Below are positions 1-64,000 of a stretch of 64,000 nt of DNA, piece after piece. This stretch comes from Eubacteriales bacterium (GTDB lineage Bacteria; Bacillota; Clostridia; Oscillospirales; CAG-272), in the NCBI GenBank assembly GCA_045656885.1, contig JAZORZ010000001.1, forward strand, positions 12,366 through 76,365. Direction: 5' to 3'. The position numbers and the translations under genes were made by a program. Under the pieces are notes generated by a model that did no database searches, was not told where the DNA came from, and saw only the letters and a program-made list of their open reading frames with translations. Each line of letters opens with the position of its first letter. Positions within the stretch are counted from its first letter, which is position 1.

Positions 1-2
1 CC

Positions 3-1493
3 GACAACACCGACCCCGGTACAGATCCCGAAAACACGACCCCGCCGAAAGAGGAGATTGCATTACCTCCTGCACAGGATTTCGGTACCGAAGATGACCC
101 CTATATTTATCAAGCACTTATTCGCACCGGCGACCATACCGCACCCGAGGAGCTGCAGTATACCATTGGCAACAACGGTTATGCGGCAATCGATTTTTGG
201 GTAGATGAGAACAACAGCCGGAACGATGCGATCTCCTACGCCGTTTATTTGAGAAATTCTCAAATAGAAGAGACTTACAAATGCCGTATTAAGCAAAAAG
301 CGCAAGAGGGAGATATGACCTCTCAGCTCAAGCTGCTGTATATGAATACCGAGAGAATTGACCTGACCGTTATCTTGGCGCGTGCGGCTGCAACAGCCGC
401 AACCCAGAATCTGTTGAGTAACCTCAACATGATGTCCAGTCTTGATCTTTCTCACCCTTCTTACGACAAAAAATCCCTCAAAGAGCTCGCTCTTGGTGAT
501 TGTCTCTACTATCTTTCCGGTGATATGAACGTTTCCACAATGGAGGTCTGCGGACCTACCGTTGTCAACCTCGAAATGTATCGCGACTACATTGAGAGAT
601 TTGTAGAGCTTTTTGACAATGATCCCACTTATGCCGATATTTACAGTCTTGTTCTTGGCAAAAAGTGGACCATTGAAACAATGTTAACAATGGCAACTGC
701 TATTAATGTTGACGCAAATGATTCCGACGGGTTTGCACTTGGTTCACAGCCGGACGATATTCTGGGTTACTTTGCATACACCGGTATGGGCGTTTACTAC
801 TTCTACGGCTCGGGCGGACGACTGACCGAGATTGATGACGAAGGTAATCCTCAGCTTGTTATCGCAAAGCACGCCGATCTGTTCGATTATCTGTTCCAAA
901 AATTCAATGCAGCAACGGGTGATAATGCAGGTTGGTTGCCTCACGGTTATTCCGGTCCCAGATGGGAGATCTTTTCCTCCAATCGCTGCCTGTTTACCGA
1001 AATGACCTTGTTTGATATCAGAACGCAGCTCTACGACGCACGTCCCTTTGAGTACGGTATTTTGCCCAATCCCACATACGAAGAGGGAAGTGACTACCAC
1101 AGCGTTGTTTACTTCACCAACTGTAACCACCTTTGGGCAATCCCCAATATGGTAAATGACTCCGAGATTGCGCAACAAATGATGAACATCTTTGCAGCAT
1201 ACTCCAATGTTGAGCTGCAGGATTCCACCATGTATGCGTACTACGAGAGAACCCTTTACCTTAACACCGCATCCGATGAAGGTTCTCGCGAGGCGATGAA
1301 CATCATCAAAAACTCGATGGTATATGATATTGCTCTGCTTTACGACTGGTATCAAATGGGTACCCGTACACTTGGCGAATTGACGATCAGCTCTGCCGGC
1401 CTTTATGCCAACAACGTATCGTCTCAAAGCGATATTAACCGCAATCTGCAGGAAACTGTAGAAAAGCTTAAAAACCCCACTATGTTTACTTAA
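3..1493 (+). CDS. Extracellular solute-binding-like lipoprotein, paralog A (5' end lies outside the window)
   Basis: Frame 3 is open from the window edge to the stop at 1491-1493. The listed M at 249 is internal. It aligns colinearly with the next ORF (DFWVDE.NS.ND.IS.AVY, TAAQNLL.NL, GD.LY..SGDMN.STM, YYFYGSGGR.TE, EYGILP.P.YE.G.DY.SVVYF.N..HLWAIPN). The CDS call is solid. The function is a guess from size, lipoprotein context and overall pattern. Confidence 0.6.
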   Translation, partial: DNTDPGTDPENTTPPKEEIALPPAQDFGTEDDPYIYQALIRTGDHTAPEELQYTIGNNGYAAIDFWVDENNSRNDAISYAVYLRNSQIEETYKCRIKQKAQEGDMTSQLKLLYMNTERIDLTVILARAAATAATQNLLSNLNMMSSLDLSHPSYDKKSLKELALGDCLYYLSGDMNVSTMEVCGPTVVNLEMYRDYIERFVELFDNDPTYADIYSLVLGKKWTIETMLTMATAINVDANDSDGFALGSQPDDILGYFAYTGMGVYYFYGSGGRLTEIDDEGNPQLVIAKHADLFDYLFQKFNAATGDNAGWLPHGYSGPRWEIFSSNRCLFTEMTLFDIRTQLYDARPFEYGILPNPTYEEGSDYHSVVYFTNCNHLWAIPNMVNDSEIAQQMMNIFAAYSNVELQDSTMYAYYERTLYLNTASDEGSREAMNIIKNSMVYDIALLYDWYQMGTRTLGELTISSAGLYANNVSSQSDINRNLQETVEKLKNPTMFT

Positions 1494-1530
1494 AAAGTAA
1501 AATAAATCAAAAAAACAAAAAGGAGAAAGC

Positions 1531-3183
1531 ATGAAACGCATTACCAGAATTCTCGTTTTGTTGTTGGCTTTGTGCATGGTGGTTGCTTGCTTTGCTGCAT
1601 GTAACGACAACAAAAAGCCCGACAAAAAACCGGCTCCCAATACGGGAGACAACAATGGTGGCACTACTCCGAATGAAGTAGAGGATGTTACCACTCCCGA
1701 TCCCGGCCCTCAAATTGAGATGCCCGAGGTTATTGATATGGGTGGTTTTACTTACCGCGCATACGTTCGTGATCAAGCCGGCACCAGCCCCGATGCTCAT
1801 AAGGCACAAGTTGCAAACGGTAACAACGACTACCGTTGCGTTGACTTTTGGGTAGACGAAGCAAACAGTGAAAACGACTTTATTTCGTTTGCTGTTTATG
1901 ACAGAAACAAGAAGATCGAAGCAACCTACAATTGCAAGATCAGACAGGTATCCTCCGACGGTAGCCAGATCGAGCATCTGCTTGCTTCCTTTACCAATGG
2001 CGACAGCTATGACCTTACCATCATCACTGCAAAGCCCGCAGCACAGGCAGCAACCCAAAACCTGCTCCGCAACCTTGCGGATCTGGAGCACCTTGATCTC
2101 AAACACGCATCCTTTGACCAAAATGCTATTGATGAGCTTCGCGTTGGCGATAAGCTTTACTTCACCAGTGGTGATATGAACATTTCCACCATGGACGTTG
2201 CAGGTCTTTCCATTGTTAATATGGAGTTCTACAACAACATTGTTGAAGACATCATCAATACTTTTGGCGGTGATGTTTCTTATAATAACATCTTCAACGT
2301 TGTTCTTAACAAAAAGTGGACAATGGAAACCTTGTTGACCATTGCAACGATTGCAAACGTTGACGCAGGTCAGGACGGCGGCGAGCTCCACGTTCTCCCC
2401 GACGGTATTGTAGGTGGTGTAGAGGTTACCAATAAGTATGTTGGCGGTGATATCGTTGGTTACCATCAATATCTCTATTCCGCTCTTTGGTATTTCTACG
2501 GCTCCGGCGGTCGTATTACCGAAAAGAATGAAGAGGGTCTTCCCGAGTTCGTTATCCAAAACAACCTGGGTCAAACCCTATACGACTACATCTTTGAAAA
2601 GTTCAATCGTGAGATCAATGCTCCTTGGATTCCTCACGAATCCTCTAACATTCTCAACAAGAACTTCCTCACCGGTGACGTTCTGTTTGCAGACTGCTCG
2701 CTCTTCAACGTAAGAACCGAGATCTATCCCTTTGCAGAATTTGAGTACGGTATTCTTCCTATTCCTGTTTACGAAGCAGGAATGGATTACAAGAGTGTTG
2801 TTTACTTCAACAACTGGGCACACCTTTGGGCAATCCCCAACCTGGTAAACGATAACCTCGAATACTCCTCCCGTATGATGCAAATTATGGCAGTTTACTC
2901 CAGCTTGCCGGAGTCTACCATGCATGCATACTATGATAGAACCATCTACTTCCAAGCAGCTGCCGACAACGGATCCCGCGACGTTATGGATATCATCAGA
3001 ACCTCTTTGGTTTACGACCTTGCACTTCTGTATCCCTCTTGGGGCGCTATTGAAGAAAAGCTCTACCAAATTCCCAACAGACAAGAAAAGGAATACGCAT
3101 CCGGTATCATTGACGGTCTTAGTCGTATCGAAGAATCGATGCATGACACCATTGAGACTCTCTTGAGTCCTGAGGTAGGATAA
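1531..3183 (+). CDS. Extracellular solute-binding-like lipoprotein, paralog B
   Basis: 550 aa. The N-terminus MKRITRILVLLLALCMVVACFAAC has a signal peptide and a lipobox Cys. RBS aaaaggag lies upstream. It is paralogous to the preceding ORF along its full length. A terminator follows. Confidence 0.65.
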   Translation: MKRITRILVLLLALCMVVACFAACNDNKKPDKKPAPNTGDNNGGTTPNEVEDVTTPDPGPQIEMPEVIDMGGFTYRAYVRDQAGTSPDAHKAQVANGNNDYRCVDFWVDEANSENDFISFAVYDRNKKIEATYNCKIRQVSSDGSQIEHLLASFTNGDSYDLTIITAKPAAQAATQNLLRNLADLEHLDLKHASFDQNAIDELRVGDKLYFTSGDMNISTMDVAGLSIVNMEFYNNIVEDIINTFGGDVSYNNIFNVVLNKKWTMETLLTIATIANVDAGQDGGELHVLPDGIVGGVEVTNKYVGGDIVGYHQYLYSALWYFYGSGGRITEKNEEGLPEFVIQNNLGQTLYDYIFEKFNREINAPWIPHESSNILNKNFLTGDVLFADCSLFNVRTEIYPFAEFEYGILPIPVYEAGMDYKSVVYFNNWAHLWAIPNLVNDNLEYSSRMMQIMAVYSSLPESTMHAYYDRTIYFQAAADNGSRDVMDIIRTSLVYDLALLYPSWGAIEEKLYQIPNRQEKEYASGIIDGLSRIEESMHDTIETLLSPEVG

Positions 3184-3197
3184 TAACGATTTTCAAA

Positions 3198-3228
3198 CCC
3201 CGCTGTCAAAATTGACGGCGGGGTTTTT
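3198..3228 (+). terminator. Rho-independent terminator after lipoprotein paralog B
   Basis: Stem ccccgctgtcaa / ttgacggcgggg followed by ttttt. Confidence 0.75.
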
Positions 3229-3239
3229 CTTTCTATCTA

Positions 3240-3268
3240 TTGATTTTTTGCCAAAAAGATGCTATAAT
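3240..3268 (+). promoter_or_regulatory. Sigma-A type promoter for metF
   Basis: TTGATT, 17 nt spacer, TATAAT, with TGc extended -10. It sits about 30 nt upstream of the metF RBS. Confidence 0.55.
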
Positions 3269-3298
3269 AAGGAAAGAAAAAGAAAGGTAGGGAAGTGT

Positions 3299-4174
3299 AT
3301 GAAACTGACAAAGCTGTTTGAGAGTGAAAAGCTGTCACTCTCCTTTGAGGTCTTTCCACCAAAGAACGACACCTCCTTTGAGAGCGTGAAGAACGCCACC
3401 GAAGAGATTGCAAAACTGCAACCCGCGTTTATGAGCGTGACCTACGGTGCAGGTGGCGGAACAAGCCGCTACACCTTGGAGATTGCCCAAAACATCAAGG
3501 AGCACTACGGTGTGCCCACACTCGCGCACCTGACTTGTGTTTCCTCTACCAAGGAGACAGTCAAAAGAAAAATTGAGGAACTCAAAGCCGCAGGCATTGA
3601 GAACGTCATGGCACTGCGCGGAGATCTGACTCCCGAGCTTGCCGATTCCGATCGTTCACTGTGGGCATATCAACACGCAGTTGACCTTGTGCGCGAATTG
3701 AGAGAAAGCGGCGCCGACTTTTGCATTGGCGGCGCGTGCTATCCCGAAATTCACCCCGAGAGCAGAGACCAAAAAGAGGACGTCAAGTACCTCAAGGAAA
3801 AGGTCGATGCTGGATGCGATTTTTTGACTACGCAAATGTTTTTTGATAATAATTTGCTTTATAACTTCCTTTATAAAATCCGCGAGGCAGGCATTACCGT
3901 GCCCGTCATTCCCGGCATTATGCCTATCACAAACGGCAACCAAATTGAGCGCGCAATCAAGCTTTCGGGCTCGTTTATGCCGCAACGCTTTAAGTCGCTC
4001 GTCGATAAATTCGGCAACACTCCTGCCGCTATGAAGCAGGCAGGCATTGCCTACGCAACCGACCAAATCATCGACCTCTTTGCCAATGGCATCAAAAACG
4101 TACACGTCTATTCGATGAACAAGCCCGACGTCGCCGCGGCGATTCAAAATAATCTTTCCGATATTTTAGGATAA
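3299..4174 (+). CDS. metF: 5,10-methylenetetrahydrofolate reductase
   Basis: MKLTKLFESEKLSLSFEVFPPKN..., FMSVTYGAGGGT, LAHLTCV and MALRGD are typical of MetF. Start moved to the internal ATG at 3299 (RBS aaaggtagggaag). The upstream part of the listed ORF overlaps the promoter and terminator. Confidence 0.85.
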   Translation: MKLTKLFESEKLSLSFEVFPPKNDTSFESVKNATEEIAKLQPAFMSVTYGAGGGTSRYTLEIAQNIKEHYGVPTLAHLTCVSSTKETVKRKIEELKAAGIENVMALRGDLTPELADSDRSLWAYQHAVDLVRELRESGADFCIGGACYPEIHPESRDQKEDVKYLKEKVDAGCDFLTTQMFFDNNLLYNFLYKIREAGITVPVIPGIMPITNGNQIERAIKLSGSFMPQRFKSLVDKFGNTPAAMKQAGIAYATDQIIDLFANGIKNVHVYSMNKPDVAAAIQNNLSDILG

Positions 4175-4183
4175 GGAGACAAC

Positions 4184-4774
4184 ATGGCAGACGTATATGA
4201 AAGAACCTTGCAATCCCTTGTAGGACGGCATACTGCCACGCTGTGCGTATTATTGGGAATGCTGCTGTTGCTTTTACTCATTACATGGATTTTTCCTGTT
4301 CTCTATAAAAGGGTTAAGGCGGATAAGATCAAAAGCAAGTGGCTTAGTGTTGCACTTATTCTTCTGTTTTCGGGTGCAAAAGAACCTAAAAAGGGCAAAA
4401 AGGGAAAGACATCAATGCTGTTGGCACAATGTATTGTAACCTTGATTTTTGTTGGCATTATGATGCTTGGCATGATTCCGTCTATACAGGAAATTCAACT
4501 TTTGAAGAAGGATATTGCCGAAAACGCTTATATCACTTACGAGGGGGAATATTCGATTGGCACAAAATATTCGAGGGAGTACAATATTGGCGACTTTTGG
4601 CTTGACGAACGTTTTATTACACTAACGGACAGTAATGAGAGCGTGCAAGTTGATGCAAGCGGTACATTTTTGAAGTTCCCCGACCATTATTCAGAAAGCC
4701 ACGGCACCGTTATTTACGGCAAGCATAGCAAACGCATTATCTACATAGATGGTCTTGAAGGCCTTTGGGAATAA
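4184..4774 (+). CDS. Hypothetical membrane protein
   Basis: 196 aa. RBS aaggagacaac. Two to three hydrophobic helices separated by a KKGKKGK patch. No recognisable family. Confidence 0.55.
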   Translation: MADVYERTLQSLVGRHTATLCVLLGMLLLLLLITWIFPVLYKRVKADKIKSKWLSVALILLFSGAKEPKKGKKGKTSMLLAQCIVTLIFVGIMMLGMIPSIQEIQLLKKDIAENAYITYEGEYSIGTKYSREYNIGDFWLDERFITLTDSNESVQVDASGTFLKFPDHYSESHGTVIYGKHSKRIIYIDGLEGLWE

Positions 4775-4779
4775 AAGAA

Positions 4780-4815
4780 CCCCGCAAATGCAAAAGCATT
4801 TGCGGGGTATTTTTT
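4780..4815 (+). terminator. Rho-independent terminator
   Basis: ccccgcaaatgc aaaa gcatttgcgggg followed by tattttttt. Confidence 0.8.
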
Positions 4816-4835
4816 AAGAACAAACTAACTTTAGG

Positions 4836-4969
4836 ATTCCCCTTGAGGGGAAGCTCCCGCGGAACGCGGGTGATGAGGTGACGGATGCGAAGCATCCGCA
4901 GAAACGATAAGTACTAAAAAATCACCTCATCCGGCTCGTAATACTCGCCACCTTCTCCTCAAGGAGAAT
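4836..4969. repeat. Composite palindromic element: two inverted family-A-like arms around a GCGAAGC mini-hairpin
   Basis: Left arm 4836-4881 is attccccttgaggggaagctcccgcggaacgcgggtgatgaggtga. The reverse complement of the right arm 4922-4969 is attctccttgaggagaaggtggcgagtattacgagccggatgaggtga. The central hairpin is cggatgcgaagcatccg (4882-4898). Confidence 0.7.
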
Positions 4970-4992
4970 GCTTTTTGTATCATTACCCTGTA

Positions 4993-5027
4993 ATCCCCCC
5001 CGGCGAACTATGCTCGTCGGGGGGGAT
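4993..5027 (-). terminator. GC-rich hairpin downstream of the radical-SAM gene (possibly bidirectional)
   Basis: atcccccccggcga ... tcgtcgggggggat. The U-tract is poor on the minus strand and T-rich on the plus strand. Confidence 0.35.
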
Positions 5028-5039
5028 GTGTGTATTTGA

Positions 5040-7658
5040 TTATTTGAACTCCGTCACACCGTCATCGGTGTAAACGTTGGTACGTAGAATGGAGTAGCAC
5101 TCCTTTGTAGGGTCACCCGAAAGGATGCCAAGGCGCTCCTTTGCAGCGGCTATGAGCATTTCGGGGTTGAGGTTTTCGGTGTTGCCCGCGCGCAGAATTG
5201 CCGTGATAGCAATCTTTCCGTTCTCGGTGCAAGTTGTCTTGCAATCGCGAATCATTTGTGTCAGGTCAACCTCACGCTCGCCCGACTTGGATTTTTTCAT
5301 TACCAAAAGGGGAGAGGTCGTAAAGAGATCTTGCAGCTCTTGTGCCATCTCAGCATCAGCACCGGCAAAGTTGAGCGCGATCTCATATCTTGCCCAAGCG
5401 ATGTCGGCAAATTTGCTTGTCGGCTCGTAGGCATCGAGCACCTGCATCTCATCGGTCAGCTCACGGTTGAGCAGATCTTTCAGCTCCTCGCAAGGAATAT
5501 TGCGGTCAACGCGCAAGTCGATGAACTCGCACTCGCTCTCGGTACCAACCGAGAGGGGAAGTCCAAACACGACCTTTGCATGGGGATTGAAGCCCTGCGT
5601 GTACCACATGGGAATGTTGGCACGCACAAGCACGCGCGCAATGGTACGTTGCAGATCGAGGTGCGATATGTATTGCAGATCTCCCACCTTGCGGAACTTG
5701 ATACGAACGATGCGAGCACCCTCGGTAATGGGTTCCCAAACGTTCTTGTCTTGCTTTTGCGGCAGGGGAGCATCGCTTTCGGTTTCTTGCATTTCCTTGC
5801 AGCCGGGGCAAACGGCACGCACGCCGCCAAGCTTGTTGGCACCGCACGCCGAGCAATGCTCGCGGCAGTTGGGAGTGGTGGCTTCACCGTATGCCTTTGC
5901 TTGCTCGCGCAAGAAGAACTCCTTACTTACGCCGCAATCAATAATGTCCCAAGGCAAAATCTCGTCGTTGCCAAACTTGCGGTTGGCGTAGAACGCAGGG
6001 TCAACCCCCGTACGCTCAAAAACAGAGAGCCATTTGTCATAGTCGAAATATTCATCCCAAGCATCAAACGCGAATCCCTCTTGGCAAGCAAGCTCAAGTG
6101 CGTCACCGAGGCGACGGTCGCCGCGAGCGAGAACTGCCTCAATGCGCGATACCTTTGCATCGTGGTGTACGTAGCGAATGTGCTTGTTTTTGATCTTGGA
6201 TTTGAGATATTCTTGCTTTTCGGCAAGCATTTCCATCGTGTCCTGTGCCTCCCATTGGAAGGGGGTAAAGGGCTTGGGAATAAAGCAAGAAACGCTGACC
6301 GTTACCTGAACGGGGCGTGCTTTGTTGCGGTTGGGATTTTGATAGTAAGCATCCACCACGTGCTCGGCAAGGGTAGCAATGCCTTCAATGTCCTCAAGCG
6401 TTTCGGTGGGCAGGCCGTTCATAAAGTAGAGCTTGACCGAGTTCTTACGTGCGTCAAACGCCACGTTTACGGCACGCATAACATCCTCCTCGCGCACATT
6501 CTTATTGATAACGTCGCGCAGTCTTTGTGTACCCGCCTCGGGGGCAAAGGTCAAAGAGGAAGAACGCACCGACTCAATGCGGCGCATCAGATCCTTATTA
6601 AAGCTATCTACGCGAAGAGAGGGCAGAGACAAGCTGACCATATTATCATCGGTCCAATTCAAAAGCTTGTCGCAAAGGGGTTCAAGAGAAGTATAGTCGC
6701 TGATGGAAAGAGAAGCCAAGGAAATTTCCTCGTATCCCGTAGAGTTGTAAAGTGCTTTTGCTTGATGGTTGAGCACGTCGGCGCTTTTCTCGCGCACAGG
6801 TCGGTAAACCATGCCTGCCTGACAGAAGCGGCAGCCGCGAATGCAACCGCGATAGACCTCAAGCATAATGCGGTCATGCACCGTTTCAATGTAGGGCATA
6901 ACCACCTTGTCGGGGAAGTAGACCTTGTCAAGGTCACCAATGATCTGCTTGGTTACCTGACGCGGAATATCGTCATAAACGGGAGTGTATGCCTTGATGG
7001 TTCCGTCCTCGTTGTAGGTGACATCGTAGAGCGAGGGAACGTAAACACCGGGAATGGTTTTTGCCGCCTCGTGCAAAAAGTCAGCGCGCGTGTAGCGACC
7101 TTCCTCTTTCATTTGCACGTAAAGGCGAACGATAGCGGGGAGCATATCCTCGCCCTCGCCAATGTTGAACAGATCAAAAAAGTCTGCAATCGGCTCAGCG
7201 TTGTAGGAGCAAGGACCGCCACCGATAATAATGGGATCATCCTCACGTCTGTCCCTTGTACGCAAGGGAAGCTTTGCCAGAGAAAGCATATTGAGCACGT
7301 TTGTGTAGCACATTTCGTACTGCAAAGTAAAGCCGATAAAGTCGAATGCCGAGAGCGGATCGCCGCTCTCAAGTGCGGTCAGGGGCAGGTCGTGCTCGCG
7401 CATCTTTTCCTGCATATCCGTCCAAGGGGTAAACACGCGCTCGCACCAAATGTCGGAATGCGCGTTGAGTGCACCGTAGAGCAGGCGCATACCCAGGTTG
7501 GACATACCGATCTCATACGTATCGGGAAAGCAGAAAGCAAAGCGCGCCTTTACGTTCTCTTTATTTTTGATGATCTCACCGTACTCGCCGCCAGCATATC
7601 TGCCGGGCTTTGAGACCGATTTGAGAATGGTACTGTTGAGTTTGGTAGAATGGTTCAT
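5040..7658 (-). CDS. Fused radical SAM protein: B12-binding-domain rSAM (TIGR03960-like) plus C-terminal DUF2344/TIGR03936-like module
   Basis: 872 aa. N-terminus SKPGRYAGGEYG...FCFPDTYEIGMSNLGMRLLY. Cys triad YRGCIRGCRFCQAG. C-terminal RIKFRKVGDLQYISHLDLQRTIARVLVRANIPMWYTQGFNPHAKVVFGLPLSVG is typical of DUF2344. Confidence 0.75.
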   Translation of the reverse strand: MNHSTKLNSTILKSVSKPGRYAGGEYGEIIKNKENVKARFAFCFPDTYEIGMSNLGMRLLYGALNAHSDIWCERVFTPWTDMQEKMREHDLPLTALESGDPLSAFDFIGFTLQYEMCYTNVLNMLSLAKLPLRTRDRREDDPIIIGGGPCSYNAEPIADFFDLFNIGEGEDMLPAIVRLYVQMKEEGRYTRADFLHEAAKTIPGVYVPSLYDVTYNEDGTIKAYTPVYDDIPRQVTKQIIGDLDKVYFPDKVVMPYIETVHDRIMLEVYRGCIRGCRFCQAGMVYRPVREKSADVLNHQAKALYNSTGYEEISLASLSISDYTSLEPLCDKLLNWTDDNMVSLSLPSLRVDSFNKDLMRRIESVRSSSLTFAPEAGTQRLRDVINKNVREEDVMRAVNVAFDARKNSVKLYFMNGLPTETLEDIEGIATLAEHVVDAYYQNPNRNKARPVQVTVSVSCFIPKPFTPFQWEAQDTMEMLAEKQEYLKSKIKNKHIRYVHHDAKVSRIEAVLARGDRRLGDALELACQEGFAFDAWDEYFDYDKWLSVFERTGVDPAFYANRKFGNDEILPWDIIDCGVSKEFFLREQAKAYGEATTPNCREHCSACGANKLGGVRAVCPGCKEMQETESDAPLPQKQDKNVWEPITEGARIVRIKFRKVGDLQYISHLDLQRTIARVLVRANIPMWYTQGFNPHAKVVFGLPLSVGTESECEFIDLRVDRNIPCEELKDLLNRELTDEMQVLDAYEPTSKFADIAWARYEIALNFAGADAEMAQELQDLFTTSPLLVMKKSKSGEREVDLTQMIRDCKTTCTENGKIAITAILRAGNTENLNPEMLIAAAKERLGILSGDPTKECYSILRTNVYTDDGVTEFK

Positions 7659-7682
7659 AATGTTCCTTTTCTTTGCGCGATT

Positions 7683-10034
7683 TTATTTTTCACGTTTGAG
7701 ATGAAGCGTTCTTCGGTTGACGAGCGAGAGAGAAAGAATCGTCGACGCCACGATCGGGATCAAATAGCAAAGCCCGAAGAGTGTAGGAGTAAGGATAGAT
7801 TGCTTGGAGATCAGCATGATCGCAAGGGAACCCAAGCAGGCAGCGATCGCCACTGCCACTTGCATCCAAAAGCTGATGTGTCGTATCTTATTGATCCTTT
7901 TGGCAGCATAAAGGGGATTGACGATGTGTCCCTCACCGCCAAGAGCTACGGCACCCGTGTCCGAAATTTCAAGCACCGCATCGGATTCGTATTTGCCGGG
8001 CTTGATCACGCGAACGGGAACGGCATCTGCATAGCGGATCTGTCCCAAAAATTCCTCTGTGAGGTTAGGGTTGTAGGATTGGATAGCCACCGATGTGGTG
8101 GAATCAGCCAAACGCTCGGCAACCACTTCAAAGCGCGGGTCAAGGGTGTACTCAATATCATAGGTCAGCTTGAGAACACCGTCAACGGCAAAGTACAAAA
8201 GTCCTACGTTAGCGGCACGGCGCAAGGCGCGGTCAGCTGTCTCGCGGGGAATGCGAATGCCGCTCTTTTTCATAAAGTTGGAGTCGCCCGCAATCACGTG
8301 GTATTGCGTGTCGATAACCGCTTCCACACCCGTGTCGGCAATACGCACAAGTGCCACGCTCGGATCAGGGGTTTTGGTAGCGGTTGCCTTGCCGATCTCC
8401 TCTAAGCTTCCGCCAATTTTACGGAAGAGAATGCCTGCCAGCTTCAAATCGCGGCGCAGATCGTCATTCTTTTCACGCACAGAGAGTTCGGAGCAGCTAA
8501 CGGCACGGCAAAGGCGATAATCGTTAAAAATAACGGTTTTGGATTCGTTGTATTCTTCTACGGCTTCTTCACCGATCAAGGCGCAATTTTGATGCGTGAG
8601 CAGGTTGTTTGCATGAGAGAGGGGGAAGAAGAAGCCAAGGCACGCCGCACCGGGTAGACCCAACACGGCAGTGGCAACAAAGGTGTTCAGGGCATCGGCA
8701 AGTCCGTTTGTCAGTGCTACGACAAAGCCCGCCAAAAAGCCGAGAACAATAGGGAGCGTCAATAGCATGCGGAAGGGTCTGTAGGCGGCTTCCATCTCGT
8801 TAAAGCGACGGAAGAAGCCAACTGTAATTGCTGCATCGTGCACATGATAAAAGCCATCGCCAAGATCGTCATTGATAATTTTGATCAGCTTTTTGCCTTG
8901 CTTGAGCTTCTTTTTGCGGGGTTCGGTGGGCTCCAATACTGTTTTTGGGGTGTTTGCGGTCAAAATGCGGAAAACGCGCATCTCGCTTGTTAAACGGAAA
9001 ACATCACACACCGCGAGCAAAAGGAGTGCACCAATCGCAACACAGTTGAGGCGCAGCATGGGGATCTGCGCGATCATTGCAACCAGGTCATAGAGCAAGA
9101 CAAAGGGTACAATGACCGAAACGGTAGAATAAGGTGTGGGAATGAGCTTGAAATAGCTGCGAATGCCCGCATTGAATTGTCGATAAGAAAGTCCCGTGGC
9201 TGCTACCATAAGAAGGGTAGAAAGAATGGGATAAAGCAGAGGAGCCGTTGCATCAAATTCTGCAAAAGCGCCGCCAATGAGCACGGGATAGTCCAAAAGC
9301 ACTACCAAAAGCAGAGCGATGGCAGTCAATACGGTACGAACGATCAAAAAACGGCGGTCGTACATATATTTTGCCATAACACGCGATTTGTTTTGTGGAG
9401 TGATCGAGTCCTCTCCGCAATATCCAAACGCCGTGCGGTAACGCTTGTTGCCCTCACGCGACATGCGGTGCAAGTGATCATATTTTAGCTTTTTGAGGTT
9501 GTCATAGCCGACCAAACGGCCAAGCTCGCTCTCATAACCAAGTTCAAAGATCATTTCAATGTCATCATCCGAAAATCCGCTACGGCGACGAATGATCTCC
9601 ATTGCGCTCATCTTCTTTTCTGCCAATGCCTCGCGGCGCATTTGCATACGCTGCAAAAGATTGGTGGGCTTCTTTTTGGGTTGAGGGACCTCAGGGGCAT
9701 CTACCGGAATTTCCTCGGTTGGGATAGGTTCCGATTCGATAAATTCGTCAAACGCATCGTCGAGTGCTTCGTCCAAAGCATCGTCGTAGGAGCGTTGTGC
9801 CTGTCCAACGGTCTGTAAAGGGCGCACGTGCTTGCGAGTAGTGGATTTTTTGTGTACGGAAGGTTTGGCAGATGCATTTTCCGCGGCTTTATTTGCAGAG
9901 GGAAGCGATGTATTTGCCGTCTTCACTTTCGATGTATTCGATTTTGTTTGCGACGTCGGGGGAGTCGTCTTGTTTTGTTCGGGTGTCGCCGTTCTGTTTG
10001 CTTTCGACAGCTCCGAATTTTGATCTTGTTTCAT
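7683..10034 (-). CDS. P-type ATPase-like membrane protein with all catalytic motifs degenerated (putative pseudoenzyme)
   Basis: 783 aa. It aligns colinearly with the P1B-ATPase core, but TVIFNDYRL replaces tvvFDKTGTLT (8511-8537), SYNP replaces TGDN, and GGEGHIVN replaces GDGINDAP. PGAACLGFFFP sits where the CPC helix is expected. The first ~225 aa form a low-complexity N-terminus. Confidence 0.6.
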   Translation of the reverse strand: MKQDQNSELSKANRTATPEQNKTTPPTSQTKSNTSKVKTANTSLPSANKAAENASAKPSVHKKSTTRKHVRPLQTVGQAQRSYDDALDEALDDAFDEFIESEPIPTEEIPVDAPEVPQPKKKPTNLLQRMQMRREALAEKKMSAMEIIRRRSGFSDDDIEMIFELGYESELGRLVGYDNLKKLKYDHLHRMSREGNKRYRTAFGYCGEDSITPQNKSRVMAKYMYDRRFLIVRTVLTAIALLLVVLLDYPVLIGGAFAEFDATAPLLYPILSTLLMVAATGLSYRQFNAGIRSYFKLIPTPYSTVSVIVPFVLLYDLVAMIAQIPMLRLNCVAIGALLLLAVCDVFRLTSEMRVFRILTANTPKTVLEPTEPRKKKLKQGKKLIKIINDDLGDGFYHVHDAAITVGFFRRFNEMEAAYRPFRMLLTLPIVLGFLAGFVVALTNGLADALNTFVATAVLGLPGAACLGFFFPLSHANNLLTHQNCALIGEEAVEEYNESKTVIFNDYRLCRAVSCSELSVREKNDDLRRDLKLAGILFRKIGGSLEEIGKATATKTPDPSVALVRIADTGVEAVIDTQYHVIAGDSNFMKKSGIRIPRETADRALRRAANVGLLYFAVDGVLKLTYDIEYTLDPRFEVVAERLADSTTSVAIQSYNPNLTEEFLGQIRYADAVPVRVIKPGKYESDAVLEISDTGAVALGGEGHIVNPLYAAKRINKIRHISFWMQVAVAIAACLGSLAIMLISKQSILTPTLFGLCYLIPIVASTILSLSLVNRRTLHLKREK

Positions 10035-10071
10035 AATGGCTCCTTTCCGATAAAATTAGAAAAACGGGATG

Positions 10072-10953
10072 TCAGGAATGATGCTGACGTGCGGCCTCTG
10101 CCAAAAGAATTGCCGCCGCGGTGGAAACGTTAAAGGAATTGACCTGGCCGTACATAGGAATGGAAACGATTGCATCACAGGTCTTTTGCACGATCTGCGA
10201 AACGCCGTTGCCCTCACTGCCAAGCACAATGGCGCAACCGCCCTTGAGGTTGGTATTGTAAATACTCTCGCCACCTGCTTCTGCGGCAAAGGTCCAAATG
10301 CCTTTTTCCTTGAGTGCTTCCACGGTAGATGCAATATTGGCAACCTTTGCAACAGCGAGATGCTCAATAGCACCTGCCGATGCCTTGGTTACAAGGGGAG
10401 TCAGTCCTACGGCGCGGCGTTTGGGAATGATGAGCCCGTGTGCACCGCAGCACTCGGCGCAACGAATGATCGCGCCAAGGTTGTAAGGGTCGGTAACACC
10501 GTCGCAAATGACGATGAGGGGATCCTCACCGCGCTCCTTTGCAATGTCCAAAATATCCTCAACCGTGCAATATTCTTTTTCTGCAGCATAGGCGATAACG
10601 CCTTGGTGGGGAGCATAGCCCGAAATAGCATCAAGCTTGGGCTTTTCGGTTTCAATCACGGGAATGCCGCGCTCGATGGCCTGTGCTACGAGCACAACGA
10701 TAGAGCCGGTGCGCTCGCCCTTTTGAACGAGCAGCTTATCAATGTCGCGTCCCGATTTGAGCAGTTCACCAACGGCATTACGACCAATTACGGCGCCGTT
10801 TTCGTACTCACCGTGAATGCCCGTATCTTCTGCCTTGGGAGCGGGCTTGTTTTCCTTTTTATAATCGGAGCGCGGAGCGCGATCACGTTTGTCATATCCT
10901 CTGCCGCTTTTGGGGGATTCGCGGCGAGGCGTACCGTTCTTTTTCTTTTCCAT
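10072..10953 (-). CDS. rlmB: 23S rRNA (guanosine-2'-O)-methyltransferase RlmB/TrmH family
   Basis: The SpoU-type C-terminus (IVLGSEGNGVS..., IPMYGQVNSFNVSTAAAILLAE) and the substrate-binding N-domain (GRNAVGELLKSGRDIDKLLV) are both present. Start moved to MEKKKNG (10953). Basic N-terminal extension. Confidence 0.8.
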   Translation of the reverse strand: MEKKKNGTPRRESPKSGRGYDKRDRAPRSDYKKENKPAPKAEDTGIHGEYENGAVIGRNAVGELLKSGRDIDKLLVQKGERTGSIVVLVAQAIERGIPVIETEKPKLDAISGYAPHQGVIAYAAEKEYCTVEDILDIAKERGEDPLIVICDGVTDPYNLGAIIRCAECCGAHGLIIPKRRAVGLTPLVTKASAGAIEHLAVAKVANIASTVEALKEKGIWTFAAEAGGESIYNTNLKGGCAIVLGSEGNGVSQIVQKTCDAIVSIPMYGQVNSFNVSTAAAILLAEAARQHHS

Positions 10954-11097
10954 AGATGTAGGACTTGTCCTTTCTGCAAATATAGATACTTTCTTACCTA
11001 TAATTATAACACAATAAATGATTTTTGTATAGAGGATTTTGAAAAAATGTCGTCTTTTCGGGAATTTTTCGCTCGACAAAAGATGACAGAAAGCCAA

Positions 11098-11124
11098 AAT
11101 GGGAGCGACAATATCGCTCCCATT
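11098..11124 (-). terminator. Hairpin terminator after the 11127-11927 gene
   Basis: aatgggagcga caat tcgctcccatt, with attttggcttt on the minus strand. Confidence 0.5.
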
Positions 11125-11126
11125 TC

Positions 11127-11927
11127 TTATTCCATTTCGGCAAGTAGCCGTTTTGCCTCTTTTACAATATACAAACAGGGGTTTGAGCTTGCCACTTTTT
11201 CAAGATATTTCTTTGCCGAAAGGGTGTCATTTTGTGCCAAGTAAATTTCGGAGAATAACCAAGCGGTTTCTATTTCGCCGTATTTGCTTGGTGGAGACAA
11301 GCGGTTTGCATAGGATAGCGCACCAATGGGATCGCCGGCTCGCAGGCAGGCAGAGGTTTGCGAGGAGAGTAGGGTAAACTCCAACTCCTTTTTCTGCTTT
11401 CCATCTTTGAGTGCATTATACATCGTTAACGCTTTATTGTGCATAAGGTCTGCGGCATCATTCTTTTTGAGTATATGCGCAAAATATCCCAAATTGTTAT
11501 AGTATACGATTTTTACAACCGGTAATGTGCCGGCGTATTTATCTATGTTGATTTCGGATAGTTGTCGATATGCAAATTCGTGCTCACCCAATGCGCTGAG
11601 TGCTGTTGCATAATCGATGATGTAAATTTGACGGTCAACGCCTTTTTTGACGTACTTCAATCCATCTAAGGTTTCTTCTAAAAGCGGGTTTGGATCACAG
11701 TTATCATTCAGTTCTTTTGTAGCACATAAAATTAACAGATTTGCGCATGTTCTGCAAAAAAGATTGCATAAAAAGAAAAATAATAAAGCCACTATAACAT
11801 ATGCCCCCGGACCTGCCGAAACGGTTGCAAGTGCAAATGCACAAATTGAAAAGGACAGCATGGTAAATAGAATGGTGCATAGCAAGCGGTGATGTGAAAC
11901 AAATCTGTAAAATCTAAAAAATTTCAT
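11127..11927 (-). CDS. Hypothetical membrane protein with a helical-repeat (TPR-like) C-terminal region
   Basis: Two N-terminal TM helices followed by an alpha-helical region. Start set at MKFFRFYRF (11927; RBS aaagaaagg) to avoid a 22-nt overlap. 11966 is the alternative start. Confidence 0.45.
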   Translation of the reverse strand: MKFFRFYRFVSHHRLLCTILFTMLSFSICAFALATVSAGPGAYVIVALLFFFLCNLFCRTCANLLILCATKELNDNCDPNPLLEETLDGLKYVKKGVDRQIYIIDYATALSALGEHEFAYRQLSEINIDKYAGTLPVVKIVYYNNLGYFAHILKKNDAADLMHNKALTMYNALKDGKQKKELEFTLLSSQTSACLRAGDPIGALSYANRLSPPSKYGEIETAWLFSEIYLAQNDTLSAKKYLEKVASSNPCLYIVKEAKRLLAEME

Positions 11928-11944
11928 AAAGATAGGCCTTTCTT

Positions 11945-13531
11945 TTATGATTTTTTGAATACCCAATCCCCGGGGTCAGCACTAAAATCCTGTTCTTCGG
12001 GGAGATAGTGTTGTTCCTCTTTCCAATAAATTTTGCGGTCGTTGACATCCTTGTAGAACGCGCGCGCTTTTTGGGGGTCGGGGCGCACCATCAGAGAGAC
12101 GTAGGTCCACTGTAAGCGGGAACGCTTGACGTTCTCCAGCTTGTCCCCGGCATCTCTCTCGGCGGCATTCCACCAAGATTCGATCGCATCGTAAACCACC
12201 TCGTAGGTCTCGCGCGGAACAGTTTGGAAGGGGCGCTCGTAAATGTTGATGTGCCGCGCCTTTGCCGCACCGTTGAACCAATCGAGGAATGCGCGAATAT
12301 TACGCCAGCCCTTGCCGTAATACGCCTCAAGGAAGCCGTTGATCAGCGATTGATAAACCGATTCCGCCATCATCGGATCCCACGCAAGCTTTGCCAAAAG
12401 ATAGGCACGAAGCTCACCGAATTCACCCGAGAAGGATTGATAATTGCCCTCGGGATACATACCCTTAACGCCGTGCTTGGCATAAAAGCGCATATTGTCG
12501 CGCAAAACGCCAAAGTTGGGGTAGGGGGCGAGGTAGTTTGCAAAGTTTGTAACGTAATCCCAAATGTAAATGCGGTCGCAAATGCTGTTCCAGTCCTCCA
12601 AATCCTTGACAAACTTGCGGTTGCGGGAGCAAGCATCTGCAGAGAGCGGATGCGTAAAGCATGCCTCAAAGGGGCAAAGACGAATAATGACATTGGGGAG
12701 CGGCTTTGTGATTTTGGGAATGTTGCGCGTGTGTCGATATGCCAAGGTCTCAATGGCGACCTCGGGGTAGTCGTCCTTGATGTCCGCGGCAACGGCATTG
12801 ACAACGCGCAAAAGTGTGCCCATGTGGCTACCTTCCTCGGCATCAATGGCGGCGCAACGCTCGCATTTGCAGTATCGCTCGTTGTCATTTTGCGAGATAG
12901 AAACCAGCTTGACCATCGGGTCTTTTTGGAGTACATTGCGCGTATATTCAATGGCTTTTTTGGTTACTTCGGGGTCAGAAAGGCAGGGCTGCAGATGCTG
13001 CGGACATCCCGTAACCTCCTCCATGGTGTGCACAAAACGGCCTGCCCACTTCATATATCCGCCGTGACGGGGATCCTCGCTCTTGTGCGTATTGACGCGG
13101 TTGGCAATGCGCCATTCAAGGTCATCCTCGCCAAGATAAAAGCTATCCTGACGGTACTCAAAAATGGGGGAGAAGGACTCTTCGATTTCGCCAATTTCGG
13201 CACCCTCACCGTGTGTGGTTACACCGGGAGCGTAATAATGAACGTCAAGATATTTCTCTAAAAATCCGTAAACACCATAGAGAATTCCGCGCGTGCCGTG
13301 ACCGATAATGCTCAAGTTGCCGGGGATATTGAAAATCGAGTATCCCTCTGCATCGTTGACGTTTTCTTCAATGTGCAAATCAATCACACCTTTGCCGCCA
13401 ATCATTTTCTCGCCCGTGATTTTCTCGATCCAACGGCGCATAATGTCGCCCGCATTCTCCTCGGCCGGCGACGCGCCATGCTTGATATCATATTCCAAAG
13501 CGGATAGACCGCAAAGCAAAATATTACCCAT
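11945..13531 (-). CDS. DUF4838-like protein (glycoside-hydrolase-associated family)
   Basis: GTRGILYGVYGFLEKYLDVHYYAPG, the Cys cluster YCKCERCAAIDAEEGSHMG and the overall layout resemble DUF4838. Start at MGNILL (13531) with RBS aggagg. Confidence 0.55.
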   Translation of the reverse strand: MGNILLCGLSALEYDIKHGASPAEENAGDIMRRWIEKITGEKMIGGKGVIDLHIEENVNDAEGYSIFNIPGNLSIIGHGTRGILYGVYGFLEKYLDVHYYAPGVTTHGEGAEIGEIEESFSPIFEYRQDSFYLGEDDLEWRIANRVNTHKSEDPRHGGYMKWAGRFVHTMEEVTGCPQHLQPCLSDPEVTKKAIEYTRNVLQKDPMVKLVSISQNDNERYCKCERCAAIDAEEGSHMGTLLRVVNAVAADIKDDYPEVAIETLAYRHTRNIPKITKPLPNVIIRLCPFEACFTHPLSADACSRNRKFVKDLEDWNSICDRIYIWDYVTNFANYLAPYPNFGVLRDNMRFYAKHGVKGMYPEGNYQSFSGEFGELRAYLLAKLAWDPMMAESVYQSLINGFLEAYYGKGWRNIRAFLDWFNGAAKARHINIYERPFQTVPRETYEVVYDAIESWWNAAERDAGDKLENVKRSRLQWTYVSLMVRPDPQKARAFYKDVNDRKIYWKEEQHYLPEEQDFSADPGDWVFKKS

Positions 13532-13613
13532 ACTGTTCCTCCTAAAAATGCAAAATAGATAGTCACATATCACCATTATTATAGCACAATCCAACGGACA
13601 TGTCAACGAAAAC

Positions 13614-13651
13614 AAAGAGAAAAGGAAGGCAAAAACCTTCCTTTTCTCTTT
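13614..13651 (-). terminator. Perfect 16-bp palindrome terminator after spo0A
   Basis: aaagagaaaaggaagg caaaaa ccttccttttctcttt. Confidence 0.7.
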
Positions 13652-13652
13652 A

Positions 13653-14435
13653 TCAATTCAATTTGTATTTCAATCTCAAATTATCGGCGATCATAGCAAT
13701 AAACTCGGAATTTGTGGGTTTGCCGCGGTTGTTTTGAATGGTATAACCAAAATAGGAGTTGAGCGTATCCACGTCGCCTCTGTCCCAAGCGACCTCAATG
13801 GCATGGCGAATGGCGCGCTCAACGCGGCTGGTTGTGGTTGCGTATTTCTTTGCAACGCTGGGGTAGAGAACCTTGGTAACAGAATTGATAATATCCGAAT
13901 CCTTAATGGTCAAAAGAATGGCAGTTCTCAAATACTGATATCCCTTAATATGAGCAGGAACACCGATTTGATGAATGATCTGCGTCACTTGCGATTCGAT
14001 ATCGGGACCTTTCTCTACCTCTTGCAGAGCGATTGCGGGGATATCCTGCACGCGGCGTGCCGCAATGCTTTGAATGTGCTCGGCAAGACTGACAAGATTA
14101 ACGGGCTTGAGTAGGCAAAGCTCCGCGCCTGCCTCAGATGCTTGAATAAAGACATTTTGATTGGAAACAGAAGATACTACAATAAAGGAAGGGATCTTGT
14201 CGCTGCCCCAATCCATTGAGCGTGCATTGCGAAGAACACCAATGCCGTCGAGCTTGGAGAGCCAAACGTCAAGAAGAACCACCTCAGGGTGTGTCTGTGA
14301 CATTTTGAGCACGGCTTCCTCACCGTTTACGGCTTCCTCTATGTTGCGGTATCCCGCGCGCATCAAGCCCTCGCGCACCTGTGCACGCCAAACAGGACTT
14401 TCATCTGCGATCAAAAGCTTCGTTTTGTATTCCAT
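13653..14435 (-). CDS. spo0A: Sporulation master regulator Spo0A
   Basis: Receiver domain (LLIADE...[12 protein letters not shown]) plus the Spo0A-specific C-terminus [36 protein letters not shown] and [13 protein letters not shown]. Confidence 0.95.
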
Positions 14436-14477
14436 AATTCAATTTTCCTCCAACTTTCATTTTGTTGTGACAGTAAT

Positions 14478-14506
14478 ATTTTACCATAAATGTAATAAAT
14501 TTACAA
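14478..14506 (-). promoter_or_regulatory. Candidate sigma-A type promoter for spo0A
   Basis: Minus strand reads TTGTAA, 17 nt spacer, TAAAAT, with TGg extended -10. A sigma-H promoter was not identified. Confidence 0.35.
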
Positions 14507-14511
14507 TATAA

Positions 14512-14549
14512 AACAAGAAAAAATATCCCCCAAAAATTTTGGGGAATAT
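14512..14549 (-). terminator. Terminator after the 14587-14976 gene
   Basis: The minus strand reads attccccaaaatttttgggggatat followed by tttttt. Confidence 0.5.
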
Positions 14550-14586
14550 TTGGTAATTTTTACCAAGTCGGTAGTCGATTTATGCA

Positions 14587-14976
14587 TTAATGAGAGTGTT
14601 TGCAGGGCTCTTTGAAGAAATCTGTCAGATCCATCTCAAATCTGCCGTCGGCATTGCGCGAAAAACCGATGGCTTTTACGAGTACCTCGTTGTCGCATTT
14701 TGCATCAAAATAGGCGCGATGCACGCCGCAAAGGTCAATAAAGTTGAGCGCGGCACGACCCATAACGAACATCGGCTCAAACTCATACTTTTCGGGAACG
14801 TGTGCAAAATCAATGATAGAGCCGCCGCCGGCATTCATGGTGAATTGACACATGCCGCGCAGCTCTCCGTCTACCAACGCCTTGTAGGCAAGGAGCTCGG
14901 TACGAAAGGGAACACCGCAAAGATTTGCGATTGCTTCTTGTTCACTTTTATCTTGAATCGGTAATACTTCCAGCAT
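14587..14976 (-). CDS. Hypothetical small protein
   Basis: 129 aa. RBS gaaagga overlaps the end of the upstream pseudouridine synthase gene. No confident family. Confidence 0.5.
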   Translation of the reverse strand: MLEVLPIQDKSEQEAIANLCGVPFRTELLAYKALVDGELRGMCQFTMNAGGGSIIDFAHVPEKYEFEPMFVMGRAALNFIDLCGVHRAYFDAKCDNEVLVKAIGFSRNADGRFEMDLTDFFKEPCKHSH

Positions 14977-14981
14977 AATGA

Positions 14982-15695
14982 TTATCCTTTCTTTTTGCCC
15001 GTAGTCAAATACTGTACTTCATCGGCGGTCAACTCGCGCCATTTGCCAAGTGGGAGGTCACCGAGACCAAGGTCACCGATCGCAATGCGCTGCAGGCGAA
15101 TGACCTTAAGCCCCGCCGCCTCGCACATACGGCGGATCTGGCGGTTGCGCCCCTCAAAAAGATTCATTTGAACGGTATCGGGAGCGAGTTTTTTCACGGT
15201 GACGGGTTGCAAACGGTAGCCGTCAAGCTCCATCGATGCGCGCAGAGCCGCAATCTCTTCCTTTGAGAGCACCTTGGAAAGCGTTACGTGATAGATTTTT
15301 GGAATTTCGTGGCGCGGATGCGTGAGCTGATTGGCAAACTCGCCGTCATCGGTCAGGAGCAAAAGCCCTTCCGAGTCCATATCCAGCCGTCCCACGGGAT
15401 AAACGCGCGCACCCACACCCGACGTCAAATCAGCCACGGTGGGGCGACCTTTTTCATCCTGCATGGTGGTCACAAAGCCGCGCGGCTTGTTGAGCATGAT
15501 GTAGCGCCGTTTTGCATTTTCGCGGCGGGGGAGAATGCGACGGCCCTTGTATTCGACAATATCGACCTCGGGATCGATCGAGTCACCGATCTGAGCCACA
15601 GCGCCATTGACCTTGACCTTGCCTGCGGCAATTTCCGCCTCGGCGGCTCTGCGAGAGAGTACACCCGCGTCCGAAAAGAATTTTTGCAACCGCAT
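14982..15695 (-). CDS. rluB: Pseudouridine synthase, RsuA/RluB family with S4 domain
   Basis: MRLQKFFSDAGVLSRR (S4 domain), the YPVGRLDMDSEGLLLLTDDG catalytic motif, and NRQIRRM. Confidence 0.85.
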   Translation of the reverse strand: MRLQKFFSDAGVLSRRAAEAEIAAGKVKVNGAVAQIGDSIDPEVDIVEYKGRRILPRRENAKRRYIMLNKPRGFVTTMQDEKGRPTVADLTSGVGARVYPVGRLDMDSEGLLLLTDDGEFANQLTHPRHEIPKIYHVTLSKVLSKEEIAALRASMELDGYRLQPVTVKKLAPDTVQMNLFEGRNRQIRRMCEAAGLKVIRLQRIAIGDLGLGDLPLGKWRELTADEVQYLTTGKKKG

Positions 15696-15768
15696 TCTGT
15701 CGCCTCCTTTGCTTTTTTATCTGAAATAAATTGTTTTCTTCCTTAATAATATGTGCTCTTTTCTTAAA

Positions 15769-16947
15769 TCAGGAGAACAGCCCCTTGAGCCATTGCCAAA
15801 GGCGTTGCCAAAAATTTTGGCGAGGGGCGTTCTTTTCAACCGTGTACTGTGCCACAAGAGGAATATCTTTGATGATCTCCTTGACACCGTCACCGTTTGT
15901 GTCGCATAAAAAGAGCATTCGTCCGCAAATATCGCCCTCGTTTACAGTGGCGTAAAGATGACGCGGACATTGAATTGTTTGCTCGATCACGGGAGAGCCA
16001 ATGGGCAATGTGACCGAAGCAGGTTGTGATACACCTACTGTTACGTAGGTTTCTTTACCTCCCACAACGGGCAGGCAAAGGCGAAAATCGACAGGGCAGA
16101 GCTCCACCCTTTGGTAATGTGCAAAGCCGTAATCCAATAGCTTAGTGTGATCCTTCCAATCGTCGGGTGAATCGATGGTTACGGCAATCACTGTCACTCC
16201 GTCACGCTCGGCAGCCGAGACCAAGCAACGACCGCTTTTTTGTGTGAATCCTGTTTTCACACCGATGCAACCCTCGTATTGACGCAACATCTTGTTGTGA
16301 TTGACAAGCAGTCGCACAGCATCGGTATCCTGATGGGGAATGGTCATTTTTCGTGTAGAAACAATGGTTTTGAATAGGGGATTTTGGAGAGCCGCTTGCG
16401 CAATGCGTGCAAGCTCATAAGCCGTGGTATAATGTGCCTCGGCGTCCAATCCGTGCGGATTGGCAAAGTGCGTGTCAGAGAGACCGAGAGAGGTCGCTTT
16501 TGCATTCATTGCATCTACAAATGCTTCCTCGCTGCCCGAAACCCCGATGGCAATGGCAACGGCGGCATCGTTGGCAGATTCCAGCATCAAAGCATACAAA
16601 AGCTGCTCCAGGGTGAGCTTTTCACCCTCGCAAAGATAAACAGATGAGCCCTCGGTGCCCACCGCTCGCCCGTCTACACAGATCACCGTATCGGGAGCGG
16701 CAAGTTCAAGAGCCACAAGAGCTGTCATAATTTTTGTTGTGCTTGCCATTGGCAAGCGTGTATGTGCGTTTTTTTCAAAAACGGTAGCACCGCTTTCCGC
16801 TTCCATCAAAAGAGCACTCCGGGCCGATAGGGAAAGGAAAGTGGGTGCATTTTCTTCCGCGGTAGCGGAAATGGAAAACATACAAAAGAGGGACAAAAGT
16901 GCCAAAAACAGGCACAAGATTTTCAAAATTTTCACTATAAATAACAC
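15769..16947 (-). CDS. dacB: D-alanyl-D-alanine carboxypeptidase (serine-type, DacB/DacF-like)
   Basis: Signal peptide, the SxxK motif MASTTKIMTA, the SAND (SxN) motif, and KTGFT. Confidence 0.8.
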   Translation of the reverse strand: MLFIVKILKILCLFLALLSLFCMFSISATAEENAPTFLSLSARSALLMEAESGATVFEKNAHTRLPMASTTKIMTALVALELAAPDTVICVDGRAVGTEGSSVYLCEGEKLTLEQLLYALMLESANDAAVAIAIGVSGSEEAFVDAMNAKATSLGLSDTHFANPHGLDAEAHYTTAYELARIAQAALQNPLFKTIVSTRKMTIPHQDTDAVRLLVNHNKMLRQYEGCIGVKTGFTQKSGRCLVSAAERDGVTVIAVTIDSPDDWKDHTKLLDYGFAHYQRVELCPVDFRLCLPVVGGKETYVTVGVSQPASVTLPIGSPVIEQTIQCPRHLYATVNEGDICGRMLFLCDTNGDGVKEIIKDIPLVAQYTVEKNAPRQNFWQRLWQWLKGLFS

Positions 16948-16949
16948 CC

Positions 16950-16986
16950 CCGGAAAAAATACATTTGGTAATGTATATTTTTCCGG
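16950..16986 (-). terminator. Hairpin terminator after the GerW-repeat gene
   Basis: ccggaaaaaatacat ... atgtatatttttccgg. Confidence 0.5.
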
Positions 16987-17030
16987 AGTGTGTTTTATGT
17001 GTTTTTAGCGGATAATTTACCGATTAGGAA

Positions 17031-20000
17031 TTATTTTACCGTGCCGCTATCAAGCGTCTTTTCGGAGATCTTACCGCGTTTGCCGTGAGGAATAGGAGCT
17101 TCCTCTTCATCGGTCTGCTTCTTAGCAAGCTTCTTCGCCTTTCTGTCGGCGCGCTTGTCTGTCTTGGTTACGGGTTCAACAACAGCTTCTGCAATTTCAG
17201 CTTCGGTTGCAATTGCGCCTTCTTCAAGAGCCATTTGCTTCTTCGCTTCAATCAGAGCATCCTTTTCAGCGTCGATGAGTGCCTTCTTTTCAAGCTCAGA
17301 TTCAGCACGTGCCAAAGCGGTTTTCAGAGCTACCAATTCTGCCTCGAGGATATCGAGTCTTGCTTGTTGTTCGGTTGCTTCCTTGCCTGCCTTAGCGGCC
17401 TTTTGTGCCTTGGTTACACCCTTCTTCTTTGCCTTGATGATGGCTTGCTTTTGAGCTTCGAGAATGGTGAGCTTTTCAAGATCGCTTTGTGCTGCGGCGT
17501 AAGCTTCGTCGTAACCGGACATTTCAGCTTCAAATACTTCTTGTTCAGCATTCTTAACTTCGATTTCCTTTTGTGCCTTAAGCAACGCGCGCTTTTCGAT
17601 GTCAATCAGCTTTTGCTGTTGTTCTGCGTTTTCTGCAGCGAGGAGGGCAGCGTTAAATGCTGCAATACCCTTAACGAGTTGCTCATCGTCCTCATTCTTG
17701 GTCAGGCCACGTTTCTTAGCGCTGATGATAGCATCCTTTTGCTCTTCAAGCAGCTGGTTCTGCTCGGTGCGAGTCTTTGCATTTGCCAAAGCAGTGTTGA
17801 GATCGGACATCTCGGCCTCGAACTCGGTATACTTTTGCGCTTTTTGAGGTTGGAGCATAGCTTTCTTTTCGGTTTCGATGATAGCTTGCTTTGCCTCGGG
17901 AGTTTGTGCAGCAGCGAGAGCAGCATTGAACTTGAGAACTTCTGCGTACAGACGGCTGTTTGCAGCATCGTAGTTCTTGGGCAGGCCCTTTTGAACTCTC
18001 TTTTCCTTGAGGAGAGTTTGCTTTGCACCGTCAACAATAACCTGTTGTTGCTCAGGAGTTTGTGCAGCGGCCATAGCAGCATCGTATTGAGCCATCTTGG
18101 TTTCAAACTCAGATACGGGAACCTCGGGAGCGAGCATTTGAGTAACTTCAGCTGCAACAACTGCTTGCTTTTGCTGTGCAGTGGGTTGTGCGTTATAAGC
18201 GGCAAGGAATGCTTGAACTTCCTTTTCTACAGCTGCAACGCTACGGGACTTGGTAACGGTAATGCCTTGCTTCTTAGCATTAACGACAACTTGCTTTTGT
18301 TGTTCTACAACTGCCGCTTGTTGAGCAGGAGTTGCAGCAACAGTGTAAGCACGGTCGAGATTGCTCATTTCGGTTGCGAAGTGCTTTTGTTCTGCAGTTT
18401 CTACAGGAATTTGTGCATATACAGGAGCTTGAGTATATACGGGAGTAAGCATTTGAGCAGTTTCATTTGCAATAACTGCTTGTTTTTGTTGTGCAGTGGG
18501 TTGTGCATTGTAAGCATTCAGGAATGCTTGAACTTCCTTTTCTACCTTTGCAACATCACGAGACTTGGTAACGGTAACACCCTGCTTTTTGGCCTTAACA
18601 ATAGCTTGCTTTTGTTGCTCCATAACAACCTGCTGTTGAGCAGGAGCTGCCGCAACGGTGTAAGCGTTGTTGAGTCTGTTCATTTCTCTTGCGAAGCTTT
18701 CTTGCTCGATGGTTCTTACGGGAACCTGAGTGTAGATCGGAGCTTGCTGTTGGTATACAGGAGCAGGCATTGCCTGTCTTTGTGCGTTGATAAGAGCATA
18801 CTTATCAGCGGGGGTTCTTGCTGCGTTGTAAGCAGCGTTGAATGCAACAACATCTGCCATGTACTTTTCTTCAACAGGATTATAAGTGCCGCGTGCCTTG
18901 CTCTTCTTTGCCTTGATGATGGCTTGCTTTTCAGCTTCGATAATAGCAGCTTGTTGCGCGGGAGTAGTTGCATGGCTATATTGGTTGTTGAGTGCAGTCA
19001 TTTCACTCTGGAAGGTTTGTTGATCTCTGGAGAGAACAGGAGCACCTGCTTGGAGCATTGCCTTCTTTTCGGCTTGAATGATAGCGTGCTTATCTCTGGG
19101 AGTGTAAGCAGCAGCGTAAGCAGCATTGAATGCCTGAACCTCGCGTGCAATCTTATCAACAGAGCTGTTGTTACGCTTCTTAGCATTGATGATGGTTTGC
19201 TTTTGAACGTCAAGAATTGCTCTCTTTTCGTCGTCGGATCTAGCAGCTCTGTAAGCGGTGTCGAGAGTGTTCATCTCAGCTGCAAACTGCATCTGCTCGG
19301 GAGTCTTAACTCTAGCGGTAGAGGGCTGCAGCATTGCTCTCTTTTCGGTTTCAATAACTGCCTGCTTTTGAGCGGGAGTTCTTGCTGCCTGCATTGCTCT
19401 GTTGAATTCGTTGATCTCAACGTCGGAACGGCTGGGAGCGCTGGGAGCAGCAGAATAGTAAGCTATGCGGTCTCTTTCAACGTCGATAATACGTTGTTGC
19501 TCTTCAAGGGTGGAAGCAGCGGCAAGAGCAGCATTAAATGCTCTGATTTCTGCTTCGAGCTGTGCCAAGCTTTCGTCGGGAGTGAGATCACGGGTCTTTC
19601 TGGCTTTTTGCGTTTGAATTTCGTAAGCAGCAGAGGTGGACTGTACAGGAGCGGCAGCAGCGAGTGCCTTTTGTTGGGTAACAATTTCGGCTTGCTTTTC
19701 GCCCTCGAGTTGTTGCTCGATCTTTGCTTCGGTAATAGCACTTTGGATATACTCTTTCTCTTCGGGAGTTTGAGCAGCTTCCAGAGCCATATTGAGGGCC
19801 ATAAGCTCTGCTTGGATTCTTGCCATCTTAGCGGCGCTCTTATCTGCTTTCTTTTGCAGCTTAGCAGCTTCCTTATCTCTCTTCTTTTGCTCCTTAATGC
19901 GGAGCTTGAGCTCTCTGCGGCCAACCTTGGTGTCAGCATAACGCTCACCCTCGTCGGCATACAGGATTTGCTCGGTTTCAGCAGCAACCTCGCTGTCGAG

Positions 20001-20504
20001 AACGGGTGCATCTGCCTCGAGAATGAGTTGCTCGCGATACTCGTCTGCAAGCTCGGGTTGAACGTCAACATCAACGTCAACATCAACATCGGTGTTAGAG
20101 GTGGATTCCTGGTAACCGTTTTGAATAACGTTCTTAATACGACCGATGATGTCGGGGGAGTTGTAGATCAGGTCTGCAACAACCTCTACAGGGGTGAGCT
20201 TTTCCGACGTCATGGGGATCATATCCACCTTACCCTCGGGAGTGATGGTCAAAAAGCCAACGGGAACTACGCTTACGCCGGTTCCGCCGCCGCCACCAAA
20301 GTTTTTCTTTCCACCGTCATCATTTTTGGTGGGCAGATCCAGGCCACCGGAGGCAAAGCCCATAGAGAGCTTAGAAATCGGAATAATTACCATTCCGCTA
20401 GAGGTAACGATCTGCTTACCTACAATAGTGTCCGCATCAATAATGGTGCGTACTTGTTCCAGCGAATTTCGGATTATTTCCTTGATAGAAGATTCGTTTT
20501 CCAT
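17031..20504 (-). CDS. GerW/YtfJ-family sporulation domain fused to ~960 aa of tandem helical repeats
   Basis: The N-terminal ~100 aa (IKEIIRNSLEQVRTIIDADTIVGKQI...IIPISKLSMGFASGG...GGGGGTGVSVVPVGFLTI) match GerW/YtfJ. A (DV)5 tract follows. I count at least 17 repeat units of two alternating types. RBS aaagga. The start overlaps the ytfI-like stop by 31 nt. Confidence 0.8.
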   Translation of the reverse strand: MENESSIKEIIRNSLEQVRTIIDADTIVGKQIVTSSGMVIIPISKLSMGFASGGLDLPTKNDDGGKKNFGGGGGTGVSVVPVGFLTITPEGKVDMIPMTSEKLTPVEVVADLIYNSPDIIGRIKNVIQNGYQESTSNTDVDVDVDVDVQPELADEYREQLILEADAPVLDSEVAAETEQILYADEGERYADTKVGRRELKLRIKEQKKRDKEAAKLQKKADKSAAKMARIQAELMALNMALEAAQTPEEKEYIQSAITEAKIEQQLEGEKQAEIVTQQKALAAAAPVQSTSAAYEIQTQKARKTRDLTPDESLAQLEAEIRAFNAALAAASTLEEQQRIIDVERDRIAYYSAAPSAPSRSDVEINEFNRAMQAARTPAQKQAVIETEKRAMLQPSTARVKTPEQMQFAAEMNTLDTAYRAARSDDEKRAILDVQKQTIINAKKRNNSSVDKIAREVQAFNAAYAAAYTPRDKHAIIQAEKKAMLQAGAPVLSRDQQTFQSEMTALNNQYSHATTPAQQAAIIEAEKQAIIKAKKSKARGTYNPVEEKYMADVVAFNAAYNAARTPADKYALINAQRQAMPAPVYQQQAPIYTQVPVRTIEQESFAREMNRLNNAYTVAAAPAQQQVVMEQQKQAIVKAKKQGVTVTKSRDVAKVEKEVQAFLNAYNAQPTAQQKQAVIANETAQMLTPVYTQAPVYAQIPVETAEQKHFATEMSNLDRAYTVAATPAQQAAVVEQQKQVVVNAKKQGITVTKSRSVAAVEKEVQAFLAAYNAQPTAQQKQAVVAAEVTQMLAPEVPVSEFETKMAQYDAAMAAAQTPEQQQVIVDGAKQTLLKEKRVQKGLPKNYDAANSRLYAEVLKFNAALAAAQTPEAKQAIIETEKKAMLQPQKAQKYTEFEAEMSDLNTALANAKTRTEQNQLLEEQKDAIISAKKRGLTKNEDDEQLVKGIAAFNAALLAAENAEQQQKLIDIEKRALLKAQKEIEVKNAEQEVFEAEMSGYDEAYAAAQSDLEKLTILEAQKQAIIKAKKKGVTKAQKAAKAGKEATEQQARLDILEAELVALKTALARAESELEKKALIDAEKDALIEAKKQMALEEGAIATEAEIAEAVVEPVTKTDKRADRKAKKLAKKQTDEEEAPIPHGKRGKISEKTLDSGTVK
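17217..19814 (-). repeat. Intragenic tandem repeat array (about 35-45 codon units, two alternating subtypes)
   Basis: Type A is xVxAFNAAxxAAxTPxxKQAIIxxEKKAMLQ. Type B is FxxEMxxLxxAYxxAxTPxQQxxxxExQKQAIxKAKKxG. The most recent duplication is visible at DNA level around 18130-18440 versus 18440-18720. Confidence 0.85.
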
Positions 20505-21313
20505 AATGAATGATCCTTTCGTATACGTGTTAATATATTTTTAAAATCAAATCCAGGTTTGTTGTTTTGCTGCTCGCGTTCACGCAGAGCTGCTTTGCGG
20601 TAGGTCCTCTTCTTTTCTGCATCGTAGGCCTCTACCATTTCAATAATGATGATAACGGCGCGCCAGATCTTTGCAGTGAAGAGAAGGTCGATGCTTGCAC
20701 TGCACTCGGAGGTGGTGTAGTCGGGTTCTACGGCAAGATCGCCGTCATGGCGCTCAATGCTTGTGTAGTTTCTTTCAACGTATCCTATCAAATAGGAAAC
20801 AAGCTGAATGACAACACCGTAGAGAAGAGCAGTATGGGCGGCATCGTTGGTTGCTACGCGAATGTGTAGCTTGTTGATTCGAACTCTGACCTTTCCGCGT
20901 GTTTTGCGAACAAGCTTTTTGGCAAGCTCCCGAACCATTTCCAAATTTTCCTTCAGATTGGGAACAGGACAGTACTGTTTTGGAATACCAATCTTCTTTT
21001 CTGCTCGTTTTGCTGCCTTTTTAGCATCACGTATTTTTTTACGCGCGGCTTTTTCGGCTGCCTTTTGCCTACGCCTCAGCTCCCGCTTCAAAACTCTTTC
21101 GGGGTTGCGGCATTGGGCAAGATTCTTGGGCTGTTGCGGTTTATCCTTTTTATCGGGGTAAACGGTAAACTGAATACCGCAGATCGAGATCAGCACCCGC
21201 AGCTTATCTTGCTGATTGACAATGCGAATACTCGCATTACCGAGGAAGAAGAGCAGGACGGCTGTAATCAAGATCACGCCAAGTATTATTAATATTGTAA
21301 TCAACGCTATCAA
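20474..21313 (-). CDS. ytfI: YtfI-like membrane protein (DUF2953) with a Lys/Arg-rich insert
   Basis: N-terminal TM, then ...LHIRVATNDAAHTALLYGVVIQLVSYL..., typical of DUF2953. Located upstream of the GerW homolog as in B. subtilis ytfIJ. The TTG start overlaps the scpB stop (tTGA). Confidence 0.6.
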   Translation of the reverse strand: MIALITILIILGVILITAVLLFFLGNASIRIVNQQDKLRVLISICGIQFTVYPDKKDKPQQPKNLAQCRNPERVLKRELRRRQKAAEKAARKKIRDAKKAAKRAEKKIGIPKQYCPVPNLKENLEMVRELAKKLVRKTRGKVRVRINKLHIRVATNDAAHTALLYGVVIQLVSYLIGYVERNYTSIERHDGDLAVEPDYTTSECSASIDLLFTAKIWRAVIIIIEMVEAYDAEKKRTYRKAALREREQQNNKPGFDFKNILTRIRKDHSLWKTNLLSRK

Positions 21314-22071
21314 GTCAAATCCTCCTTTTCATTGGAGTCGGGCGAGGGAGGCGGTGGAGCACTTGCTTCAATGGCAACGTCTTCCTCTTCACCGTCAACC
21401 GGCTCGGTGTAGTCACTCGGTACAACCTCGTTGTCCACATCCATAGCCAATTGTTCTGCTTCGGTGGTTTCTTGACCTGCCTCGGTTCCTTCTGCCTGTG
21501 CGGCTGCCACACTCAACGCTTCGGTTTCGGGGAGCTCATCAAGAGCATTGAGCCCGAATACACGTAAGAACTTATCGGTGGTGACGTAAAGCATTGGGCG
21601 ACCGGGGGCATCAAGACGTCCCGCGGCTTCTATAAGCCCCTTATCGAGAAGGGAGTTTACGGCATAGGAGCTATCCACACCGCGCACCAGATCAATATAA
21701 GATCTTGTCACCGGTTGGTTGTAGGCGACTACCGCGAGCACTTCCATTGAAGATGCAGAGAGGTTTCCACCACGGCGAATGCCGAGAGCTTCTCGTATGT
21801 ATGGGGCGTAACGCTCCTTAGTTGCGAGCTGACAGGTGGTGGGGTAGAGTAATAGCTGAATTCCGTGGTGTGTATCTCCTTCGGCAAAATGATCTGCCAT
21901 AGAGCGCGCCAAGGTTTTCACGTCCTTTGTACTCAGACCCAAAAGCTCACCCAGCTTGTCATATCGCATCGGGTAACCGGCAGCGTACAGGATCGCCTCA
22001 ATGGCTTGCTTGAGGTCCTGCTCACTCGTCAGCTGCTCGAGATATGGAGCGGATTCTTTCTTTTGTTCCAT
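21310..22071 (-). CDS. scpB: Segregation and condensation protein B with an acidic C-terminal extension
   Basis: AIEAILYAAGYPMRYDKLGELLG, VAYNQPVTRSYIDLVRGVDS, GRPMLYVTTDKFLRVFGL. Confidence 0.9.
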   Translation of the reverse strand: MEQKKESAPYLEQLTSEQDLKQAIEAILYAAGYPMRYDKLGELLGLSTKDVKTLARSMADHFAEGDTHHGIQLLLYPTTCQLATKERYAPYIREALGIRRGGNLSASSMEVLAVVAYNQPVTRSYIDLVRGVDSSYAVNSLLDKGLIEAAGRLDAPGRPMLYVTTDKFLRVFGLNALDELPETEALSVAAAQAEGTEAGQETTEAEQLAMDVDNEVVPSDYTEPVDGEEEDVAIEASAPPPPSPDSNEKEDLT

Positions 22072-22100
22072 AATATCTGCGCTAAATCCTTTCGGGAATT

Positions 22101-23234
22101 TTATTGACTGTCATCAGGGAGACTTTTGGCTTGCTGTGCCATCGACTTGATAATATCGTTCATATCCAAACCGATATCATCAAGGAGATCCTCGTCATCC
22201 TCGGAGAGTTGATTGTCAAGCATCTCCGCAATTTTGGCTTCGGCCTCAAGATCGCTGTCGTCCTCGGGAATGATGTCTGCCTCTATCAAGGTTTGACCCA
22301 TTGCCTCTTCCTTGGCACGGCGGCGCTCCTCGGCGCGGCGAGCGCGTTCCTCTGCACGCAAGCGCTTCTTTTCGGCAAGCTTTGCTTCGCGAATGATGCG
22401 TCTTTGCTCGCGGTGCATTTCCGCCTTGGAGGAGAGGGGAATGGGCTCGTCTCCGTGAACGGCGGGATTGTATTCTTTCTCCTCTTCGCCCTCGACAGGG
22501 GGCGCATCGTTTATCACAAAGCGCGTGTCAACGCCGTGAATAACAGTGTAGGAGTCGGGGTCTTCATCAATTAAGATCTTGCGAACCTTGACCAGCTCCA
22601 AAATACCCAAGAAAATGGCAATCATATCATTCAGGGATACGGCATCGTGCAAAAGCTCTTGCATCGAGGTATCTCTCTTGCGAGACATTCTGTGAAGAAT
22701 GCCAACGATCTTAACGTCAACGGGAATAATGGGCTTGGCAACTAAGGGGGCAAAGGTTTGTCTTTCCGCACGCGGGCGGGATTCGTTTGCCGCAATGATG
22801 CGACGAACAGCAGCACAAAGCTGAGTGACCTCTTGATCGGTCACGTAAGAGGTATCGATCGAAATTTCGTCGGTATCCTTGACCATACGGCCACTGTATG
22901 TTTGATAGAGGGGAATCATTTTTGCCACTGCCTCTTTTGCTTGCTGATAGCGCAAGAGTGCTTCGGCAAGGTCGGCACGGGGATCCTTTTCGTTTTCCTC
23001 GACCTTGGGGAGGAGCAGGCGGCTCTTAATGAGCATCAATTCGCTCGCCATAACGATAAATTCACCCGCGATCTCCATATCCATATCCTGCGCCGCCTTG
23101 AGATACTCAAGATACTGGTCGCAGATGAGCGCGATGGGAATATCGATAATATTCACTTTGTTCTTCTGAATCAGCATCAAGAGAAGGTCAAGAGGGCCTT
23201 CAAACTGATCCAGACGGTAAGTGATTGCTTCCAT
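22101..23234 (-). CDS. scpA: Segregation and condensation protein A with a ~125-aa charged C-terminal extension
   Basis: YRLDQFEGPLDLLLMLIQKNKVNIIDIPIALICDQYLEYL is typical of ScpA. The C-terminus adds an RAEERARRAEERRRAKEE stretch and then an acidic tail. Confidence 0.9.
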   Translation of the reverse strand: MEAITYRLDQFEGPLDLLLMLIQKNKVNIIDIPIALICDQYLEYLKAAQDMDMEIAGEFIVMASELMLIKSRLLLPKVEENEKDPRADLAEALLRYQQAKEAVAKMIPLYQTYSGRMVKDTDEISIDTSYVTDQEVTQLCAAVRRIIAANESRPRAERQTFAPLVAKPIIPVDVKIVGILHRMSRKRDTSMQELLHDAVSLNDMIAIFLGILELVKVRKILIDEDPDSYTVIHGVDTRFVINDAPPVEGEEEKEYNPAVHGDEPIPLSSKAEMHREQRRIIREAKLAEKKRLRAEERARRAEERRRAKEEAMGQTLIEADIIPEDDSDLEAEAKIAEMLDNQLSEDDEDLLDDIGLDMNDIIKSMAQQAKSLPDDSQ

Positions 23235-23261
23235 GAGGTGAGGTCGGATCCTTTCTGTGAG

Positions 23262-23981
23262 TTAAATAAGGGAACTGAACAAATTGATAAACAGTTTGCA
23301 AACGGGGTCTGCAATTGCAATTGTGAGCTCGCCGGCAATCCAAGAGAAGGGAGAGAATCCCAAGCGGGAGAGTGCCAAGAGAGCCACGAGCAAGCCGATC
23401 ATAATCTGGCGCTCGTATTTCATCAAACCAAAGTAGGTCTTGGGGGGAAGAAATGCAAGTGCGATGCGCGAGCCGTCAAACGGAGGGATGGGAATGAGGT
23501 TGAACGCCATAAACAAAAAGTTGTAAAGCGCCGAGAGCATAAACAGCTCGCAGGTATAACCCAAACAAGTGAGTGCAAACGGAGAAATATTGCGGAATGT
23601 CAGGTAAGCTTGCAATGCAATGAAAAATCCGTACAGTGCAGCGCTGATCAATCCGACAATTGCATTTGCGGCAGGACCTGCCAGAGCAGTGAGTGCCATA
23701 CCGCGCTTGGGGTTGCGGAAGTTGCGTGTGTTGATCGGTACGGGCTTTGCCCAACCGAAGCCAAGCACCAGCATGCACAGAAAACCCATCGGGTCAATGT
23801 GCTTCATCGGGTTGAGCGTCAAGCGCCCAAGGTTGTGTGCGGTGGGGTCACCGCACTTGTATGCGATATATCCGTGCGCCGTCTCGTGCAAGGAGAGCGC
23901 AAACAGAATGATGGGCATACTGAACAGGAGGGAAACGATAATATCGGTAATATTACCGCCGGAGAGAATATCGAATAACAT
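23262..23981 (-). CDS. Site-2 protease family (peptidase M50) membrane protein
   Basis: HETAHGY (HExxH) in a TM helix. Multi-pass membrane protein. NLIPIPPFDGSR motif. Confidence 0.8.
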   Translation of the reverse strand: MLFDILSGGNITDIIVSLLFSMPIILFALSLHETAHGYIAYKCGDPTAHNLGRLTLNPMKHIDPMGFLCMLVLGFGWAKPVPINTRNFRNPKRGMALTALAGPAANAIVGLISAALYGFFIALQAYLTFRNISPFALTCLGYTCELFMLSALYNFLFMAFNLIPIPPFDGSRIALAFLPPKTYFGLMKYERQIMIGLLVALLALSRLGFSPFSWIAGELTIAIADPVCKLFINLFSSLI

Positions 23982-24011
23982 TTTGGAAAACGGTTCTCAC
24001 TTTCAAAAAAA

Positions 24012-24620
24012 TTACAGCTTCAAACCCGTGTATTCGGCGATCAGTCGCCAGAGATCTGCGCGTCCCTCCCCCTTGAGTGCCGAGTAGAACACGATAGGCG
24101 TGTCTGCGGGGATGTCGGGGTGGCTCTTGAGCATCTCCTCACTCTTTTTGCGTTCGGTGGCATTGAGCTTATCCGATTTGGTGGCAACCACCAAAAAGGG
24201 AATATTCGCCTCGCGCAAAAAGGAGAGCATCATTTCGTCGTCGGCGGTGGGGCCGATGCGGCTATCCACCAGCTGAATAACGAGCTTGAGCAAATCGATG
24301 TTTGGGTTTTGTGTAAAATAGCCGTCGGTCAGTGCCGACCATTGTGCCTTGTCGGCAGGGGCTCTTTTTGCAAAGCCGTAGCCGGGCAGGTCAACAAGAA
24401 AGAGCGTTTTGTCAACGTCGTAAAAGTTGATGGTAATGGTCTTACCGGGAGAGGAGCTGACACGCGCCAAGGACTTGCGACCGAGCAGGGAATTGATCAG
24501 CGAGCTTTTGCCCACGTTGGATCTGCCCGAAAAGGCGATCTGCACCATAGCATCACGGGGGAATTGCTTGGGGAGTCCCGCGCTGATGCGAAGCTCGGTT
24601 TTGTTAAGATTGAGCGCCAT
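24012..24620 (-). CDS. ysxC: Ribosome biogenesis GTPase YsxC/EngB
   Basis: GRSNVGKSSLINSLL (G1), DLPGYGFAK, ATKSDKL. Located downstream of lon as in Bacillus. Confidence 0.9.
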   Translation of the reverse strand: MALNLNKTELRISAGLPKQFPRDAMVQIAFSGRSNVGKSSLINSLLGRKSLARVSSSPGKTITINFYDVDKTLFLVDLPGYGFAKRAPADKAQWSALTDGYFTQNPNIDLLKLVIQLVDSRIGPTADDEMMLSFLREANIPFLVVATKSDKLNATERKKSEEMLKSHPDIPADTPIVFYSALKGEGRADLWRLIAEYTGLKL

Positions 24621-24647
24621 ACTGTCGTCTCCTTTCGTAAAAGTGTT

Positions 24648-27071
24648 TCACAGGCGAACCTGCGGTTGAATGTTAGTAGTGGGGACAAATGCCGAAGCCG
24701 CAAGCGCATCGCTCGATTTTTCAATCTCGGTGGGAGCGGTCTTCTTTGCGGGCAGGAGTGCTGCCTGCAATACGTCACTTGCACGGCGGCAGGGAATAAA
24801 GTGCAGATTGTCGCGTGCCATTGCATCGATCTTAGCAAGGTCGCGCATATTCTCCTCGGGAATGAGCACAGTCTTAACGCCTGCACTGTAAGCTGCCATG
24901 GTCTTTTCCTTGAGGCCGCCAATGGCAAGCACGTTTCCGCGCAAGCTGATCTCGCCCGTCATAGCAACGTCGCGACGAACAGCTCTGCCTGTCAAAGCAC
25001 TGATCAGAGCGGTTACCATGGTAACGCCCGCGGAGGGACCGTCCTTGGGGATTGCACCCTCGGGGAAGTGGATGTGAATATCCTTGGTCTTGTAGAAGTC
25101 GGTGGGAATACCAAATTCCTTGGCAACCGAGCGAACGTAGCTGACGGCGATCTGTGCCGATTCCTTCATGACGTCGCCAAGCGAGCCGGTGGTCTCAATT
25201 TTGCCGGTTCCTTCAAGAACGGCAACCTCAACCTTGAGTAAGCTTCCGCCAAGCTCGGTGTAGGCAAGACCGTTAACGCATCCTACGGGATCCTCGATGT
25301 CAATGGTTTCGGGCAAAAGCTTTCGCTCACCAAGATAAGTCTTGACGTCGCTCGCCTTTACCGTAATGCTCTTGCAACCGGTCTCCAGCATCTTTTTGCC
25401 GGTCTTGCGGCAAAGCGTTGCAATGGTGCGCTCCAAATTACGCACACCCGCTTCGCGCGTGTAATAGTCGATCATTTCGATCAGTGCGTCCTCGGTGATC
25501 TTCAGCATACGGCGGTTCATGCCGTGGCGCTTAAGTTGCTTGGGGATAAGATGATCCTTTGCGATCTCCAACTTTTCACGCTTGGTGTAGGTGGAGAGCT
25601 CGATGATCTCCATACGGTCGATGAGCGGCTTGGGAATGCTGCCCAGATCGTTTGCTGTTGCAATAAACATACAGTCGGAAAGATCAAAGGGAAGCTCTAC
25701 AAAGTGATCACGGAAGCTTTTGTTCTGCTCACCGTCAAGGACTTCAAGCAGGGCAGAGGTGGGATCTCCGTGCGAATCACGGGTAAGCTTGTCGATCTCA
25801 TCGAGAAGAATGAGAGGGTTGCGAACCTCGGCTTGTGTCAGTGCTGTGATGATACGGCCGGGCATTGCGCCAATGTAGGTTTTGCGGTGACCGCGAATGT
25901 CCGCCTCGTCACGCACGCCGCCAAGCGAGATGCGAACGTACTTGCGGTTCATAGCACGGGCAATGGAAGATGCAATAGAGGTTTTGCCTACGCCGGGAGG
26001 ACCGACAAGGCAAAGGATTTGATTGTTGAGGTCGGGATTGAGCTGCTTTGCGGCAATGTATTCCACAATGCGCTCCTTGACCTCCTCCAGTCCGTTGTGA
26101 TCGGCGTCCAGAACCTTTTGTACGGCGGTAAAGCTTACGCGGTCCTTTGTGGTTGCGCTCCACGGAATGGAAAGACAGGTATCGAGGTAATTTGCCAGAA
26201 CGGTTGCCTCGGCAGAGCCGAAGGGTGTTTTGGCAAGTCGGTCATTTTCTTTGGTCAGCTTTGCTTCCACCTCTTGGGGGAGGGAAGCTTCTTCAATTCT
26301 CTTGGCAAATTCGGCAACGTCGTCGCCCTCGCCAAGCTCCTCTTGAATGACCTTGATCTGCTCGCGCAGGTAGTATTCCTTTTGGTGGCGGTTCATGCGC
26401 GCGCTCACGCGCTTACGAATGCGCGTCTCCTCCTCCATCACAACTGCCTCTTCGGCGAGGATGCTCAAAAGGATTTCGGCGCGTGCAAAGGGATCGATAC
26501 ATTCAAGAACTGCTTGCTTGTCAACGGGGCGCACAAGAATGTGAGCCGCAATAAAGTCGGCAAGCACGCCGGGGTCTTTCATGGTGCGAACGGTATTTAA
26601 CAGATCGGTCGATTCGGCAGGGAGCAGGCGCATATTTCTTTCGGCTGCGCGACGTAATTCGTTTACGGCTGCCTCACCGAGTACACCGCCCATATCCTCA
26701 AGATTGATGTGGCGACAGATCAGATCTGCTTCGGTGTAACCGAGAATGGTGCGGTAGCACTCAACGGTTGCTCTTACAAGACCTTCGGCAATGATGCGCG
26801 TTTGACCCTCGGGAGTGCGGAGCATCTGCTTGATGCGCACAACGGTTCCAACGCGGTGGTAGGGGAATTCAATTTCCTCGCCCCCCTCGAGGTATTCGTT
26901 ATAGGATGTTAGAAACAGGAACGAGGAGCTTGCCGCAGCAGCTTTTGCAGCGGTAGCGGCGCTCTCATCGCCGGCTTCAAAGTTAATGGTCGTTTGGGGG
27001 AAGGCCACCGTGCCTCGCAGAGCGATGACGGGTAGCGTAACGGGTTCGCTTTTTTCGATATATTCGGGCAT
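24648..27071 (-). CDS. lon: ATP-dependent Lon protease (endopeptidase La)
   Basis: 807 aa. Walker [13 protein letters not shown] substrate-binding N-domain. Catalytic DGPSAGVTM. Confidence 0.95.
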
Positions 27072-27278
27072 TCTAAAATCCTTTCCAATGCGGAACAGAC
27101 AGTACTTTTCACTATTTCATCTTATTATAGCACACTATTTTCAAAATTTCCATACCTTTTTGAAAAAAAGTTGCCTATTTTTCAATCTTTTTTTCACTTT
27201 TTTTGCCAAAAGGACGTTTATTTCCAAAAACACGAAAAAAGAGCAACAAAAAGTGACAAACGAAAATGCAAAAAGCCC

Positions 27279-27307
27279 TTTACTTGGCGCAAAAAATGTG
27301 GTATACT
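27279..27307 (+). promoter_or_regulatory. Candidate promoter for uvrB
   Basis: TTTACT, 17 nt spacer, TATACT, with TGg extended -10. A/T-tract-rich DNA lies upstream. Confidence 0.4.
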
Positions 27308-27345
27308 GTAAGGTACGAGAAAATTTTGAAAGTGAGGTGCAAGGA

Positions 27346-29370
27346 TTGCAAGAGAAGCCGTTTGTGCTCAAAAGTGAATATTCCCCCACGGGAGACCAAC
27401 CGCAAGCGATTGAGCAGCTGACAGAGGGTATTTTGCGCGGCGAGAAGATGCAGACCTTGCTTGGCGTTACCGGCTCGGGTAAGACCTTTACCATGGCAAA
27501 CGTTATTGCGCGCACCAATCGCCCTACACTGATCCTCGAACCCAACAAAACCCTGGCGGCGCAGGTCTGCTCCGAGATGCGTGAGTTTTTCCCCGATGCA
27601 GCCGTTGAGTATTTCGTTTCTTACTACGACTATTACCAGCCCGAGGCGTACATTCCGGGCAAGGATATGTATATCGAAAAGGACGCCCTCATCAACGATG
27701 AGATCGACCGTCTCCGCCATAGTGCAACGAGCGCGCTTTTTGAACGCCGTGACGTCATTATCGTGGCATCTGTCTCCTGTATCTACTCTCTCGGTGACCC
27801 GAGCGAATATCAAGGACTCGTTCTTGCAATTAGGCCCGGAATGCCCATCGGCCGCGATATTTTTATTCGCAAGCTGGTTGCCAACAGCTACAGCCGCAAC
27901 GATATCGCCCTCAAGCGTGACTCCTTCCGCGTCAACGGTGACACAGTCGAAATTATCCCCGCAAACATGAACAACAGCGCATTGCGCGTCGAGTTCTTCG
28001 GCGACGAGATCGACCGCATTTGCGAGATCAATATTGTAACCGGCGAGCTCAAGCGTACACTCTCCTATGCCGCCATCTATCCCGCAACGCACTATGCCGT
28101 CTCCGACGAGAAAAGGGAAGCGGCACTTGCCGAGATCGAGCGCGAAATGATAGAACGTGTTGCCTATTTCGAGTCCGAAAATAAGCTTTTGGAAGCACAA
28201 AGACTGCGCGAGCGTGTTCGCTATGACCTTGAAATGCTGCGTGAGATCGGCTTTTGTTCGGGTGTTGAAAACTACTCCCGTGTGCTTTCGGGCAGAGAAC
28301 CCGGTGCCACACCGTTCACACTCCTTGATTATTTTCCCGAGGACTACGTCATGTTCATAGACGAGTCGCACATCACCGTGCCGCAGGTGCGCGGCATGAG
28401 CGGTGGCGACACGGCACGAAAAAAGAATCTTGTAGACTACGGCTTCCGCTTGCCGTCGGCATACGATAACCGCCCTCTGTTCTTTGACGAATTTGAACAG
28501 AGCATTCAGCAAGCGGTGTTTGTCAGTGCCACTCCCGGTGACTACGAAAACGAGCATTCCGAGCGCGTGGTCGAGCAAATTATTCGCCCCACAGGGCTTC
28601 TTGATCCCGAGGTCGAGGTGCGCCCCGTAGAAGGTCAGTTTGATGACCTGATGGGCGAAATTCGTGCACGTGTTGCAAAAAATGAGCGTGTTTTGGTCAC
28701 AACGCTTACCAAAAAGATGGCGGAGGACCTCACCGAATACTTTGAGGACAACGACATCAAGGTGCGCTATATTCACTACAACGTAGAAACAATGGAACGT
28801 ATGGAGATCATTCGCGACCTGCGTCTCGGTGTCTTCGACGTTCTTGTAGGTATCAACCTTTTGCGAGAGGGCTTGGATATTCCCGAGGTGTCACTCGTCG
28901 CTATTCTTGATGCCGACAAAGAGGGCTTTTTGCGTGCCGAGCGTTCCTTGATCCAAACCATCGGCCGTGCCGCACGTAATGCCGAGGGCAAGGTCATTAT
29001 GTATGCCGATACGGTCACACGATCCATGCGTGCCGCCATTACAGAGACCAACCGCCGCCGCGAAATTCAGGATGCCTACAACAAGGCAAACGGCATCGTT
29101 CCCAAAACCGTTGTTAAGGGCGTGCGCGATATTATTGAGGTTGGCTCCAAGGATGGGGAAGGCGTCCGCACCCGTGCAGGACTTGCCGAAAAGGCGAGCC
29201 GCAAGCTGACCAAAACCGAGCGCGAAAAGCTGATTGCCGAACTCACCGTCGAGATGAAAAACGCAGCTCAGCACCTCGAATTTGAGAAAGCTGCTTACCT
29301 GCGCGATGAGATCAAAAAGCTCCGTGAGGGTAAGATAGATGCCCCTCGATCTTCACGCAAAAACAGTTAA
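27346..29370 (+). CDS. uvrB: Excinuclease ABC subunit B
   Basis: [33 protein letters not shown], and the C-terminal UVR motif [14 protein letters not shown]. There is no ATG near the expected start. TTG 27346 (RBS gtgagg 8 nt upstream) is preferred, with GTG 27337 as the alternative. Confidence 0.9.
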
Positions 29371-29414
29371 AATCACTATACGTCCTACAAAATCAATAAA
29401 AAACAGGAGTTTTT

Positions 29415-32237
29415 ATGCCCAATCAAATCACCATCCGCGGTGTGCGGGTGCACAACTTGAAAAATATAGACGTCGAAATTCCGCGTGATCAGCTCGTGGT
29501 CATTACGGGACTTTCGGGCTCGGGTAAGTCCTCGCTTGCGTTCGATACCATCTACGCCGAGGGACACCGCCGCTTTGTCGAGTCGCTGTCGTCCTATGCA
29601 CGTATGTTCCTCGGTCAGCTGGATAAGCCCGACATCGATTCCATCGAAGGTCTCTCTCCGGCAATTTCCATCGACCAAAAGACTACCTCTCGTAATCCGC
29701 GCTCCACGGTGGGCACGGTCACCGAAATGTACGACTATCTGCGTCTGCTTTACGCTCGCATCGGCATTCCGCATTGCCCGATCTGCGGCAAGGAGATCCG
29801 TCAACAGACCGTCGATCAAATTATCGACCGTATCCTGACCTTTCCCGAGGGTGAGCGCTTTATGGTGCTTGCTCCCGTCGTCAGAGCGCAAAAGGGTATG
29901 CACGAAAAGGTGTTTGCCGATGCGCGCAAGCGCGGATATGTGCGCGTGCGCGTAAATGGAAATATGTACGATCTCTCCGAGGAGATCAAGCTTGATAAGA
30001 ACAAAAAGCACACCATCGATATCGTTGTTGACCGCCTTGTTATGCGAGAGGGAATCGCGTCTCGCCTTTCCGATTCGGTCGAGAATGCGCTCGGTGCAGC
30101 AGACGGACACGTGACAATCGTTACCGTTCCGCGCGAGGGCGAGCCCCGTGAGCTCGAATTTTCCCAAAACTACGCCTGCGAAGAGCACGGCATTTCTTTT
30201 GGTGAGCTTGAGCCCCGTATGTTTTCCTTTAACAATCCCGCAGGTGCGTGCGCGCATTGCGCGGGCCTTGGCGAAATGCAGACCATTGCAGTCAACCGCA
30301 TTATCCCTAACAAAAAGCTTTCTCTTTCCGAGGGCGCAATTGCCGTAAACGGCTTTAAGACCTTGGAGGAGGAAAGTTGGAACGGTCCTCTCTTTGCCGC
30401 TGTTGGCAAACGATTCGGCTTTGATATGGATACCCCCGTTGAGCAATTTACCGAGGATCAGTACCAAAAGCTTTTATACGGTACGGGTGACGAAAAATAC
30501 GAGGTCCACCGCTGGTTTGGCAAGGAGGACCACCACCAGCTCGTCAAATTCGACGGCATCGTTCCCATGATAGAAAACCGTATGAAGATGTACGGCAACG
30601 AATATTACGCGCAGTTCATTGAGGAAGCACCGTGTCCCGAATGTCACGGTCAGCGACTGTCTCCCACCTCTCTTTCTGTCACAGTAGGGGGGAAGAACAT
30701 TCACGAGCTTTGCTCACTTTCCATCGTAGATGCTCTTGATTTTGTCAATGCGATTGATTTGAGTGAGACCGAGGCGCAGATCGCCGCCGAGATCCTTAAG
30801 GAAATTCGCTCTCGCCTTGGCTTTTTGGTCAGCGTAGGGCTCAATTATCTCACTCTGTCTCGCAAGGCGGGAACACTTTCGGGCGGTGAGGCACAGCGTA
30901 TTCGTCTGGCAACGCAAATCGGCTCGGCACTCGTTGGCGTACTTTATATTCTCGATGAGCCCAGCATCGGTTTGCATCAGCGCGATAATTCCAAGCTGAT
31001 CGCCACCCTCAAACGCTTGCGCGATCTTGGCAACACTGTCATCGTTGTTGAACACGATGAGGAGACCATGGAGAGTGCCGATTACATTCTCGATATCGGC
31101 CCCGGTGCGGGTATTCACGGCGGTGAAGTGGTTGCCGCAGGAACACCCGAGGAGATCATGAAGGACGAAAAATCCATCACAGGTGCCTATTTATCGGGCA
31201 AAAAGAGCATTGATATTCCCAAATACCGCCGCCAAGGTAACGGTGCATTCCTGCACATCAAGGGAGCGCGACACAACAATTTGAAGAATATTAACGTCGA
31301 CATTCCGCTTGGTAAATTTGTTTGCGTTACAGGTGTTTCGGGCTCGGGTAAGTCATCGCTCATCAACGGCATTTTGCACCCTGTTCTTGCCGATAAGCTC
31401 AATCGCGCCATCACTTACCCCGGCAAGCACGATGAGGTCACGGGACTCGAACACCTCGATAAGGTTATCTGTATCGACCAAAGCCCCATCGGCCGTATGC
31501 CAAGCTCCAACCCCGCAACCTATACGGGATTGTTTACCGACATTCGTTCTTTGTTTGCTCAAACAAAAGATGCAAAAGCACGCGGCTACGGCGCCGCACG
31601 CTTCTCCTTTAACGCCAAGGGTGGCCGTTGTGAGGCGTGCGAGGGCGACGGCGTGAAAAAGATAGAAATGCACTTCCTGCCCGACGTTTACGTCACTTGT
31701 GACGTATGTAAGGGCAAGAGATACAACCGCGATACCCTTGAGGTGCAATACAAGGGAAAGAACATTTTTGAGGTCCTTGATATGACGGTAGAGGAGGGAG
31801 TGCGCTTCTTTGACGGAATTCCGTCCATCAGCCGCAAGCTCCAAACGCTTTATGACGTCGGTCTCGGATATATCAAGATCGGTCAGCCCGCCACCACCAT
31901 TTCGGGCGGTGAGGCACAGCGCGTCAAGCTGGCAACCGAGCTCTCAAAGCGTGCCACGGGCAGAACCGTCTATATTCTGGACGAGCCCACCACAGGATTG
32001 CACACTGCCGACGTTGCCAAGCTTTTGGAGGTTCTGCAGCGCCTTTGCGATGCAGGCAACACCGTTATCGTCATTGAGCACAATCTTGATGTTATCAAAT
32101 GTGCCGACCACGTCATCGACCTCGGCCCCGAGGGCGGAGACGGCGGCGGAACGGTTATCGCTACGGGAACACCCGAGGAGATTGCCGAGGTTGAAGAATC
32201 CCACACGGGTAAATATCTCAAAAAGTATTTCCAATAA
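29415..32237 (+). CDS. uvrA: Excinuclease ABC subunit A
   Basis: 940 aa. Two ABC modules ([14 protein letters not shown] and [13 protein letters not shown]), zinc-finger Cys pairs, and two LSGGEAQR signatures. Confidence 0.95.
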
Positions 32238-32247
32238 CAACACAAAA

Positions 32248-32276
32248 GCCATCGAGTTCCTCTCGGTGGCTTTTTC
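32248..32276 (+). terminator. Terminator after uvrA
   Basis: gccatcgag ttcct ctcggtggc followed by ttttt. Confidence 0.7.
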
Positions 32277-32355
32277 TTTTCGCATGCGCACGTGTGTACG
32301 AATAAATTAAGAGGTAGGGAAGCGTATCGCCAAGGGCTTTCATTTCTTGCTTTTG

Positions 32356-32392
32356 AAAAAAATTCAAAAAAATCGAAAAAATTTTTGAAAAA
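32356..32392 (+). promoter_or_regulatory. Phased A-tracts (UP-element / curved DNA) upstream of the ABC transporter promoter
   Basis: A7, A7, A6T5 and A5 tracts start at 32356, 32366, 32376 and 32388. The spacing is 10-12 bp, and the array abuts the -35. Confidence 0.5.
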
Positions 32393-32396
32393 CCCC

Positions 32397-32425
32397 TTGA
32401 CAAATTCACTTTAGCGTGCTAAAAT
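32397..32425 (+). promoter_or_regulatory. Sigma-A promoter for the amino-acid ABC transporter operon
   Basis: TTGACA, 17 nt spacer, TAAAAT, with TGc extended -10. Confidence 0.65.
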
Positions 32426-32475
32426 GATAAAGCACTAAAGTGCAGCAAAAAACAAACCCAAAGGAGACTAAAACC

Positions 32476-33366
32476 ATGAAAAAAATCACATCTATCATTC
32501 TCGCTCTTGTTATGATCCTCGCATCTGTTGCAGTATTCTCTTCCTGCAAAAAAGAAGACAACGGCCTCAATTTCGGTAAAGAGCTGCTTTCCGTCGGTTC
32601 TCAACTAGATGCTCTTAACGGTCTTGTTAAGGGAGACGCAGACATTGCCGTTATCGACTCTGTTATGGCGGGCTACTATATGAACGGTGTTGACACTTTC
32701 AAGGATTATCAAGTTCTCTCGGGTGTTATTCTTGCCGAGGAGCAATACGGTATTGCGGCAAAGAAGGGCAATGCTGCCCTTATCGGCAAGATCAACGAAG
32801 CAATCATCGCCCTCGCCGACACCGATTATAAAACAATCGCAACCCAATACGGTCTTGCAACCGAAACCCTTGTTAAAGCGGATACCGTTAACCCCCAAGC
32901 CGCTGCAACCGACGACTCTTGGAATAAGGTCGTTACCGCAAAAAAGCTGGTTATCGGCTACACCCTGTTCGCACCCATCGCTTACAACGACGGTGACGGT
33001 GCAGATGCAAAGCTTGTCGGTTTTGATATTGACCTTGCAAAAGCAGTTGTCGCTTACCTGAACGCAAAGTATTCCACCGAGATCGTGATCGAATTTAACG
33101 TGATCGATTGGAACGAAAAGGAAGCTTTGCTTGCAAACGGCTCTATCGACCTTGTTTGGAACGGTATGACCATCACCGACGAACGCCTTGCCAATATGGA
33201 AGTTTCGGTTCCTTATCTTGCTAACAAGCAGGTTGCAATCGTTAAAAAGGCAGATGCTGCTAAGTATGGCGCAAATAAAGAGGAGTTCATTGAGAAGACC
33301 GCTAACGCCATCATCATTGTGGAAAAGGGTTCTGCCGGCGAAGAACTTGTACAGCCCGTTGAATAA
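32476..33366 (+). CDS. Amino-acid ABC transporter substrate-binding lipoprotein (SBP_bac_3-like), apparently circularly permuted
   Basis: Lipobox VAVFSSC. Residues ~36-127 align to the C-terminal part of GlnH-type binding proteins (..LDALNGLVKGDADIAVIDS...EEQYGIAAKKGNAALIGKINEAI..Y..I..QYGL). Residues ~155-292 align to the N-terminal part (KKLVIG..FAP..Y....LVGFDIDLAKAV...IDW....LANGSIDLVWNGMTITDER....VSVPYL..QVAIVKK.....IIIVEKGSAGEE). Confidence 0.75.
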   Translation: MKKITSIILALVMILASVAVFSSCKKEDNGLNFGKELLSVGSQLDALNGLVKGDADIAVIDSVMAGYYMNGVDTFKDYQVLSGVILAEEQYGIAAKKGNAALIGKINEAIIALADTDYKTIATQYGLATETLVKADTVNPQAAATDDSWNKVVTAKKLVIGYTLFAPIAYNDGDGADAKLVGFDIDLAKAVVAYLNAKYSTEIVIEFNVIDWNEKEALLANGSIDLVWNGMTITDERLANMEVSVPYLANKQVAIVKKADAAKYGANKEEFIEKTANAIIIVEKGSAGEELVQPVE

Positions 33367-33416
33367 TTTTTCAAGATAGTTCACTTTCCAAATACTAGAA
33401 AAGGATATCTAATTTT

Positions 33417-34106
33417 ATGAATTTCTGGTCAGTTCTATATGACCTGTGCATGGGCTTCGGCATGACGCTGAAGCTCTTTGCGCTGACATTGGTTATTTCA
33501 ATACCGCTGGGACTTTTGTTCTGCTTCTGCTCTATGTCCAAATTTAAGCCGCTTTCTTGGTTGATGAAGGGCATTATTTGGGTGGTTCGCGGCACACCTC
33601 TTTTGTTGCAGTGTGTCATTGTTACCTTCATTCCTTCCGTTTTGTTGGAAATCCCGAACAAGGATTTTGCCGCAATGCTGAATTTGGATAAGATGGCAGA
33701 CCTGCAATTTATCTTCGTTCTGTTTGCCTTTTCCGTCAACTATGCCTGCTATTTCGCCGTTATTTTTGAGGGCGGCATCAAGAATATCCCCAAGGGACAA
33801 CTTGAGGCAGGGAAGGTTTTGGGCATGACCAAATGGCAGATCTTTTTCCACGTGGTTCTCATGCAAGTTGTTCGCAAGATCATGGCTCCCATGAGCAATG
33901 AGGTCATCACGCTTGTTAAGGATACCGCCCTTGCAAGAGCGCTTAGTATTTCCGAGATCATTTTGGTGGCTTACGAAAAGGTCAACAAGTATGCAGTCCT
34001 CTCGCCGCTGTTCTATGCAGGTGCATTTTATCTCGTGTTCAGCGGTGTGCTGACGCTTTTGATTCACCTTTTAGAAAAGAAAATTTGCTATTACGAGATC
34101 ACATAA
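33417..34106 (+). CDS. Amino-acid ABC transporter permease (His/Glu/Gln/Arg/opine family)
   Basis: 229 aa, about 5 TM helices. Includes the ...VVRGTPLLLQ... motif and an EAA-like loop (LEAGKVLGMTKWQIFFHVVL). Confidence 0.85.
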   Translation: MNFWSVLYDLCMGFGMTLKLFALTLVISIPLGLLFCFCSMSKFKPLSWLMKGIIWVVRGTPLLLQCVIVTFIPSVLLEIPNKDFAAMLNLDKMADLQFIFVLFAFSVNYACYFAVIFEGGIKNIPKGQLEAGKVLGMTKWQIFFHVVLMQVVRKIMAPMSNEVITLVKDTALARALSISEIILVAYEKVNKYAVLSPLFYAGAFYLVFSGVLTLLIHLLEKKICYYEIT

Positions 34107-34116
34107 GGAGGCGCGT

Positions 34117-34890
34117 ATGGAAGATAAAAAATATTTGGAAGTACGCGACCTGCGTAAGAGCTTTGGCAACGTTGATGTCCTCAAGGGAGTGGATTTTTCA
34201 CTGGGACGCGGTGAGATTTTGACCATTATCGGCTCTTCGGGTAGCGGAAAGACTACACTGCTTCGTTGCCTCAATTTTTTGGAGCTTGCCGATGCGGGCA
34301 GCATATCCGTTGCAGGCGAAAATCTGTTTGACGGTGAAGGGTTCAAAAAAGGAAGAATGAAAGAATCCGACCTACGCGAAAAACGCCTGCGCTTTGGGCT
34401 TGTATTTCAGTCCTTTAACCTCTTTCCGCAATACACGGTGCTCAAAAATGTAATGCTTGCCCCCAAGCTTCTCAAAAAGGGAAGCAAAGCGGAGCTTGAA
34501 GAAAAAGCTAAAAAGTTGATTGAAAGCGTAGGGCTTTCCGACAAGCTTAACGCCTACCCTTATCAGCTTTCGGGCGGTCAGCAGCAGCGTGTTTCCATTG
34601 CGCGCGCATTGGCACTTGAACCCGATATTCTTTGCTTTGACGAGCCCACCTCGGCACTGGACCCCGAATTAACGGTTGAGGTCTTGCGTGTTATCAAGGA
34701 CCTCAAAAAAGAGGGCAGAACAATGGTGATCGTTACCCACGAAATGGAGTTTGCAAAGAGTGTCTCTGACCGTGTTATTTATATGCGCGACGGCGTTATT
34801 GAAGCACAAGGCACCCCCGAGGAGATTTTTGATAACCCGCAAAACGAATACTTGCAGCAGTTCCTCAACAGTGGCAAGGCACTCGAATAA
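34117..34890 (+). CDS. Amino-acid ABC transporter ATP-binding protein
   Basis: Walker A GSSGSGKTT, signature LSGGQQQRVSIARAL, Walker B ILCFDEPTSALD, and H-loop VTHEM. Confidence 0.9.
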   Translation: MEDKKYLEVRDLRKSFGNVDVLKGVDFSLGRGEILTIIGSSGSGKTTLLRCLNFLELADAGSISVAGENLFDGEGFKKGRMKESDLREKRLRFGLVFQSFNLFPQYTVLKNVMLAPKLLKKGSKAELEEKAKKLIESVGLSDKLNAYPYQLSGGQQQRVSIARALALEPDILCFDEPTSALDPELTVEVLRVIKDLKKEGRTMVIVTHEMEFAKSVSDRVIYMRDGVIEAQGTPEEIFDNPQNEYLQQFLNSGKALE

Positions 34891-34904
34891 TCAAAAAACA
34901 GCGA

Positions 34905-34930
34905 AAAAGCCCCTTTTAGGGGCTTTTTTC
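34905..34930 (+). terminator. Terminator after the ABC transporter operon
   Basis: gcccct ttt aggggc followed by tttttt. Confidence 0.7.
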
Positions 34931-34971
34931 TGCTTTTCGGCACGGAATGCCTTACTTTTTCAAAAATCCAC

Positions 34972-35000
34972 TTGACAGCGCACACACGCACGTGTATAAT
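34972..35000 (+). promoter_or_regulatory. Sigma-A promoter for the aminotransferase-aro-met operon
   Basis: TTGACA, 17 nt spacer, TATAAT, with TGt extended -10. The leader is only about 40 nt, leaving no room for a riboswitch or T-box. Confidence 0.65.
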
Positions 35001-35046
35001 ATAATTAACTATGCCCATTTAGTATTTTGTATAAAGCGAGGAAGTT

Positions 35047-36240
35047 ATGGTAAACGAAAAAATGCGAGGACTCGGCGCCCATCGCTCGGTCATCAGAGAG
35101 TTGTTTGAATACGGCAAAAAGAGAAAAGCGGAAATCGGTGCCGAGAATGTGTTTGATTTCAGCATTGGCAACCCCAGCGTGCCGTCTCCTGCTATTGTCA
35201 ACGAGACCTTGACACGCCTTTTGCAAGAAAAGGACGCCGTTTCTCTGCACGGCTACACCAGCGCGCAGGGCGATGCAGGTGTCCGCGAGGCGATTGCCGA
35301 CTATATCAACGCCACCCACAGCGCTCATGCTGACCCCAATTTGATCTACCTGACGGTAGGTGCGGCGGCTTCTCTTACCATCTCTCTCTCGGCGCTTACC
35401 GAGGCAGGGGATGAGGTCATTCTGTTAGCCCCCTTTTTCCCGGAATACCGCGTATTTGTTGAGCGCAACGGGGCGGTTGCTGTTCCTGTTTTGTGCAATC
35501 AAAAAACATTCCAACCTGACCTCGATGCCATTAAAGCGGCAATCACACCCAAAACCCGTGCCATCATCGTCAATTCTCCCAACAATCCTACGGGTGCAGT
35601 TATGACAAAAGAGAGCATCGAGGGACTTGCCGCAATTCTCACCGAGGTGTCCAAAGAGAACGGTCACCCCATTTACCTCATTGCCGACGAGCCCTACCGC
35701 GAGCTCGTTTACGGTGACGTAGAGGTGCCGTATCTGCCGCATTTTTATGCAAACACACTGATTTGCTATTCCTTCAGCAAGTCTCTCTCACTCCCCGGTG
35801 AGCGCATCGGTTACATTCTTGTCAACCCCGATGCCACCGATGCCGTGTCCGTTTATCAAGCGGTTTGCGGAGCGGGCAGAGCACTTGGCTTTGTTTGCGC
35901 ACCTGCACTCTTTCAGTATATGATTCCCGCAGTCATCGGCAAAACAGCAGATATTTCCATTTACGATACCAACCGCACGCTGCTCTCCGAGGCGTTGACC
36001 TCTTACGGTTATGAGGTAGTCAAGCCCGACGGCGCATTCTATCTCTTTGTCAAAGCACTTGAAGAGGACGCAAAGGCATTTTGCGAAAAGGCAAAAGAAT
36101 TTGAGCTTTTACTGGTTGCAAGCGACAGCTTCGGTTGCCCAGGATACGTGCGCATCTCTTATTGCGTAACTACCGAGCAAATTCAAAAATCCCTGCCTGC
36201 CTTCAAGGCATTGGCAGAATCCTACCGCACGGAGAAATAA
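35047..36240 (+). CDS. Class I/II pyridoxal-phosphate aminotransferase (probable aromatic/aspartate aminotransferase)
   Basis: 397 aa. Motifs FSIGNP, NSPNNPTG, and YSFSKSLSLPGERIG (the PLP lysine motif). It is the first gene of the shikimate operon. Confidence 0.8.
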   Translation: MVNEKMRGLGAHRSVIRELFEYGKKRKAEIGAENVFDFSIGNPSVPSPAIVNETLTRLLQEKDAVSLHGYTSAQGDAGVREAIADYINATHSAHADPNLIYLTVGAAASLTISLSALTEAGDEVILLAPFFPEYRVFVERNGAVAVPVLCNQKTFQPDLDAIKAAITPKTRAIIVNSPNNPTGAVMTKESIEGLAAILTEVSKENGHPIYLIADEPYRELVYGDVEVPYLPHFYANTLICYSFSKSLSLPGERIGYILVNPDATDAVSVYQAVCGAGRALGFVCAPALFQYMIPAVIGKTADISIYDTNRTLLSEALTSYGYEVVKPDGAFYLFVKALEEDAKAFCEKAKEFELLLVASDSFGCPGYVRISYCVTTEQIQKSLPAFKALAESYRTEK

Positions 36241-36242
36241 AA

Positions 36243-37550
36243 ATGTCACAAGACATCAAACAAGAAGATTTCCTGATGCGAGCGCGAGCCGAAATCAACG
36301 AAGTCGACAAGCAAATGGCAACTCTTTTTGTGCGCCGCATGAAAGCCGCCGAAAGGATAGCCGCATATAAAGAAGAACACGCACTGCCCATTTTTGATGC
36401 CGCACGCGAGGCAGAGGTGATCGCCAATAATGCAAACCGCATGCTGACTCTTACCGATGATGCAGACGTGTGCAACTATTATCTAAACTTCATACGCAAC
36501 AATATGGCACTTTCGCGCGCATATCAGCACACTTTAACAAGTAGTGCCACTATGCACGTAGGAGTGGGAAACTACGACGTTTTCATTGAGCGCGGTGCGC
36601 TTGACAAAGCAGACAAGCTTTTCGCTCTTGACAGAAAAGTCCTCGTTGTTACCGATAGCGGCGTTCCCGCCGAATATGCCGCAAGAGTCGCAAAGCAGTG
36701 CCGTGAGGCACACGTTGTCACCGTACCCGAGGGAGAAAGAAGCAAGAGCATTGCCACCCTTCAGGTCTTGCTCGATGTCATGCTCAAAAACAACTTTGCG
36801 CGCACAGACTGTGTCATTGCCGTTGGTGGCGGTGTTGTTGGCGACCTCTCCGGCTTTGCCGCATCGATCTTTATGCGCGGCATTGATTTTTACAATATTC
36901 CCACTACGGTTCTTTCGCAGGTAGATTCCTCCATCGGCGGCAAGGTTGCCGTCAACTTTGGCGGGGTAAAGAACATCGTAGGCGCATTTTATCAGCCGAA
37001 AGCGGTCATCATTGACCCCGACGTGCTTTCCACACTTCCCAAAAGACAAATTGCAAACGGACTTGCCGAGGCCCTCAAAATGGCACTGACGTCCGATGCC
37101 AAGCTCTTTGTGCTCTTTGAGAGCGGAAAAGCTTTGGAGCAGATCGATACCGTTATCGAGCGCTCACTCCGCATCAAAAAATCGATTGTTGAGCAGGACG
37201 AAAAGGAAAGCAACCTGCGCCGCATTCTCAACTTCGGCCACACACTCGGCCACGGTATTGAGGCGGCAAGTGTGGGAGAACTCTATCACGGCGAATGTGT
37301 CGCGCTTGGCATGATTCCCATGTGCGCGCCCGACGTGCGCGCACGCTTGATTGCCGTATTGCAATCTCTCGGACTCCCCACACAAATAGAGGGAGACCTT
37401 GAAACCATTTTGCATTTTACTACACATGATAAAAAATGCGAGGGCGATGCCATCAACGCCGTATTTGTTGATGAAATCGGCTCTTGCCGCACAGAAAAAA
37501 TGCCGCTTGCGGATTGGAAAGCATACATTCGCGAGCAGATAGGAGGATAA
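36243..37550 (+). CDS. aroB: Bifunctional chorismate mutase (AroQ-type) / 3-dehydroquinate synthase fusion
   Basis: The N-terminal ~95 aa are LMRARAEINEVDKQMATLFVRRMKAAERIAAYKEEHALPIFDAAREAEVI (CM_2). The rest carries GGGVVGDLSGFAAS, TTVLSQVDSSIGGKVAVN and NFGHTLGHGIE (AroB). Start at ATG 36243, directly after the aminotransferase stop. Confidence 0.85.
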   Translation: MSQDIKQEDFLMRARAEINEVDKQMATLFVRRMKAAERIAAYKEEHALPIFDAAREAEVIANNANRMLTLTDDADVCNYYLNFIRNNMALSRAYQHTLTSSATMHVGVGNYDVFIERGALDKADKLFALDRKVLVVTDSGVPAEYAARVAKQCREAHVVTVPEGERSKSIATLQVLLDVMLKNNFARTDCVIAVGGGVVGDLSGFAASIFMRGIDFYNIPTTVLSQVDSSIGGKVAVNFGGVKNIVGAFYQPKAVIIDPDVLSTLPKRQIANGLAEALKMALTSDAKLFVLFESGKALEQIDTVIERSLRIKKSIVEQDEKESNLRRILNFGHTLGHGIEAASVGELYHGECVALGMIPMCAPDVRARLIAVLQSLGLPTQIEGDLETILHFTTHDKKCEGDAINAVFVDEIGSCRTEKMPLADWKAYIREQIGG

Positions 37551-37554
37551 AGAC

Positions 37555-38637
37555 ATGAAAAATACGTTTGGTCAAAGCGTAGCTGTCACCCTTTTTGGCG
37601 AGAGCCACGGCGAATACATCGGTGCGGTTCTGGACGGACTTGCACCCGGGTTGCACATTGACGAGCCCTTTATCCGCCATCAGCTTTCCTTGCGCCGTCC
37701 CGAGGGCAAAATTTCCACCTCTCGCGTTGAAACCGATGAATTCCGTATCGTCAGCGGCGTTTTTGAGGGAAAGACCACGGGCACACCGCTTTGCATTCTC
37801 ATTCCCAATACCAATACGCGCCCGGGCGACTACAACCGCAATATTCCGCGCCCGGGGCACGCCGATTACGCGGCAGAATGCAAATATCACGGTTATCAGG
37901 ACCACCGCGGGGGCGGACATTTTTCGGGCCGTATTACCGCGGCACTCGTAGCCGCAGGTGCTATTGCCATTTCCGCATTGCGACAAAACGGCATTCTCAT
38001 CGGCACGCACATCTCGCGCATTTCGGATATCTCTGACCGTTCCTTTATGGCATACGAATCCGACATCGAAACCTTAGCAGATCTTTCGTTCCCCGTACTC
38101 GACCACACAAAGGCAGACCTGATGCGTGCTTGCATTGAGGATGCCGCAAGCGAGGGGGATAGTGTTGGCGGCATTTTGGAGACTGCCGTTATCGGTCTCC
38201 CCGCAGGTATTGGAGAGCCGTGGTTCGATACGGTTGAAGGACTGCTTTCGCACGCGCTTTTCTCAATCCCCGCCATCAAGGGCGTAGAGTTTGGCACGGG
38301 CTTTGGCATGGCAGACCTGCGCGGCAGTCAAGCAAACGATGCTTTTTGCGCAGAAAACGGGCGCGTGATTACCAAAACCAACCACAACGGCGGCATCAAT
38401 GGCGGCATTACAAACGGTATGCCCGTTATCTTCCGCTGTGCGGTCAAGCCCACGCCGTCCATTTTTTGCGAGCAAGAGAGCGTTGACCTTGCCACGGGCA
38501 AAAATACCGCGCTCACCCTTGCGGGCAGACACGACCCCGCCATCATTCACCGTGCGCGCGTTGTTGTCGATAGCGTAGCCGCACTCGTTATTTGCGATTT
38601 GATGGCGCAACGCTTTGGAACGGATTTTCCGAAATAA
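37555..38637 (+). CDS. aroC: Chorismate synthase
   Basis: FGESHG, RRPG, GHADY, GGGHFSGR, GGINGGITNG. Confidence 0.95.
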   Translation: MKNTFGQSVAVTLFGESHGEYIGAVLDGLAPGLHIDEPFIRHQLSLRRPEGKISTSRVETDEFRIVSGVFEGKTTGTPLCILIPNTNTRPGDYNRNIPRPGHADYAAECKYHGYQDHRGGGHFSGRITAALVAAGAIAISALRQNGILIGTHISRISDISDRSFMAYESDIETLADLSFPVLDHTKADLMRACIEDAASEGDSVGGILETAVIGLPAGIGEPWFDTVEGLLSHALFSIPAIKGVEFGTGFGMADLRGSQANDAFCAENGRVITKTNHNGGINGGITNGMPVIFRCAVKPTPSIFCEQESVDLATGKNTALTLAGRHDPAIIHRARVVVDSVAALVICDLMAQRFGTDFPK

Positions 38638-38672
38638 TACAAGCAGAAAATAAAAGGGAAGGAGGTCACACA

Positions 38673-39917
38673 ATGCAGTACGGCTTAATTGGTGAAAAGC
38701 TGGGGCACAGCTTTTCAAAGGAGATACACGAGCGGCTCAAAAGCCACCCTTATGAGCTCGTAGAGCTTTCCCCACGCGAAATCGAAGCATTTTTTGCCGA
38801 AAAGAATTTTTCCGCCATTAACGTGACCATTCCTTACAAAACCGCAGTGATCCCTTATCTTTCGCACATCGACGGGCAAGCGCAAGCCATTGGCGCGGTC
38901 AATACCGTCCTCAACCGCGGGGGAGAGCTGTGGGGATACAACACTGATTTTTACGGCTTTTGCGCGCTTGTTGAGCATGCAAAAATCAAACTGAAAGATA
39001 AAAAAATCGCCATTCTCGGTACGGGCGGCACGTCCAAAACCGCCACCGCAGTTTCCAAGCATTTTGGAGCAAAAGAGATTTTGACCGTCAGCCGCACCAA
39101 AGGTGAGGGTGTTATTACGTATACGGAATTGGCAGAAAGACACAACAATGTTGAAGTTATCATCAACACCACACCCGTTGGAATGTACCCAAACGCCGAT
39201 GCTTGTCCTGTCGATCTTTCCGCTTTTTCAGGGCTTGAGGGTGTCATTGATGCCATCTATAACCCCTTGCGAACACAATTGATCATTGAGGCGCAGAAGC
39301 GCGGCATCTCTGCCGAGGGCGGACTTTATATGCTCGTTGCCCAAGCAGTGCGCGCGTCCGAGCTCTTCCTTGATTGCACGTACGGGCCAGACACCGCCGA
39401 GCACATTTACCGCGCTATTTTGAAAAAGACCGAAAACATCGTTCTTTCCGGCATGCCCGGCGCGGGAAAGAGCACTGTCGGCAAGGTTTTGGCGAAGGAG
39501 CTGAACAGAGAATTTTTTGACCTCGACGAGGAGATCGTCCGTGCTTCGGGCCGTTCCATTCCCGAGATCTTTGCCACCGAAGGGGAGAGTGTATTTCGCA
39601 CCCTTGAAACGCGCGTTTTGCGAGAGGGTTTGACTAACAAAAAGAATATCGTTCTTGCCACGGGCGGCGGCGCGATCTTGCACAATGAAAACGTCGATCT
39701 TTTGCACCGAAACGGCAGAATTTACTTTATTGACCGTCCTCTTGAGGCGCTTTTGCCTACTGAGGATAGACCGCTGGCTTCTTCGGCCGAAGCCATAAAA
39801 AAGCGGTACGAAGAACGCTATGACCGCTACTGCAGAACCGCCGATTGTCGCATTGACGGCGACGGAACCCCAAAAGAGGTTGCAGAGCGTATCGGAAAGG
39901 AGTTTTTTGGCTTATGA
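38673..39917 (+). CDS. aroE: Bifunctional shikimate dehydrogenase / shikimate kinase fusion
   Basis: The N-terminus has LIGEKLGHSFSKEIH, NVTIPYK, GAVNTV, NTDFYG and ILGTGGTSK (AroE). The C-terminus has SGMPGAGKSTVGKVLA, EGESVFRTLE and ATGGGAI (AroK). Start at ATG 38673 (RBS ggaaggagg). Confidence 0.85.
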   Translation: MQYGLIGEKLGHSFSKEIHERLKSHPYELVELSPREIEAFFAEKNFSAINVTIPYKTAVIPYLSHIDGQAQAIGAVNTVLNRGGELWGYNTDFYGFCALVEHAKIKLKDKKIAILGTGGTSKTATAVSKHFGAKEILTVSRTKGEGVITYTELAERHNNVEVIINTTPVGMYPNADACPVDLSAFSGLEGVIDAIYNPLRTQLIIEAQKRGISAEGGLYMLVAQAVRASELFLDCTYGPDTAEHIYRAILKKTENIVLSGMPGAGKSTVGKVLAKELNREFFDLDEEIVRASGRSIPEIFATEGESVFRTLETRVLREGLTNKKNIVLATGGGAILHNENVDLLHRNGRIYFIDRPLEALLPTEDRPLASSAEAIKKRYEERYDRYCRTADCRIDGDGTPKEVAERIGKEFFGL

Positions 39918-40363
39918 AGCTTTATATCATCAACGGCCCCAACCTCAACTTTTTGGGCATTCGCGAGCCCGCGCATTACGGCAATACCACATACAAAGAA
40001 CTCCTTGCTATGATTGAAACCCACGCCAAGGAGCGCGGAATTGAGGTCGTGTGCTACCAATCCAATCACGAGGGCGACCTTGTTGACAAAATCCAAGAGG
40101 CATATTGTGAGAAGGCAGACGGCATCGTAATCAACCCCGGTGCCTATACCCATACCAGTATTGCACTCCTCGATGCCGTCAAATCGGTTGGTATTCCCAC
40201 CGTTGAGGTGCATATCTCCAAGGTGGAGGAGCGCGAGGATTTTCGTCAAGTCAGTTACATTCGCGCCGCTTGCCAAAAAACGATTACAGGGCAGGGCGTT
40301 GCGGGATATTTACAAGCCATGGATTTTCTCTGTGAATTTCTCTCCAAAGGAGAGAACCGATGA
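39914..40363 (+). CDS. aroQ: Type II 3-dehydroquinate dehydratase
   Basis: INGPNLNFLGIREPAHYG, QSNHEG, NPGAYTHTSIAL. ATGA overlap with the upstream gene. Confidence 0.95.
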   Translation: MKLYIINGPNLNFLGIREPAHYGNTTYKELLAMIETHAKERGIEVVCYQSNHEGDLVDKIQEAYCEKADGIVINPGAYTHTSIALLDAVKSVGIPTVEVHISKVEEREDFRQVSYIRAACQKTITGQGVAGYLQAMDFLCEFLSKGENR

Positions 40364-41565
40364 ATATTCGCATTTTTCCGTCGGTCGCACGCGGAACCGT
40401 GAGTGCACCGCCCTCCAAAAGCATGGCACACCGACTTCTCATCTGTGCCGCACTCTCAAAAGGGGAGAGCCGTATTTCCGGTATTTCCGATTGCAAAGAT
40501 GTACAAGCCACCCTCGATTGCCTGCGCTCCCTTGGCGCAGATTGCAAAATGGATAATAACAAAGTTATTATCCAAGGTATCGATTTTACCAAATCTCCCA
40601 CCGCAGCTTTGCCTTGCCGCGAGAGCGGTAGCACGATGCGCTTCTTGCTCCCACTGTGCCTGCTTTCCTCTCAAGTAATGACGCTTACAGGCGCACCCTC
40701 GCTTTTGCGCCGCCCTATGACCGTTTATGCCGATCTTTGCCGCAAGCACGGCTTGCTCTTTGAACAAACCGAGCGCGGCATTACCGTCAAAGGTCCACTT
40801 TCCAAAGGGGAATACACACTCCCCGGTGACATCAGCAGCCAGTTCATCAGCGGTATGCTGTTTGCTCTAACACAAGTCGAGGGCGAGAGTATTTTGCATA
40901 TCCTGCCCCCGTTTGAGAGCCGCTCTTACGTGCTTCTTACTTTGCAAGCCCTCGCCGCATTTGGTGCAGAGATTGCTTGGATAGACGATAACACGCTCCG
41001 CATTTGCGGCGGTAAGCCGTTGACGGCGCAAGCCCTCACCGTTGAGGGGGACTATTCAAATGCCGCTTTTCTTTCCGCCTTCAATTTGCTTGGTGGGGAA
41101 GTGACTGTCACAGGTCTCGATCCCGCATCTCTGCAGGGCGACCGCATCTATTTTGAACATTTCAAAGTTCTGCAAAACGGCTTTGCAACTATATCGCTTG
41201 CCGATTGCCCCGACCTTGCCCCCATTCTGTTTGCCTTGGCGGCGGCGAAAAAGGGCGCAAGATTTACCGATACGCGCCGCCTTGCCATTAAGGAGAGCAA
41301 CAGAGCCGAGGCAATGGCGACCGAATTGCGCAAATTCGGCACGACCGTTGAGGTGTTGGAAAATGAAGTGATCATTACACCGACTGCTTTCCACGCACCG
41401 ACAGAACCCCTTTCGGGACACAACGATCACCGCATCCTTATGGCGCTTGCGGTTCTTGCAACGCTGACGGGCGGCATCATCACGGGCGTCGAGGCAGTTT
41501 CCAAGAGCTTTCCAAATTTTTTCGAGTGCTTGACTTCACTCGGCATTAAAACACAACAAATTTGA
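40360..41565 (+). CDS. aroA: 3-phosphoshikimate 1-carboxyvinyltransferase (EPSP synthase)
   Basis: PPSKSMAHRLLICAAL, ESGSTMRFLLP, GDISSQFISGMLFAL, KESNR, DHRILMAL. ATGA overlap with aroQ. Confidence 0.9.
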   Translation: MNIRIFPSVARGTVSAPPSKSMAHRLLICAALSKGESRISGISDCKDVQATLDCLRSLGADCKMDNNKVIIQGIDFTKSPTAALPCRESGSTMRFLLPLCLLSSQVMTLTGAPSLLRRPMTVYADLCRKHGLLFEQTERGITVKGPLSKGEYTLPGDISSQFISGMLFALTQVEGESILHILPPFESRSYVLLTLQALAAFGAEIAWIDDNTLRICGGKPLTAQALTVEGDYSNAAFLSAFNLLGGEVTVTGLDPASLQGDRIYFEHFKVLQNGFATISLADCPDLAPILFALAAAKKGARFTDTRRLAIKESNRAEAMATELRKFGTTVEVLENEVIITPTAFHAPTEPLSGHNDHRILMALAVLATLTGGIITGVEAVSKSFPNFFECLTSLGIKTQQI

Positions 41566-41590
41566 ACCCAACGAAAGGGAATTTTCCGTT

Positions 41591-42622
41591 ATGAATATGG
41601 AATTTTACCGCAAGCTTCCTATCCCGAAGGAAATCAAGGAGCAATATCCCGTCCCCCCTGCGATGAGCGCGCAAAGAGACGCGATTGTAGGTGAGCTGAA
41701 GCGGATTTTTGAAGGAAAAAGTGAAAAATTCCTCCTGGTGATTGGCCCTTGCTCGGCAGATAACGAGGATTCGGTCATCGACTATATCTCGCGCTTGCGC
41801 ACGGTACAGGAGAGGGTTGCCGATAAGATCGTTATCATTCCGCGCCTTTATACGACCAAGCCACGCACCACGGGGGAGGGCTACAAGGGTATGCTGCATC
41901 AGCCCGATCCCAATGCCGCTCCCGATCTGCTCCGCGGTATCGTTGCCAGCCGTCGCCTGCACCTGCGAGCCATGGCAGAGACCGGTTTTGGTTGTGCCGA
42001 TGAGTTGCTTTATCCCGAAAACCATAGATATCTTTCCGACCTGCTCGTTTACGTTGCGGTTGGCGCGCGTTCGGTAGAAAACCAACAGCACCGCCTCACG
42101 GCAAGTGGACTCGATATTCCCGTAGGTATGAAGAATCCCACGCGTGGAGATATGAGCGCTATGCTCAATTCGATCAATGCAGCGCAAGGGTCGCACACCT
42201 TCCTCTACCGCGGTTGGGAAGTTAAAAGCGCGGGAAATCCCCACGCTCATGCTATTTTGCGCGGATATGTGGATGAGAATGGCAAAATGATGCCGAATTA
42301 TGATTGGGAACACCTCATGCGCCTCTCGGAACTTTACGCCAAACAAAATCTGCAAAACCCTGCCGTCATTATTGACACAAACCACGCCAACTCGGGCAAA
42401 CAATGTCTCGAGCAAGTTCGCATTGCCAAAGAGGTGATGCAGTCAAGGCGTGAGTCAGGTGACATTCAAAAGCTCGTTAAGGGCTTGATGATAGAAAGCT
42501 ACATTGAAGACGGCGCACAAAAGATCGGCCCCGATGAAATTTACGGAAAGTCCATCACCGACCCCTGCCTTGGCTGGGAAAAGACCGAAAGACTCATTTT
42601 CGATCTTGCCGATATGCTTTAA
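41591..42622 (+). CDS. aroF: 3-deoxy-7-phosphoheptulonate (DAHP) synthase, class I alpha-like
   Basis: LLVIGPCSADN, KPRTT, GARSVENQQHR, IDTNHANS, YGKSITDPCLGWEKT. Confidence 0.85.
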   Translation: MNMEFYRKLPIPKEIKEQYPVPPAMSAQRDAIVGELKRIFEGKSEKFLLVIGPCSADNEDSVIDYISRLRTVQERVADKIVIIPRLYTTKPRTTGEGYKGMLHQPDPNAAPDLLRGIVASRRLHLRAMAETGFGCADELLYPENHRYLSDLLVYVAVGARSVENQQHRLTASGLDIPVGMKNPTRGDMSAMLNSINAAQGSHTFLYRGWEVKSAGNPHAHAILRGYVDENGKMMPNYDWEHLMRLSELYAKQNLQNPAVIIDTNHANSGKQCLEQVRIAKEVMQSRRESGDIQKLVKGLMIESYIEDGAQKIGPDEIYGKSITDPCLGWEKTERLIFDLADML

Positions 42623-42663
42623 TACAATTTCAAAACCATATAGATCAAGGAGATTTTTCTAAA

Positions 42664-43947
42664 ATGTCTGATTACAAAATCGAAACAAAATGCGTGCAGG
42701 GCGGTTATACCCCCGGCAACGGCGAACCCCGTCAAATTCCGATCGTACAGAGCACGACCTTCCACTATGACACCAGCGAGGATATGGCAAAGTTGTTTGA
42801 CCTTGAGGCATCGGGTTACTTCTATTCTCGCTTGCAAAATCCCACCTGCGACACCGTTGCAGCCAAGATCTGCGAGCTTGAGGGTGGAACTGCCGCAATG
42901 CTGACCTCGTCGGGTCAGGCGGCAAACTTCTATGCCGTTTTCAACATCGCCACCTGTGGCGACCACGTGGTTTCCGCCTCCACCATCTATGGCGGCACCT
43001 TTAACCTTTTCTCGGTTACCATGAAGAAGATGGGTATCGATTTCACCTTCGTTTCCCCCGATTGCACCGAGGAGGAGCTTGCGGCGGCTTTCCGTCCCAA
43101 CACCAAGGCAGTATTCGGCGAGACCATTGCAAACCCCGCGCTCACCGTTCTGGATATCGAAAAATTTGCCAAGGCGGCACACGCACACGGCGTTCCGCTT
43201 ATCATCGATAACACCTTTGCAACTCCCATCAACTGCCGTCCCTTTGAGTGGGGCGCCGACATCGTAACGCACTCCACCACCAAATATATGGACGGTCACG
43301 GCGCGGCTGTTGGCGGATGCATCGTTGACTCGGGCAACTTTGATTGGATGGCAAATGCCGAAAAATTCCCCGGTCTTTGCACCCCCGACGATAGCTACCA
43401 CGGCATCGTTTATGCCGAAAAGTTCGGTCAGGGTGGGGCATTCATTACCAAGGCGACCGCACAGCTCATGCGTGACTTCGGTTCCACTCCCGCACCGCAG
43501 AGTGCATTCTTGCTGAATCTCGGTCTTGAGAGCTTGCACGTCCGCATGGAGCGTCACTGTGCCAACGGTCTCGCGGTTGCAACATTTCTCAAATCTCATC
43601 CCAATGTAACTTGGGTGACCTATGCGGGCCTTGAAGGTGACAAATACTATGATATCGCTCAAAAGTACATGCCCAAGGGCACCTGCGGCGTTGTCAGCTT
43701 TGGCGTTAAGGGCGGCAGAAGCGCGGCAGAGAAGTTTATGAAGCATCTTAAAGTTGCCGCAATTGAGACGCACGTTGCCGACGCGCGCACCTGCTGTCTG
43801 CATCCCGCAAGTGCAACGCATAGACAAATGAGTGATGAAGAGCTCCTCGCAGCAGGCGTATCGGGTGACCTCGTTCGCTACTCTTGCGGACTTGAAAACG
43901 CCGACGATCTTATTGCCGATCTGAAACAAGCACTTGAATCCATCTAA
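42664..43947 (+). CDS. metY: O-acetylhomoserine sulfhydrylase (aminocarboxypropyltransferase)
   Basis: YSRLQNPT, HSTTKYMDGHG (PLP lysine), and the Cys/Met-metabolism PLP family layout. 427 aa. Confidence 0.85.
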   Translation: MSDYKIETKCVQGGYTPGNGEPRQIPIVQSTTFHYDTSEDMAKLFDLEASGYFYSRLQNPTCDTVAAKICELEGGTAAMLTSSGQAANFYAVFNIATCGDHVVSASTIYGGTFNLFSVTMKKMGIDFTFVSPDCTEEELAAAFRPNTKAVFGETIANPALTVLDIEKFAKAAHAHGVPLIIDNTFATPINCRPFEWGADIVTHSTTKYMDGHGAAVGGCIVDSGNFDWMANAEKFPGLCTPDDSYHGIVYAEKFGQGGAFITKATAQLMRDFGSTPAPQSAFLLNLGLESLHVRMERHCANGLAVATFLKSHPNVTWVTYAGLEGDKYYDIAQKYMPKGTCGVVSFGVKGGRSAAEKFMKHLKVAAIETHVADARTCCLHPASATHRQMSDEELLAAGVSGDLVRYSCGLENADDLIADLKQALESI

Positions 43948-43982
43948 TGTTTGTATATATAAATATGAAGGAGTAGGACAGA

Positions 43983-44930
43983 ATGCCCATTAAAATTCCG
44001 AATCAATTGCCTGCAACCAAAACGCTCGCCGAGGAAAACATCTTTGTTATGACCGACGAGCGAGCAGGGAAGCAGGATATCCGTCCCTTGCAGATCTTGA
44101 TGCTCAATCTCATGCCCACCAAGATCGATACCGAAACGCAGCTCTCCCGTCTTTTGGGTAACACCCCCTTGCAGGTGGAGCTGACGCTGATGCATACAAG
44201 CTCTCACAAATCCAAAAACACCTCCGAGGATCATCTCTTGGCGTTTTATACCACCTTTGATAAGGTGAAGGATCGCTATTTCGACGGTCTCGTGATCACA
44301 GGCGCACCCGTTGAGATGCTCGAATTTGAAGAAGTGGAGTATTGGAACGAGCTTTGCGAAATTATGGAGTGGAGCACAACGCACGTACATAGCACCTTCC
44401 ACATTTGTTGGGGAGCACAAGCGGGACTTTACTACCACTTTGGCGTCAAGAAGAAGACTCTTGATAAAAAAATGTTCGGCGTATTCCCGCACATTGCCGA
44501 CTACAAGCGTTCTATGCTCTTCCGCGGCTTTGATGATGTCTTTATGGTTCCGCATTCCCGCCACACCACCATCGACCGCGAGGATCTTGAGAATATTCCC
44601 GGACTCAAAATTTTGGCATCCTCACCCGAGGCAGGCGTGTTTGCGCTCTCGACTAAGAAGGGAAGACAGATCTTTATTACAGGTCACCCCGAGTACGATG
44701 CCGAAACCCTGGGACGCGAATATTGGCGCGATGTCAATGCAAACAAACCCATCGAAATTCCCAAAAACTACTATCCCGATAACGATCCCACAAAAGCACC
44801 CGTCTCCACGTGGCGCTCTTCGGCAAACCTCCTCTATTGCAACTGGCTCAACTACTTTGTTTACCAAACAACACCGTTCGATCTGCAAAAAATCAAGGAG
44901 GCGCACGCCGCTACCGACGACTCTATTTGA
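43983..44930 (+). CDS. metA: Homoserine O-acyltransferase (MetA family)
   Basis: [11 protein letters not shown]...[39 protein letters not shown]. Confidence 0.9.
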
Positions 44931-44964
44931 CCGTCAAAACAAGCCACACTATTATAATAGGAAA

Positions 44965-45010
44965 GAAGTCGCACAGGCAGCTCAGGCAGGTCTTGTGCGG
45001 CTTCTTTTTT
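44965..45010 (+). terminator. Terminator at the end of the aro-met operon
   Basis: gaagtcgcacag ... cttgtgcggcttc followed by tttttt. Confidence 0.65.
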
Positions 45011-45088
45011 GCCCTCAAAAAAGCGCAATTTTTGACCAAAAAAGCAACATTTGTCGCATCTTTGTCAAAAAATTAACTTGTCGAAAAA

Positions 45089-45104
45089 CCACAAAATATA
45101 GTGT
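45089..45104 (+). promoter_or_regulatory. NrdR box 1
   Basis: ccACAAAATATAGTGT matches the 16-bp NrdR palindrome acaCwAtATaTwGtgt at 13 of 16 positions. Confidence 0.6.
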
Positions 45105-45111
45105 TTTGCCC

Positions 45112-45139
45112 TTGACAAAAACACAAAATATGGTATAAT
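45112..45139 (+). promoter_or_regulatory. Sigma-A promoter for nrdDG
   Basis: TTGACA, 16 nt spacer, TATAAT, with TGg extended -10. Confidence 0.65.
45121..45136 (+). promoter_or_regulatory. NrdR box 2 (overlaps the spacer and -10)
   Basis: ACACAAAATATGGTAT matches the consensus at 13 of 16 positions. Its start is 32 bp from box 1, about three helical turns, the usual tandem arrangement. Confidence 0.6.
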
Positions 45140-45233
45140 ATAGATACCCTTTAGGCATATTAGCAAAGGCGTTGTTAAATGTGACAAATTTGCTTGCATA
45201 TATTTTGTAAATTATAAACAAAAGGAGGAGAAA

Positions 45234-47408
45234 ATGAAGGTTATTAAGAGAAACAGCTCCGAAGTTACGTTCGATATCAGTAAGATCATTACCGCCATTA
45301 CGAAGGCAAACGAAGCTGTTGAAGAAGACGCAAGAATGACACCCATGCAGATCAAACGCATCGCCGAGGCGGTGGAGCTGAGTTGTATCCGCATGAACCG
45401 CGCCCCCGAGGTAGAGGAGATTCAGGATCTGGTCGAGTCCCAGATCATGGCACACGGTGCTTACGAGGTAGCAAAAAAGTATATTACTTACCGCTACACC
45501 CGTGCCCTTGTTCGCCGCTCCAACACCACCGATGAAAAGATTTTGAGCTTAATTGAGTGCTGCAACGAAGAAGCCAAGCAAGAAAATGCAAATAAGAACC
45601 CCACCGTCAACAGCGTACAGCGCGACTATAAGGCAGGTGAGGTCAGCCGCGACATTACCACCCGTTTGCTCCTTCCCGAGGAGATCGTTCAGGCACACGA
45701 AGAGGGTATTATCCACTTCCACGATGCCGACTACTACGCACAGCACATGCACAACTGCGATCTCGTTAACCTTGAGGATATGCTCCAAAACGGAACAGTC
45801 ATTTCTGGCACGATGATCGAGCGTCCCCACAGCTTTTCCACTGCTTGCAACATCGCAACACAAATCATTGCACAGGTTGCAAGTAACCAATACGGCGGCC
45901 AGAGCATCTCGCTCACACATCTCGCACCTTTTGTACAGGTAAGCCGCGAAAAAATCACAAGAGCTGTCAAAGAGGAAATGGCATCTATCGGCACTGAGCT
46001 GAACGACGAGCAACTTTCCAAAATCGTTGAAAAGCGTTTGCGCGAAGAGATCAGCAAGGGCGTTCAAACCATTCAGTATCAGGTTGTAACTCTGCTCACC
46101 ACCAACGGTCAGGCACCCTTTGTTACCGTGTTTATGTACCTTGGCGAAGCTCGCAACGAGCAAGAAAAGAAAGACCTCGCTATTATTATTGAAGAAACTC
46201 TCCTGCAACGCTACGAGGGCGTTAAGAACGAAGAAGGCGTTTACGTTACCCCCGCGTTCCCCAAGCTCATCTACGTTTTGGAGGAGCAGAACATTCACGA
46301 GGATTCTCCTTACTACTACCTTACCAAGCTTTCGGCAAAGTGCACCGCGCGCCGTATGGTTCCCGACTACATCTCTGAGAAGAAGATGCTTGAGCTCAAG
46401 GTTGACAAGAATGGGGAAGGTCACTGCTACACCTGCATGGGTTGCCGCAGCTTCCTGACTCCTTACGTTGACGAGAACGGAAAGCCCAAGTACTACGGCC
46501 GCTTCAACCAAGGCGTTGTTACCATCAACCTGCCCGACGTAGCACTTTCCTCGGGCGGAAACATCGAAAAATTCTGGAAGATCTTTGACGAGCGCCTCGA
46601 GCTTTGCCACAAGGCACTCATGTGCCGCCACGAGAGATTGAAGGGCACTCGCTCCGACGTTGCTCCCATTTTGTGGCAATACGGCGCACTTGCACGGCTG
46701 AAGAAGGGCGAGCCCATCGATAAGCTCCTCTTTGGCGGATATTCCACCATTTCTCTCGGCTATGCAGGTCTTTACGAGTGCGTTAAGTACATGACCGGCA
46801 AGAGCCACACCGACCCCGCGGCTACCCCCTTTGCGCTCAGCGTTATGCAGTACCTCAACGATGCCTGCAAAAAGTGGAAGGCAGAGCACAACATCGACTT
46901 CAGCTTGTATGGCACGCCGCTCGAATCCACCACCTATAAGTTTGCAAAGTGCCTGCAAAAGAGATTCGGTGTCGTTCCCGGCATCAACGATAAGGGATAT
47001 ATCACCAACAGCTACCACATTCACGTAACCGAGGAGATCGACGCCTTCTCTAAGCTGGCGTTTGAGGCACAGTTCCAGCAACTTTCTCCCGGTGGCGCAA
47101 TCAGCTATGTTGAGGTTCCCAACATGCAACAAAACCTCGAGGCAGTCCTGCAGGTTATGCGCTTCATCTACGATAACATTATGTATGCCGAGCTGAACAC
47201 CAAGTCCGACTACTGCCAAGAGTGCGGCTGGGACGGCGAAATTGACATCGTAGAGGTTGACGGCAAGCTCATTTGGAAGTGCCCCAAGTGCGGTAACACC
47301 GACCAAAGCAAAATGAACGTAGCGCGCCGTACCTGCGGCTACATCGGTACGCAGTATTGGAATCAGGGCAGAACGCAAGAGATCAAGGAGCGCGTACTGC
47401 ATCTGTAA
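45234..47408 (+). CDS. nrdD: Anaerobic ribonucleoside-triphosphate reductase
   Basis: 724 aa. N-terminal ATP-cone. C-terminal Zn ribbon CQECGW...CPKCG. Glycyl-radical motif RRTCGYIG. Confidence 0.95.
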   Translation: MKVIKRNSSEVTFDISKIITAITKANEAVEEDARMTPMQIKRIAEAVELSCIRMNRAPEVEEIQDLVESQIMAHGAYEVAKKYITYRYTRALVRRSNTTDEKILSLIECCNEEAKQENANKNPTVNSVQRDYKAGEVSRDITTRLLLPEEIVQAHEEGIIHFHDADYYAQHMHNCDLVNLEDMLQNGTVISGTMIERPHSFSTACNIATQIIAQVASNQYGGQSISLTHLAPFVQVSREKITRAVKEEMASIGTELNDEQLSKIVEKRLREEISKGVQTIQYQVVTLLTTNGQAPFVTVFMYLGEARNEQEKKDLAIIIEETLLQRYEGVKNEEGVYVTPAFPKLIYVLEEQNIHEDSPYYYLTKLSAKCTARRMVPDYISEKKMLELKVDKNGEGHCYTCMGCRSFLTPYVDENGKPKYYGRFNQGVVTINLPDVALSSGGNIEKFWKIFDERLELCHKALMCRHERLKGTRSDVAPILWQYGALARLKKGEPIDKLLFGGYSTISLGYAGLYECVKYMTGKSHTDPAATPFALSVMQYLNDACKKWKAEHNIDFSLYGTPLESTTYKFAKCLQKRFGVVPGINDKGYITNSYHIHVTEEIDAFSKLAFEAQFQQLSPGGAISYVEVPNMQQNLEAVLQVMRFIYDNIMYAELNTKSDYCQECGWDGEIDIVEVDGKLIWKCPKCGNTDQSKMNVARRTCGYIGTQYWNQGRTQEIKERVLHL

Positions 47409-47410
47409 TT

Positions 47411-47935
47411 ATGAACTACTGTGAACTTAAAAAAAACGACATCGCCAATGGGGAAGGGGTACGCACGGTACTGTTCGTATCGGGCTGTACAAACCACTGC
47501 GAGGAGTGTTTTCAACCCCAAACGTGGGATTTTGCCTATGGCAAGCCCTTTGGGCGCGAGGTTGAGGACGAGATCATCGCATCCTGCAAGCCCTATTACA
47601 TCAACGGCTTGACCTTGCTTGGCGGCGAGCCGTTTGAGCCAAAGAATCAGCCCACACTTGTTTCCTTCCTGCATCGCTTTCGCGAGGAATGCCCCGATAA
47701 GACCGTTTGGTGCTTTACGGGCTTTACCCTTGACGAGGAATTGTGGAAAGAGGGAAGCTACCCCCGATGCGACGCGACCGACGAGATGCTCTCGCTCATC
47801 GATGTTTTGGTAGACGGCAGATACGTAAAAGCGCTCAAGGATATTTCCTTGCGTTTTCGCGGCTCCTCAAACCAACGCATCATCGATATGAAAGCGACGC
47901 TCCAAAAAAAAGAAATCGTCCTTTGGGACAAATAA
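47411..47935 (+). CDS. nrdG: Anaerobic ribonucleotide reductase activating protein (radical SAM)
   Basis: NDIANGEGVRTVLFVSGCTNHCEECFQPQTW. Start at ATG 47411, just after the nrdD stop. Confidence 0.9.
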   Translation: MNYCELKKNDIANGEGVRTVLFVSGCTNHCEECFQPQTWDFAYGKPFGREVEDEIIASCKPYYINGLTLLGGEPFEPKNQPTLVSFLHRFREECPDKTVWCFTGFTLDEELWKEGSYPRCDATDEMLSLIDVLVDGRYVKALKDISLRFRGSSNQRIIDMKATLQKKEIVLWDK

Positions 47936-47940
47936 AAAAA

Positions 47941-47972
47941 GAGCACCGACACGCCGTGTCGGTGCTCTTTTT
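47941..47972 (+). terminator. Terminator after nrdG
   Basis: gagcaccgacacg c cgtgtcggtgctc followed by ttttt. Confidence 0.8.
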
Positions 47973-48123
47973 GCAGCCCCAAAAATGGCAAGGGAAGTTA
48001 TCTCTGCTTCAATTTTTTGCAAGATGTGTGCGATTTTTTGGCAAAATGTGTAAAAAAACACCCCTAAAAACGGTTGATCGTTAAAACTTTTGCAAATTTT
48101 CGCGTTTTTTTGCATAAATTTAC

Positions 48124-48152
48124 TTGACATATATGTAAAAATGTTGTATAAT
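48124..48152 (+). promoter_or_regulatory. Sigma-A promoter for the first sipW-like gene
   Basis: TTGACA, 17 nt spacer, TATAAT. Confidence 0.6.
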
Positions 48153-48207
48153 AAACTATCCATTTTTTTGTATCCTGATAAAGAATATAAATAGGAAGGA
48201 AAATAAT

Positions 48208-48972
48208 ATGTCAACTAACGAAACAAACAACAACCAAAAAGTGGATGTTAGACAACGGACACTCACAATTATTGGTATTGTTCTTTGCGTTATCCTCGTT
48301 CCAATCCTCATTGTCAACTGCACGTTGATAATCAAGAGCTTCATCAACAAAGATGAAGTACCTGATTTTGCGGGCGTTGTTCCGCTTATCGTCCTTTCCG
48401 ACTCCATGTATCCTGACATAAAAAAAGGCGACCTCATTTTCACCAAGGTAGTAGATGCCAACAACCTGCAAGAAGGCGACGTTATCTCCTTTTATGCAGC
48501 CGAAGATGATTACACCACCATTTGGACGCATAAAATTATTGAGGTCATTAAAGAGGGTGACACCGTAAAGTATCGCACCCAAGGTATTAACAACCCCACC
48601 GCCGACGGCAAGCTCCGCGAGGTGGATAAGATCATTGGCAAATATTCCGGCACGCGCTTTGGTGGCGCAGGTAACGTTGCAATGGCAATGCAAAAGCCGG
48701 GCGGATTGATTGTTTGCGTAGTTGTTCCCATTCTGTTGTTCGTTGGTTACGATATTATTCGTCGCCGTATGTACGATAAGAACAAGACCAGCGACGTTGA
48801 TGCACTCCGTGCCGAGCTCGAAGCCCTCAAGGCAGAAAGAGCCGCACAGCAAACACCCGTAGAAGTCCCCGTTGAAACACCTGTTGAAACACCCGTTGAG
48901 GTTGCCCCCGAGGTAGAGCCCGAAATCGCTCCCCAAGAGGACACCACCCCCGAACCCCAAAAAGAGGAATAA
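48208..48972 (+). CDS. sipW: Signal peptidase I, SipW (S26B / ER-type) with a C-terminal TM and a Pro/Glu-rich tail
   Basis: N-terminal TM. LSDSMYPDIKKGDLIF (catalytic Ser), WTHKIIEV (His), TQGINNPTADG. C-terminal TM, then ELEALKAER and the TPVEVPVETPVETPVEV tail. Confidence 0.8.
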   Translation: MSTNETNNNQKVDVRQRTLTIIGIVLCVILVPILIVNCTLIIKSFINKDEVPDFAGVVPLIVLSDSMYPDIKKGDLIFTKVVDANNLQEGDVISFYAAEDDYTTIWTHKIIEVIKEGDTVKYRTQGINNPTADGKLREVDKIIGKYSGTRFGGAGNVAMAMQKPGGLIVCVVVPILLFVGYDIIRRRMYDKNKTSDVDALRAELEALKAERAAQQTPVEVPVETPVETPVEVAPEVEPEIAPQEDTTPEPQKEE

Positions 48973-48988
48973 TCTCAAATTCCTGTAG

Positions 48989-49044
48989 ACAATCCCTCAG
49001 TCAAATGACTACGCATTTGACAGCTCCCTTTACACAAGGGAGCC
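48989..49044 (-). repeat. Family-A palindromic repeat, copy A1 (inverted relative to A2 and A3)
   Basis: The reverse complement reads ggctcccttgtgtaaagggagctgtcaaatgcgtagtcatttgactgagggattgt. Confidence 0.85.
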
Positions 49045-49130
49045 ATACCGTAATGTAGCTGCATTATTTTGTTCAGTAAACAACTTTACAAAAATTGATT
49101 TGATAACTTTGGAGCAAAGCCCAACCAAAT

Positions 49131-49182
49131 GCCTCCCTTGTGTAAAGGGAGGTGGCACGCGATAGCGTGACGGAGGGATTGT
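49131..49182 (+). repeat. Family-A palindromic repeat, copy A2
   Basis: gcctcccttgtgtaaagggaggtggcacgcgatagcgtgacggagggattgt. Confidence 0.85.
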
Positions 49183-49273
49183 GATTCAAAGAAATACTTC
49201 TGTATTGTTCCTGTTCAGCAAACCGTTTATAACATTTATTTCAATCAGTTTAGCGAAAAGCTTACCCCAAAAG

Positions 49274-49325
49274 GGCTCCCTTGTGTAAAGGGAGCTGTCA
49301 GCCGAACGGCTGACTGAGGGATTGT
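49274..49325 (+). repeat. Family-A palindromic repeat, copy A3
   Basis: ggctcccttgtgtaaagggagctgtcagccgaacggctgactgagggattgt. Confidence 0.85.
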
Positions 49326-49351
49326 AAAAAACAATCCCCATTTATCTTTTT
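49318..49351 (+). terminator. Terminator-like hairpin formed by the A3 tail and a short partner
   Basis: gggattgt aaaaa acaatccc followed by catttatcttttt. Confidence 0.3.
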
Positions 49352-49542
49352 CGGTATTATGAGGCATTGCCTCACAATATATAAAACTTGTTATTCTTCC
49401 CACGGAAGCCACGCCGCGAGATGAATGCATAAAAACCATAAGATTTTTCGGCGATGAAATCTTACGGTAAACCATCGCCAAAAATCACATTCCCTCGGGT
49501 TAGGGAAGAATAATCTTTTTTCTAAAGAAAGGAATTCCTACT

Positions 49543-50208
49543 ATGAAGAAAAACGTAATGATGAGAGTTGCTTCCGCTTTGTTGGTAGCAGTTCTGATGA
49601 CAACCTGTGCTATTTCCGGCACTTTCGCAAAGTACACCACCAATGCAACCGGTTCTGATACTGCTCGCGTAGCAAAGTTTGGTGTTACAATTACTGCTAA
49701 TGGCGAAACATTTGCAACATCCGAAGAGGGTCTTGTTAATGGTGTAACCGCAAATACCGTTCTTTCTGCTGACACCGATAACGTTGTTGCTCCTGGCATG
49801 AGTGGCTCTATGGCGAAGATGACCCTTACCGGTACTCCTGAAGTTGCCGTTAAAGTTACTTATCAAGCTACTTTGACACTTTCTGATAATTGGCTTGTAG
49901 ACTCCGTGTACTATTGCCCCATTATCATTAAAGTTAATGGTACGTCTTTCAAGGGTGCAACCTATGCTTCTGCAGCTGAATTTAAGGCAGCTGTTGAAGG
50001 AGCAATTAATGCCTTTACTAAAGAGTATGCAGCTGGTACCGATCTTTCCACAGTATCTGCGGAATCTCTTGAAGTAACTTGGGAATGGGCTTATTTTGTT
50101 GATGAAGCTACTGACTTAAAGGACACCAAGCTTGGAAATCAAGCCGCTGCTGGTAATGCAGCTACTATTGAGCTGACCGTAAAAACCATCGTAACCCAAA
50201 TCAACTAA
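49543..50208 (+). CDS. Secreted TasA/BsaA/camelysin-like protein with a SipW-type signal peptide (putative fibre subunit)
   Basis: MKKNVMMRVASALLVAVLMTTCAISGTFAKYTT fits the SipW-cognate pattern (hydrophobic core, then GT-aromatic-A-x-aromatic-T/S). A Thr/Val-rich beta-type sequence follows. The C-terminal motif LEVTWEWAYF...D.KDTKLGNQ is shared with the next ORF. Confidence 0.6.
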   Translation: MKKNVMMRVASALLVAVLMTTCAISGTFAKYTTNATGSDTARVAKFGVTITANGETFATSEEGLVNGVTANTVLSADTDNVVAPGMSGSMAKMTLTGTPEVAVKVTYQATLTLSDNWLVDSVYYCPIIIKVNGTSFKGATYASAAEFKAAVEGAINAFTKEYAAGTDLSTVSAESLEVTWEWAYFVDEATDLKDTKLGNQAAAGNAATIELTVKTIVTQIN

Positions 50209-50250
50209 TCATTAGCCAATATAAATTTACCTAAACTTTAATTTTTTACA

Positions 50251-50291
50251 ATATCCCCCCAACCCACCGTGGCTTGGGGGAGGGGGGATAT
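50251..50291 (+). terminator. Hairpin after the TasA-like gene (possible attenuating terminator)
   Basis: atatcccccc ... ggggggatat with imperfect internal pairing. The T-run is delayed (aaaatatgctattttt). Confidence 0.4.
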
Positions 50292-50380
50292 AAAATATGC
50301 TATTTTTGGTTTTTCATAGCAATCAAGCGCTTGATTGTTGTGAAAAGCCAAAAAAATTTTTGACGAAAGGAGAAAAGACA

Positions 50381-51466
50381 ATGGATCAGATTGAAAAAGC
50401 CGTGCAAGATAGTTCCCAATTAGATGACCCTCAAGTAGCCCTTGCAAAGCGCCATAAAATCTTTCTTACTATTATCATCATTCTTTTTCTCCTCTCGGTA
50501 GCCGTTCTTTCCTTTTGCTTGGTCGATTACGCGCAACAGGATAAGCGTGAGGTCGCCCTCAAGGTAGATAACGAGGCCGAGGTCAACATTTTTTCGGTCT
50601 ACTACACCGGTGCAAACGGCGAGATAGTGGTGCAAAGTGCCGATACCAGCAAGGTCATTGCCCCCGGCACCAACGCCGAGTATACTATTCGTTTGCGTAA
50701 CGCCGACGAATATGCAATCGACTATGAAATTGACCCCAACGTCAAATTCTTTGCAACCAACAACTTGCCCATGCTGGTGCGTATGCGTACCGCCGACGGC
50801 AAATATTTGCTCGGCTCTGCAAACGATTGGGTATCTTTGCAAGCCCTGCGCGAGTTCAGCCACAAGGGCACCCTCAAAAAGGCAGAGGCAGGCGAGTTTG
50901 TTTTTGAATGGCAATGGCCCTATGAGGGCGGCGACGACGAGTGGGATACCCAACTCGGCAACCAAGAAAGAGAGGCCGGAGTTGAAATTAGCTTTTCCTT
51001 CCATTCGGTAGCCAACACCTCGCTGGGTGCTAACGGCGGCTGGGACGGCCACCCCGACCACGGCAAAAATATTGTTATTGCCGTAGCAGCTATCATTCTC
51101 CTGATCATCGCCATCATTATCATCATTATTCTGATCAAAAAGCGCAAGGACGAACTCAACAACGCCGTTGACGAGCTTCCCGTGGGCGCACCCGCGGCAC
51201 CTGTTTACGAGCGTCAAGGCGCACCTTTCGTGGCACAAATCGACCTTGCTTTGCTTGATTCGCACTTCTCGGGCGGCGCGTTTATCAACCTTGTCACCCT
51301 CAAGCAAATGGGCATCGTTCCCCTTACGGCAAGTGCAATGCACATCACTGCAAGCCCCAATTATCAATTCAGCAAATCCTTTATCGTATTTACACAAAGC
51401 ATTTCTCCCGAGGCGAGAAGAATCATCACCGCCGCAGGCGGCGTAGTCGTTATCACCCCCAACTAA
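50381..51466 (+). CDS. Bitopic membrane protein: TasA-like ectodomain between two TM helices plus a cytoplasmic uL15-like C-terminal domain
   Basis: Start at MDQIEKAV (RBS aaaggagaaaag). TM1 is IFLTIIIILFLLSVAVLSF. The ectodomain carries APGTNAEYTIRLRN...EFVFEWQWPYEGGDDEWDTQLGNQ, paralogous to 49543-50208. TM2 is IVIAVAAIILLIIAIIIIIILI. The tail IDLALLD...GGAFINLVTLKQMGIV...FSKSFIVFTQSISPEARRIITAAGGVVVI resembles the ribosomal L15 C-terminus. Confidence 0.65.
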   Translation: MDQIEKAVQDSSQLDDPQVALAKRHKIFLTIIIILFLLSVAVLSFCLVDYAQQDKREVALKVDNEAEVNIFSVYYTGANGEIVVQSADTSKVIAPGTNAEYTIRLRNADEYAIDYEIDPNVKFFATNNLPMLVRMRTADGKYLLGSANDWVSLQALREFSHKGTLKKAEAGEFVFEWQWPYEGGDDEWDTQLGNQEREAGVEISFSFHSVANTSLGANGGWDGHPDHGKNIVIAVAAIILLIIAIIIIIILIKKRKDELNNAVDELPVGAPAAPVYERQGAPFVAQIDLALLDSHFSGGAFINLVTLKQMGIVPLTASAMHITASPNYQFSKSFIVFTQSISPEARRIITAAGGVVVITPN

Positions 51467-51493
51467 ATTTACAAATAAATTTAGGAGCTTACC

Positions 51494-52135
51494 TTGAAAA
51501 ATCCTTACAGATCCATTATTCGTATATCACTCCTCGTGCTGCTTGCGGCGCTCATCGGACTGAGCGTTTACTCCATGAACGCGCGCATGCTGGGCGGCAA
51601 CGCGGTGCCAATGCCGTTTGGCTTTGGTCTTACCGTTGTCCTCTCGGGCAGCATGGAGCCCGAGCTTTCGGTTGACGACCTCTTGGTTGTTGTTGCACAA
51701 GATAGCTACGAGGTTGGCGACGTTGTGGTCTTTCAAAACCAGCGCACTGCAGTGGTGCACCGCATCATTGCCATCAACGGCGAGGAGATCATCACGCGCG
51801 GCGATGCCAACTCAAGCGACGACGCCCCCATTACTCTTGCCAACATCAAGGGCAGGGTAGCCCTCGCCATTCCGTTTGTCGGCTATATCGTCCACCTCAT
51901 CAAAACCCCCGTGGGAACTCTCGTTTTGCTCGGCATGGCATTCTGGCTGCTGGAAGCTTCCTTCAAAAAAGAAAAAGCAGAAAAGAAAAACGAGCTCGAT
52001 GCCATTCGCCAAGAGATCGAAGCCCTCAAGCGCGGCGACGATCCCAAACCCGAACAACAACCCCAAAAGGAAGAAGCACAAGAGGTAACCCCGCAAGAGG
52101 AACCCCAACAACCCACAAAAGAAACCGATAACTAA
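51494..52135 (+). CDS. sipW: Second SipW-type signal peptidase I with a C-terminal TM and a Pro/Glu/Gln-rich tail
   Basis: TTG start with RBS aggag. LSGSMEPELSVDDLLVV (Ser), VVHRIIAI (His), TRGDANSSDDAP. C-terminal TM, then EIEALKRG and a PEQQPQKEE-rich tail. Confidence 0.8.
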   Translation: MKNPYRSIIRISLLVLLAALIGLSVYSMNARMLGGNAVPMPFGFGLTVVLSGSMEPELSVDDLLVVVAQDSYEVGDVVVFQNQRTAVVHRIIAINGEEIITRGDANSSDDAPITLANIKGRVALAIPFVGYIVHLIKTPVGTLVLLGMAFWLLEASFKKEKAEKKNELDAIRQEIEALKRGDDPKPEQQPQKEEAQEVTPQEEPQQPTKETDN

Positions 52136-52142
52136 AAAAACA

Positions 52143-52177
52143 AGCCCCGAGGGAACACCCTCGGGGCTATCTTTTTT
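52143..52177. terminator. Bidirectional terminator between sipW-2 (+) and nadE (-)
   Basis: agccccgaggg aaca ccctcggggct flanked by A7 and T6 runs. Confidence 0.75.
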
Positions 52178-52187
52178 ATAAAATTGA

Positions 52188-54098
52188 TTAGAGCTTTTCA
52201 ATTTCGGCAAGCCACAAAGTACTTGCGGCATCCGAGGGCATTTGCCACGCACCTCTTGGCGAGAGCGAAATTTCACCAACCTGCGGTCCGTCAGGCAAAC
52301 AAGAACGCTTAAACTGCTGTGCAAAGAATCGCTTGAAGAACACTTGCAACCACTTTTTCAGCACCTCGTCGCTATACTTTTCACCCCAAGCGGACTGTGC
52401 CATGCGGTAAAGCTTTTTGGGGGCAAAGCCGTAGCGAATGAAATAATAAAGGTAGAAATCGTGCAACTCGTAAGGGCCAACCAAGTCCTCGGTCTTTTGT
52501 GCAATCTTTCCGTCGGCATCGGCAGGGAGCAATTCGGGCGAGACGGGCGTGTCGAGAATGTCATAGAGCGCCGCCGCAACTTTATCCTGTCCGTTTGCCT
52601 TTGCCTCGTTTGCACAGTGTCTTACCACGTGACCAATAAGCGTTTTGGGAATAGAAGCATTCACGCCGTACATCGACATATGGTCTCCGTTGTAGGTCGC
52701 CCAACCGAGCGCCAACTCCGAGAGGTCACCCGTACCAATGACCATACCGCCGAGCTCGTTGGCAATGTCCATCAGCACCTGCGTGCGCTCGCGCGCCTGC
52801 GCGTTCTCATAGGTGACGTCGCGAACGGCGGGATCGTGTCCAATATCGCCGAAGTGCACGTTAACTGCATCAAAAATATCCACACAGCGGAAGGTGACAC
52901 CCAATTCCTCGCAAAGAACGGTCGCATTGCTTTTAGTTCTCGCGGTCGTGCCAAAGCAGGGCATTGTCACTGCAACAATATCTGTGCGCGGGCGGCCAAG
53001 AGAGTCCATTGCGCGAACCATTGTCAAGAGCGCCAAGGTGGAGTCAAGACCACCCGAAATGCCAACCACAATCTTTTTTGCCCACGCGCGAACAATGCGC
53101 GTTTTGAGTCCTGCCGCGGCGATGGTTAATACGCGCTCGCAGTGTGCGGCAAGCTCAGCGGGCGCTACCGAAAAAAAAGGTGTGGCGTCAAATTTGCGTG
53201 TCAGCTTTGTTTTTGCAATTTCAAGAGAGAAAGGAACTTTGGTGTAGCAATCATCAATTTCGCAAAAATCGGAGACTCTGCGATCGTGCATCAGTCTTTC
53301 CAGATCAATTTCGGTAATCAAAAGCTCCGAGCCGTCAAAGGGAACAGACGCGGCTACAACTTCACCGTTCTCAACCACGAGTTTCTTGCCGCCAAAGGCG
53401 TTGTCGGTGGTCGATTCACCGTCACCTGCAAGAGATGTGATATAAGCGGTGTGCGTGCGCGCGGTGTGCGCGGAAAGAATGACGTCAAGTGCGGGCTTTT
53501 TGCTCACGATCTCGGGCATTGCCGCAGGGTGACAAATGACAGTAGCACCCGCCTCACTGTGCCAAAGAGAGGGCGCGTAGAGCTCTTGGATATCTTCTCC
53601 GATCTCCACTGCCAAAACCAGTGAGGGGAGAATAGAGCAGGAAAAGACCTGTTGTGTACCTAGTATGACGGGCTTGCCATTCCATACGATCTCGTGCGAG
53701 AGATCGGGAGCAGCCGCAAATTGACGTGCATTACGGCGAGTGCGCGTTTTGGGAACAAAACCAAGCACCTCTCCCATGTGGCAAACAGCGGCAACATTGG
53801 AGATCTGAGCACCAACCGAGAGGGGCAGTCCCACAATCGATACCATATCCAATGTTTGGGTAGCATCAAGATATGCCTTGAGCGCGTCGATTGCGGCATT
53901 CAAGAGTGTGTCGGTCGCAAACAAATCCCCACAGGTAGCCCCTGTGAGAGACAATTCAGGGAACACAAGCACGCGCACACCCTCACCGTACGCCTTTTGC
54001 GCCAGCGCGATATGCGCCTCGGCATTTGCTTTTGTGTCAGCCACGCGCACCACGGGAGTGGCGGCGGCAACCTTCAAAAATCCATTTTTCATAAACAA
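52188..54098 (-). CDS. nadE: Glutamine-dependent NAD(+) synthetase
   Basis: 636 aa. N-terminal CN-hydrolase domain (VLVFPELSLTG) and C-terminal synthetase domain (GISGGLDST P-loop). Confidence 0.9.
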   Translation of the reverse strand: MFMKNGFLKVAAATPVVRVADTKANAEAHIALAQKAYGEGVRVLVFPELSLTGATCGDLFATDTLLNAAIDALKAYLDATQTLDMVSIVGLPLSVGAQISNVAAVCHMGEVLGFVPKTRTRRNARQFAAAPDLSHEIVWNGKPVILGTQQVFSCSILPSLVLAVEIGEDIQELYAPSLWHSEAGATVICHPAAMPEIVSKKPALDVILSAHTARTHTAYITSLAGDGESTTDNAFGGKKLVVENGEVVAASVPFDGSELLITEIDLERLMHDRRVSDFCEIDDCYTKVPFSLEIAKTKLTRKFDATPFFSVAPAELAAHCERVLTIAAAGLKTRIVRAWAKKIVVGISGGLDSTLALLTMVRAMDSLGRPRTDIVAVTMPCFGTTARTKSNATVLCEELGVTFRCVDIFDAVNVHFGDIGHDPAVRDVTYENAQARERTQVLMDIANELGGMVIGTGDLSELALGWATYNGDHMSMYGVNASIPKTLIGHVVRHCANEAKANGQDKVAAALYDILDTPVSPELLPADADGKIAQKTEDLVGPYELHDFYLYYFIRYGFAPKKLYRMAQSAWGEKYSDEVLKKWLQVFFKRFFAQQFKRSCLPDGPQVGEISLSPRGAWQMPSDAASTLWLAEIEKL

Positions 54099-54133
54099 TA
54101 ACTCCTTTCAAAAAGGAACTCTATATTAAAAGA

Positions 54134-54163
54134 ATTATACCATCATTTTTGACGGTTTGTCAA
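54134..54163 (-). promoter_or_regulatory. Sigma-A promoter for nadE
   Basis: Minus strand reads TTGACA, 18 nt spacer, TATAAT, with TGg extended -10. Confidence 0.55.
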
Positions 54164-54178
54164 TAGAAAGTGCACAAT

Positions 54179-54850
54179 TTATGCTTGTTTATATTCTTTT
54201 ACGTTTCCGATCAATCGAATATTTCCATTATCCACCAGGATTGCGCCTTTCATAAGGGAGGTTGCATAGACAGTCTTTTTGCGTTCTGTCATAACTTTCT
54301 CAATAGCCGCCTTTTGTGAGGCAGTCTCCTCATAATGCACTTCAAGATAAAAATCTTTCAAATACGGTAATCCCTCATAATATCCAAATTCGGGATAATC
54401 ATCACTGGGGGAAATATGGTATTCCGCAAGTTGGATAACCGCACCTGCGCTATACCCCATAACAATGCCGTTGTGCTTCATCAAAACATCTTGAAGTTCA
54501 AATTCTTTGATGCGATCCATCATTCTGTCGGGTAAGCCGCCGAGGAAATAGACAATATCTGCATTTTCAATCTTTCTCCTCGCAGATTCTTTTGTATCGG
54601 CAAAATAGTTGACAAACGAAATGTTTTCTTCGGAGATTCCATATGCGGTAAAGCCGTTTACAATTCCACCGTAAAATCTACCGTTTTCTTTGCTGTACAG
54701 GACATTCCAATCTGCAAGAGATTTTACGCGACTATCGCGGAAAGAGAAGGCAACAACAGCCACCTTGTGTATTGGTTTTATATATTTCTTTAATTCTTCA
54801 TAAAGCCATGGGGCATCTATTTCATAACCTTCCAGTAAGATGTTGACCAT
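54179..54850 (-). CDS. Peptidase S51 (dipeptidase E-like / type 1 glutamine amidotransferase-like) protein
   Basis: ADIVYFLGGLPDRMM...NGIVMGYSAGAVI fits the S51 nucleophile elbow. The gene is visibly more AT-rich than the flanks. Confidence 0.6.
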   Translation of the reverse strand: MVNILLEGYEIDAPWLYEELKKYIKPIHKVAVVAFSFRDSRVKSLADWNVLYSKENGRFYGGIVNGFTAYGISEENISFVNYFADTKESARRKIENADIVYFLGGLPDRMMDRIKEFELQDVLMKHNGIVMGYSAGAVIQLAEYHISPSDDYPEFGYYEGLPYLKDFYLEVHYEETASQKAAIEKVMTERKKTVYATSLMKGAILVDNGNIRLIGNVKEYKQA

Positions 54851-54874
54851 TTGCTTTTTCTCCTTTTTGAATTT

Positions 54875-55759
54875 TTATTTGTGAACAGTCCCCACATACC
54901 AACTCGGCACGGGATTTTTCATATTGTCATACCACGAGAGCACATCCTTGGCTTGATTGAGCATAACCGCAATTTCTTTTTCGCCAAACGGAATCGCCCA
55001 CGGGACAGAAGATAAGGTGTTGCTGGCGATGTAAAGTGCCAGCAATTTCCAAAAATCCATAGGAACATCGTTTTCAAAATATCCATTCACCATTCCGCTG
55101 GCAAAGTGGGGAGCGGCTTGCGCGCACCAAACAATGCGGTTGAATTCTTCCCAAGGGTCTCCAAAGTCGTTTCTGTTGAAGTCAATGATATAGAGTTTTT
55201 TATCCATGCCGATCATCATGTTTCCAATGTGATAATCACCGTGCTGATAGGTTCTCGGTCTGCCTTTGAGCAAATGTCGGTTGGCGTTGATATAGTCGAT
55301 AAACGCTTGACCTTTCTCGCATTTGATAGGACATTCCTCATACATTTTGATTTTGCGGTCTGCCTTACGATTAAAATAGGTTTCCCAATCCTCACCGCCT
55401 TCGGGGGCGGGAATCGTATGAATTTGTTTGAGTATTTGCCCCGATGCAAAGCCGTAAGCATACTGTTCTTCACTTGTGTAGTGGTGTATATTTTCTTCTG
55501 CATCAACACCATTTATCCAAGTTTGAACAGAGTAAACGCCCTCGTCAGATGTGCCAAACTCCAACGGCTTGCACATGGGAATACCGAGAGCCGCTACTTG
55601 CTGCATTAACTCAAATTCGCTTTTCTTTCGCTCGTATTGCTCGATAGGAGAAACACGGAGCAAAAATTTGTTGCCGTTAGCATCGATAGCGCAGTATTTT
55701 TTGTCGCCAGACCAGCCTTTTTCTATCAAGGTTTTGGATGTAAATTCGTAATTTGACAT
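54875..55759 (-). CDS. Aminoglycoside/kinase-fold phosphotransferase (APH family)
   Basis: The Brenner motif YQHGDYHIGNMMI and IIDFNRNDFGDPWEEF are present. The N-lobe has WSGDKKYCAID..GNKFLLRV. The substrate is unknown. Confidence 0.7.
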   Translation of the reverse strand: MSNYEFTSKTLIEKGWSGDKKYCAIDANGNKFLLRVSPIEQYERKKSEFELMQQVAALGIPMCKPLEFGTSDEGVYSVQTWINGVDAEENIHHYTSEEQYAYGFASGQILKQIHTIPAPEGGEDWETYFNRKADRKIKMYEECPIKCEKGQAFIDYINANRHLLKGRPRTYQHGDYHIGNMMIGMDKKLYIIDFNRNDFGDPWEEFNRIVWCAQAAPHFASGMVNGYFENDVPMDFWKLLALYIASNTLSSVPWAIPFGEKEIAVMLNQAKDVLSWYDNMKNPVPSWYVGTVHK

Positions 55760-55793
55760 TTGCTTTCTCCTTTCGAGGTTTATTTAACAATTC

Positions 55794-55876
55794 GTAGGGG
55801 ACGGCGCCTTCGACGTCCCAAAAGATAAATGATTACAGTAAGCAAAGAGTGGGCTGTCGAGGGCGCCAGCCCCTAC
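55794..55876. repeat. Family-B palindromic repeat, inverted pair
   Basis: The left arm is gtaggggacggcgccttcgacgtccc. The reverse complement of the right arm is gtaggggctggcgccctcgacagccc. The arms can pair with each other or fold locally. Confidence 0.8.
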
Positions 55877-55880
55877 CGAT

Positions 55881-56765
55881 TCAGTTGTCCTTTTGCTTCA
55901 GATTTTCAACAATTTTCTCCGCTTCAATGCAAATCTGTGCCGCCTCATCAGCCGAGCAAGTTTTGAGAAGCTTCTTTTTGGGCAATCCCCAAATGTCAAA
56001 GAGAGAAGGACCGAACCACTCGTTTTGCTTCGCATCCTGCACCATCGCCGCAAGAATGGAAAGAGACGCGCGACGCGGAGACATAAAAATCACCTTCATC
56101 GGGTGCTTGATGATGGCATAAATCAACTTGGGGTAGTGCGCGGTGATGTTTGTCAGGGTAATACCCGGGTGCGCCACGGTAATCGTGTTGCCGTCCTTGT
56201 CAAGACCGAACAGCGAGAACATCAAAAAGCGTTTTGCATTGCCGTAAACCTTTGAGGACTGCTTGCGCGTTAAGAACTCAACATCGTCAAGATCAATGTG
56301 CGAATAGTTGTGCGCAATGCTGCCAACCGCTACAATGCGACCGCCGCGCTCGCGCATGACGGGCAGAAGCGTGCGTGCCATGTAGTAGGGAGCTACAAAA
56401 TTGATTTGAAAAACGTTGTCTTGTCCTGTGTCACAAGTATAGCGCGGAATGTGATATGCCCCCGCATTGAAGATCAAATAATCGGGAGGAGATGCAAGCA
56501 ATTCTTCGGTAACAGAACGAACCGTATTAAAATCCGAAAGGTCAAGGCGCAAGTGTCGCGCATCGAGAGTGGGGAACTCTACCTTGAGCTTTTCAATCCA
56601 AGCGTTTGAGCGTTCACTGTTGCGGTCAAGGAGCAACAAATTCGCTCCCAGGGCGGCAAGGTGACGGCAAAGTTCTTGTCCGATTCCACCCGTTGCACCG
56701 CTGATGGCAACGGTTTTACCGTTCATTTTTGGCATGTTTTTCTTTATCCAAGTGTCGGTTCTCAT
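55881..56765 (-). CDS. Short-chain dehydrogenase/reductase (SDR) family oxidoreductase
   Basis: GKTVAISGATGGIGQEL (TGxxxGxG), NAG, YGNAK (YxxxK). Confidence 0.8.
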   Translation of the reverse strand: MRTDTWIKKNMPKMNGKTVAISGATGGIGQELCRHLAALGANLLLLDRNSERSNAWIEKLKVEFPTLDARHLRLDLSDFNTVRSVTEELLASPPDYLIFNAGAYHIPRYTCDTGQDNVFQINFVAPYYMARTLLPVMRERGGRIVAVGSIAHNYSHIDLDDVEFLTRKQSSKVYGNAKRFLMFSLFGLDKDGNTITVAHPGITLTNITAHYPKLIYAIIKHPMKVIFMSPRRASLSILAAMVQDAKQNEWFGPSLFDIWGLPKKKLLKTCSADEAAQICIEAEKIVENLKQKDN

Positions 56766-56857
56766 AGCGTTCTCCTTGGTTTTTTCTTCATTATATCATA
56801 TTTTAAGCATAACTGCAACAAAAACGAAAAAAAGACGAAAAAATTTTCAAAAAAGTG

Positions 56858-56886
56858 TTGACAAAAGGAAACTCTTATGGTATACT
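56858..56886 (+). promoter_or_regulatory. Sigma-A promoter for ylxM-ffh-rpsP-KH
   Basis: TTGACA, 17 nt spacer, TATACT, with TGg extended -10. Preceded by phased A-tracts (56820-56854). Confidence 0.65.
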
Positions 56887-56929
56887 ATGTAAAGCAATTT
56901 GCTTTACACCCATTTGGAGGTGAAAACAG

Positions 56930-57265
56930 ATGTTTGAAAAAAACCTTGAAATCGGTTATTTGCTCGATTTTTACGGCGACGTGCTCTCGGAGCGGAAAAG
57001 AACGGTGCTGGACTACTATTACAACGATGATCTTTCCTTGGCAGAAATTGCAGAGGAGATCGGCATTTCCAGACAAGGTGTTCGCGAGCTGATCAAAAAG
57101 GCGGGCGAGGAGCTTATGTTCTATGAGGAAAAGCTGGGGCTTGCCAAGCGTTTTCAAACCTTGGAGGAGCAAACCGAACAGCTGATTTCTTTAATGGAGC
57201 AAGAGGGCATTGCGGGCGAGGTTCGCAAGTCCGCTCAAAAGCTTTTGGAAACCGTTGGAGGGTAA
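56930..57265 (+). CDS. ylxM: YlxM/p13-like putative DNA-binding protein
   Basis: LLDFYGDVLSERKRTVLDYYYNDDLSLAEIAEEIGISRQGVRELIKKA. Located immediately upstream of ffh. Confidence 0.85.
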   Translation: MFEKNLEIGYLLDFYGDVLSERKRTVLDYYYNDDLSLAEIAEEIGISRQGVRELIKKAGEELMFYEEKLGLAKRFQTLEEQTEQLISLMEQEGIAGEVRKSAQKLLETVGG

Positions 57266-57285
57266 TAGACGAAAGGAGTGCGTAA

Positions 57286-58629
57286 ATGTTTGAAAGTTTG
57301 GGCGAAAAGCTAAACAACGCCTTTAAGAAATTTCGCAACAAGGGTAAGCTTACCGAGGCCGACGTTAAGGCGGGCATGCGAGAGATCAAGCTCGCACTGC
57401 TTGAAGCTGACGTTAACTTTAAGGTAGTTCGTGATTTTATTAAAATCGTTTCCGAGCGCGCAGTTGGTTCCGAGGTGCTCGATTCCTTGCTTCCTGCTCA
57501 GCAGGTCGTTAAGATCGTAAACGAGGAGCTCACACGCCTCATGGGCGGCTCCCAAGCCAAGCTCACCATTGCATCCAAGCCCCCCACAGTTATTATGATG
57601 GTCGGCTTGCAGGGTGCAGGTAAAACGACCCATGCAGGCAAGCTTGCGGGAATGTATAAAAAGCAGGGCAAACGTCCGCTTCTGGTTGCAGGTGACGTCT
57701 ACCGTCCCGCAGCAATCAAGCAGCTGCAAGTCGTTGGTGAAAAGCTGGATATTCCCGTGTTCACCATGGGCGACAAGGTCTCTCCCGTAGAGATTGCAAA
57801 GGAATCTATTAAATATGCAAACCAAAAGGGCTATGATATGGTCTTCATCGATACCGCAGGTCGTCTGCAAATCGACGAAGTGCTCATGGATGAGCTCAAA
57901 AATATCAAGGCAGAGGTCAACCCCGATGAAATTCTTTTGACCGTCGACTCTATGATCGGTCAAGAATCGGTTAATGTTGCCGAAACCTTTAATAACCTGC
58001 TCGACATCACGGGCGTTATTCTCACAAAGCTCGATGGCGACACCAGAGGAGGTGCGGCACTTTCTATCCGCTACGTCACGGGCAAGCCCATCAAGTTTGT
58101 GGGTATGGGCGAAAAGCTCGATACCATCGAGCCCTTCCACCCCGACCGTATGGCATCGCGTATTCTCGGTATGGGCGACGTGCTCACCCTCATCGATAAG
58201 GCGCAAGCGGCTTATGACGAAAAGCAGGCGGCGGCGCTGGAGCAAAAGATGCGTCAGCAGACCTTCACCTTGGACGATTACCTTGATCAGCTCGGTCAGC
58301 TCAAAAATATGGGCAATCTCGAGCAGCTGATGGGTATGATGCCCGGTGTAAAGCCCGGTGCGATGAAGGACCTCAAAATTGACGAAAAGGCAATGGCACA
58401 CACCGAGGCGATCATTCACTCGATGACCAAAGCCGAAAGAGAACGCCCCGACATCATCAACGCATCTCGCAAAAAGAGAATTGCGGCGGGCTCGGGCACC
58501 TCGGTTGAGGAGGTCAACAAGCTTCTCAAGCAATTTGAGCAAATGCTCAAAATGATGAAGCAGTTTACCAACATGGGTAAAACCAAGCAAGGTAAGAGAA
58601 TGCTCGGTAGAATGAAGATGCCTTTCTGA
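57286..58629 (+). CDS. ffh: Signal recognition particle protein Ffh
   Basis: GLQGAGKTT, DTAGRL, TKLDGD, and a Met-rich M domain. Confidence 0.95.
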   Translation: MFESLGEKLNNAFKKFRNKGKLTEADVKAGMREIKLALLEADVNFKVVRDFIKIVSERAVGSEVLDSLLPAQQVVKIVNEELTRLMGGSQAKLTIASKPPTVIMMVGLQGAGKTTHAGKLAGMYKKQGKRPLLVAGDVYRPAAIKQLQVVGEKLDIPVFTMGDKVSPVEIAKESIKYANQKGYDMVFIDTAGRLQIDEVLMDELKNIKAEVNPDEILLTVDSMIGQESVNVAETFNNLLDITGVILTKLDGDTRGGAALSIRYVTGKPIKFVGMGEKLDTIEPFHPDRMASRILGMGDVLTLIDKAQAAYDEKQAAALEQKMRQQTFTLDDYLDQLGQLKNMGNLEQLMGMMPGVKPGAMKDLKIDEKAMAHTEAIIHSMTKAERERPDIINASRKKRIAAGSGTSVEEVNKLLKQFEQMLKMMKQFTNMGKTKQGKRMLGRMKMPF

Positions 58630-58701
58630 TTTCACCGTTCATGATAAATCAAGAAAAAACAAAAATAAAAATATTTTTTTAATTTATGGAGGAAACAAAC
58701 C

Positions 58702-58947
58702 ATGGCAGTAAAAATGAGACTGAGAAGAATGGGTATGAAGAAAGCACCCTTCTATCGCGTAATCGTAGCAGACAGCCGTTCTCCCAGAGACGGTCGCTTC
58801 ATCGAGGAGATCGGTTACTACAACCCCCTTACCGAGCCCGCTGAAATCAAGATTGACGCAGAAAAGGCAAAGAAGTGGATCGCTAACGGCGCACAACCCA
58901 CCGAAACTGTTAAGTCCCTTTTGAAGAAGAGTGGCATCGTTGACTGA
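58702..58947 (+). CDS. rpsP: 30S ribosomal protein S16
   Basis: [42 protein letters not shown]. Confidence 0.95.
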
Positions 58948-58973
58948 GCCGTCCGATAAGGAGACACAGCACT

Positions 58974-59210
58974 ATGATTAACCTTCAAGAAACACTTCTT
59001 AACATTGCCAAAGCAATCGTCGATTCTCCCGATGAGGTTAAGGTGGTACAGGAAGAGGATGAAAAGACCATTACTCTCACCCTCTCCGTAGCTCCCGACG
59101 ATATGGGTATGGTAATCGGCAGACACGGTAAGATTGCAAAAGCAATCCGTTCCGTAATGAAGGCTGCTTCCGTCAATAGCGGCAAAAAAGTAAACGTAGA
59201 CATTCGCTAA
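58974..59210 (+). CDS. khpA: KH-domain RNA-binding protein (YlqC/KhpA-like)
   Basis: 78 aa, with ...DDMGMVIGRHGKIAKAIRSV... (the GxxG KH motif). Conserved position after rpsP. Confidence 0.85.
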   Translation: MINLQETLLNIAKAIVDSPDEVKVVQEEDEKTITLTLSVAPDDMGMVIGRHGKIAKAIRSVMKAASVNSGKKVNVDIR

Positions 59211-59220
59211 AATGTCCACA

Positions 59221-59264
59221 AAAAACGTGAGGAATCCCCACAAAAGGGAAGTCCTCACGTTTTT
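59221..59264 (+). terminator. Terminator after the rpsP-KH operon
   Basis: acgtgagga ... tcctcacgt followed by tttt. Confidence 0.7.
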
Positions 59265-59284
59265 GGTTTTGGGGCGCGTTTTTT

Positions 59285-59338
59285 GGGGGAACTTTTTTCG
59301 CGAAAAAAGTCCCCACAAGCCCCCTCAAAAAAGCACTC
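59285..59338 (+). repeat. Family-C element, copy 1 (palindrome plus conserved tail)
   Basis: gggggaacttttttcgcgaaaaaagtccccacaagccccctcaaaaaagcactc. Confidence 0.7.
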
Positions 59339-59365
59339 ACTAAAAATATTTTAATATGAGGTCTC

Positions 59366-59394
59366 TTTACATTTCCGAAGTTTTATGATATAAT
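59366..59394 (+). promoter_or_regulatory. Sigma-A promoter for the small membrane protein gene
   Basis: TTTACA, 17 nt spacer, TATAAT, with TGa extended -10. Confidence 0.5.
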
Positions 59395-59425
59395 AAAACT
59401 GATAAATATATCAATCGGAGAATTT

Positions 59426-59638
59426 ATGATGAAGAAAATAACAGAAATTCTTTTTGCAATAGGAATGTGTTTGGTGTTGCCTGCAGGAATTTTTGGGGTG
59501 GTCTACGAGTTGTTCATTTGGAACAAATCTATCATTCCAAGTTGGTTGTTCAATACAGTAATGATAGTGGGAACAATAGGGATCTTATGTATTATTCCTT
59601 TTGTAATTTACAACTCTAAACGCAGAGAAATGGATTGA
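59426..59638 (+). CDS. Small hypothetical membrane protein (two TM helices)
   Basis: 70 aa. RBS ggag. AT-rich codon usage relative to neighbours. Has its own promoter and terminator. Confidence 0.5.
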   Translation: MMKKITEILFAIGMCLVLPAGIFGVVYELFIWNKSIIPSWLFNTVMIVGTIGILCIIPFVIYNSKRREMD

Positions 59639-59653
59639 ATGAAAAATTATGAC

Positions 59654-59684
59654 AAAACCACGACTCCAAACGAGCCGTGGTTTT
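59654..59684 (+). terminator. Terminator after the small membrane protein gene
   Basis: aaaaccacg ... cgtggtttt. Confidence 0.5.
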
Positions 59685-59705
59685 CGTATCTTCATATTTG
59701 CATTG

Positions 59706-59731
59706 GTAGGGGATGGCGCCCACGACATCCC
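59706..59731 (+). repeat. Family-B repeat, solo arm
   Basis: gtaggggatggcgcccacgacatccc. Confidence 0.7.
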
Positions 59732-59767
59732 GAAAGCGAACGAATATAAACCAATAAACCCACTGTC

Positions 59768-59997
59768 TGTCATCCTGAGCGTAGTCGAACTTTTACCGAG
59801 TGAAGAACGAGGTAAAAGCGCGAGCCACAAGGCGAAGCGGGATCTCGCTTGAAATCTTGGTGGCTTTTTCACGGGATGTAACATTCACTTTGGCAAGAGA
59901 CAGAAATTCGTTAGGAGATCCCTTCTAAACGCGAAGCGTTTTTCGGTTCTCTCCTCGCTATTCGCTCAGAGAAATTTCGACTTCGCTCAGGATGACA
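59768..59997. repeat. Family-D MITE-like element bounded by a 22-bp inverted repeat
   Basis: The left end is tgtcatcctgagcgtagtcgaa (59768-59789). The reverse complement of the right end (59976-59997) is tgtcatcctgagcgaagtcgaa. The interior is densely hairpinned and has no ORF of its own. Confidence 0.7.
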
Positions 59998-60079
59998 TAC
60001 AGAGGTTTTGTTGGTTAATGTTCGTTTGTTTTTTAGAGGGAAAGTTTCCCCAAAAAAACGAGTTTGTTTTGAATACTGA

Positions 60080-61213
60080 TTATTCCGCAATACTTTTTGC
60101 TTCTTCGAGCAAAGCGAGGTAGCGTTCTTCATTGCGAACCGAATTGAACCATTCCCAGCCGGATGTGGCTTCCATTATTTGAGCAATGGGAGGAGTCGAG
60201 AACGCGATGCCGAGCAGATGAGGCAGTGTTTTTCCATTGGGCAAAGCAATGTGAAATTTGTTTTTTACGGCTTTTGTCTCACCGTAAAAGGTGCTGTTGC
60301 CAAGGTCAATGCTCTGACCGTCGGGAATACTTTGATACTGTTTTGCAAGGCCGATCGCTTTTTCGATATGCTCGTATCCGCGCTCCGTTTCACCCACCGC
60401 AAAAAACGCCGAGGAAAGTCGCATATAGGCAAGCGCATATTCGGGCAGCCACCCATCGGGGATGGTTTGTGTCTCACAAACGTCGGATGCAGTATCCAAA
60501 AAACGTAGATACATCTTGTTCCATTCCAAAGCATGATCGGGAAAACCGCGATAGTTTCGGTTTTCTTGAACGGTGTGCAGCATATGGGCGATGGACAGAA
60601 AGTTATTGGCGTTCTGATACATTACCTGCTGCTTTTTGTCACCCATCAATTTGTATCGCCTTTGATAAACCTCGTATCGTTTCTCGTGCCAAAATGTGGT
60701 ATCCTTGTTGAGCCAAAAATTGATTTCGTCCTCGGGGCAGATCATGCAAACAGATTGAATAGCACTGCGGCGCATAACACTGTCTGTGCATTCCTTCAAA
60801 AGACGCTCACAAAGCTCATAAACCAACGGTTTATAGTTGTCGAGCTTATCGCGGTGATTGGTCACGATTTCGTGCATAAGAGAGTTGGCAATGTGCCAAT
60901 TACGAGGATATTTTTGATTATACTTTAATGCCAACTCCAGAGCCGCATCCTTATCAAGCGTTGGATGAACTCTAAAATAATTCTTTTTAATATCCTCTTT
61001 TGCGCTGATTTCATCATTTCCAATCAGTTCGTCTACCGTAATTTCAAAATAATTCGCAATAGAGGGTAAGAGGGTAATATCTGGGTATCCATCGCCACAC
61101 TCCCATTTTGAAACGGATTGCGGGGAAACACCCAACGCCGAAGCCAAAGCATCTTGCGTCAATTCACGTTCTTTGCGGTATTTTTTAATTTTTTGTGCAA
61201 TCATCAGTTCCAT
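60080..61213 (-). CDS. XRE-family HTH transcriptional regulator with a ~310-aa helical C-terminal domain
   Basis: IAQKIKKYRKERELTQDALASALGVSPQSVSKWECGDGYPDITLLPSIANYFEITVDELIG. Start at MELMIAQ (61213; RBS aaaaggagaaa). Confidence 0.8.
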   Translation of the reverse strand: MELMIAQKIKKYRKERELTQDALASALGVSPQSVSKWECGDGYPDITLLPSIANYFEITVDELIGNDEISAKEDIKKNYFRVHPTLDKDAALELALKYNQKYPRNWHIANSLMHEIVTNHRDKLDNYKPLVYELCERLLKECTDSVMRRSAIQSVCMICPEDEINFWLNKDTTFWHEKRYEVYQRRYKLMGDKKQQVMYQNANNFLSIAHMLHTVQENRNYRGFPDHALEWNKMYLRFLDTASDVCETQTIPDGWLPEYALAYMRLSSAFFAVGETERGYEHIEKAIGLAKQYQSIPDGQSIDLGNSTFYGETKAVKNKFHIALPNGKTLPHLLGIAFSTPPIAQIMEATSGWEWFNSVRNEERYLALLEEAKSIAE

Positions 61214-61252
61214 AAATTTCTCCTTTTTTATAACCTGATTTTGTTTTCTGCA

Positions 61253-61269
61253 ACGATGGGCCCTATCGT
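61253..61269. promoter_or_regulatory. Palindromic candidate operator in the XRE regulator leader
   Basis: acgatgggccctatcgt is a near-perfect palindrome lying 8-24 nt downstream of the -10. Confidence 0.35.
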
Positions 61270-61276
61270 CATTATT

Positions 61277-61305
61277 ATGATAGCACACCCAAAAAGGAAT
61301 GTCAA
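61277..61305 (-). promoter_or_regulatory. Sigma-A promoter for the XRE regulator
   Basis: Minus strand reads TTGACA, 17 nt spacer, TATCAT, with TGc extended -10. Confidence 0.5.
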
Positions 61306-61423
61306 TAACCGCGTTTTTGAGAATTTCACCACAAATAGTGGTTTTTTTCTAAAAAGAGTGGGAAATAAGAAACAAAGGCGGGCGACCAAGGTCGCCCATA
61401 TTTGTTTCTATTCAACTTTCATA

Positions 61424-61515
61424 GCGGATAGGGTTGGTGGTCCCTAGCCGCTCGCGGTAGCCAAAGCGAGGTTTTACCTCGCGTCGACTGTCTGTCCGCA
61501 TACTAACAACCCTAT
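61424..61515. other. Unassigned structured palindromic element
   Basis: gcggata (61424-30) pairs with tgtccgc (61493-99), enclosing ctagccgctcgcggtag and gcgaggttttacctcgc hairpins. An alternative outer pair is atagggttg / caaccctat (61428-36 / 61507-15). Confidence 0.3.
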
Positions 61516-61531
61516 TTTGTGATATTCATGC

Positions 61532-61589
61532 GAGTGCTTTTTGGAAGGGGTGCGGGGGAACGCTTTTTCGCTGAAAAAGGTTCCCCCGC
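61532..61589 (-). repeat. Family-C element, copy 2
   Basis: The minus strand reads gcgggggaacctttttcagcgaaaaagcgttcccccgcaccccttccaaaaagcactc. Its orientation relative to the upstream operon matches copy 1. Confidence 0.7.
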
Positions 61590-61595
61590 AATCTT

Positions 61596-62099
61596 TCAAG
61601 ATCCCTCTGTAATATAAATTCTATTTGAACTGATATGAAAGGTCGCGCTTAACAAGGAGATCAACTCACGCCGAATATGATCATTCGCTCCGCCCGAGCA
61701 AACGATGCCGATGCCGGCGATCTCGGGAGCGGAGCGCGAGAGGTAGATGGGCGAGGCAGAAGAGCCGCTGCCAAGAATGACGTATTCCTCGTTTCCGTCG
61801 GGCCATTCGGTGGCATAGACCGACTCAAAACTGCCCGAAAGGGTAACAACAACGGTCACGTTTTTTACACCGCTGACCGACTCGCAAAGCTTTTTGATGC
61901 GCCTCTCAAGGTAATCCTGATAAATCACCAACTCATCGGTTGAGGTACTGTAAGGGGAGCTTTCGGCAGCTTTTTCGGCTGTTTTTGTACTACTTCCAAA
62001 CAGAATCAACAAAATTCCAAGCACACCGCACCCAAGTAACAGATAAAGCCGCAGCTTACCTTTTTCTGTTTTACTTCCTTTTTTCAAAAAATCGAACAT
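61596..62099 (-). CDS. spoIIIAG: Stage III sporulation protein AG
   Basis: N-terminal TM, then ...VTVVVTLSGSFE...APEIAGIGIVCSGGANDHIRRELISLLSATFHISSNRIYI. Conserved position after AF. Confidence 0.8.
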   Translation of the reverse strand: MFDFLKKGSKTEKGKLRLYLLLGCGVLGILLILFGSSTKTAEKAAESSPYSTSTDELVIYQDYLERRIKKLCESVSGVKNVTVVVTLSGSFESVYATEWPDGNEEYVILGSGSSASPIYLSRSAPEIAGIGIVCSGGANDHIRRELISLLSATFHISSNRIYITEGS

Positions 62100-62134
62100 A
62101 AAAGCTCCTATATTTACATGAATTATGAATTTTC

Positions 62135-62203
62135 GGGAGGAGCAAGCCCCTCCCCTACGGAAAGAACTACAAAGGATGGGGAGGGGAGTGCCTTGGTGCT
62201 CCC
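62135..62203. repeat. Family-B-like inverted pair inside the spoIIIA operon (AF-AG spacer)
   Basis: The minus-strand arm is gtaggggaggggcttgctcctccc. The plus-strand arm is atggggaggggagtgccttggtgctccc followed by attttttt. Confidence 0.6.
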
Positions 62204-62221
62204 ATTTTTTTGTATTAAACT

Positions 62222-62716
62222 TTATTCAATCGCACTCACACAGTCGCAATCCAAAAGGGAAGTGACGTACCCCTCGATTTTTGCAGGATCTTTCCAGATC
62301 GCTTTGCCCGAAAGAATGACCGTTACCTTTTTGGGGCGCATTTCCGTGCCCGTGCCTGCCCATTCCACGCGCACGCGCAGATCGTCCTCGGCAATGGCAA
62401 ACTCTTGGCAAAGCGTTTGCTTCAGCATCCCTTCAAAGTATGCAAACGAGGCATCATCAAGCGCATTTTGCAGCTCGGAAGAATAATGATCCTCAACATC
62501 TTCCTCAAGTTCAAACTCCCAATTTCCGTTTGCAAAATCTTGCAGCTTTTGGGCAAGAGAGACGGTCGGGGAGATCAAAACACAAATAAACACAAGTGAA
62601 GAGACAAGCTTGAGATGCTTGGTTGCTCCACCGCTTGAGGGTGCGAGAATGTCTGCCACCGTAATGAGGAGCGCGGTGGCGAAAATTGAAAGAATATATG
62701 CCTTGATATTTTCCAT
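62222..62716 (-). CDS. spoIIIAF: Stage III sporulation protein AF
   Basis: Two N-terminal TM helices (YILSIFATALLITVADILAP..., LVSSLVFICVLISP), plus size and position between AE and AG. Confidence 0.75.
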   Translation of the reverse strand: MENIKAYILSIFATALLITVADILAPSSGGATKHLKLVSSLVFICVLISPTVSLAQKLQDFANGNWEFELEEDVEDHYSSELQNALDDASFAYFEGMLKQTLCQEFAIAEDDLRVRVEWAGTGTEMRPKKVTVILSGKAIWKDPAKIEGYVTSLLDCDCVSAIE

Positions 62717-62719
62717 AGG

Positions 62720-63865
62720 TCAAGCAAGCGCCACGGCGCAGTGTGTTAAGAGCGTAAAGGAGAGAAAGAGAACCGAGGAGCAAATGGCAACCGCCGCAAT
62801 CAGGTATCCGTTAATTGATGCAAATTCGTCAAGCAACCGCTTTTCACCGTCGCACCCCAAAAGCTCGGCAAAAAAGGAGCAAATTTGCCACGTTGTGCGT
62901 GCGAGCAAAAGCTCTACCAGTGTGGGGAGCATCAAAAACAGCAGCAAAAGAACGCCGCAAATGCCAACCGAGGTTCGCATATAGCCAACACTTGCACTTA
63001 CCGAGCGCAAAAGCTCGCCAACCGAACCGCCCACCACGGGGATCATATTTCCGGCGGCAAATTTTGCACTCCGCATGGCAAGCGTATCCTGACTTGCCCC
63101 AAGAACGGTTTGTGAGGAAAGCATCGCCAAAAGAAGCATCATAAAAAAGGAAAGCATCAGCGTGTATTTCTTTTTGAGCCCCGATAAAAGCCCACCCAAG
63201 CGCGGGCTGCCCTCGCAAGCCCCAATGAGGGCAAGTGCCAGGCAAATTCCGCAAAAGGGAACAATGCTTTTGCCAACGATCTCCTCAAGAACGGTCATGA
63301 ACAGGGAGAGCCCTGCCGAGGTTGCCACCGCCGCCGCGGCATTGCCGCCCATTACGTAAAGCCCACCCATGAGCGGCACAGATGCAGAAGTAAAGGCGTT
63401 GAGTGTCTCAAAATAAGAAACCGTTCCCTCAATCGTTCCAAATCCTGTTGCAAAAATGGTTACAACGACGATCAAGGTCATCAAAAAAGAGAATGCGCGC
63501 GCGACCTCGGGCTTTCCAAAGGACGTACAAAAGGCGCGACCGACAGAGGATAAAATCAAAATTCCCACAACCGATGCGAGTAATTTGAGGGAATCTCCCA
63601 AGCGCAAGCCCACCAAGGAAAGCACCGTTTTGCAGAGAAAAGAAAAGCTGCTCATCTCTCCAACTGCGCCGCCAACCTCTTCGGCATCATTTGAAAGAGC
63701 CCCCTCGGGGAGCCGCTCCAAGATGGCAGGGGGAAAATGCTCAAATAGCTTTTGATAAGCATCGGGGAGGGGATTGTCATTACCTTCTTCCGCCGCAAAC
63801 GCAACGGGGGAGAGAAGTGACAAAAGAAGAATCAGTGAGAAGAAAGCCAAAACAAAACGCCGCAT
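62720..63865 (-). CDS. spoIIIAE: Stage III sporulation protein AE
   Basis: 381 aa. Signal peptide plus a multi-pass membrane protein with the characteristic Gly/Ala-rich helices (GNMIPVVGGSVGELLRSV). Confidence 0.85.
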   Translation of the reverse strand: MRRFVLAFFSLILLLSLLSPVAFAAEEGNDNPLPDAYQKLFEHFPPAILERLPEGALSNDAEEVGGAVGEMSSFSFLCKTVLSLVGLRLGDSLKLLASVVGILILSSVGRAFCTSFGKPEVARAFSFLMTLIVVVTIFATGFGTIEGTVSYFETLNAFTSASVPLMGGLYVMGGNAAAAVATSAGLSLFMTVLEEIVGKSIVPFCGICLALALIGACEGSPRLGGLLSGLKKKYTLMLSFFMMLLLAMLSSQTVLGASQDTLAMRSAKFAAGNMIPVVGGSVGELLRSVSASVGYMRTSVGICGVLLLLFLMLPTLVELLLARTTWQICSFFAELLGCDGEKRLLDEFASINGYLIAAVAICSSVLFLSFTLLTHCAVALA

Positions 63866-63868
63866 GCA

Positions 63869-64000
63869 CTATCCCCCCATATCCAAAAGCTTTTGCGCGA
63901 TGGAAAGGATCTGGCGAATGAGCGGAATACACAAAAGCAGAAGCTCCACCTTTCCAACCGTTTCAATATGCGAGGCAAGGGTGCCCTCACCGCTATCGCG
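63869..64000 (-). CDS. spoIIIAD: Stage III sporulation protein AD (3' end only; continues beyond the window)
   Basis: The minus-strand frame reads ...RDSGEGTLASHIETVGKVELLLLCIPLIRQILSIAQKLLDMGG stop. This resembles the SpoIIIAD C-terminus. The TAG stop lies 3 nt before the spoIIIAE ATG. Confidence 0.7.
   Translation of the reverse strand, partial: RDSGEGTLASHIETVGKVELLLLCIPLIRQILSIAQKLLDMGG

Follow-up and report, generated by a model that had tools for sequence, protein, structure and literature searches.

What kind of element is the inverted pair of two-hairpin palindromes at 4.8 kb of the 64,000-nucleotide stretch of Eubacteriales DNA analysed here (hereinafter, the window), and is it related to the palindromes of similar layout at 49 kb? 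The initial annotation took both for copies of one family. The analysis described below indicates that the feature at 4834-4971 is, on balance, a gene-less, tail-to-tail heterodimer of two ~48-nt units of one type (A), the 49-kb copies being units of a second type (B) of the same superfamily. Complete versions of the element bracket a DUF559 endonuclease gene, so the window holds gene-less copies of the cassette ends, and it is with high confidence that we assign the window copies to this family as orphans.

Repeat units in the window

The window contains five repeat units of ~48-55 nt each, two of type A and three of type B, and the palindromes at both loci have the sequences given in the initial annotation, to within 2 nt. 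The left arm of the 4.8-kb pair (4834-4881, plus strand) reads gGaTTCCCC-TTGA-GGGGAAGCT / CCCGCG-GAA-CGCGGG / T-GATGAGGTGA and consists of hairpin 1 (pyrimidine arm 4836-4842, loop TTGA 4843-4846, purine arm GGGGAAG 4847-4853), hairpin 2 (4856-4870) and a purine tail (4872-4881, plus strand); with X=G (4835), X'=C (4854) and Z=T (4871), it belongs to the C-subtype. The right arm (4922-4971, minus strand), of the G-subtype (X=C, X'=G, Z=G), reads gCaTTCTCC-TTGA-GGAGAAGGT / GGCGAGTATTACGAGCC / G-GATGAGGTGA, with tail' at 4922-4931, hairpin 2' at 4933-4949, purine arm' GGAGAAG at 4952-4958, the loop at 4959-4962 and pyrimidine arm' at 4963-4969; its hairpin 2' is decayed and imperfect. The pyrimidine arms of the two units carry an identical C>A change (position 4836 in the left arm), and the ortholog of the left arm in a relative (L350) has an intact pyrimidine arm. 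The spacer includes a mini-hairpin of the C(GNA)G kind resembling hairpin 2, CGGATGC-GAA-GCATCCG (4882-4898, no strand assigned), of which a homolog with compensated changes, CGGACGC-AAC-GCGTCCG, is located 3' of a type-A tail elsewhere (L190).

At 49 kb, unit A1 (48989-49044, minus strand, C-subtype; tail' ACAATCCCTC, hairpin 2' GTCAAATG..CATTTGAC) begins 17 nt past the stop codon of a sipW-like gene and has the hairpin-1 arms CTCCCTT/AAGGGAG. Unit A2 (49131-49182, plus strand, G-subtype), which reads gCCTCCCTT..AAGGGAGGT and then G-GAGGGATTGT, with the hairpin 2 GGCACGC-GATA-GCGTGAC, is of the opposite subtype and head-to-head with A1, 86 nt away. Unit A3 (49274-49325, plus strand, C-subtype), with the hairpin 2 GTCAGCC-GAAC-GGCTGAC followed by T-GAGGGATTGT, lies 91 nt downstream of A2 as a direct repeat. 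The sequence CTCCCTTGTGTAAAGGGAG is identical in all three copies (3 matches compared with 0 expected from 100 shuffles). Both pairs are inverted, as initially noted, but their layouts differ, that at 4836-4969 being tail-to-tail and that at 48989-49182 head-to-head.

When folded as single-stranded DNA with ViennaRNA, which models hairpins only and no triplex, four of the five units are much more stable than their shuffled versions, with z-scores from -4.1 to -6.8 and none of 200 shuffles equal to the native sequence: the left arm gives dG -12.6 and z -4.05, and A1, A2 and A3 give z -6.8, -5.6 and -5.1, respectively. The right arm reaches z -1.7, and the entire 4836-4969 stretch z -6.2. Direct inspection shows an extra hairpin at 49318-49338 (plus strand), composed of the A3 tail GGGATTGT, AAAAA and ACAATCCC and followed by a T-rich stretch, which may be what is left of a partner tail, or else a terminator. 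As for the surroundings of the 4.8-kb pair, a terminator-like hairpin with a T-run (4780-4815, plus strand) follows the upstream gene (4184-4774), and a G/C hairpin, CCCCCCCGGCGA..TCGTCGGGGGGG (4995-5025), lies beside the stop codon of a radical-SAM gene (5040-7658, minus strand). Spurious open reading frames may arise from the units, for example, 4737-4895 and 49245-481. Exact look-ups of the proteins encoded in the window returned no match.

Anatomy of the unit

Read on the F strand, the unit consists of the Watson-Crick hairpin 1, in which a loop of 4-5 nt joins the pyrimidine arm to the purine arm (arms of 7-8 nt), followed by T, hairpin 2, the single junction base Z and the purine tail. 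The linker between the two hairpins is X'-T (GCT or GGT) rather than the AGCT initially reported. The outer edges are (a)(a)A-G-X-C on the 5' side and the purine tail on the 3' side, and these boundaries are sharp, with the information content falling to ~0 within 3 nt on both sides. Hairpin 2 is hypervariable, GC-rich, paired and 11-45 nt long, with loops mostly of the form C(GNA)G or C(GNNA)G; GNA loops closed by C-G account for 89 of the 129 triloops and match the extra-stable DNA mini-hairpin motif GCGNAGC/GCGNNAGC (PMC13037366). The two strands are not equivalent in this hairpin, G.T appearing 30 times and A.C 8 times, and in 374 of 437 copies hairpin 1 has a g.T pair at its foot.

The proposal that structure rather than sequence is conserved in a dispersed family is borne out by hairpin 2, in which at least 4 nested pairs form in 232 of the 273 distinct sequences. 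Among 40 type-A copies of equal length, 98.3% of the hairpin-2 cells are paired, compared with 42-54% in slid controls, and all 6 pairs vary on both sides, the observed value being reached by 0 of 500 shuffles, so that the covariation is significant when many copies are aligned. Compensation is thus real across the family, but the initial statement that every change in a stem is matched on the opposite side is slightly overstated for the window copies, because hairpin 2' of the right arm is imperfect and that of A2 contains a G.A mismatch. The link between the 4.8-kb and 49-kb elements, initially drawn from shared architecture, has been strengthened: types A and B have 17 identical hairpin-2 sequences in common, form mixed A/B dimers, obey one rule for the linked positions X, X' and Z, and flank the same gene family. 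The common hairpin-2 sequences, the mixed dimers and the shared three-position rule lead us to treat the two types as one superfamily.

Covariation of three segments

The 3' flank of the unit, previously described as constant, actually mirrors the purine arm of hairpin 1 and co-varies with it as a third strand in at least 10 sequence types. The foot pair X-X' and the base Z, on which the search patterns placed no constraint, are linked as well: G-C is accompanied by T, or C-G by G, in 491 of 536 copies, and the rule also holds within every purine-arm type. Allowed triples number 68 out of 77 over the 11 purine-arm types, compared with 46.5 +/- 4.1 when the tails are permuted (0 of 100000 permutations reach 68). 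The mirror signal is specific to the register: the allowed fraction is 0.63 at shift 0, compared with 0.31-0.43 when the register is shifted and 0.475 in the parallel control. In the five window units, 6-7 of 7 triples are allowed in register (7/7 in the right arm); the commonest type-A arm, GGGGAAG, has only 6/7.

The tail and Z co-vary with hairpin 1 in the manner of an antiparallel purine-motif third strand (G.GC, A.AT, T.AT, and T with an inverted C-G pair), and it follows that a single strand could fold so as to form ~8 base triples, in which case hairpin 2 would be the connecting loop. Judging from these comparative data, this predicted triplex-type fold is probably the feature that is selected. 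The triplex of the E. coli TMECO repeats has been shown on isolated single strands only and was seen neither in duplex DNA nor by in vivo DMS footprinting (PMC4666352).

Other relationships between the segments were considered. Watson-Crick pairing of the tail with the pyrimidine arm, or a switch between Shine-Dalgarno and anti-Shine-Dalgarno sequences, partly fits type B but fails for type A, and was dropped for this reason in favor of the mirror, third-strand relation. Guide-to-cleavage-site pairing in the style of IS200/IS605 does not account for the X/X'/Z linkage, as no helical register fits. As a match to a generic Shine-Dalgarno sequence, the tail could also owe part of its conservation beside genes to translation.

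Distribution and turnover

The possibility that few further copies exist is dispelled by the abundance of units outside the window, for which the matches listed in viral and genome collections give a lower bound. The sites are intergenic, and the settings include gut and rumen bacteria; the hosts among the matches listed are Oscillospiraceae, Acutalibacteraceae, Lachnospiraceae and Faecalibacterium, and also four cultured Bifidobacterium species, Bacteroidales, Lentimicrobium and Segetibacter. Most copies are orphans, that is, singles, head-to-head or tail-to-tail dimers with opposite subtypes (spacers of 8-57 and 5-83 nt, respectively), or small arrays (L226, L240, L145), in agreement with the expectation, modeled on REP/BIME elements, of solo copies and inverted dimers or small arrays. 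Opposite subtypes are combined in 52 of 58 short inverted dimers, compared with ~50% expected, and both window dimers are heterotypic.

With crude calls of open reading frames, the units favored none of the three kinds of intergenic region (convergent, divergent or tandem) and neither orientation relative to flanking genes, type-A units in tandem regions being in the same orientation in 27 cases and in the opposite one in 30. Because this caller marks ~35% of the units as intragenic, mostly at the edges of reading frames, its calls were used for orientation only. A literature search with the repeat sequences themselves yielded no relevant paper. Rfam 15, including the hammerhead models, gave 0 matches at the gathering score over the 64 kb and, up to E 10, only chance-level matches at the 4.8-kb and 49-kb loci. 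A hammerhead ribozyme, suggested by the resemblance of the tail (...CTGATGAGG) to the CUGAUGA core, was rejected: there is no Rfam hit, half of the copies have CGGATGAGG, and GAAA is not found after the tail in register. Attachment sites of the attC type, CRISPR, tRNA and tmRNA were rejected for their wrong layout, and no tRNA gene was found.

The loci of the window are variable among relatives. In four assemblies of a relative with 84% identity (L344-L347), the 4.8-kb element is missing from a 38-nt intergenic region in which the terminator-like hairpin (4780-4815) is the sole remaining element. A more distant relative (66%; L350) carries the element at this position, where both the spacer and the right arm are different. 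The hairpin at 4995-5025 is also missing from the empty-site relatives and is replaced by a different hairpin in L350. The filled (window, L350) and empty (L344-L347) alleles differ by ~225 nt, including the flanks and this second hairpin, and their comparison reveals neither a clean insertion boundary nor a visible target-site duplication; deletion would fit the pattern of presence and absence as well as insertion. At the 49-kb locus, relatives carry a different unit type.

A nuclease gene between the units

The complete form of the element consists of two tail-to-tail units that bracket one gene for a DUF559 endonuclease of 115-130 amino acids, with a Vsr/EDxHD-like PD-(D/E)XK fold. The left tail serves as the Shine-Dalgarno sequence of the gene, 4-13 nt 5' of the start codon, and the right unit overlaps the gene end. 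In the sample collected starting from the repeats, 8 of 8 DUF559 genes adjoin units, and four of these loci (L142, L134, L206 and L188, of which L134 and L206 are near-identical) show the tail-to-tail bracket, with the regex-called units 312-356 nt apart; others show degenerate arms. In a metagenome sample collected starting from the protein (77 distinct genes), the full bracket is present in 24 and a unit on at least one side in 67 when hairpin 1 and the tail are required, or in 74 when only hairpin 1 is. Where the units on both sides could be typed, they are of the same type (31 A/A, 4 B/B, 0 A/B), and the identity between nucleases follows the unit type (A-A 0.60, B-B 0.76, A-B 0.54; 0 of 2000 permutations).

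The nuclease matches Pfam PF04480 at E 8.6e-31 (106.5 bits compared with the cut-off of 20.6), and its structural relatives are 3HRL, at E 2.7e-17, and, at E 0.005, the homing endonuclease I-Bth0305I (3R3P). Residues D51, E62, D64 and D77 are invariant, and H68 nearly so. The homologs are diverse and number at least 7995, many of them on very short contigs, which suggests that assemblies may break at units. We know of no function assigned to this very large nuclease family, which includes E. coli YcjD. The association is not universal: unit-free DUF559 genes exist, as in Butyrivibrio AC2005 and in ~10% of the protein-first sample, and sensitive profile searches found no DUF559 gene in 19 Bifidobacterium loci and none in the 64-kb window. 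In E. coli K-12, a TMECO lies ~150 nt downstream of ycjD, the single DUF559 gene of this genome.

Relation to known systems

The question whether a known annotated mobile element explains the copies has a divided answer: none does outright, but a described repeat class, BoxC/PIT, partly accounts for the units. To our knowledge, no origin, partner protein or function has been assigned to the BoxC/PIT/TMECO repeats, which have been known since the 1990s. Like the units described here, they are intergenic and multi-copy, with no strand bias, at loci prone to small deletions, and consist of three consecutive blocks, namely, a pyrimidine arm, a purine arm and a mirror purine arm (class II purine-motif intrastrand triplex), with two subtypes that pair in inverted dimers; E. 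coli TMECO pairs always combine type A with type B (PMC4666352). The mirror covariation of the third segment groups our units with these repeats. However, the second loop of the known repeats is 3 nt long, whereas here it is a complete, hypervariable hairpin of 11-45 nt; the second connector, T plus a hairpin counted as 13-45 nt in the comparison of loop lengths, makes the units a hairpin-looped variant rather than plain members of the class. The arms also differ, being 9 nt there and 7-8 nt, in many sequence types, here, and so do the hosts, which are E. coli and other Proteobacteria for the known repeats (Hoyne and Maher 2000; Holder et al. 2015, PMC4666352) and Clostridia, Bifidobacterium and Bacteroidota for the present units, which bracket DUF559 genes. 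The published definition of the ITxF class allows loops of 1-6 nt (N3-6 and N3 in TMECO; PMC4666352), so that search would miss units with such a second loop. By these comparisons, the hairpin-looped variant of the intrastrand-triplex repeats appears to be new. The study of E. coli TMECO reported no link to mobile elements and mentions neither endonucleases nor ycjD (PMC4666352).

With REP, BIME and REPIN elements, the units share the small size, the structured and intergenic character, the occurrence as singles, head-to-head and tail-to-tail dimers, heterotypic dimers and arrays, the location of one small protein gene between two inverted units, and the implied single-strand-specific folding. 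They differ in having a triplex-type third segment and in having no GTAG or CGTC tag, which in REPs marks one end of a 20-40-nt palindrome (PMC3733652) and is not visible at the unit boundaries determined from the sequence; the CGTC-tagged REPs, in particular, have different stems, loops and tails, and no Firmicutes are listed among their hosts (PMC3733652). Furthermore, the partner protein is a Vsr-like PD-(D/E)XK nuclease rather than an HUH Y1 transposase, and the units cross phyla whereas REPIN-RAYT systems are described as mostly inherited vertically. In its size of ~138 nt, intergenic location, variable presence among relatives, and possession of the ends of a gene-carrying parent from which the gene is missing, the tail-to-tail dimer resembles a MITE. 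By contrast with a MITE, no target-site duplication or clean boundary is visible in the alleles compared, the parent encodes no recognised transposase, and single arms, head-to-head dimers and the tail-to-tail form are equally common. The nuclease itself resembles Vsr/EDxHD homing endonucleases and 3HRL in its PF04480 match, alignment to 3HRL/3R3P and conserved acidic and histidine catalytic positions, but differs from these relatives in being a stand-alone ~120-amino-acid domain with no extra DNA-binding domain, outside any intron or intein and flanked by structured repeats.

Proposed mechanism and alternatives

We infer that the nuclease moves the repeats, and consider it possible, somewhat short of an even chance, that DUF559 is the enzyme that mobilises them. 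Under this proposal, it is as DNA that the units would function, a single strand folding up in the course of replication, repair or recombination, and the cassette would be a selfish element. Its nuclease would recognise or nick folded units and thereby cause the cassette to be copied and, acting in trans, gene-less units as well, in a way comparable to that of RAYT with REPs. The copies in the window would themselves have no dedicated host function, apart from incidental effects, for example, instability of the locus or structure at transcript ends. A broader and more doubtful extension is that DUF559 proteins are the cognate nucleases of BoxC/PIT-type intrastrand-triplex repeats in a REP/RAYT-like partnership, in which case a Vsr-like nuclease would have a folded DNA triple helix plus mini-hairpin as its target and use this structure to spread its cassette and gene-less units across phyla.

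The data that place the gene exactly between both tails are also what would be expected if DUF559 were a free-standing homing-type endonuclease that targets the centre of pre-existing tail-to-tail dimers, the empty dimer being cut and the gene copied in by repair with the two arms as homology; the repeats would spread or persist by other means (replication slippage, recombination or another enzyme), and the window pair would be an unoccupied homing site and not a decayed cassette. Empty tail-to-tail dimers with 5-83-nt spacers are common, the DUF559 homologs are numerous and diverse, and their relative is the catalytic domain of a proven homing endonuclease (PMC3239194). Homing nevertheless leaves unexplained both the singles, head-to-head dimers and arrays that make up most copies and the presence of units in several phyla, and the co-divergence of nuclease clade and unit type fits both models. 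We regard homing as unlikely. The mobile cassette also competes with the view that the units are structural DNA elements under selection by the host (for example, places where replication or transcription pauses, binding sites for proteins, or terminators working in both directions, as proposed for REPs), from which DUF559 genes merely borrow expression signals, namely, a Shine-Dalgarno sequence and transcript-end hairpins. The intergenic position, often beside terminators, the quality of the tail as a Shine-Dalgarno sequence, and the 3'-UTR effects documented for REPs are all compatible with such a role. However, the units have neither a preferred type of intergenic region nor an orientation bias in the crude reading-frame calls, close relatives live without the 4.8-kb element, PIT/TMECO lack promoter and terminator activity (PMC4666352), and near-identical modules across phyla point to horizontal, selfish behaviour, which makes selection by the host improbable.

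Lower still is the probability that the units are a structured RNA (a cis-regulatory leader, stabiliser or small RNA with two hairpins and a Shine-Dalgarno-like tail). Hairpin covariation, wobbles that are G.U-compatible on one strand, and the use of the tail by DUF559 genes would fit, but Rfam is silent up to E 10, the units occur in either orientation relative to neighbouring genes and in inverted dimers, the hairpin-2 loops are of the DNA-type GNA/GNNA class, unlike typical RNA tetraloops (PMC13037366), and the third strand follows the rules of a purine-motif triplex that is stated not to form in RNA (PMC4666352). Hardly credible, finally, is the classical scheme of REP/REPIN elements mobilised by RAYT, an IS200/IS605-type Y1 transposase, despite the intergenic palindromes, head-to-head and tail-to-tail dimers, BIME-like arrays and the REPtron layout of a protein gene between inverted units. 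The initial annotation suggested a search for such genes, and none was found beside the units: when the 845 open reading frames located no more than 1.5 kb from a unit were clustered, none of the 15 largest clusters was a transposase family, and the recurrent neighbour and flanked gene is DUF559, not PF01797. The three co-varying segments per unit, unlike REP, and the lack of a GTAG or CGTC tag at the unit boundaries (PMC3733652) argue in the same direction.

Implications

Units occur often in Clostridia of the gut and rumen, as well as in certain Bifidobacterium genomes, and they mark intergenic sites that differ between close relatives. Base-triple covariation over at least 10 sequence types is a rare kind of evidence for non-B DNA; if the present interpretation is correct, the three-strand covariation would be comparative evidence for in vivo selection of intrastrand DNA triplexes. 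The link between the repeats and DUF559 gives the BoxC/PIT/TMECO repeats and this nuclease family a single testable hypothesis, namely, that the nuclease would act on folded, triplex-plus-hairpin DNA.

The repeat units of the window

The window contains five units of a repeat of ~48-55 nt, in which a pyrimidine arm, a loop and a purine arm form hairpin 1 and are followed by hairpin 2 and a purine tail; a relaxed scan of the 64 kb recovered exactly these five and none besides. Two of them (type A) comprise a tail-to-tail pair of inverted copies at 4834-4971 (left copy +, right copy -), separated by a 40-nt spacer that harbors a mini-hairpin, CGGATGC-GAA-GCATCCG. The left copy reads gGaTTCCCC-TTGA-GGGGAAGCT, then CCCGCG-GAA-CGCGGG, then T-GATGAGGTGA, and the right copy, on the minus strand, gCaTTCTCC-TTGA-GGAGAAGGT, then the imperfect GGCGAGTATTACGAGCC, then G-GATGAGGTGA. 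Convergent genes flank the pair, one (4184-4774) for a membrane protein of 196 aa and the other (5040-7658) for a radical-SAM protein of 872 aa, and both have a hairpin of their own beside the stop codon. The other three units (type B), at 48989-49044 (-), 49131-49182 (+) and 49274-49325 (+), are located in the 570-nt gap from a sipW-like signal peptidase gene to a tasA-like gene and have the form gXCTCCCTT-GTGTA-AAGGGAGX'T, then hairpin 2, then Z-GAGGGATTGT, where X-X' is the foot pair of hairpin 1 and Z is the base after hairpin 2. In single-stranded DNA folding, z is -4 to -6.8 for four of the five units and for the 4.8-kb pair as a whole, all of which outdo 200 of 200 shuffles; with z -1.7, the pair's right arm is decayed. 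No tRNA gene is present in the 64-kb window, and Rfam gave no match there, permissive thresholds included.

The two arms of the 4.8-kb pair share a C>A change in their pyrimidine arms, at the third position (4836 and 4969), which creates an A.G mismatch in hairpin 1, and both have C in the L350 ortholog; this symmetry suggests gene conversion between the arms.

Covariation and the unity of the family

The initial annotation described stems that vary in sequence and remain paired, and for hairpin 2 this description holds: in a dereplicated set of 437 copies with 273 distinct hairpin-2 sequences, 232 of the 273 form at least four nested pairs. Among 40 equal-length type-A copies, 98.3% of the cells are paired (42-54% for slid partners), and each of the six hairpin-2 pairs has changed on both sides, a level matched in none of 500 shuffles. 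The loops are closed mostly by C-G, with GNA triloops in 89 of 129 cases and mostly GNNA tetraloops, and match the 'mini-hairpin DNA' motif GCGNAGC/GCGNNAGC, a motif noted for its extreme stability (PMC13037366). In both types, the foot pair and Z are tightly linked: of 536 copies, 491 have either a G-C foot with T or a C-G foot with G. The rule is valid within each purine-arm type, and the search patterns left this linkage free.

Types A and B belong together, given 17 identical hairpin-2 sequences common to both, the occurrence of mixed A/B dimers, the common linked-position rule and a gene family, DUF559, that is flanked by both. Thus, the relatedness of the 4.8-kb and 49-kb elements, initially proposed from shared architecture, is borne out. 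Inverted short dimers are heterotypic in 52 of 58 cases, including both dimers of the window, and conservation ends within ~3 nt of each end of the unit. Downstream of the DUF559 genes of two loci, L268 and L289, three tandem copies of a reversed tail-plus-hairpin-2 module (tail'-plus-hairpin-2'; (aaccctcatcagtcagctgcgctga) three times in L289) precede a single hairpin 1', so it appears from the sequence that such modules can duplicate by slippage.

The unit family is very large. Degenerate patterns built on the 3' halves of units detected type A in 11 loci of viral contigs and at least 120 stretches of species-representative genomes, and type B in at least 120 stretches of viral contigs. The hosts named in the records, among the matches listed, are mostly Clostridia of gut and rumen (Oscillospiraceae, Acutalibacteraceae, Lachnospiraceae, Faecalibacterium, Ruminococcus); four cultured Bifidobacterium species are rich in units, with up to 4 copies in 8 kb, and Bacteroidota (Bacteroidales, Lentimicrobium, Segetibacter) possess a form with a short hairpin 2.

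The tail as a putative third strand

In antiparallel reading, the tail mirrors the purine arm of hairpin 1, as in the arm/tail pairs AAGGGAG/GAGGGAT, GGAGAAG/GATGAGG, AGGGGAG/GAGGGGT, GAGGGAG/GAGGGAG, GGGAGAG/GAGAGGG, AAGGGGG/GGGGGAT and GAGGGGG/GGGGGAG; the commonest arm, GGGGAAG, has the tail GATGAGG, with one mismatch. Because the patterns that yielded the repeat-first loci fix part of the purine arm and the tail, the triplex and nuclease tests employed a structure-only scan (pyrimidine-first hairpin, T, adjoining hairpin; tail sequence left unused) and a protein-first sample collected from DUF559 proteins. In the structure-only scan, 68 of 77 positions over 11 arm types form allowed purine-motif triplets (G.GC, A.AT, T.AT; rules in PMC2532714), compared with 46.5 +/- 4.1 when tails were permuted among types, and 68 was attained in 0 of 100000 permutations; shuffle statistics are inflated by related sequences, and this type-level permutation, in which each arm type is entered once, gives the most conservative figure. 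The signal is limited to a single register (0.63 at shift 0 vs 0.31-0.43 at others). The same register places Z over X-X', G over the C-G pair and T over the inverted pair, which accounts for the three-way linkage of these positions. In triplexes of the antiparallel motif, T is reportedly the base favored over an inverted C-G pair (Beal and Dervan 1992). The tail is thus best read as a third strand, and since it mirrors the arm in register, hairpin 2 would be the connector that returns it onto hairpin 1. Furthermore, the excess of G.T over A.C in hairpin 2 (30 vs 8), together with the conserved g.T foot pair, indicates that one particular strand, the F strand, folds.

An endonuclease gene family bracketed by units

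When 845 ORFs within 1.5 kb of units were clustered, with crude gene calls in the fetched loci, the clusters consisted of phage genes of redundant prophages and one small protein family in six different genomes, namely, PF04480 DUF559 (E 8.6e-31), a family of Vsr-like endonucleases with conserved acidic and His positions. All eight DUF559 genes of the repeat-first loci adjoin units: four lie inside a tail-to-tail pair called by regular expression, 312-356 nt apart (L142, L134, L206 and L188, of which L134 and L206 are near-identical), and others have degenerate arms recognised by eye. Of the two bracketing units, the one upstream has the orientation of the gene, and its tail, GAGGTGA, precedes the ATG by a few nt; the one downstream has the opposite orientation and is located at, or overlaps, the stop codon. 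The protein has at least 7995 homologs, all stand-alone proteins of 114-145 aa, many on very short contigs. In the protein-first sample of 77 distinct metagenomic genes chosen by protein similarity, the full bracket is present in 24, and at least one flanking unit in 67 (hairpin 1 and tail required) or 74 (hairpin 1 alone); the start codon typically follows the tail by 4-13 nt. A sister clade (...GGAGGGATTGTAATG...) is bracketed by type-B units, the reversed downstream unit encoding the C-terminus of the protein. Protein identity tracks unit type, and where both sides could be typed, 31 genes are A/A, four B/B and none A/B. Some DUF559 genes lack units, e.g. in Butyrivibrio AC2005, and the 64-kb window harbors no DUF559 gene. 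We found no paper on the DUF559-repeat link; 'DUF559 domain-containing protein' is one of the enriched targets named in a survey of programmed inversions (PMC9881135), an enrichment that flanking inverted units would explain.

Turnover at the window loci

Relatives at several distances were found via the neighbour protein of the 4.8-kb pair. An 84%-identity relative, represented by four independent assemblies, has 38 nt between the two genes, made up of the shared terminator alone; in a 66%-identity relative, this place holds a tail-to-tail pair, with the left flank and left arm as in the window but a longer spacer, another right-arm hairpin 2 and another second hairpin. Filled and empty alleles differ by ~225 nt, flanks included, with no target duplication seen. 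Small deletions around the E. coli repeat TMECO have been described (PMC4666352), and the allelic difference resembles such a deletion as much as an insertion. In relatives, the tasA-like leader of the 49-kb locus is retained, with another unit type upstream (ACCTCCC-TCC-GGGAGG, then GGACCAC-GATA-GTGGT, then GGAAGGAG), which occupies the place of the three type-B units in the orthologs of 48973-49330 (L352/L353, 1240-1400; L355/L356, 1170-1240); L352 has an extra ~100 nt inserted within it.

Other features of the window

In the conserved leader of the tasA-like gene (49495-49545), a hairpin-1-like TTCCCT-CGGGTT-AGGGAA lies 18 nt ahead of GAAAGGA, the Shine-Dalgarno region, which has a mirror-tail score of 6/7; both are kept in the relatives L352 and L355, and the feature may be due to chance or an old domesticated unit. 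Mechanical ORFs cross the units at 4737-4895 (-, 52 aa) and 49245-49481 (-, 78 aa); such unit-encoded peptides (e.g. ...IPQSAVRLTAPFTQGS...) may be the source of some annotated hypothetical proteins in these genomes. An intergenic inverted repeat at 59733-60032 (80-nt arms, 80% complementary, 140 nt apart), including tgtcatcctgagcg..tcgaac-type sequence, looks like a separate dispersed family. A 1157-aa ORF at 17031-20504 (-) contains many diverged internal repeats (D1-D4) with periods of ~270-320 nt, and the adjacent paralogous genes at 249-1493 and 1531-3183 (+), the latter encoding a lipoprotein-like product of 550 aa, share 70-79% identical DNA blocks (D6, D7, D10) at a 1693-nt offset.

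Comparison with BoxC/PIT/TMECO

The Y-R-R' design of the units is also that of E. coli BoxC/PIT/TMECO, CCCTCNCCC-N3-6-GGGNGAGGG-N3-GGGNGAGGG, the isolated strand of which forms a stable intrastrand triplex by CD and NMR (Holder et al. 2015; PMC4666352). According to the same paper, MG1655 has 23 copies, intergenic and without strand bias; inverted pairs always combine two subtypes, compared with 52 of 58 here; local instability is raised at these loci, promoter or terminator activity is absent, and no link with mobile elements emerged. The second connector is N3 in TMECO but a 13-45-nt hairpin in the present units, which would therefore escape the published search, limited to 1-6-nt loops (PMC4666352). 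Holder et al. make no mention of Firmicutes, endonucleases or ycjD.

The ycjD region of E. coli K-12 (NC_000913.3 1351040-1351830; L358), in which ycjD is the sole DUF559 gene, has, upstream of ycjD, an inverted repeat TTCACCTCATTCTGACAA..TTGTCAGAATGAGGTGA that represents the ATGAGGTGA tail/Shine-Dalgarno motif of the units. The stop codon is inside a degenerate CCCTCTCCC..GAGGGGG hairpin, followed by a partial duplicate of the ycjD 3' end, and ~150 nt past the gene lies a repeat of BoxC/TMECO type (CCCCTCGCCCCTCTGGGGAGAGGGTTAGGGTGAGGGG), which all 5426 E. coli genomes contain, the median number of places being 16 per genome. This hints that the link between DUF559 and triplex repeats reaches Proteobacteria.

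Possible mechanism and alternatives

Sequence comparison establishes the unit anatomy, two- and three-strand covariation, abundance, host range, dimer rules, DUF559 bracket and presence/absence variation. The selected feature is probably the fold of the single F strand, triplex plus mini-hairpin, exposed in replication, repair or recombination. This fold may be recognised or nicked by the DUF559 nuclease; candidate recognition points for a Vsr-like enzyme would be Z, at the junction, and the conserved g.T foot. Through this activity the cassette could be copied and, in trans, orphan units too, and heterotypic dimers might avert long perfect palindromes. Only ~5% of the repeat-first units border on a gene, and single units and head-to-head dimers are not derivable by in-place deletion of a gene, so gene-less units must propagate or persist alone. 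The main rival explanation involves the same parts but takes the DUF559 gene for a homing element that invades tail-to-tail dimers already in place.

Action of the units at the RNA level fits less well, RNA, per Holder et al., not forming purine-motif triplexes (PMC4666352), and so does a purely host-structural role. The initial annotation considered REP-like elements moved by RAYT; the data fit this less well too, the recurrent gene beside the units being PF04480 DUF559. Under the favored scenario, in which the folded F strand is the substrate of the DUF559 nuclease, the window copies would be orphan ends whose influence, if any, is limited to side effects on local stability and on the transcripts nearby.
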